Assembly (NCBI GenBank): GCA_050010515.1 | Contig: JBEKKX010000042.1 | Span: 1 to 18,754, forward strand | Direction of reading: 5' to 3' | DNA from: Candidatus Bathyarchaeia archaeon | GTDB lineage: Archaea > Thermoproteota > Bathyarchaeia > Bathyarchaeales > Bathycorpusculaceae | DNA: 18,754 nucleotides | Part shown: positions 1-18,754 of the stretch, piece by piece | How the letters are laid out: each line of letters starts with the position of its first letter | How positions within the stretch are numbered: the stretch's first letter is position 1 | Translations under genes and position numbers: made by a program | The notes under the pieces: model-generated | Databases searched by the model: none | What the model was told of the DNA's origin: nothing | The model's input: the letters and a program-made list of their open reading frames with translations, nothing else

Positions 1-11
1 TTTTTATTACT

Positions 12-122
12 CAAATGCAAATGTGCGAGCGTGTGTGCGTGCGCGTGTTGTATGAAGAGGTATAGGTATAGGTTGAGTTGAGAGTTGAGTTGAGCAGCTG
101 CCGGGTTTGGTTGGTTGGTTGG
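12..122. repeat. Cluster of short simple tandem repeats
   Basis: CAAATG x2 (12-23); alternating purine-pyrimidine tract (22-47); AGGTAT x2 plus AGGT (58-73); GTTGA(G) repeats (72-94); TTGG x4 (107-122). Confidence 0.75.
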
Positions 123-150
123 ATTAAATTTTAATGCCCCCTTCATCAAG

Positions 151-242
151 GACTTTACCACCTGCTTCTAAAGAAGGAAAGTCAGTAGCAATGAACTGCT
201 ATCTCTGAACCCTTTAGGGTTCAGAACGATTCTCAAAAAAGA
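151..242 (-). terminator. U-tract and hairpins downstream of the 253..699 gene (terminator or structured RNA)
   Basis: On the minus strand a T6 run (plus-strand A6 at 235-240) follows the stop codon. Then come a perfect 9-bp hairpin TCTGAACCC-TTTA-GGGTTCAGA (204-225) and two further stems. Confidence 0.4.
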
Positions 243-252
243 AGGTTGAGGT

Positions 253-699
253 TCAGCTTGCCACCTCGTAGACCCAGTCGCAGTCGCCGACTGGGCCTGG
301 TTTGCGGATTTCTTTCAGGCGGATGTTTTTGATTTTGAGGTTTTCTGTAAGCGCTCCCACTGGGAACATGGACATGGCGCAGGCAGGCATGATGCCGTAT
401 CTCTCTTTCACGAGTTTACCGTGGCATATGTAGCAGCCACGGTTTTTCACGATGTAATCTTGCCCTTGCTTTTCTACAGTAATGCTTTCAGCAAGCTTCA
501 GGTCGTCGCGGAGGTAGTTTGCGATCTGCTTCATCAAGGCATCTAGGTTTTTGGCTGGAGGTACGGATTTACCCCAGGTTTTTCCGAGTGCCATACTGGC
601 TTTTGCGAATACCTTCTGATTTTCTTCGCCCAAGGCGCCTTGAATTGCACATAAGACTTCAAAGACGGGTTTTTGGGGAATCATTTTCTCTTCAGACAT
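253..699 (-). CDS. Hypothetical protein, V4R / methanogen-output-domain-like, Cys-rich, with CxxCH motif
   Basis: 148-aa ORF with strong SD GGAGGTGA (707-714, minus). Helical N-half (ALGKTWG), then C89-YI-C92-H93, C107 and C140-DWVY, a spacing typical of V4R-type Cys ligands. The fold call is inference. Confidence 0.7.
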   Translation of the reverse strand: MSEEKMIPQKPVFEVLCAIQGALGEENQKVFAKASMALGKTWGKSVPPAKNLDALMKQIANYLRDDLKLAESITVEKQGQDYIVKNRGCYICHGKLVKERYGIMPACAMSMFPVGALTENLKIKNIRLKEIRKPGPVGDCDWVYEVAS

Positions 700-769
700 T
701 CTCTTCTCACCTCCCGCGCGTTACATTTTGAGGTTAGGAAAAGCCCAATTTTAGCGTTTAAGCTAAGTT

Positions 770-786
770 GTATATAAGATTTTGCA
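770..786 (-). promoter_or_regulatory. BRE/TATA promoter for the 253..699 gene
   Basis: Minus strand reads GCAAAAATCTTATATAC: A-rich BRE followed by TTATATA, about 70 nt upstream of the ATG. Confidence 0.5.
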
Positions 787-983
787 GGTTAAAAAAGTGC
801 CTACCGCAATGCGTGCCCGCAATCCCTCTCGATAGGCAGCTTGCCTTGAGTTAAATATAAAAATAAATGAAATCATGAGGTTGATAAGTTAATAACCGCG
901 CGCTTTATGTAATGCACTCAAGCAAAACGTGAAGTTTTGTATTATGTAGATAAACAAAAAGTATCAAAAATCACTGCCTAGAA

Positions 984-1538
984 CTATCTTGGCTTCAAGC
1001 TTTTCAATGTTCTACGAGGCTTTCTCTTAAGTTCTGTGCCACAAACTAGGCACTCCTTGGATGAGCAGTTGGCAGGGTATTCACGGTGGCACGCTGGGCA
1101 GTATCTTATCCACTCTAAAAGGCGCTTGATACCGAAAGTGGCGAGTGCTAAAAATTCTATTCCTAACTGCGTCGCAACATTCTGAATTGAATAGTCATCA
1201 GTAACAATTTGAGGCATATAACCAATTGCTTTCAATTCTAAGGCCAAAGCTAAAAGCTGTTTATCAGTTTCCGATAATAGGAACGAGTCGCCGACTTTAC
1301 TTGCCGACGCGTTAACTTTATTCAAAAATTCTTCCGAAGGAGCCTTAACCTTCAACTTTCCGTTTTCCAATGCTGTTTTAAATCTTACCAAAATCATGGA
1401 ATTTTTCCTTATTTCTTCTTCAACCTTGGGGACGGTTACTTGTTCTTCGCTTAGAGAGAAAGGGTCAAAGCCTGCCAAGAAAGCGGAAGTGTCTAGGACA
1501 ATGACTCGCTTGCATGGCTTGTTTGTCTGAGTTTTCAT
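984..1538 (-). CDS. nob1: Nob1-family PIN endonuclease with C-terminal zinc ribbon (16S rRNA maturation)
   Basis: PIN motifs VLDTSAFL, LSETD and TDDYSIQN; zinc ribbon CPAC...CLVCG. Confidence 0.93.
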   Translation of the reverse strand: MKTQTNKPCKRVIVLDTSAFLAGFDPFSLSEEQVTVPKVEEEIRKNSMILVRFKTALENGKLKVKAPSEEFLNKVNASASKVGDSFLLSETDKQLLALALELKAIGYMPQIVTDDYSIQNVATQLGIEFLALATFGIKRLLEWIRYCPACHREYPANCSSKECLVCGTELKRKPRRTLKSLKPR

Positions 1539-2383
1539 TCTGTTCCCTTAAAAAGTAACCGACTTCTCAATCGGTCATAAAAGTCGCTTTCGAACCGGAT
1601 AAAAGAAGTTACATTTTTTGATACAGTGACTTTTAACATTGGCTCTTTACAGTTTACAAGTTTACGGTAGTTTCCATCAATTAAAACAAGCATTTCCTTT
1701 GGCCTGATCACATTGAAGGTAATGGTGGAATCGGCTGGAAAAACAAGCGAATGGAACACAGTCAACGAACAGATCGGCGTAATAACGAAAGCATCTACTG
1801 CTGGGTCTAAAACCGATCCTCCTGCTGAAAGAGAATAGCCAGTAGAACCTGTTTGGGTAGCCACGATTAGTCCGTCTGCTTGGCACTTAAGAATTGGCTT
1901 TCCATCCTTGCAGATCTGCGTATAAAGTATTTTTGATGGTTCACCAGCAGAAATAACAACATCATTTAAAGCGTCTGGCATTGCTTCTTCGCCCGCTTTT
2001 ACAGATAGTTTAGCGCATTTTTCGATTTTGTACTCGCCTTTCAAGATTTTTTCGACTGCTTCGCAGGCGTTTTTAGGCTCGACTTCTGTTAAGAATCCTC
2101 TAACTCCCATATTGATTGCTAAAATTGGCGGTTCAGGCTTAGGCACCGTGATAGATGTTCGTAGTATTGTTCCGTCTCCGCCGATTGTTATTATGAAGTC
2201 GGTTTTCATTTTTGATAGGGGAATCATCTCTTCTTTTGTGGTGACTTTTCCTGCTAGGGTATCTTCTATGTAAACCTTCAGTCCTTTATTTTTAAGATAC
2301 TCCGCTAGCTCCTCGGTAAGCTTTAAAGCTGATTTTTTATCGTAGCGGGCGACTAATCCCACGCTTTTGAACAATAATTCCAC
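1535..2383 (-). CDS. nadK: NAD(+) kinase
   Basis: GGDGT motif, GVRGFL, LND, and ADGLIVATQTGSTGYSLSAGG. 4-nt overlap with nob1. Confidence 0.95.
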   Translation of the reverse strand: MELLFKSVGLVARYDKKSALKLTEELAEYLKNKGLKVYIEDTLAGKVTTKEEMIPLSKMKTDFIITIGGDGTILRTSITVPKPEPPILAINMGVRGFLTEVEPKNACEAVEKILKGEYKIEKCAKLSVKAGEEAMPDALNDVVISAGEPSKILYTQICKDGKPILKCQADGLIVATQTGSTGYSLSAGGSVLDPAVDAFVITPICSLTVFHSLVFPADSTITFNVIRPKEMLVLIDGNYRKLVNCKEPMLKVTVSKNVTSFIRFESDFYDRLRSRLLFKGTE

Positions 2384-2404
2384 CGTTCAGTAATAGCGTA
2401 AACC

Positions 2405-2461
2405 TTAATCTATATATGGGTGTTGTTTAGAATTGCATTGATAGAACTGTACTGTTGGTGA
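2405..2461. promoter_or_regulatory. Divergent promoter region between nadK and aIF5A
   Basis: TATATAT at 2411-2417 lies between the divergent starts; SD GGTGA at 2457-2461 precedes the aIF5A ATG. Confidence 0.45.
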
Positions 2462-2465
2462 GTGT

Positions 2466-2858
2466 ATGAGCAGACCAGTCGATGTCGGAGAATTACGCGT
2501 TGGCGGCTACATGATGATTGAAGGCGAACCCTGCAAAATAGTAGACATCGCAAAGTCAAAGCCTGGAAAACACGGATCCGCCAAATTCAGAATTGTTGCT
2601 ATCGGCGTATTTGATGGTCAAAAAAGACAGTTCGTCAAACCCGTTGATTTAGGCGCTGAAATTCCGATAATTGATAAGAGACCCGGACAAGTTTTCGCCA
2701 TTAACCCCACAGGAGTTCAAATAATGGATCTGGAAACCTACGAGTACCTAGATGCCCCATTCCCTGAAGAAGAAGACCTCAAAGCCAAGCTTGTCGCCGG
2801 CGCAGAAATCGAATACTGGAAAATACTTGGAAGAGTAAAAATCGTCAGAGTAAAATAA
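2466..2858 (+). CDS. eif5a: Translation factor aIF5A (eIF-5A)
   Basis: Hypusination motif SKPGKHGSAK; QIMDLETYE; 130 aa. Confidence 0.97.
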   Translation: MSRPVDVGELRVGGYMMIEGEPCKIVDIAKSKPGKHGSAKFRIVAIGVFDGQKRQFVKPVDLGAEIPIIDKRPGQVFAINPTGVQIMDLETYEYLDAPFPEEEDLKAKLVAGAEIEYWKILGRVKIVRVK

Positions 2859-2861
2859 TCA

Positions 2862-2891
2862 ATTAGCAAATTGCTAATCTTTTCTCTTCTC
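2862..2891 (+). terminator. Palindrome plus pyrimidine tract between convergent genes
   Basis: ATTAGCAA-A-TTGCTAAT (2862-2878) followed by CTTTTCTCTTCTC. Confidence 0.45.
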
Positions 2892-2923
2892 ACTTATCTG
2901 AGCGTTTGTCTGTTATTTGTTTT

Positions 2924-3124
2924 CTAGTTCCACCAAGTCCAACCGAGCTTTTTGAAGCTAAGGTACATTGCTAAGAGAATTATTCCCCAGCTTAATGGAA
3001 TGCTTCCGATTACGAGTATGAGGTTAGCTTGCAGGTAAGTGTAACTTGCCCAAGCACTTAAAACCGTTAAACCTACAAGTAACAAAACAAAAATACCTGC
3101 GTGGATTGCTCGTTCTGCCGTCAA
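2924..3124 (-). CDS. Small membrane protein with two predicted TM helices
   Basis: 66 aa with two hydrophobic segments and a basic/Trp-rich C-terminus (KKLGWTWWN). TTG start preceded by SD-like GGGTG. Confidence 0.6.
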   Translation of the reverse strand: MTAERAIHAGIFVLLLVGLTVLSAWASYTYLQANLILVIGSIPLSWGIILLAMYLSFKKLGWTWWN

Positions 3125-3213
3125 CTATTACACCCAAGTTATTTACCAGTATTCCCCTGCATTGTTAAAAGATTTTCCGTTAATGTTTATTTTCTAGTTG
3201 GATCCTTTTTTGT

Positions 3214-3280
3214 TGAAGCCAATGATGCATGAAGAGCCGTCTGAATTGTGAAGAATGCTTAATGGGGAACTGAGGCTTCA
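3214..3280 (+). ncRNA. Box C/D methylation-guide sRNA
   Basis: 7-bp terminal stem TGAAGCC/GGCTTCA. Box C ATGATGC (3222-3228), 12-nt guide, D' CTGA (3241-3244), C' GTGAAGA (3248-3254), 15-nt guide, D CTGA (3270-3273). Intergenic, 67 nt. Confidence 0.85.
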
Positions 3281-3415
3281 TAGACTTAACGCACTTTTCT
3301 CTAAGCAAAAAAGGCGTATCTTAAGGATAATCGAAAAAATTAGGCGCATTATCTTGTTTTTTAGCTGTAATCTTTATTTAAAAGAATTACAGAATGTTTA
3401 AGGCTGGAGACTCTG

Positions 3416-4759
3416 ATGGCGCTAGACAAGTTAGGTTCTTCTCTAACCGACGCTATAAAAAAACTGTTTAAGGCTAGCGTAGTGGACGAAGCCACAGTGA
3501 AAGAACTTGTCCGTGACATACAAAGAGCTTTACTTCAAGCAGATGTTAATGTTCAACTTGTCCTTGAAATTTCCAAGCGCATAGAAGAGCGAGCATTAAA
3601 AGAAAAAGTTCCTCCTGGCATTTCAAGACGCGAGCACGTTATCAAAGTTGTTTACGAAGAGTTAACGCGTTTTGTCGGTGATAAGCCTGTTCCTATCAAG
3701 ATGGAGCCTGGAAAAAGGGAAATCATAATGCTTGTTGGAATCCAAGGCTCAGGAAAAACCACGCAAGCCGCAAAACTGGCACGGTATTTCCAGAAAAGAG
3801 GGCTAAAGCCAGCGTTGATTTGCGCTGACACTTTTCGCCCCGGCGCGTTTGCTCAGCTTCAGCAATTGGCCGCTAGAATAAATATTCCAATTTATGGCGA
3901 CTTGAAAGCTAAAGACCCCATCAAAGTCGTCAAGGAAGGGTTAAAACAGTTCAACGACAGGGACTTGATAATCGTTGACACGTCAGGTAGGCACAAAGAA
4001 GAGAAAACTCTAATCAAAGAAATGAAGGACCTCGAAAAACACCTCAAACCTGACGAAGTCATCATGGTTATTGACGGCACCATCGGTCAACAAGCCCTTA
4101 TTCAAGCCAAAACGTTCCATGAAGCAACACCCATAGGCGCAATTATCGTAACAAAACTCGACGGTTCCTCGAGAGGAGGAGGCGCGCTTTCAGCAGTTGC
4201 AGCAACGGGCGCTCCCATAAAGTTTATTGGTACAGGCGAAAAAATCGAAGATATCGAGGCGTTTATTCCCTCACGTTTTGTCGGTCGACTCCTAGGCATG
4301 GGCGATTTAGAAACACTGTTAGAAAAGGTGCATGATGCCGAAATTAAGGTTCCGCCAAAAAAAGCCAAGGAAATACTCAGCGGAAATTTCACCCTGACAG
4401 ACATGTACGAGCAGTTCCAAGCCCTCAAAAAAATGGGTCCCTTCAGTAAAGTGCTAAAGATGTTACCCGGAATGTCTTCTGATATTCCACAAGACATGCT
4501 CAATACAGCTGAAGGCCGCTTGGATAAATGGGGAGTAATAATCCAATCCATGACACCTAAAGAAAGGGAAAACCCCAAAATATTGAACTCTTCTCGGGCA
4601 AAACGTGTGGCACGCGGTTCAGGAACAACTGAAAAAGAAGTTAAAGAACTCCTCAAGCAGTATGTAATGATGCGTAAAATGCTAAAGACGTTTAAGCGAA
4701 AAAAGAAACTGCCCTTCGGACTCGGCGGACAAGGAATGCCCGCGACTTTCGGCAGGTAG
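3416..4759 (+). CDS. srp54: Signal recognition particle protein SRP54
   Basis: ALLQADV, GIQGSGKTT P-loop, DTFRPGA, DTSGR, TKLDG, and a Met-rich M domain with RVARGSG. Confidence 0.98.
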   Translation: MALDKLGSSLTDAIKKLFKASVVDEATVKELVRDIQRALLQADVNVQLVLEISKRIEERALKEKVPPGISRREHVIKVVYEELTRFVGDKPVPIKMEPGKREIIMLVGIQGSGKTTQAAKLARYFQKRGLKPALICADTFRPGAFAQLQQLAARINIPIYGDLKAKDPIKVVKEGLKQFNDRDLIIVDTSGRHKEEKTLIKEMKDLEKHLKPDEVIMVIDGTIGQQALIQAKTFHEATPIGAIIVTKLDGSSRGGGALSAVAATGAPIKFIGTGEKIEDIEAFIPSRFVGRLLGMGDLETLLEKVHDAEIKVPPKKAKEILSGNFTLTDMYEQFQALKKMGPFSKVLKMLPGMSSDIPQDMLNTAEGRLDKWGVIIQSMTPKERENPKILNSSRAKRVARGSGTTEKEVKELLKQYVMMRKMLKTFKRKKKLPFGLGGQGMPATFGR

Positions 4760-4769
4760 GCTTCATGAA

Positions 4770-6104
4770 ATGGATATACTTGAAAAAGCGTTTGAACTTC
4801 TCAGCAAATATCCCCTCTGCGACCACTGCCTTGGCAGACAATTTGCTTCGCTTGGTTACAGCATGGAAAATAACGTTCGAGGCTCAGCATTAAAAATCAG
4901 TTTAACCTTGCAAGCCAACGACCTTGCCAAAGAAAAAAACCTTGATGGCATTAAGCAACTTAAAATTTTGGCGACTAATGGTTTTTCAAAAGAAGCACAA
5001 GAAACCCTAAAACACCTCAAGAAACGCGTTCCTAAAAAAGGCTTGGACGCCGAGTGTTTTCTTTGTGAAGGCAAGTTTGAGCTTATTAACAGCTTAACCG
5101 AGAAGTCCTTAGGCGCTATTGAAGGTTATGAGTTTACAACGTTCCTTGTAGGAATTGAATTACCAGTTAAGGTCGAGGAACGTGAGGACGAATTTAAGGC
5201 TGCCTTCAACCTCGGCTATAGCGAAAGTATAAAACATGAATTTGGACGATTATTCGGCAAAGCGCTTGCCATACGCGCTGGTAAAGAAGTGGAATACTTA
5301 AAGCCTGACATGGTCGTAGTAATCAACCCTTTCCTCGAGAAGGTGCGAGTTCAGGTTAACCCGCTTTTTGTCGCTGGCAGGTACCGTAAGCTGGTGCGTG
5401 ACATTCCACAGTCAAAATGGTTCTGTTCCAGTTGCCGTGGAAGAGGTTGTGAGAAGTGCGGTGGAACCGGCAAATTGTATCCTGAATCGGTTGAGGAGCT
5501 CTCTTCAAAGCCCCTGTTGGAAGCAACTGAGGGTGAAAAAACAGCGTTTCATGCTTCTGGTCGCGAGGATATTGATGCTCGGATGTTGGGTGCTGGTCGG
5601 CCTTTTGTTATTGAGGTTTCTAAGCCTAAGAAGCGGTTTGTTGATTTGAAGGAAATTGAAGCCAAAGTCAATGCTGATGCTGTGGGTAAGGTTGAGGTTT
5701 CGCGGTTGCGTTTTACCACTAAGGATGTGGTCAGGCGGCTCAAGAAGGGTGAAGGCGCGCAGAAAGAGTATCGGTTGCTGGCTGAGTTTGAGAACGAGGT
5801 TTCTGATGAGGGTTTGCGGATGTTGGAAGAGACGCTTAGCGGCTCTTTAATTAAGCAGCAGACGCCTCTGCGGGTTTTGCATAGGAGGGCGGATTTAATC
5901 CGAGAAAGGTACATATATAAGGTTAAAGTTAAGAAGGTGTCGCTTAAGAGAGCTCTGATGGAAATTCGTTGCCAAGGCGGCCTCTATGTTAAGGAATTGG
6001 TATCTGGAGATGAAGGAAGAACAATACCGAACGTTTCAGATTTGCTTGGAAACAGAGGGAAGACGCTTAAGCTTGACGTTTTAAAAATTATAATGGATGA
6101 TTAA
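4770..6104 (+). CDS. pus10: tRNA pseudouridine(54/55) synthase Pus10
   Basis: N-terminal LCDHCLGR...CFLC, GRYRKLVRDIPQ, catalytic GREDIDARMLG, QQTPLRVLHRR and GGLYVKELVSGD. Confidence 0.96.
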   Translation: MDILEKAFELLSKYPLCDHCLGRQFASLGYSMENNVRGSALKISLTLQANDLAKEKNLDGIKQLKILATNGFSKEAQETLKHLKKRVPKKGLDAECFLCEGKFELINSLTEKSLGAIEGYEFTTFLVGIELPVKVEEREDEFKAAFNLGYSESIKHEFGRLFGKALAIRAGKEVEYLKPDMVVVINPFLEKVRVQVNPLFVAGRYRKLVRDIPQSKWFCSSCRGRGCEKCGGTGKLYPESVEELSSKPLLEATEGEKTAFHASGREDIDARMLGAGRPFVIEVSKPKKRFVDLKEIEAKVNADAVGKVEVSRLRFTTKDVVRRLKKGEGAQKEYRLLAEFENEVSDEGLRMLEETLSGSLIKQQTPLRVLHRRADLIRERYIYKVKVKKVSLKRALMEIRCQGGLYVKELVSGDEGRTIPNVSDLLGNRGKTLKLDVLKIIMDD

Positions 6105-6122
6105 GAAAAAGGTGAAAATTGG

Positions 6123-6428
6123 ATGAGAGGTTCAAAAGGATATTACTCTGGGACTCGCAGTCTTCTGAAAAAGGCAACCAGGGATAAAGGTAAGCCGAAA
6201 ATTAGCAAATTACTTCAGGAATATCAGCCTGGGTCTCAAGTGATAATAAGGATGGATTCTAGCGTACAGAAGAGTATGCCTCATAAACGGTTCCACGGTA
6301 AGATAGGCACCATAATTGAAAAGCGGGGTCGAGGGTACGTAATTCGCGTGCCTCAAGGTAATTCTATTAAAGAAATCATTGTTCGCTCTGAACATATAGA
6401 GTCGTACATGGGCAGTGGAGAAAAATGA
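6123..6428 (+). CDS. rpl21e: 50S ribosomal protein L21e
   Basis: MPHKRFHGKIG motif; conserved position before rpo4. Confidence 0.95.
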   Translation: MRGSKGYYSGTRSLLKKATRDKGKPKISKLLQEYQPGSQVIIRMDSSVQKSMPHKRFHGKIGTIIEKRGRGYVIRVPQGNSIKEIIVRSEHIESYMGSGEK

Positions 6429-6763
6429 GCAAGAGGGAAATAAGCGAAAGTCGCTTGACATTACCACAGGTTAAGAAGATATTAGGGGATATTGGCGAAG
6501 AAAATCTAGACCAGTTCCAGCGCCGAACATTAGATTATGTGAACAAGTTCTCCAAAGTTGATCCTGAGAAGGCTGAAGAGCTCTTGCAAACTCTTGTTAA
6601 AGAATACGAAATTGACGAAGCTGAAGCGGTTCAAATTATAAATTGTATGCCTGAAACTGTTGATGAGCTGAGGGTTTTCTTAGCTGGCGGTCGCAAGATT
6701 ATCGAGACTGCAAAATTACACGCTATAGTTGCGCTTTTGAATGAGAATAGAATTTTGAAGTAG
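6425..6763 (+). CDS. rpo4: RNA polymerase subunit Rpo4 (RpoF)
   Basis: RTLDYVNKFSK and AVQIINCMPETVDELR (Rpb4 family); synteny rpl21e-rpoF-DUF655. Confidence 0.92.
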   Translation: MSKREISESRLTLPQVKKILGDIGEENLDQFQRRTLDYVNKFSKVDPEKAEELLQTLVKEYEIDEAEAVQIINCMPETVDELRVFLAGGRKIIETAKLHAIVALLNENRILK

Positions 6764-6816
6764 CGGAAAGCGGCTAAGTATTTTTAAGCAGTAAGCGCAA
6801 TAGACTAGAGGGCTTA

Positions 6817-7392
6817 GTGACTGTTATGGAAAAGCGGTATGAAGAGTACGCTTACGTGTTAGATTTCCTACCACATGGCAAGCCAGGGTTCCGTCCGAGT
6901 GGGCGGGCAGGCTACCGAGCGGGAGCTTTAATTCAATGCGTGGGTGAAGAATTTTTTACGCTTTTGGAGGCTTTGGTGAAAGAGGGTTTAATGCTTAAGC
7001 CCAGCGACCGCGTGTACGTGGGAAAGGATTCTCGTGAAGAGGTTACGTACATTATTGGCCGCATTGGTTTTGAAGAGTTAACCGCATCCGCTAAAGCGGA
7101 GCTTCCAAGTGTGATAAGCCTTATAGTGAAGAATCGTGAAAAATGGTTTGTGAACTTTTTCAACACCACACGAGCAGTTACCCCTCGTATGCATGCTTTA
7201 GAGCTTGTTCCAGGTATCGGCAAGAAGTATATGTGGCAGGTTATCAATGAGCGTGCTCGAAAGCCGTTTGAGAGTTTTGAAGATTTGCAGAAGCGAACAG
7301 AGTTGCCTAATCCTGTAAAGTTGATTACTAAGCGAGTTATGGAAGAACTTGATGGCGACAGCAAGTACCGATTGTTCACCAGGACGCAGTAA
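6817..7392 (+). CDS. DUF655 family putative RNA-binding protein (COG1491)
   Basis: EEYAYVLDFL, GEEFFTLLE, and HhH motif RMHALELVPGIGKK; synteny. The start may be the ATG at 6826. Confidence 0.9.
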   Translation: MTVMEKRYEEYAYVLDFLPHGKPGFRPSGRAGYRAGALIQCVGEEFFTLLEALVKEGLMLKPSDRVYVGKDSREEVTYIIGRIGFEELTASAKAELPSVISLIVKNREKWFVNFFNTTRAVTPRMHALELVPGIGKKYMWQVINERARKPFESFEDLQKRTELPNPVKLITKRVMEELDGDSKYRLFTRTQ

Positions 7393-7403
7393 GGCATAAA
7401 GCG

Positions 7404-8222
7404 ATGAGCCTTGAGGAAACGAAGCAGCTGCTTCGAACTTATCGAATTACCCCGAATAAGCTTTCAGGGCAGAATTTCATGGTTGAACCTTCACTTTACG
7501 GCAAGCTGTGCACTTATGCCACGCTTGACTCTTCAGACGTGGTGTTGGATGCTGGCGCAGGCTTCGGTTTTCTGAGTCGTTTCTTAGCTGATAAGTGTAA
7601 GGCTGTAATTGCGGTTGAGAAGGATCCGCAGGTTGCAAAAGCGCTTCGTGAACAAGTCAAAGGCACTGGCAATGTGATTGTAATAGAGGGCGATGTGTTG
7701 AAGGCAGCTTTGCCTGAGTTTAACAAGGTCATAGCGATTCCCCCTTACTATTTGTCTTCTCATCTTATTGCGTGGCTTGTAGAAGGCAGAATCGATTGTG
7801 CAGTGATGATTTTACAGAAAGAATTTGCCAGTCGACTTATAGCGGCGGTAGGCAGTGAGGATTATGGTTGGTTAACAGTATTGACTTATCTGCATGTAGA
7901 GGTTGAGCTTTTGGATGCGGTTCCTAAAGAGATGTTTTATCCTCAACCGGAAGTAGATTCGGTAATCGTTCGGATAAAGCCTTGGATTAAAAGTTCGTTT
8001 GAAGTGAAAGATGAAATGTTTTTCAAGCGAATGGTAAAGTGGCTTTTTACTCAGCGTAACAAGAAGTTAGGCAAAGCGCTTGAACCATTCATTAAGAGTA
8101 CCTTGAAGTTAAGCAAACAAGACGCCGAAAAACTGGCTCTTACCCTGCCATTTCACGATAGGCGCGCAAGAGAGCTATCTCCTAAAGACTTCGGAGTATT
8201 AGCAAATGCCATTTCCAGTTAA
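7404..8222 (+). CDS. ksgA: 16S rRNA adenine dimethyltransferase KsgA/Dim1 (motif IV variant IPPY)
   Basis: GQNF, DAGAGFG, VEKD, ILQKEFA.RL, YGWL and FYPQPEVDS; synteny. Confidence 0.92.
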   Translation: MSLEETKQLLRTYRITPNKLSGQNFMVEPSLYGKLCTYATLDSSDVVLDAGAGFGFLSRFLADKCKAVIAVEKDPQVAKALREQVKGTGNVIVIEGDVLKAALPEFNKVIAIPPYYLSSHLIAWLVEGRIDCAVMILQKEFASRLIAAVGSEDYGWLTVLTYLHVEVELLDAVPKEMFYPQPEVDSVIVRIKPWIKSSFEVKDEMFFKRMVKWLFTQRNKKLGKALEPFIKSTLKLSKQDAEKLALTLPFHDRRARELSPKDFGVLANAISS

Positions 8223-8820
8223 GAGAGTACATTTTGGCAATTACGTTTTTAATGTTTGGGAGAATGTTTACGAGCCTGCAGAGGACTCCTTTCTTTTCGC
8301 TGAAAACCTTGACGTAGAAAAAGGCGCACAGGTATTGGATGTTGGTACTGGCTGCGGTATGCTTGGCATATTGGCAGCAGAAAAAGCTGGCAACGTCGTT
8401 GCGGTTGACTTAAATCCCTATGCTGTTTGCTGCGCAAGAGAGAATGCAGCGCTTAACAATATACGTTGTAAAATGGCTTTCATTCAAACTGACCTATTAA
8501 CCGCTTTAAACGAAAGCGCAAGATTTGATTTAATCCTCTTTAACGCACCATATCTCCCTGCTGCTGAGTCTGAGGCGGAATCCTGGATTGGGCGCTCATG
8601 GGCAGGAGGCATTAACGGAAGGCAAGTTATCAATCGCTTCATCCACGAAGCTCCACTGCACATGAGACCCAACGGTCGGATTCTCTTGATGCAATCTACG
8701 CTTGCAAATGTTGAAGAAACGATTAGCAAATTTGCAGAGCACAATCTTAAAGCAAGCATCAAAGCTGAACGTAAACTGCCTTTCTTTGAGACTTTAACAC
8801 TTATAGAAGCTAAAACATAA
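8206..8820 (+). CDS. HemK2/Mtq2-family protein glutamine methyltransferase (aRF1 methylase)
   Basis: VYEPAEDSFL, DVGTGCG, FNAPYLP and WAGGINGR. Confidence 0.9.
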   Translation: MPFPVKRVHFGNYVFNVWENVYEPAEDSFLFAENLDVEKGAQVLDVGTGCGMLGILAAEKAGNVVAVDLNPYAVCCARENAALNNIRCKMAFIQTDLLTALNESARFDLILFNAPYLPAAESEAESWIGRSWAGGINGRQVINRFIHEAPLHMRPNGRILLMQSTLANVEETISKFAEHNLKASIKAERKLPFFETLTLIEAKT

Positions 8821-8898
8821 CCTGCTAAGCAAACGCTGGTTGTTGTGCTGAAAAGCAAATAAAGGTATAGCGTATTGATTATTGTCGGTGATTACAAA

Positions 8899-9228
8899 AT
8901 GACGATTTGGTTTTACGTTAAAACAGAAGACGATCCAAAGACTGTTGGAGATGTTGTTTGCAGTTTCAATTTTACACAAGGCAAGCATCCTGAGGATCAG
9001 TATTCTTGGATAATGGAAGTTGGGCGAGATGAGCCTGGCTACTGGGTAATCAAAGGCAAATATGCTGCCCTAAAAGACCTCTCAGAAATAGGCGACGTTT
9101 ACAGGATAGGCGACACCGTGGTTCTTTCAGAGATTGATGATGACTTAGCCCCAGACTTCCTCGATCCATTAATAACAAAGTATGGGTTTGATAACGTTAA
9201 ATGGATAGTTGTTCCAAAAACAAGATAA
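8899..9228 (+). CDS. Hypothetical acidic protein (109 aa)
   Basis: ATG at 8899 has SD GGTGAT (8887-8892) and is preferred over TTG 8875. Globular Trp/Tyr/Asp-rich composition; family not recognised. Confidence 0.7.
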   Translation: MTIWFYVKTEDDPKTVGDVVCSFNFTQGKHPEDQYSWIMEVGRDEPGYWVIKGKYAALKDLSEIGDVYRIGDTVVLSEIDDDLAPDFLDPLITKYGFDNVKWIVVPKTR

Positions 9229-9310
9229 AAAAAACTCAATCAAGCCAGACAGACAGAGAGAGTCTACCCTCTCATTTTACTCCTAAAAAACTAAGCTAAA
9301 TTGCGGTCGT

Positions 9311-9796
9311 TCATTGCTTGTCGTATTTTTCAAATTCATCACTCATTATAGTTAACTCTATACCAGCTTGCTTGAACATCTCAATGGTGTCAGCATCAGC
9401 ATGATACCTTTTTTCGCAGACCACACGTTTGATACCAGCATTAATTATCATCATGGCGCAAGTTCGGCATGGGGTCATTTTGCAGAAAATAGTTGCTCCC
9501 TCAAGCGGTATTCCAAACCTAGCTGCTTGAATGATGGCGTTTTGTTCAGCATGAAGAGTCCGTACGCAATGCTGGGTTACGTTGCCGTTGCTGTCAAACA
9601 CTTTGCGGAAGTCATGCCCAACCTCGTCGCAGTGTGGCAAACCAGAAGGAGCACCAACATACCCAGTGGTCATAATTCTTTTATCTTTAACAATTACACA
9701 ACCGCTTCTCCCACGGTCGCAGGTAGCACGCCTAGCCACAGCTTCACATAAGTCTAAGAAGTATCTATCCCAATCAGGCCTTGAATTATTATCCAA
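9311..9796 (-). CDS. dCMP deaminase (ComEB-like zinc deaminase)
   Basis: RPDWDRYF, RATC, HAEQNAI and PCRTC zinc motifs. Confidence 0.92.
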   Translation of the reverse strand: MDNNSRPDWDRYFLDLCEAVARRATCDRGRSGCVIVKDKRIMTTGYVGAPSGLPHCDEVGHDFRKVFDSNGNVTQHCVRTLHAEQNAIIQAARFGIPLEGATIFCKMTPCRTCAMMIINAGIKRVVCEKRYHADADTIEMFKQAGIELTIMSDEFEKYDKQ

Positions 9797-9862
9797 CGAT
9801 CTCCAGCCTCAACCTGTTTAGTTCGTTAAAACAAATTAATAAATCATCTGAAAACAAACGGC

Positions 9863-11161
9863 TTATTTTTGGTAAATGTGAATTTCTCTGCAAATCTTGT
9901 GCCGCTCATCAACCTCAACCAAAGAGGGGGCATCGATTAACTCTTCAAGACCTATTGCATCTTCAGAAAACATATCTTTTGAGAAAGGCTGAATTCTCCT
10001 AAACCCTAAATTCTCAAGTTTCTCACCAATAGGCATAGTTACCGATTGTCCAGAACGCGTTATGATGTAAGGTGTCACAAGAACCAATCGTCCACCATTC
10101 TGCAGCACTCTATGCGCTTCTTCAACAAAAGTAAAATACAAGGGCTCAAGCTTCTGGATAATCTTTAATGCGTATGGTCCAGTTGGCACCTGACGTAAAG
10201 CTGGACCCAAATCAGGCTCCGTCACGACGCAATCTACTGTTTCTTGTCCAATTTTCTCTGCCAACCTGCAAACGTTTCCTTGCACAACCCTAAACTCCGC
10301 ATCTTCAAGGCTGTACTCTCTTTTGATCCATTCAAGGTTTTCATTGGCTGCTTTAACACACCAAGGATTAACATCTACGCCAACGACCTTTGCCCTCGCA
10401 AGGAGTGCTTCCTGAAGAATTGTGCCAACGCCACAGAATGGGTCAAGCAAAACCTTCCTAGGCGTACAAGCGGATAAATTAACCATTATCCTAGCTAACC
10501 TTGGAGGTATAGCAAAAATTTTTCTCTGATTAGGCTTGTAAATGTCCCTTTTTTGAAATTCAAAGGGATTGTGCACAGCAACTGTGGTGGCAACCCACGT
10601 TTCTTCCTTGCCAATACACAGCAACACTTCCGCTTTGTTTTCAACTAAATTCTTCTTTAAAACTTCAATATGGCTTAGCTGAGCAAACCTCCTATCTTTA
10701 GAAAAGCCCATAAACTTAGATTTCTTGCCATAACCAGCTAACTCATCCTTTACACTGCTTCCGATAAACCGCTGAATAACCCCTGATAATGGACGCAGTG
10801 TTTTCTCAGCGCAGTATACACTTACTCCAAAAAACAGCTTCTCAGCAGACTTATCCATTTCATCAACTAAACCGCTTGATGCTAATGATGCAGCTATTTG
10901 TGACTGGGCTTGCTTGTTTCTTTCAAAAAACGCTTCCTTAACAATTAGAGTAGGAAACTTTGCTTTGACCTCACCGATTTTTATGGTTCCACCTAAATCC
11001 TCAATAACAGAAGCGCCAAAGCCTTCTTCAACGCTAACCGCAAAGAATTCTTTAGAAAAAAATTGCACTTCAAATTTGATTTCTCTAGCTTTCAAGTAAG
11101 AAGCAAGCTCCGCTAACGAAAGCTTCCAGTTTTTCCCTGAAATAAACAACTCTATTGCCAT
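9863..11161 (-). CDS. Trm11/TrmG10-like THUMP plus SAM tRNA methyltransferase
   Basis: LGGTIKI, RD..KP, IPPRLARIMVNL and LLDPFCGVGTIL.EA. Motif IV reads TEPDLG. Confidence 0.8.
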   Translation of the reverse strand: MAIELFISGKNWKLSLAELASYLKAREIKFEVQFFSKEFFAVSVEEGFGASVIEDLGGTIKIGEVKAKFPTLIVKEAFFERNKQAQSQIAASLASSGLVDEMDKSAEKLFFGVSVYCAEKTLRPLSGVIQRFIGSSVKDELAGYGKKSKFMGFSKDRRFAQLSHIEVLKKNLVENKAEVLLCIGKEETWVATTVAVHNPFEFQKRDIYKPNQRKIFAIPPRLARIMVNLSACTPRKVLLDPFCGVGTILQEALLARAKVVGVDVNPWCVKAANENLEWIKREYSLEDAEFRVVQGNVCRLAEKIGQETVDCVVTEPDLGPALRQVPTGPYALKIIQKLEPLYFTFVEEAHRVLQNGGRLVLVTPYIITRSGQSVTMPIGEKLENLGFRRIQPFSKDMFSEDAIGLEELIDAPSLVEVDERHKICREIHIYQK

Positions 11162-11184
11162 CTGGAAAAGAAAAGCTAAACTAA

Positions 11185-11294
11185 GTATATAAGAAATGAC
11201 GCCGCCGTTTAACTGAACAAATGGTTAAAGTAGACAATTAGAAATTAAAAAATTCACACGAAGCTTCACCGTGAAGTTACAAATCGTTTAAATA
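11185..11294. promoter_or_regulatory. Divergent promoters of the trm11-like gene and rpl10e
   Basis: Minus-strand TTATATA (11186-11192) is about 25 nt from ATG 11161, consistent with a leaderless transcript. Plus-strand TTTAAATA (11287-11294) precedes rpl10e. Confidence 0.55.
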
Positions 11295-11327
11295 CCGCTG
11301 AATGAGTATGCTAAAAAGGGACGTTGC

Positions 11328-11876
11328 ATGCACGCACGAAATTACAGGCACGTGAAAAATCGAGCTTACACAAGGAAAGAATACGCTAGAGGTTTTCCAC
11401 CCCCAAAAATAGTAAAGTTCACTATGGGTGATACTAAGGGTACCTTTGATTGCGAAGCTAAATTAATTGCTTTGGAACGAGCTCAAATACGCCATAGTGC
11501 CTTAGAAGCAGCACGTGTGGCAACAAACCGCGTCTTAATAGATAAACTCATAAATGATTATCTTATGGTTGTTCATCCATACCCTCACATTATCCTGAGA
11601 GAAAATAAAATGATCTTCGGCGCTCACGCTGACCGGCTTCAACAGGGAATGAGACGTTCCTTCGGGACAGCGATTGGCACTGCAGCAAAAGTTGAGGTAG
11701 GACAAACCATCATAACGGTCAAAGTTAAAGCAGCTGCTGCTGAAACAGCCAAAGAATCGCTCAAAAGAGGGAGCGCAAAACTTCCTATACCTTGCAAAAT
11801 AGTTATCTCCAAGATTCCACCTTCTCTAAATGTAACTGAGAAGTCCGAACCGGAGACGGAGACACTTGAGAGTTAA
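11328..11876 (+). CDS. rpl10e: 50S ribosomal protein L10e (uL16)
   Basis: AYTRKEY, QIRHSALEAAR and ILRENKMIFGAHADRLQQGMRRSFG. Confidence 0.97.
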   Translation: MHARNYRHVKNRAYTRKEYARGFPPPKIVKFTMGDTKGTFDCEAKLIALERAQIRHSALEAARVATNRVLIDKLINDYLMVVHPYPHIILRENKMIFGAHADRLQQGMRRSFGTAIGTAAKVEVGQTIITVKVKAAAAETAKESLKRGSAKLPIPCKIVISKIPPSLNVTEKSEPETETLES

Positions 11877-14304
11877 AGAGAAAGAACTGGTTTTATGGTT
11901 TGATGATGTAAGAAAAGAAGATATTCCTGTTGTTGGCGGCAAAAACGCCAGCCTCGGCGAAATGATTAATGCCGGATTACCTGTTCCACCAGGTTTTGCG
12001 GTAACGGCTTATTCTTATGAGAAATATATTCAAGAAAAACGTATAGCCGAGCAAATCTATAAAATAATTAAGGACACAGTCACAAACCCAAATGACCCCA
12101 AACAATACGATACGGCGTCAAAGAAAATACGTGAACTTATCGAAAAAACGCCGATGCCTAAAGAAATTGAAAACGCCATAAGAATAGCTTACAAAGAACT
12201 AAACCAACGGCTTGAGTTAAAGGACATTTTCGTTGCTGTACGGTCAAGCGCTACAGCCGAAGACTTACCTGACGCGTCCTTTGCAGGCCAACAAGAAACT
12301 TTCTTAAACGTTAAAGGCGCGGATGACCTTATCGATAAAGTAGTTAAATGCTGGTCAAGCTTATTTACGCCACGTGCAATCTTTTACCGAACTGAAAAAG
12401 GCTTTGCGCATGAAAAAGTCTTCATAAGTGTCGGGGTCCAAAAAATGGTGAACTCCGGATGTGCTGGAGTCATGTTTACCATTAACCCTGTAACTGGTAA
12501 CCCGGATGAAATTGTAATCGAAGGCAACTACGGCTTAGGAGAAACTGTCGTTTCAGGCGCTGTTAACCCTGATGATTTTGTCGTGGACAAGAACACAGTC
12601 AAGATTACGGAAAGAAGAATTTCGCGTAAAACAATAATGTATCTTCGTGACCCCAAAACAGGCAAAACAGTGCATTTGGACGTGCCCGAGGATAAGCAGA
12701 AAGTAAGCTGCATGAGTGATCAGGAAATCTTTACGCTTGCAGAACTTGCAAAGCGAATTGAAAAGCATTATGGCAAACCCATGGATATTGAATGGGCAAT
12801 TGACCAAGACCTATCTTATCCAGAAAACATGTTCATAGTTCAAGCTCGCCCAGAAACCGTTTGGAGCACAAAAAACATGGAAACACCCTTAAGAACTGAA
12901 GAAAATAAAGCTGAAGGAACATTAAAAGTAGTAGTGAGAGGCATTTCGGCTGGAAGAAAAGGTTACGGCGCAGGTAAAGCAACAGTTGTCCTAAATCCTG
13001 ACGATGCAAACAGAAACATGCACAAAGGAGATATTCTCGTAACAGGCATGACTGACCCTGACTTTGTGCCATTCATGAAAATGGCAAGTGCTATAGTCAC
13101 CGACAAAGGTGGAGTCACGTCGCACGCAGCAATTGTAAGCCGCGAACTTAGCATCCCCTGTGTGGTAGGTACAGAAACAGCTACTCAAATAATGAAAACA
13201 GGCCAAGAATACACTGTGGATTCAAGAAACGGCATAGTTTACGAAGGCATAATGGCCCAAGCCGTTCAACCAGCAGTAACATTAAATGGACCGGCTATGG
13301 TTATGCAAGCAGCAGCAGAGGCCGCTCCGGTAACAGCCACAAAAATCTATATGAATTTGGGTGTTCCAGAAAAAATTGAAGATTATAAAAATCTGCCCTT
13401 CGAAGGCATAGGATTAATGCGCATCGAATTCATATTAGCCAGCGCCATAGGTCAGCACCCCATGATGTTTGTCGAAACAGGTGAAAGCCAAAAATTCGTA
13501 GACAAACTTGCCGAAGGCATAGCAACCGTTGCCCGAGCAATCCAGCCCCGACCAGTTGTAGTGCGCTTAAGCGACTTCAAAACCAATGAATACCGAGGCT
13601 TGAAAGGTGGAGAAAAATACGAAATAGTCGAAGAAAACCCAATGCTCGGTTGGAGAGGCTGCAGCCGCTACATAAGCAAATGGTATATCCAAGCCTTCCG
13701 ACTTGAATGCCAAGCCATCCAAAAATGCCGTATAGAATGGGGTCTCAAAAATATCTATGTCATGCTTCCAATGGTTCGCACTCTTTGGGAAGCCAAGAAA
13801 GCTCTCGAAATTATGAAGGAAGAAGGTCTAGAGCGCTCTCGCGACTTTAAAATTTGGTTTATGGCTGAAACGCCATCCATAGCAATAATGGCTGACGAAT
13901 TTTCTAAGCTCGTCGATGGCTTCTCAATAGGCTCAAACGACATGACTCAAGGCATACTAATGATTGACCGCGACTCTGAACGCTTAGCTCAAATGGGCTA
14001 TTTTGACGAAAGAGACCCGGCAGTAAAAAGAATAATTGCACACCTCATCAAAGTCGCTCATGAAAACGGAGTCACCGTTTCCATATGCGGTGAAGGGCCA
14101 TCAAACCTTCCAGACTTCGCAGAGTTCCTCGTTCGCGCAGGAATTGATAGCATATCCGTAAACAACGACGCGGTAGTAGCTACAAGAAAAAATGTTGCCA
14201 GCTTAGAACAAAAGATAATTCTTGAACGGCTCGCGGAACAAGCTGCTTTAGCTCGTGGGCAACCTCTTAAAAAGCCAACTCAAGACTGGGAATGGCCACG
14301 CTAG
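11866..14304 (+). CDS. ppsA: Phosphoenolpyruvate synthase (pyruvate, water dikinase)
   Basis: VGGKNASLGEM, VAVRSSATAEDLPDASFAGQQET, phospho-His GGVTSHAAIVSRE, NPMLGWRG and FSIGSND. Confidence 0.97.
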   Translation: MRVKEKELVLWFDDVRKEDIPVVGGKNASLGEMINAGLPVPPGFAVTAYSYEKYIQEKRIAEQIYKIIKDTVTNPNDPKQYDTASKKIRELIEKTPMPKEIENAIRIAYKELNQRLELKDIFVAVRSSATAEDLPDASFAGQQETFLNVKGADDLIDKVVKCWSSLFTPRAIFYRTEKGFAHEKVFISVGVQKMVNSGCAGVMFTINPVTGNPDEIVIEGNYGLGETVVSGAVNPDDFVVDKNTVKITERRISRKTIMYLRDPKTGKTVHLDVPEDKQKVSCMSDQEIFTLAELAKRIEKHYGKPMDIEWAIDQDLSYPENMFIVQARPETVWSTKNMETPLRTEENKAEGTLKVVVRGISAGRKGYGAGKATVVLNPDDANRNMHKGDILVTGMTDPDFVPFMKMASAIVTDKGGVTSHAAIVSRELSIPCVVGTETATQIMKTGQEYTVDSRNGIVYEGIMAQAVQPAVTLNGPAMVMQAAAEAAPVTATKIYMNLGVPEKIEDYKNLPFEGIGLMRIEFILASAIGQHPMMFVETGESQKFVDKLAEGIATVARAIQPRPVVVRLSDFKTNEYRGLKGGEKYEIVEENPMLGWRGCSRYISKWYIQAFRLECQAIQKCRIEWGLKNIYVMLPMVRTLWEAKKALEIMKEEGLERSRDFKIWFMAETPSIAIMADEFSKLVDGFSIGSNDMTQGILMIDRDSERLAQMGYFDERDPAVKRIIAHLIKVAHENGVTVSICGEGPSNLPDFAEFLVRAGIDSISVNNDAVVATRKNVASLEQKIILERLAEQAALARGQPLKKPTQDWEWPR

Positions 14305-14334
14305 CATAGAGTCCTTATGCAACAGTGGAGCCCT

Positions 14335-14362
14335 TTGCTTTCTTTTCTTAGTTTTTTTTGTT
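14335..14362 (+). terminator. Oligo-T terminator after ppsA
   Basis: TTTGCTTTCTTTTCTTAGTTTTTTTTGTT directly downstream of the stop codon. Confidence 0.45.
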
Positions 14363-14386
14363 ACCCATCAGTGGGCGGAGTAAAGT

Positions 14387-15388
14387 ATGAAAGGGTTTGA
14401 TTTTGAAGAAGAAAGAATAAAGCAAGAGATAACCAAACTTGGCGCCAAACGTGTTCTACTGCAACTGCCCGAAGGATTAAAACCTGAAGGTCCACGCTTA
14501 GCTAAAATTATCGAAAAGAGCGGTGCGCTTCCAATAATTTCCGCTGACCCCTGCTACGGTGCCTGCGATATAGCGGTTAATGAAGCAGAAAGTTTAGGCG
14601 TAGATTTGATAGTGCATTTTGGGCACTCAAAACTTGTAAAGCATGAGCAGACTCCAACAATCTATGTTGAAGCAAGAGCAACAGTAACAGTTGAGAAGGC
14701 TGTCAAAAAATCTTTACCGCTTTTGAGCAAGTACGGTAAGATTGGTTTAGCCACTTCAGTGCAGCATTTGCAAGCGCTAAATCAGGCGAGAGAAATTTTA
14801 ATCAGGGCTGGGAAAACAGTAATAATCGGCGACAGTGGGCAAATGGGTTATGCTGGGCAAGTTATCGGCTGCAATTACAGCAACGTGAAATCAATCGTCG
14901 ACGAGGTAGAAGCTTTCCTTTTTGTTGGCGGCGGAATGTTCCACGCTTTAGGCATCGCTTTAAGCACTTCTAAACCAACCTTCATAGCTGACCCATATGA
15001 TAATAGGGCTTTCGCAATTAATGATGAAGCCCAAAAGATACTCAAAAAACGTTGGGCATGCATTGAAGAAGCGCAAGGCGCTAAAGCTTTCGGGGTTCTT
15101 TTTGGTTTGAAACCGGGACAAAAACGGTTAGACCAAGCCCTAAGCGTCAAGGCGTTAGCAGAGAAACATGGGAAAGCAGCTTATCTGTTAGCTGTTAGGG
15201 AAATTACTCCTGAAGTACTCCTCGAGTTTCCATCTATCGATGCATACGTCAACACGGCATGCCCTCGCATTTCTCTTGATGCTTCAGGAAAGTTTTCAAA
15301 GCCTGTGCTAACTATTAACGAGTTCATGGTGGCTTCTGGCGAATCTTTATGGGAGAATATGCTCAAAAAAGGATTATTCGAAAATTAG
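14387..15388 (+). CDS. dph2: Diphthamide biosynthesis radical enzyme Dph2
   Basis: LQLPEGLK, DPCYGACD, HFGHS, GQVIGC, KPGQ and TACPRI (three Fe-S Cys motifs). Confidence 0.96.
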   Translation: MKGFDFEEERIKQEITKLGAKRVLLQLPEGLKPEGPRLAKIIEKSGALPIISADPCYGACDIAVNEAESLGVDLIVHFGHSKLVKHEQTPTIYVEARATVTVEKAVKKSLPLLSKYGKIGLATSVQHLQALNQAREILIRAGKTVIIGDSGQMGYAGQVIGCNYSNVKSIVDEVEAFLFVGGGMFHALGIALSTSKPTFIADPYDNRAFAINDEAQKILKKRWACIEEAQGAKAFGVLFGLKPGQKRLDQALSVKALAEKHGKAAYLLAVREITPEVLLEFPSIDAYVNTACPRISLDASGKFSKPVLTINEFMVASGESLWENMLKKGLFEN

Positions 15389-16053
15389 ATTTAGAGATGT
15401 TTCTCTCAAAAATTGCTCTTCAGCCTTCTCCTCAAGCGCAACTTGAACAGTACACTATTTCCCCATCGATTGCATCAACCATGCTGTACATCGCTACCTA
15501 TGCGAACAACAACATTATTGGCAAAACAGTGCTGGATTTAGGCTGCGGAACAGGTAGGCTCGCTTTAGGCGCCTCTTACCTTGGCGCTGACAACGTTGTG
15601 GGAGTTGATGTTGATAGGTTAGCCATTAAAACTGCCGTTGAAAACTCTTTGAAAGTGGGTTTAGCTGGTAACGTTCAGTGGGTTATTGGCGACATAAGTG
15701 CTATCATGGGCAGGTTTGATACTGTTTTGCAGAATCCGCCTTTTGGGGTGCAAACAAGGGAGGCTGACAGAGCGTTTTTAGTAAAGGCGTTGGACGTTGG
15801 GAATTGCGTTTACTCTCTTCATAACCATCCAGAAACCGATAAGCAATTAATCAAGCAGCTTAAAGCAAACAATGAGTTTTTGCAGGTTTCGCCTTCTCCC
15901 TTTTTAGAAAGGTTAGTGACGCAACATAATGGCGTTGTTAAGGCAGTTTATGCTATGCTCATGACTATTCCCCGAATGTTTGATTTTCACACAAAAATTA
16001 AGCATGAATTTGTCGTTGACTTATATGTTATCGAAAAAGTAAGCGTTGAATAA
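15349..16053 (+). CDS. METTL5-family (COG2263) RNA adenine methyltransferase
   Basis: LEQYT, LDLGCGTGRL, QNPPFG, YSLH and IPRMFDFH. 40-nt overlap with dph2. Confidence 0.9.
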   Translation: MGEYAQKRIIRKLDLEMFLSKIALQPSPQAQLEQYTISPSIASTMLYIATYANNNIIGKTVLDLGCGTGRLALGASYLGADNVVGVDVDRLAIKTAVENSLKVGLAGNVQWVIGDISAIMGRFDTVLQNPPFGVQTREADRAFLVKALDVGNCVYSLHNHPETDKQLIKQLKANNEFLQVSPSPFLERLVTQHNGVVKAVYAMLMTIPRMFDFHTKIKHEFVVDLYVIEKVSVE

Positions 16054-16395
16054 ATTTTTAGGCCCTTTGGGTCTGGAATTAATTTTGTTTATTACAGTAG
16101 ATTCGCAAGTGGGTTAGCTTTAATGTACGTATGTGCGCATAGGTGTCTACCGGGAGGGTAAATGTCGATACGTTTTGTCGATACACTTTGCAGATACACT
16201 GAAGAGCATACGATGGGCAGGTTCTTGGGCGCAAAGCTCCTCCCAGAATCGTTAAGCCGTTTTTTTTAGATGCCTTGTAGCTCTCTTGCGGATTTATTGT
16301 ATTAATCAAAAGGTTTATTGATGCGACTGGAAACTAAGCATATGCATTTATCAATCAGCGACTGTTTAGCTTATTTAACATAAAAGGGAACTATC

Positions 16396-16977
16396 ATGAG
16401 CCTAAAACCACCTGAACAAAAAAGCGGTCATTTAGTGGTGCCTGGAGAACGCTTAGGCGTTATTGAAGAGTTTATTCCAGACTCCGGAACATACGTTAAA
16501 GACGGCGTTATCTACTCCAAAATTGTTGGTCGTGCATTGCTCGACTTGCTAAACAAACGTGTTTCTGTTTACCCACTAGTCAACGGTGAACTCGTCCCGA
16601 AAGTTTCAAGCACGGTTGTGGGGCAAATTGGTAATGCCCAGTCTGATAATGTTTTGGTAAGAATCTTTAAAATAGAAAACAAAAGGCTCTCAGGCGAATT
16701 TAGCGGCATCTTGCACATTTCCGATGTTTCCGACAGGTATATCGATTCAATGAATGATGTATGCAAGCCCGGCGACATTGTCAGAGCTAAAGTGATCAGT
16801 GGAAAAAACCGCATCTTCCATCTGTCAACCAACGACAAGAACTTAGGCATAGTGTATGCTTTCTGTTCTCGATGCGGCAATTTGCTGGAACCTCAACGGT
16901 ACGAACTGCATTGTCCAAAATGCGGCAATACAGAAAATCGTAAAATCGCACCCGATTATGGAAAAGAGCCGATATAG
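16396..16977 (+). CDS. csl4: Exosome RNA-binding subunit Csl4
   Basis: VVPGERLGVIEEF, S1 domain PGDIVRAKV, zinc ribbon CSRCG...CPKCG..E.RK. Confidence 0.95.
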   Translation: MSLKPPEQKSGHLVVPGERLGVIEEFIPDSGTYVKDGVIYSKIVGRALLDLLNKRVSVYPLVNGELVPKVSSTVVGQIGNAQSDNVLVRIFKIENKRLSGEFSGILHISDVSDRYIDSMNDVCKPGDIVRAKVISGKNRIFHLSTNDKNLGIVYAFCSRCGNLLEPQRYELHCPKCGNTENRKIAPDYGKEPI

Positions 16978-16998
16978 CAAAAAAAGGGGAACTGACAA

Positions 16999-17280
16999 GT
17001 GAAAATTAATGTGCTAAAAAAATCGGATAATGAGCTTAAAATAGAAATTGAAGGCGGCACTCACGGCTTATGTAACCTGTTACAAAAGAGGCTTTTAGAG
17101 GATAAAACGGTGGATTTTGCAGGTTACGATGTCCCGCATCCTTTGGCATCAAACCCCATTATTTACGTTAGAATGAAAGGGAATGCTAAGCCTGAAGACG
17201 CGTTGATTAAGGCTGTTGAGAAAGTTCGAGAAGCAAATGACGCTTTTAGCAAAGAGTTAGATCGTGTTCTAAAAGTTTAG
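16999..17280 (+). CDS. rpo11: RNA polymerase subunit Rpo11 (RpoL)
   Basis: EG.THGLCNLL and FAGYDVPHPL; follows csl4. Confidence 0.95.
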   Translation: MKINVLKKSDNELKIEIEGGTHGLCNLLQKRLLEDKTVDFAGYDVPHPLASNPIIYVRMKGNAKPEDALIKAVEKVREANDAFSKELDRVLKV

Positions 17281-17369
17281 TTCTCTTTTGTTTTAACTTT
17301 TAGCCTTAGTTTTTAATATTCATTCAAAAAGGTCAAGTAGCTTATGAGGTTTCATTTAAAAGCTAAAAT

Positions 17370-17975
17370 ATGCCTTATAGCTTTCAGGGGAAAGGTTTGG
17401 CAGTTAAAGGCTTTCGAGTGATAAAATCTGAAATCCGCGTGCTTGGTGTGGACGACGGAAAATTTGTTCCGCATACCGAGGGTGTTGTGATTGTTGTTGG
17501 TGTTGTTTTCAGGGGAAGTTGCTGGCTTGATGGAGTGATGCATACTCAAATTGCAATTGATGGCTTTGACGCTACTGAACGGATAGCTTCCATGATTAAC
17601 AGTTCGCCTCATTGTAAACAGTTACGTTTAGTAATGTTAAACGGAATAACGTTTGCTGGTTTTAACGTGGTGAATATCAAAAGGCTAAATTTGGCAACAA
17701 AGCTTCCAGTTATTGCCTTAACGCGTGATAAACCTGATTTAGAAGCCATTCGCAAGGCGCTTAATAATTTGCCTAAAAGTGAAGAGCGTTGGAGAATGAT
17801 TCTCGAGGCAGGAGAGATCCATGAAGTCTGTTCCCGCCGCAAGCAGATTTACATGGGGATAGCTGGAATTTCATTGGTTGATGCCCGAGAAATTGTTGAA
17901 TTGACGTCGATAAGAAGCAGTTTTCCCGAGCCTTTGCGGGTTGCACATCTTATTGCCTCTGGCATCAGTCCTTGA
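17370..17975 (+). CDS. DUF99 / UPF0215 family RNase H-like nuclease (endonuclease V-related)
   Basis: RVLGVDDG, DGFDAT, NGITFAGFNVV and PEPLRVAHLIA. The real start may be TTG 17397 or later. Confidence 0.9.
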   Translation: MPYSFQGKGLAVKGFRVIKSEIRVLGVDDGKFVPHTEGVVIVVGVVFRGSCWLDGVMHTQIAIDGFDATERIASMINSSPHCKQLRLVMLNGITFAGFNVVNIKRLNLATKLPVIALTRDKPDLEAIRKALNNLPKSEERWRMILEAGEIHEVCSRRKQIYMGIAGISLVDAREIVELTSIRSSFPEPLRVAHLIASGISP

Positions 17976-17990
17976 ATTTGGCCCGAGTTG

Positions 17991-18005
17991 GAAAAGGTTT
18001 AAAAG
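17991..18005 (+). promoter_or_regulatory. BRE/TATA promoter for tfs
   Basis: GAAAAGG-TTTAAAAG about 45 nt upstream of ATG 18050. Confidence 0.55.
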
Positions 18006-18049
18006 TCACAATGCTAAGGGAATCAAAAACGGATAGTGGATAACGGACT

Positions 18050-18406
18050 ATGGAATTTTGCCCTAAATGCGGTTCACGTCTTGAACCAAAGAAATCCAAG
18101 AATGGTAAAGATGCTTCTTTAGTTCTTGCGTGCCCAAAATGTGGTTATAAAAAGCCCGAAGCTGGCGAAAAAGTTGAGCCAAAAGTGGCGTCGAAGGTTA
18201 TTCAGCATAATCCTCAGCAGTTTGTAGCCGTTATTGGTAAAGAAGAGCAGAAATTGAATACATTGCCAACTGTGCGGATTGAGTGCCCAAGATGCGGGAA
18301 CAACACGGCTTATGTTTGGCAGGTCCAAACACGTGGAGCAGATGAATCTTCAACCCAGTTTCTCCGCTGCACCAAATGCAATTACACGTTCAGAGAATAC
18401 AGCTAA
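18050..18406 (+). CDS. tfs: Transcript cleavage factor TFS (TFIIS/RpoM family)
   Basis: Two zinc ribbons (CPKC..CPKC; CPRC..CTKC) and the acidic hairpin QTRGADES. Confidence 0.96.
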   Translation: MEFCPKCGSRLEPKKSKNGKDASLVLACPKCGYKKPEAGEKVEPKVASKVIQHNPQQFVAVIGKEEQKLNTLPTVRIECPRCGNNTAYVWQVQTRGADESSTQFLRCTKCNYTFREYS

Positions 18407-18584
18407 GACGTTGTCTTCTACTGTGATCCTTTGTTAGAACTCTCTATTTTAGTTAGTTAAGCAATAACTCATCTATTGTGAAGCGCCGCTTGACTCTAAA
18501 TTTATCCAATTCTCATATAATTTATTTTAAGAGCATGTTTTTTGGTTTAGATAGGACAATTTATTTATTAGCTAAATGTGTAAT

Positions 18585-18754
18585 TGTTCTATCTAGAAAA
18601 TGGGCTACACTTTGTCTTTGAGGTATATTTCCGCTGGAGTTAAATAGCCTATTCCCTCATGCGGTCTAGTGTAGTTGTAGTAGCGTATGAAGCTCCAATG
18701 TTCCTTGAACAGGTGAGACTCCAGCTCGTACGCTTTGTGGAAAGCTTCAATCTT
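18585..18754 (-). mobile_element. End of an IS481-like insertion sequence (truncated by the window edge)
   Basis: Transposase C-terminus ends 20 nt from a TGT terminus (TGTTCTATCTAGAAAATGGGCTACAC). TGT...ACA ends are characteristic of the IS481 family. The other end is not visible. Confidence 0.75.
18605..18754 (-). CDS. DDE/rve transposase C-terminus (partial)
   Basis: Manual translation KIEAFHKAYELESHLFKEHWSFIRYYNYTRPHEGIGYLTPAEIYLKDKV*, which matches the integrase-core pattern (G)KIE.F...YN..RPH..L...TP...Y. Confidence 0.88.
   Translation of the reverse strand, partial: KIEAFHKAYELESHLFKEHWSFIRYYNYTRPHEGIGYLTPAEIYLKDKV

Follow-up and report, generated by a model that had tools for sequence, protein, structure and literature searches.

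The stretch of DNA analysed here, the window (18,754 nucleotides), is contig C42 of a 66-contig metagenome-assembled genome (MAG) of an archaeon of the Bathyarchaeia, 2.38 Mb in size, with 42.6% G+C and an estimated completeness of 98.5%; the DNA sequencing runs that contain it are from peat, wetland and soil metagenomes. On its forward strand, in the interval between genes for the translation factor aIF5A and for SRP54, the latter followed by a gene for Pus10, lies a genuine and strongly conserved box C/D sRNA gene (Table 1). Reading the sequence from 3000 to 3500 places its elements in the order stem, C box, D' spacer, D' box, C' box, D spacer, D box, stem, and the C-D'-C'-D architecture, 7-bp terminal stem and coordinates given by the original prediction are all correct.

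Table 1 Features of the box C/D sRNA gene and its neighbours (positions are those of the window)
Feature	Position	Strand	Remarks
aIF5A gene, upstream neighbour	2466-2858	+	Pfam IF5A-like_N 5.5e-21, eIF-5a
Putative archaeal promoter	3177-3197	+	BRE-like stretch and conserved TATA-like element; presumed promoter role
BRE-like stretch CCGTTAAT	3177-3184	+	part of putative promoter
Conserved element GTTTATTTTCTAG	3185-3197	+	downstream of BRE-like stretch
TATA-like box TTTATTTT	3186-3193	+	about 25 nt upstream of stem
5' half of terminal stem, UGAAGCC	3214-3220	+	perfect 7-bp pairing with 3274-3280
Single unpaired A	3221	+	between 5' stem and C box
C box AUGAUGC	3222-3228	+	consensus RUGAUGA; seventh nt C instead of A
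D' guide spacer AUGAAGAGCCGU	3229-3240	+	exactly 12 nt
Pairing part of D' guide, GAAGAGCCG	3231-3239	+	complementary to 23S CGGCUCUUC
G3236	3236	+	fifth nt upstream of D' box
D' box CUGA	3241-3244	+	by sequence
D'-C' loop AUU	between 3244 and 3248	+	3 nt (k-loop arrangement), by sequence
C' box GUGAAGA	3248-3254	+	3 nt downstream of D'
D spacer AUGCUUAAUGGGGAA	3255-3269	+	15 nt
D box CUGA	3270-3273	+	by sequence
3' half of terminal stem, GGCUUCA	3274-3280	+	pairs with 5' stem
SRP54 gene, downstream neighbour	3416-4759	+	Pfam SRP54 9.3e-74
Pus10 gene, after SRP54	4770-6104	+	Pfam Pus10_C 2.2e-70

The locus has the box architecture of the archaeal box C/D class, with C and D boxes joined by a terminal stem and a D'/C' pair separated by a short loop. 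The seventh position of the C box, where the window departs from consensus, lies beyond the G-C closing pair in k-turn geometry, and the GA and UG positions required for the k-turn are intact. Minimum-free-energy folding of the single strand is unremarkable (z = -0.63), as expected of a C/D RNA, in which proteins hold the k-turns stable. Passages of PMC7994747 give an archaeal guide length of 10-12 nt with methylation at N+5; the D' spacer conforms to the corresponding spacer rule of ~10-12 nt, and the D spacer deviates from it. A regular expression for the full architecture that also demands 4 bp or more of terminal stem matches the 2.38 Mb genome at this site only (0 matches in the reversed-sequence control). 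A less stringent scan, asking for a C box, a D box and a stem of 6 bp or more, returns 2 matches versus 0 in the control; nothing convincing beyond the window site emerged from the looser genome scans. Across the window, every Rfam match stays below the gathering score of its family, and a permissive E-value scan of 3100-3420 yields 17 sub-threshold matches, 14 of them to C/D-box families, 13 of which overlap 3206-3308 on the + strand.

The putative promoter is conserved along with the RNA. In 132 unique upstream sequences of homologues, a conserved (A/G)TTTAT(T/G)TTCTAG occurs between about -30 and -18 relative to the stem and A+T content is 92-96% at positions -28 to -25; in the homologue upstream sequences, TTTA[TA][AT] motifs are concentrated at -32 to -28 (58/86 occurrences). 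We take the spacing of the TATA-like box to fit an archaeal transcription start at or just before the stem, and the gene is probably transcribed independently. Six metatranscriptome runs contain 4-5% of the sampled words, and four of these were examined as assembled contigs only. Three contigs from these runs cover srp54 only; one 374-nt contig from a relative matches 3214-3256 exactly and continues 199 nt further upstream, which proves neither transcription nor a small RNA. No discrete small RNA appears in the assembled metatranscriptome contigs examined; standard RNA libraries lose molecules of this length.

A DNA search of 40 relatives finds the region at E <= 1e-20 in 23 of the 24 other genomes of the same genus; weaker matches come from four further families. 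We aligned the window with 19 same-genus loci that BLAST had retrieved, the entire region serving as query. No column varies among the 20 loci in the C box, the D' guide (12 columns), the D' box, the D box or the 3' stem, and 6 of 7 columns of the 5' stem and 9 of 10 columns of loop plus C' box are likewise invariant; the D spacer has a majority fraction of 0.85, and the flanks have majority fractions of 0.56 upstream and 0.43 downstream with zero invariant columns. Because these loci were found with the whole region, the invariance of the guide among them is not an artefact of the search. Boxes unconserved in relatives would have counted against the original prediction; they prove nearly invariant across the genus.

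Beyond the genus, a strict pattern scan of species-representative genomes identifies at least 120 loci. Among the 120 matches listed, 108 carry the titles Bathyarchaeota, Bathyarchaeia, Bathyarchaeales, Bathyarchaeum or Bathycorpusculum and 113 have the full architecture, the other seven being four bacterial chance matches, two truncated loci and one Asgard-type RNA. The search pattern itself fixes the guide in these loci (L035-L154), hence guide invariance there is imposed and only the BLAST- and model-derived sets are unbiased in this respect. Across 140 homologues the D' box is CUGA in 124, CGGA in 15 and CAGA in 1, the C' box is GUGAAGA in 103 and GUGACGA in 24, and the D'-C' loop has 3 nt in 126. 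The terminal stem is paired in 91% of cells in 46 diverse homologues (80-100% for the inner six pairs; sliding controls, 29-55%), with changes mostly to G-U and 7 cells altered on both sides, and its covariation score is equalled in 11 of 500 shuffles.

A covariance model built from 46 homologues (cut-off E <= 0.01) gives one match in the window's own genome. It also matches 14 of 15 further genomes in the family and, in a sample spanning the class, 45 of 150 further ones. Among 24 model matches inspected, the window's own included, GAAGAGCCG is exact in 17; the 7 with an altered guide comprise one with GAAGAGCCA, three with shifted or wobble guides, two with unrelated guides and one degraded copy in a congener (L179 in G128), in which the C and D' boxes have decayed. 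A loose phylum-wide pattern (TGANG-N5-8-GAGCCGNCNGA) was discarded as a measure of prevalence: it matched 122 of 401 genomes, but its reversed control also matched many, and all seven non-family loci inspected from it (L203-L207, L209, L210) are without C'/D boxes. As far as we could find, this sRNA family of Bathyarchaeia is undescribed; literature on C/D sRNAs of Bathyarchaeia, Thaumarchaeota or Asgard archaea did not surface in a search that was weak, the slash in 'C/D' being unsearchable.

The original prediction placed a complement of the D' guide in the peptidyl-transferase sequence of large-subunit rRNA, and it is indeed present there. Neither a 16S nor a 23S rRNA gene is assembled in the host MAG, and we therefore take the host's target sequence from its congeners. 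CGGCUCUUC sits in the peptidyl-transferase region inside ACCUCGAUGUCGGCUCUUCC in 3/3 same-genus and 9 other Bathyarchaeia 23S genes, and CGGCTCTTC lies inside ACCTCGATGTCGGCTCTTCC in 12/12 Bathyarchaeia 23S genes examined. Aligning guide to 23S, a check that the original prediction had proposed for the host's own gene, gives a duplex of 9 bp on congener 23S, formed by guide positions 2-10 counted from the D' box; beyond it, position 1 is a U opposite U and position 11 a U opposite C. Guide position 5 (G3236) stands opposite the C of CGGC*UC, which is C2627 when counted along the congener 23S. This +5 nucleotide aligns with E. coli C2510, as had been predicted from the +5 rule, when congener 23S is compared with the 2904-nt rrlH of K-12, on which the numbering anchors C2498, U2552 and U2580 fall at their textbook positions.

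Nine base pairs are near the lower limit for archaeal guides, and by our own calculation the a-priori chance of a 9-mer match within ~4.5 kb of rRNA is roughly 0.02-0.07; the case for this target therefore rests on conservation. Two genomes with both the sRNA and a 23S gene (G044, G069) carry the guide GGAAGAGCCG, which forms a 10-bp duplex at the same site; no other duplex comes close to it in the 16S plus 23S of G044 or, for G069, in 23S alone. We consider it most likely that the D' guide serves to place a 2'-O-methyl group on the 23S C that corresponds to E. coli C2510.

RNAs with this D' guide also occur in Asgard archaea. A strict pattern, applied to 301 genomes from the phylum to which a Promethearchaeota MAG belongs, matched 8 (reversed control, 0): five are canonical dual-guide sRNAs (L234, L237, L238, L239, L240), one is cut by a contig end and two are apparent chance matches in coding sequence. 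The Asgard layout is UGAUG(U/A), (A/U)GGAAGAGCCG(U/C), CUGA, a short loop, UGAUGA, a 12-nt spacer and CUGA, so that the D' guide stands before CUGA in the same register and faces the same target as that of the window sRNA. In one of these genomes (G606) the D' guide pairs here over 10 bp with the organism's 23S, its best rRNA match. Unlike the window sRNA, the Asgard RNAs have canonical UGAUGU/UGAUGA boxes and 12-nt spacers on both sides, are without the GAAGCC/GGCUUC stem, and have gene neighbours that differ from those in Bathyarchaeia; an Asgard sRNA with the same D' guide has neither aIF5A nor SRP54 close by. The D guide of G606 matches the P-loop GCUGGGGUGGC over 11 bp including 2 G-U; its +5 nucleotide is presumably the equivalent of E. 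coli G2251, by reckoning rather than by alignment.

The D spacer of the Bathyarchaeia RNA behaves differently from the D' guide. In a set of 107 unique spacers the shortest has 9 nt and the longest 31 nt, and 72 of the set have complementarity of at least 8 bp (with at most 1 G-U) to congener 16S plus 23S, versus a shuffled mean of 66; being no better than shuffled, an rRNA target for the D spacer in the window's genus was dismissed as noise. Only UGGGG is conserved in the D spacer of the window's clade, and its distance from the D box varies, so there is no fixed +5 methylation site. The D spacer in this genus is thus probably not a second canonical methylation guide, and would contribute accessory pairing at most. 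Two weak candidate partners may be recorded: 23S CCUAUUAA (E. coli 2558-2565; 8-10 bp with one G-U) and UCCCCAU near E. coli 2473-2479 (7 bp, spotted by eye).

In one subclade of homologues (L061, L128, L142, L147) and also in L181, a D guide with UAAACCCAGCG pairs over 10-12 bp with 23S GCUGGGUUUAGA, its +5 nucleotide being E. coli G2581. GAGCUG within GCUGGGUUUAGA is complementary to CGGCUC of the D' target, which means that one sRNA of this subclade would pair with the two strands of a single helix, helix 90 in the 23S secondary structure. The distant families share a 12-nt D guide, (G/C)CC(C/U)UAUGAGU(G/U). The loop of helix 91 was considered as a target of this CCUAUGAGU(G/U) guide and ruled out by the differing loop sequence in G044 and G142; for the D guide of G044, the best rRNA candidate is 23S 282 ACUCAUGGGG (10 bp, 1 G-U).

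The host encodes the complete methylation machinery, with genes for Nop5 and fibrillarin adjacent on contig C12 (Nop 3.3e-72, Fibrillarin 5.2e-97) and two L7Ae-family genes (Ribosomal_L7Ae-family matches). By our crude scans the window sRNA is the only clear C/D sRNA of this mesophilic genome, and since it is the only one where the whole machinery is retained, the function worth keeping may well be to methylate, or to chaperone, helix 90 in the catalytic centre. From the observed architecture, conservation, complementarity, position and protein genes we infer transcription, assembly into an RNP and methylation, and we are fairly confident that this is an independently transcribed C/D sRNA gene whose D' guide serves 2'-O-methylation at the C2510 equivalent in helix 90. 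The C and D boxes, closed by the terminal stem, would form a k-turn and the D' and C' boxes with their 3-nt loop a k-loop, both of which would bind L7Ae and then Nop5 and fibrillarin. Through GAAGAGCCG, the D' spacer would pair with 23S CGGCUCUUC, the 5' strand of helix 90 in the peptidyl-transferase centre, and fibrillarin would 2'-O-methylate the C opposite the fifth guide position, most likely during 50S assembly, while the target strand is unpaired. The off-length, fast-evolving D spacer may add some pairing but hardly a second modification.

The predicted binding of both strands of one helix by the subclade RNAs invites a different emphasis, in which the C/D RNP is mainly an rRNA-folding chaperone. 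It would keep helix 90 open while the subunit assembles by holding the 5' strand single-stranded, together with the 3' strand in some relatives, and methylation would be secondary or absent; parts of PMC4644070 propose dual-guide chaperone action for archaeal sRNAs. We consider this quite improbable as the main role, as the D spacer of the window's genus has no convincing rRNA partner and the register of the D' guide to the D' box, fixed in Bathyarchaeia and Asgard archaea, matters for methylation and not for mere binding. Chaperoning and methylation are not mutually exclusive. It is highly improbable that the D' guide is instead aimed at some other RNA (an mRNA, tRNA or non-coding RNA) and matches 23S by coincidence. 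The host's own rRNA is indeed missing from its assembly, where CGGCTCTTC occurs 11 more times, but that is about the number expected by chance; none of the 37 tRNAs of the genome offers a match of at least 8 bp; the guide is fixed across families whose genomes differ widely, with a universally conserved rRNA segment as its sole invariant partner; and the 23S site is the top duplex wherever sRNA and 23S share a genome.

Gene order bears on one further reading, in which the locus is a conserved regulatory element, in DNA or in a 5'-UTR, that serves srp54 or aIF5A and resembles a C/D RNA by accident. The order aIF5A, sRNA, SRP54 is kept in the genus (SRP54 is downstream in 19/19 genus loci, L008-L026), aIF5A adjoins the sRNA in most Bathyarchaeia loci, distant families included, and the one metatranscriptome contig that reaches the sRNA covers the entire intergenic region, all of which such an element between two translation-related genes might explain. 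It would not account for four boxes, 12-nt spacing, a stem preserved by G-U changes and a TATA-like box of its own, nor for the same RNA in other gene neighbourhoods in distant families (e.g. L027-L029, L172, L189) or an Asgard sRNA that has the same D' guide but neither gene close by, and we rate it marginally less probable still than a target outside rRNA.

Guided methylation at the C2510 equivalent, the reading we prefer, concerns a site that is not new to archaea. In the supplement to Dennis et al. 2015 (PMC4644070), Methanopyrus kandleri sR7 and Ignicoccus hospitalis sR473 are predicted to target 23S C2784 in alignment numbering, which in the alignment block given there is the C of CGGC*UC, the window's target nucleotide; the neighbouring 2783 is listed as the predicted target of Sulfolobus sR7 and Thermoproteus sR50, and the passages of the main text contain no comparison with yeast or human sites. 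These archaeal C/D sRNAs share the predicted target nucleotide with the window sRNA and no sequence relationship past boxes and guide: M. kandleri sR7 carries its guide on the D side with a CGGA box, unlike the window's D' guide with CUGA, and both organisms are hyperthermophiles with >100 sRNAs each, unlike the mesophilic host of the window. The best sub-threshold Rfam families, archaeal sR1, sR2, sR3, sR14 and sR23 and eukaryotic SNORD91 and snoR77Y, are matched through boxes and spacing; all stay under their gathering scores (30.9 bits vs 51 for SNORD91, 23.5 vs 42 for sR2, 27.8 vs 52 for another of them) and have guides unrelated to the window's, though SNORD91 has a GAAGCC...GGCUUC terminal stem in common with it.

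It is only for very few archaeal sRNAs that one of the oldest eukaryotic snoRNAs is a positional counterpart. In the passages of Hoeppner and Poole (PMC3511168), three LECA snoRNAs have a positionally conserved archaeal modification, with homology inferred for none, and an archaeal counterpart of U49 is not mentioned; a table in the same source lists AtU49 with Cm2869 and U49 with Cm4426 among the targets of LECA-age C/D snoRNAs. The window locus and its Asgard counterparts would extend that short list by U49/Cm4456, and would set this pair in those two lineages of archaea that stand nearest to the stem of the eukaryotes. In practice, the covariance model can serve to annotate a class-wide, unannotated RNA gene, and experimenters are offered one precise, testable site.

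SNORD49/U49 (RF00277; plant AtU49 is RF00337, clan CL00062) resembles the window sRNA in aiming its D' guide at the same large-subunit nucleotide. The original prediction assigned human Cm4456/4426 to SNORD49, and a table in PMC9941101 likewise assigns human 28S Cm4456 (Cm4426) to SNORD49A/B. The Rfam SNORD49 consensus starts with UGcucUGAUGAaAccacuaAUAGGAAGUGCCGUCAGAa, and the D' guide part, ..AUAGGAAGUGCCGU-CAGA, agrees with the guide given in the original prediction; it has one internal difference from the complement of UCGGCUCUUCCUAU and, by the +5 rule, chooses the same C in UCGGC*UCUUCC as the window guide. From the consensus guide and the usual numbering offsets, we take human C4456 to be E. 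coli C2510. AUAGGAAGUGCCGU-CAGA and the window's AUGAAGAGCCGU-CUGA are near-identical guides in the same register, with a U at guide position 1; in SNORD49, unlike in the window sRNA, the interval from C to D' is 22 nt, the D' box is CAGA and a single mismatch lies beside the target, and outside boxes and guide SNORD49 has no similarity to the window or Asgard sRNAs.

Against the Rfam SNORD49 model, the comparison proposed by the original prediction, the window scores 14.7 bits (E = 0.37) and the Asgard sRNAs 19.8-21.3 bits, versus a gathering score of 37; the window RNA is thus not a member of that family. Of the shared archaeal-eukaryotic guide/target pair that had been suggested, by homology or convergence, the common target site stands. 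It is possible that the two RNAs share descent, a view unsupported beyond the guide; the likeness of the guides is imposed by the shared target and is therefore no proof of common origin, and RNAs so short carry too little homology signal for such a comparison. We think it rather improbable that U49/SNORD49 descends directly from an sRNA of the Asgard-TACK common ancestor, keeping the same D' guide half, register and target. Were it so, the Bathyarchaeia RNA, in which one guide is fixed and the other spacer is free to vary in length, would represent among archaea the 'single-guide' layout that eukaryotes typically have. For the window sRNA and SNORD49 we consider convergence more likely, and their equivalence, judged from the two guides and the target sequence, is real at the level of the site.

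Counterparts of the box C/D sRNA in five Asgard genomes (G535, G577, G606, G594 and G629) are canonical dual-guide C/D sRNAs (loci L234, L237, L238, L239 and L240). Guide complementarity predicts the C2510 equivalent as the target of their D' guide. Their D guide is complementary to the P-loop, at a site that we take, by our own reckoning, to be the G2251 equivalent; both target sites lie in the peptidyl-transferase centre. A ..UGGUG.. motif is conserved 3' of the D box in these Asgard sRNAs, and is perhaps the start of a downstream gene.

In a subclade of the Bathyarchaeia homologues (L061, L128, L142, L147, L181), the D guide, ..UAAACCCAGCG, pairs over 10-12 bp with 23S rRNA GCUGGGUUUAGA, placing the +5 nucleotide at E. 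coli G2581. In helix 90, this 23S segment forms the strand opposite the D' target. Locus L181 retains the subclade D guide, in a 12-nt spacer, but carries a replaced D' guide. In the window sRNA (3255-3269, 15 nt) and its homologues, the D spacer is free and variable in length, except for a conserved UGGGG. Part of the Asgard D guide (CCCCAUU in L234) has the 7-mer AAUGGGG as its reverse complement; this 7-mer therefore resembles the P-loop sense strand, a likeness that may be coincidental.

Coordinates of the conserved gene cluster and of Asgard sRNA loci
Feature	Position	Strand	Content
Window cluster	2466-6104		aIF5A, sRNA, SRP54, Pus10 (tRNA pseudouridine synthase), in this order
Asgard C/D sRNA L234	about 745-800	-	
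Asgard C/D sRNA L237	1496-1553		

The window sRNA lies within a conserved cluster of genes related to translation and RNA modification. The genome to which the window belongs, a 98.5%-complete MAG, encodes Nop5, fibrillarin and L7Ae, and a second convincing C/D sRNA was not found in it by crude motif scans, which RNAs with degenerate boxes would escape; the methylation machinery of the source organism may be served by very few guides. No 16S or 23S rRNA gene is assembled in this MAG. The two genes are about 1 Mb apart in complete congeners (in G003, 23S at 0.56 Mb and 16S at 1.57 Mb), and are therefore unlinked.

In a 96%-complete genome of the same genus (G128), the sRNA copy (L179) has a degraded C box, guide and D' box (AAUAACG.., GAAGAGUCAU, AUGA) and may be a decaying gene, in which case the sRNA would be dispensable in that species. 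Bathyarchaeia-type sRNAs of full architecture occur in two MAGs labelled Acidobacteria, titled Candidatus Sulfotelmatobacter sp. (L043) and Candidatus Acidoferrum sp. (L088), which probably reflects mis-binning of archaeal contigs into bacterial MAGs. Locus L122 is titled Nitrososphaerota, but genome classification places it in the Asgard phylum.

Among Rfam families, SNORD91 gave the top score for window 3211-3286 (30.9 bits, below its gathering score of 51). Although the two RNAs have GAAGCCAAUGAUG...CUGAGGCUUC termini in common, their guides are unrelated, and we regard the SNORD91 match as a coincidence of the terminal stem.
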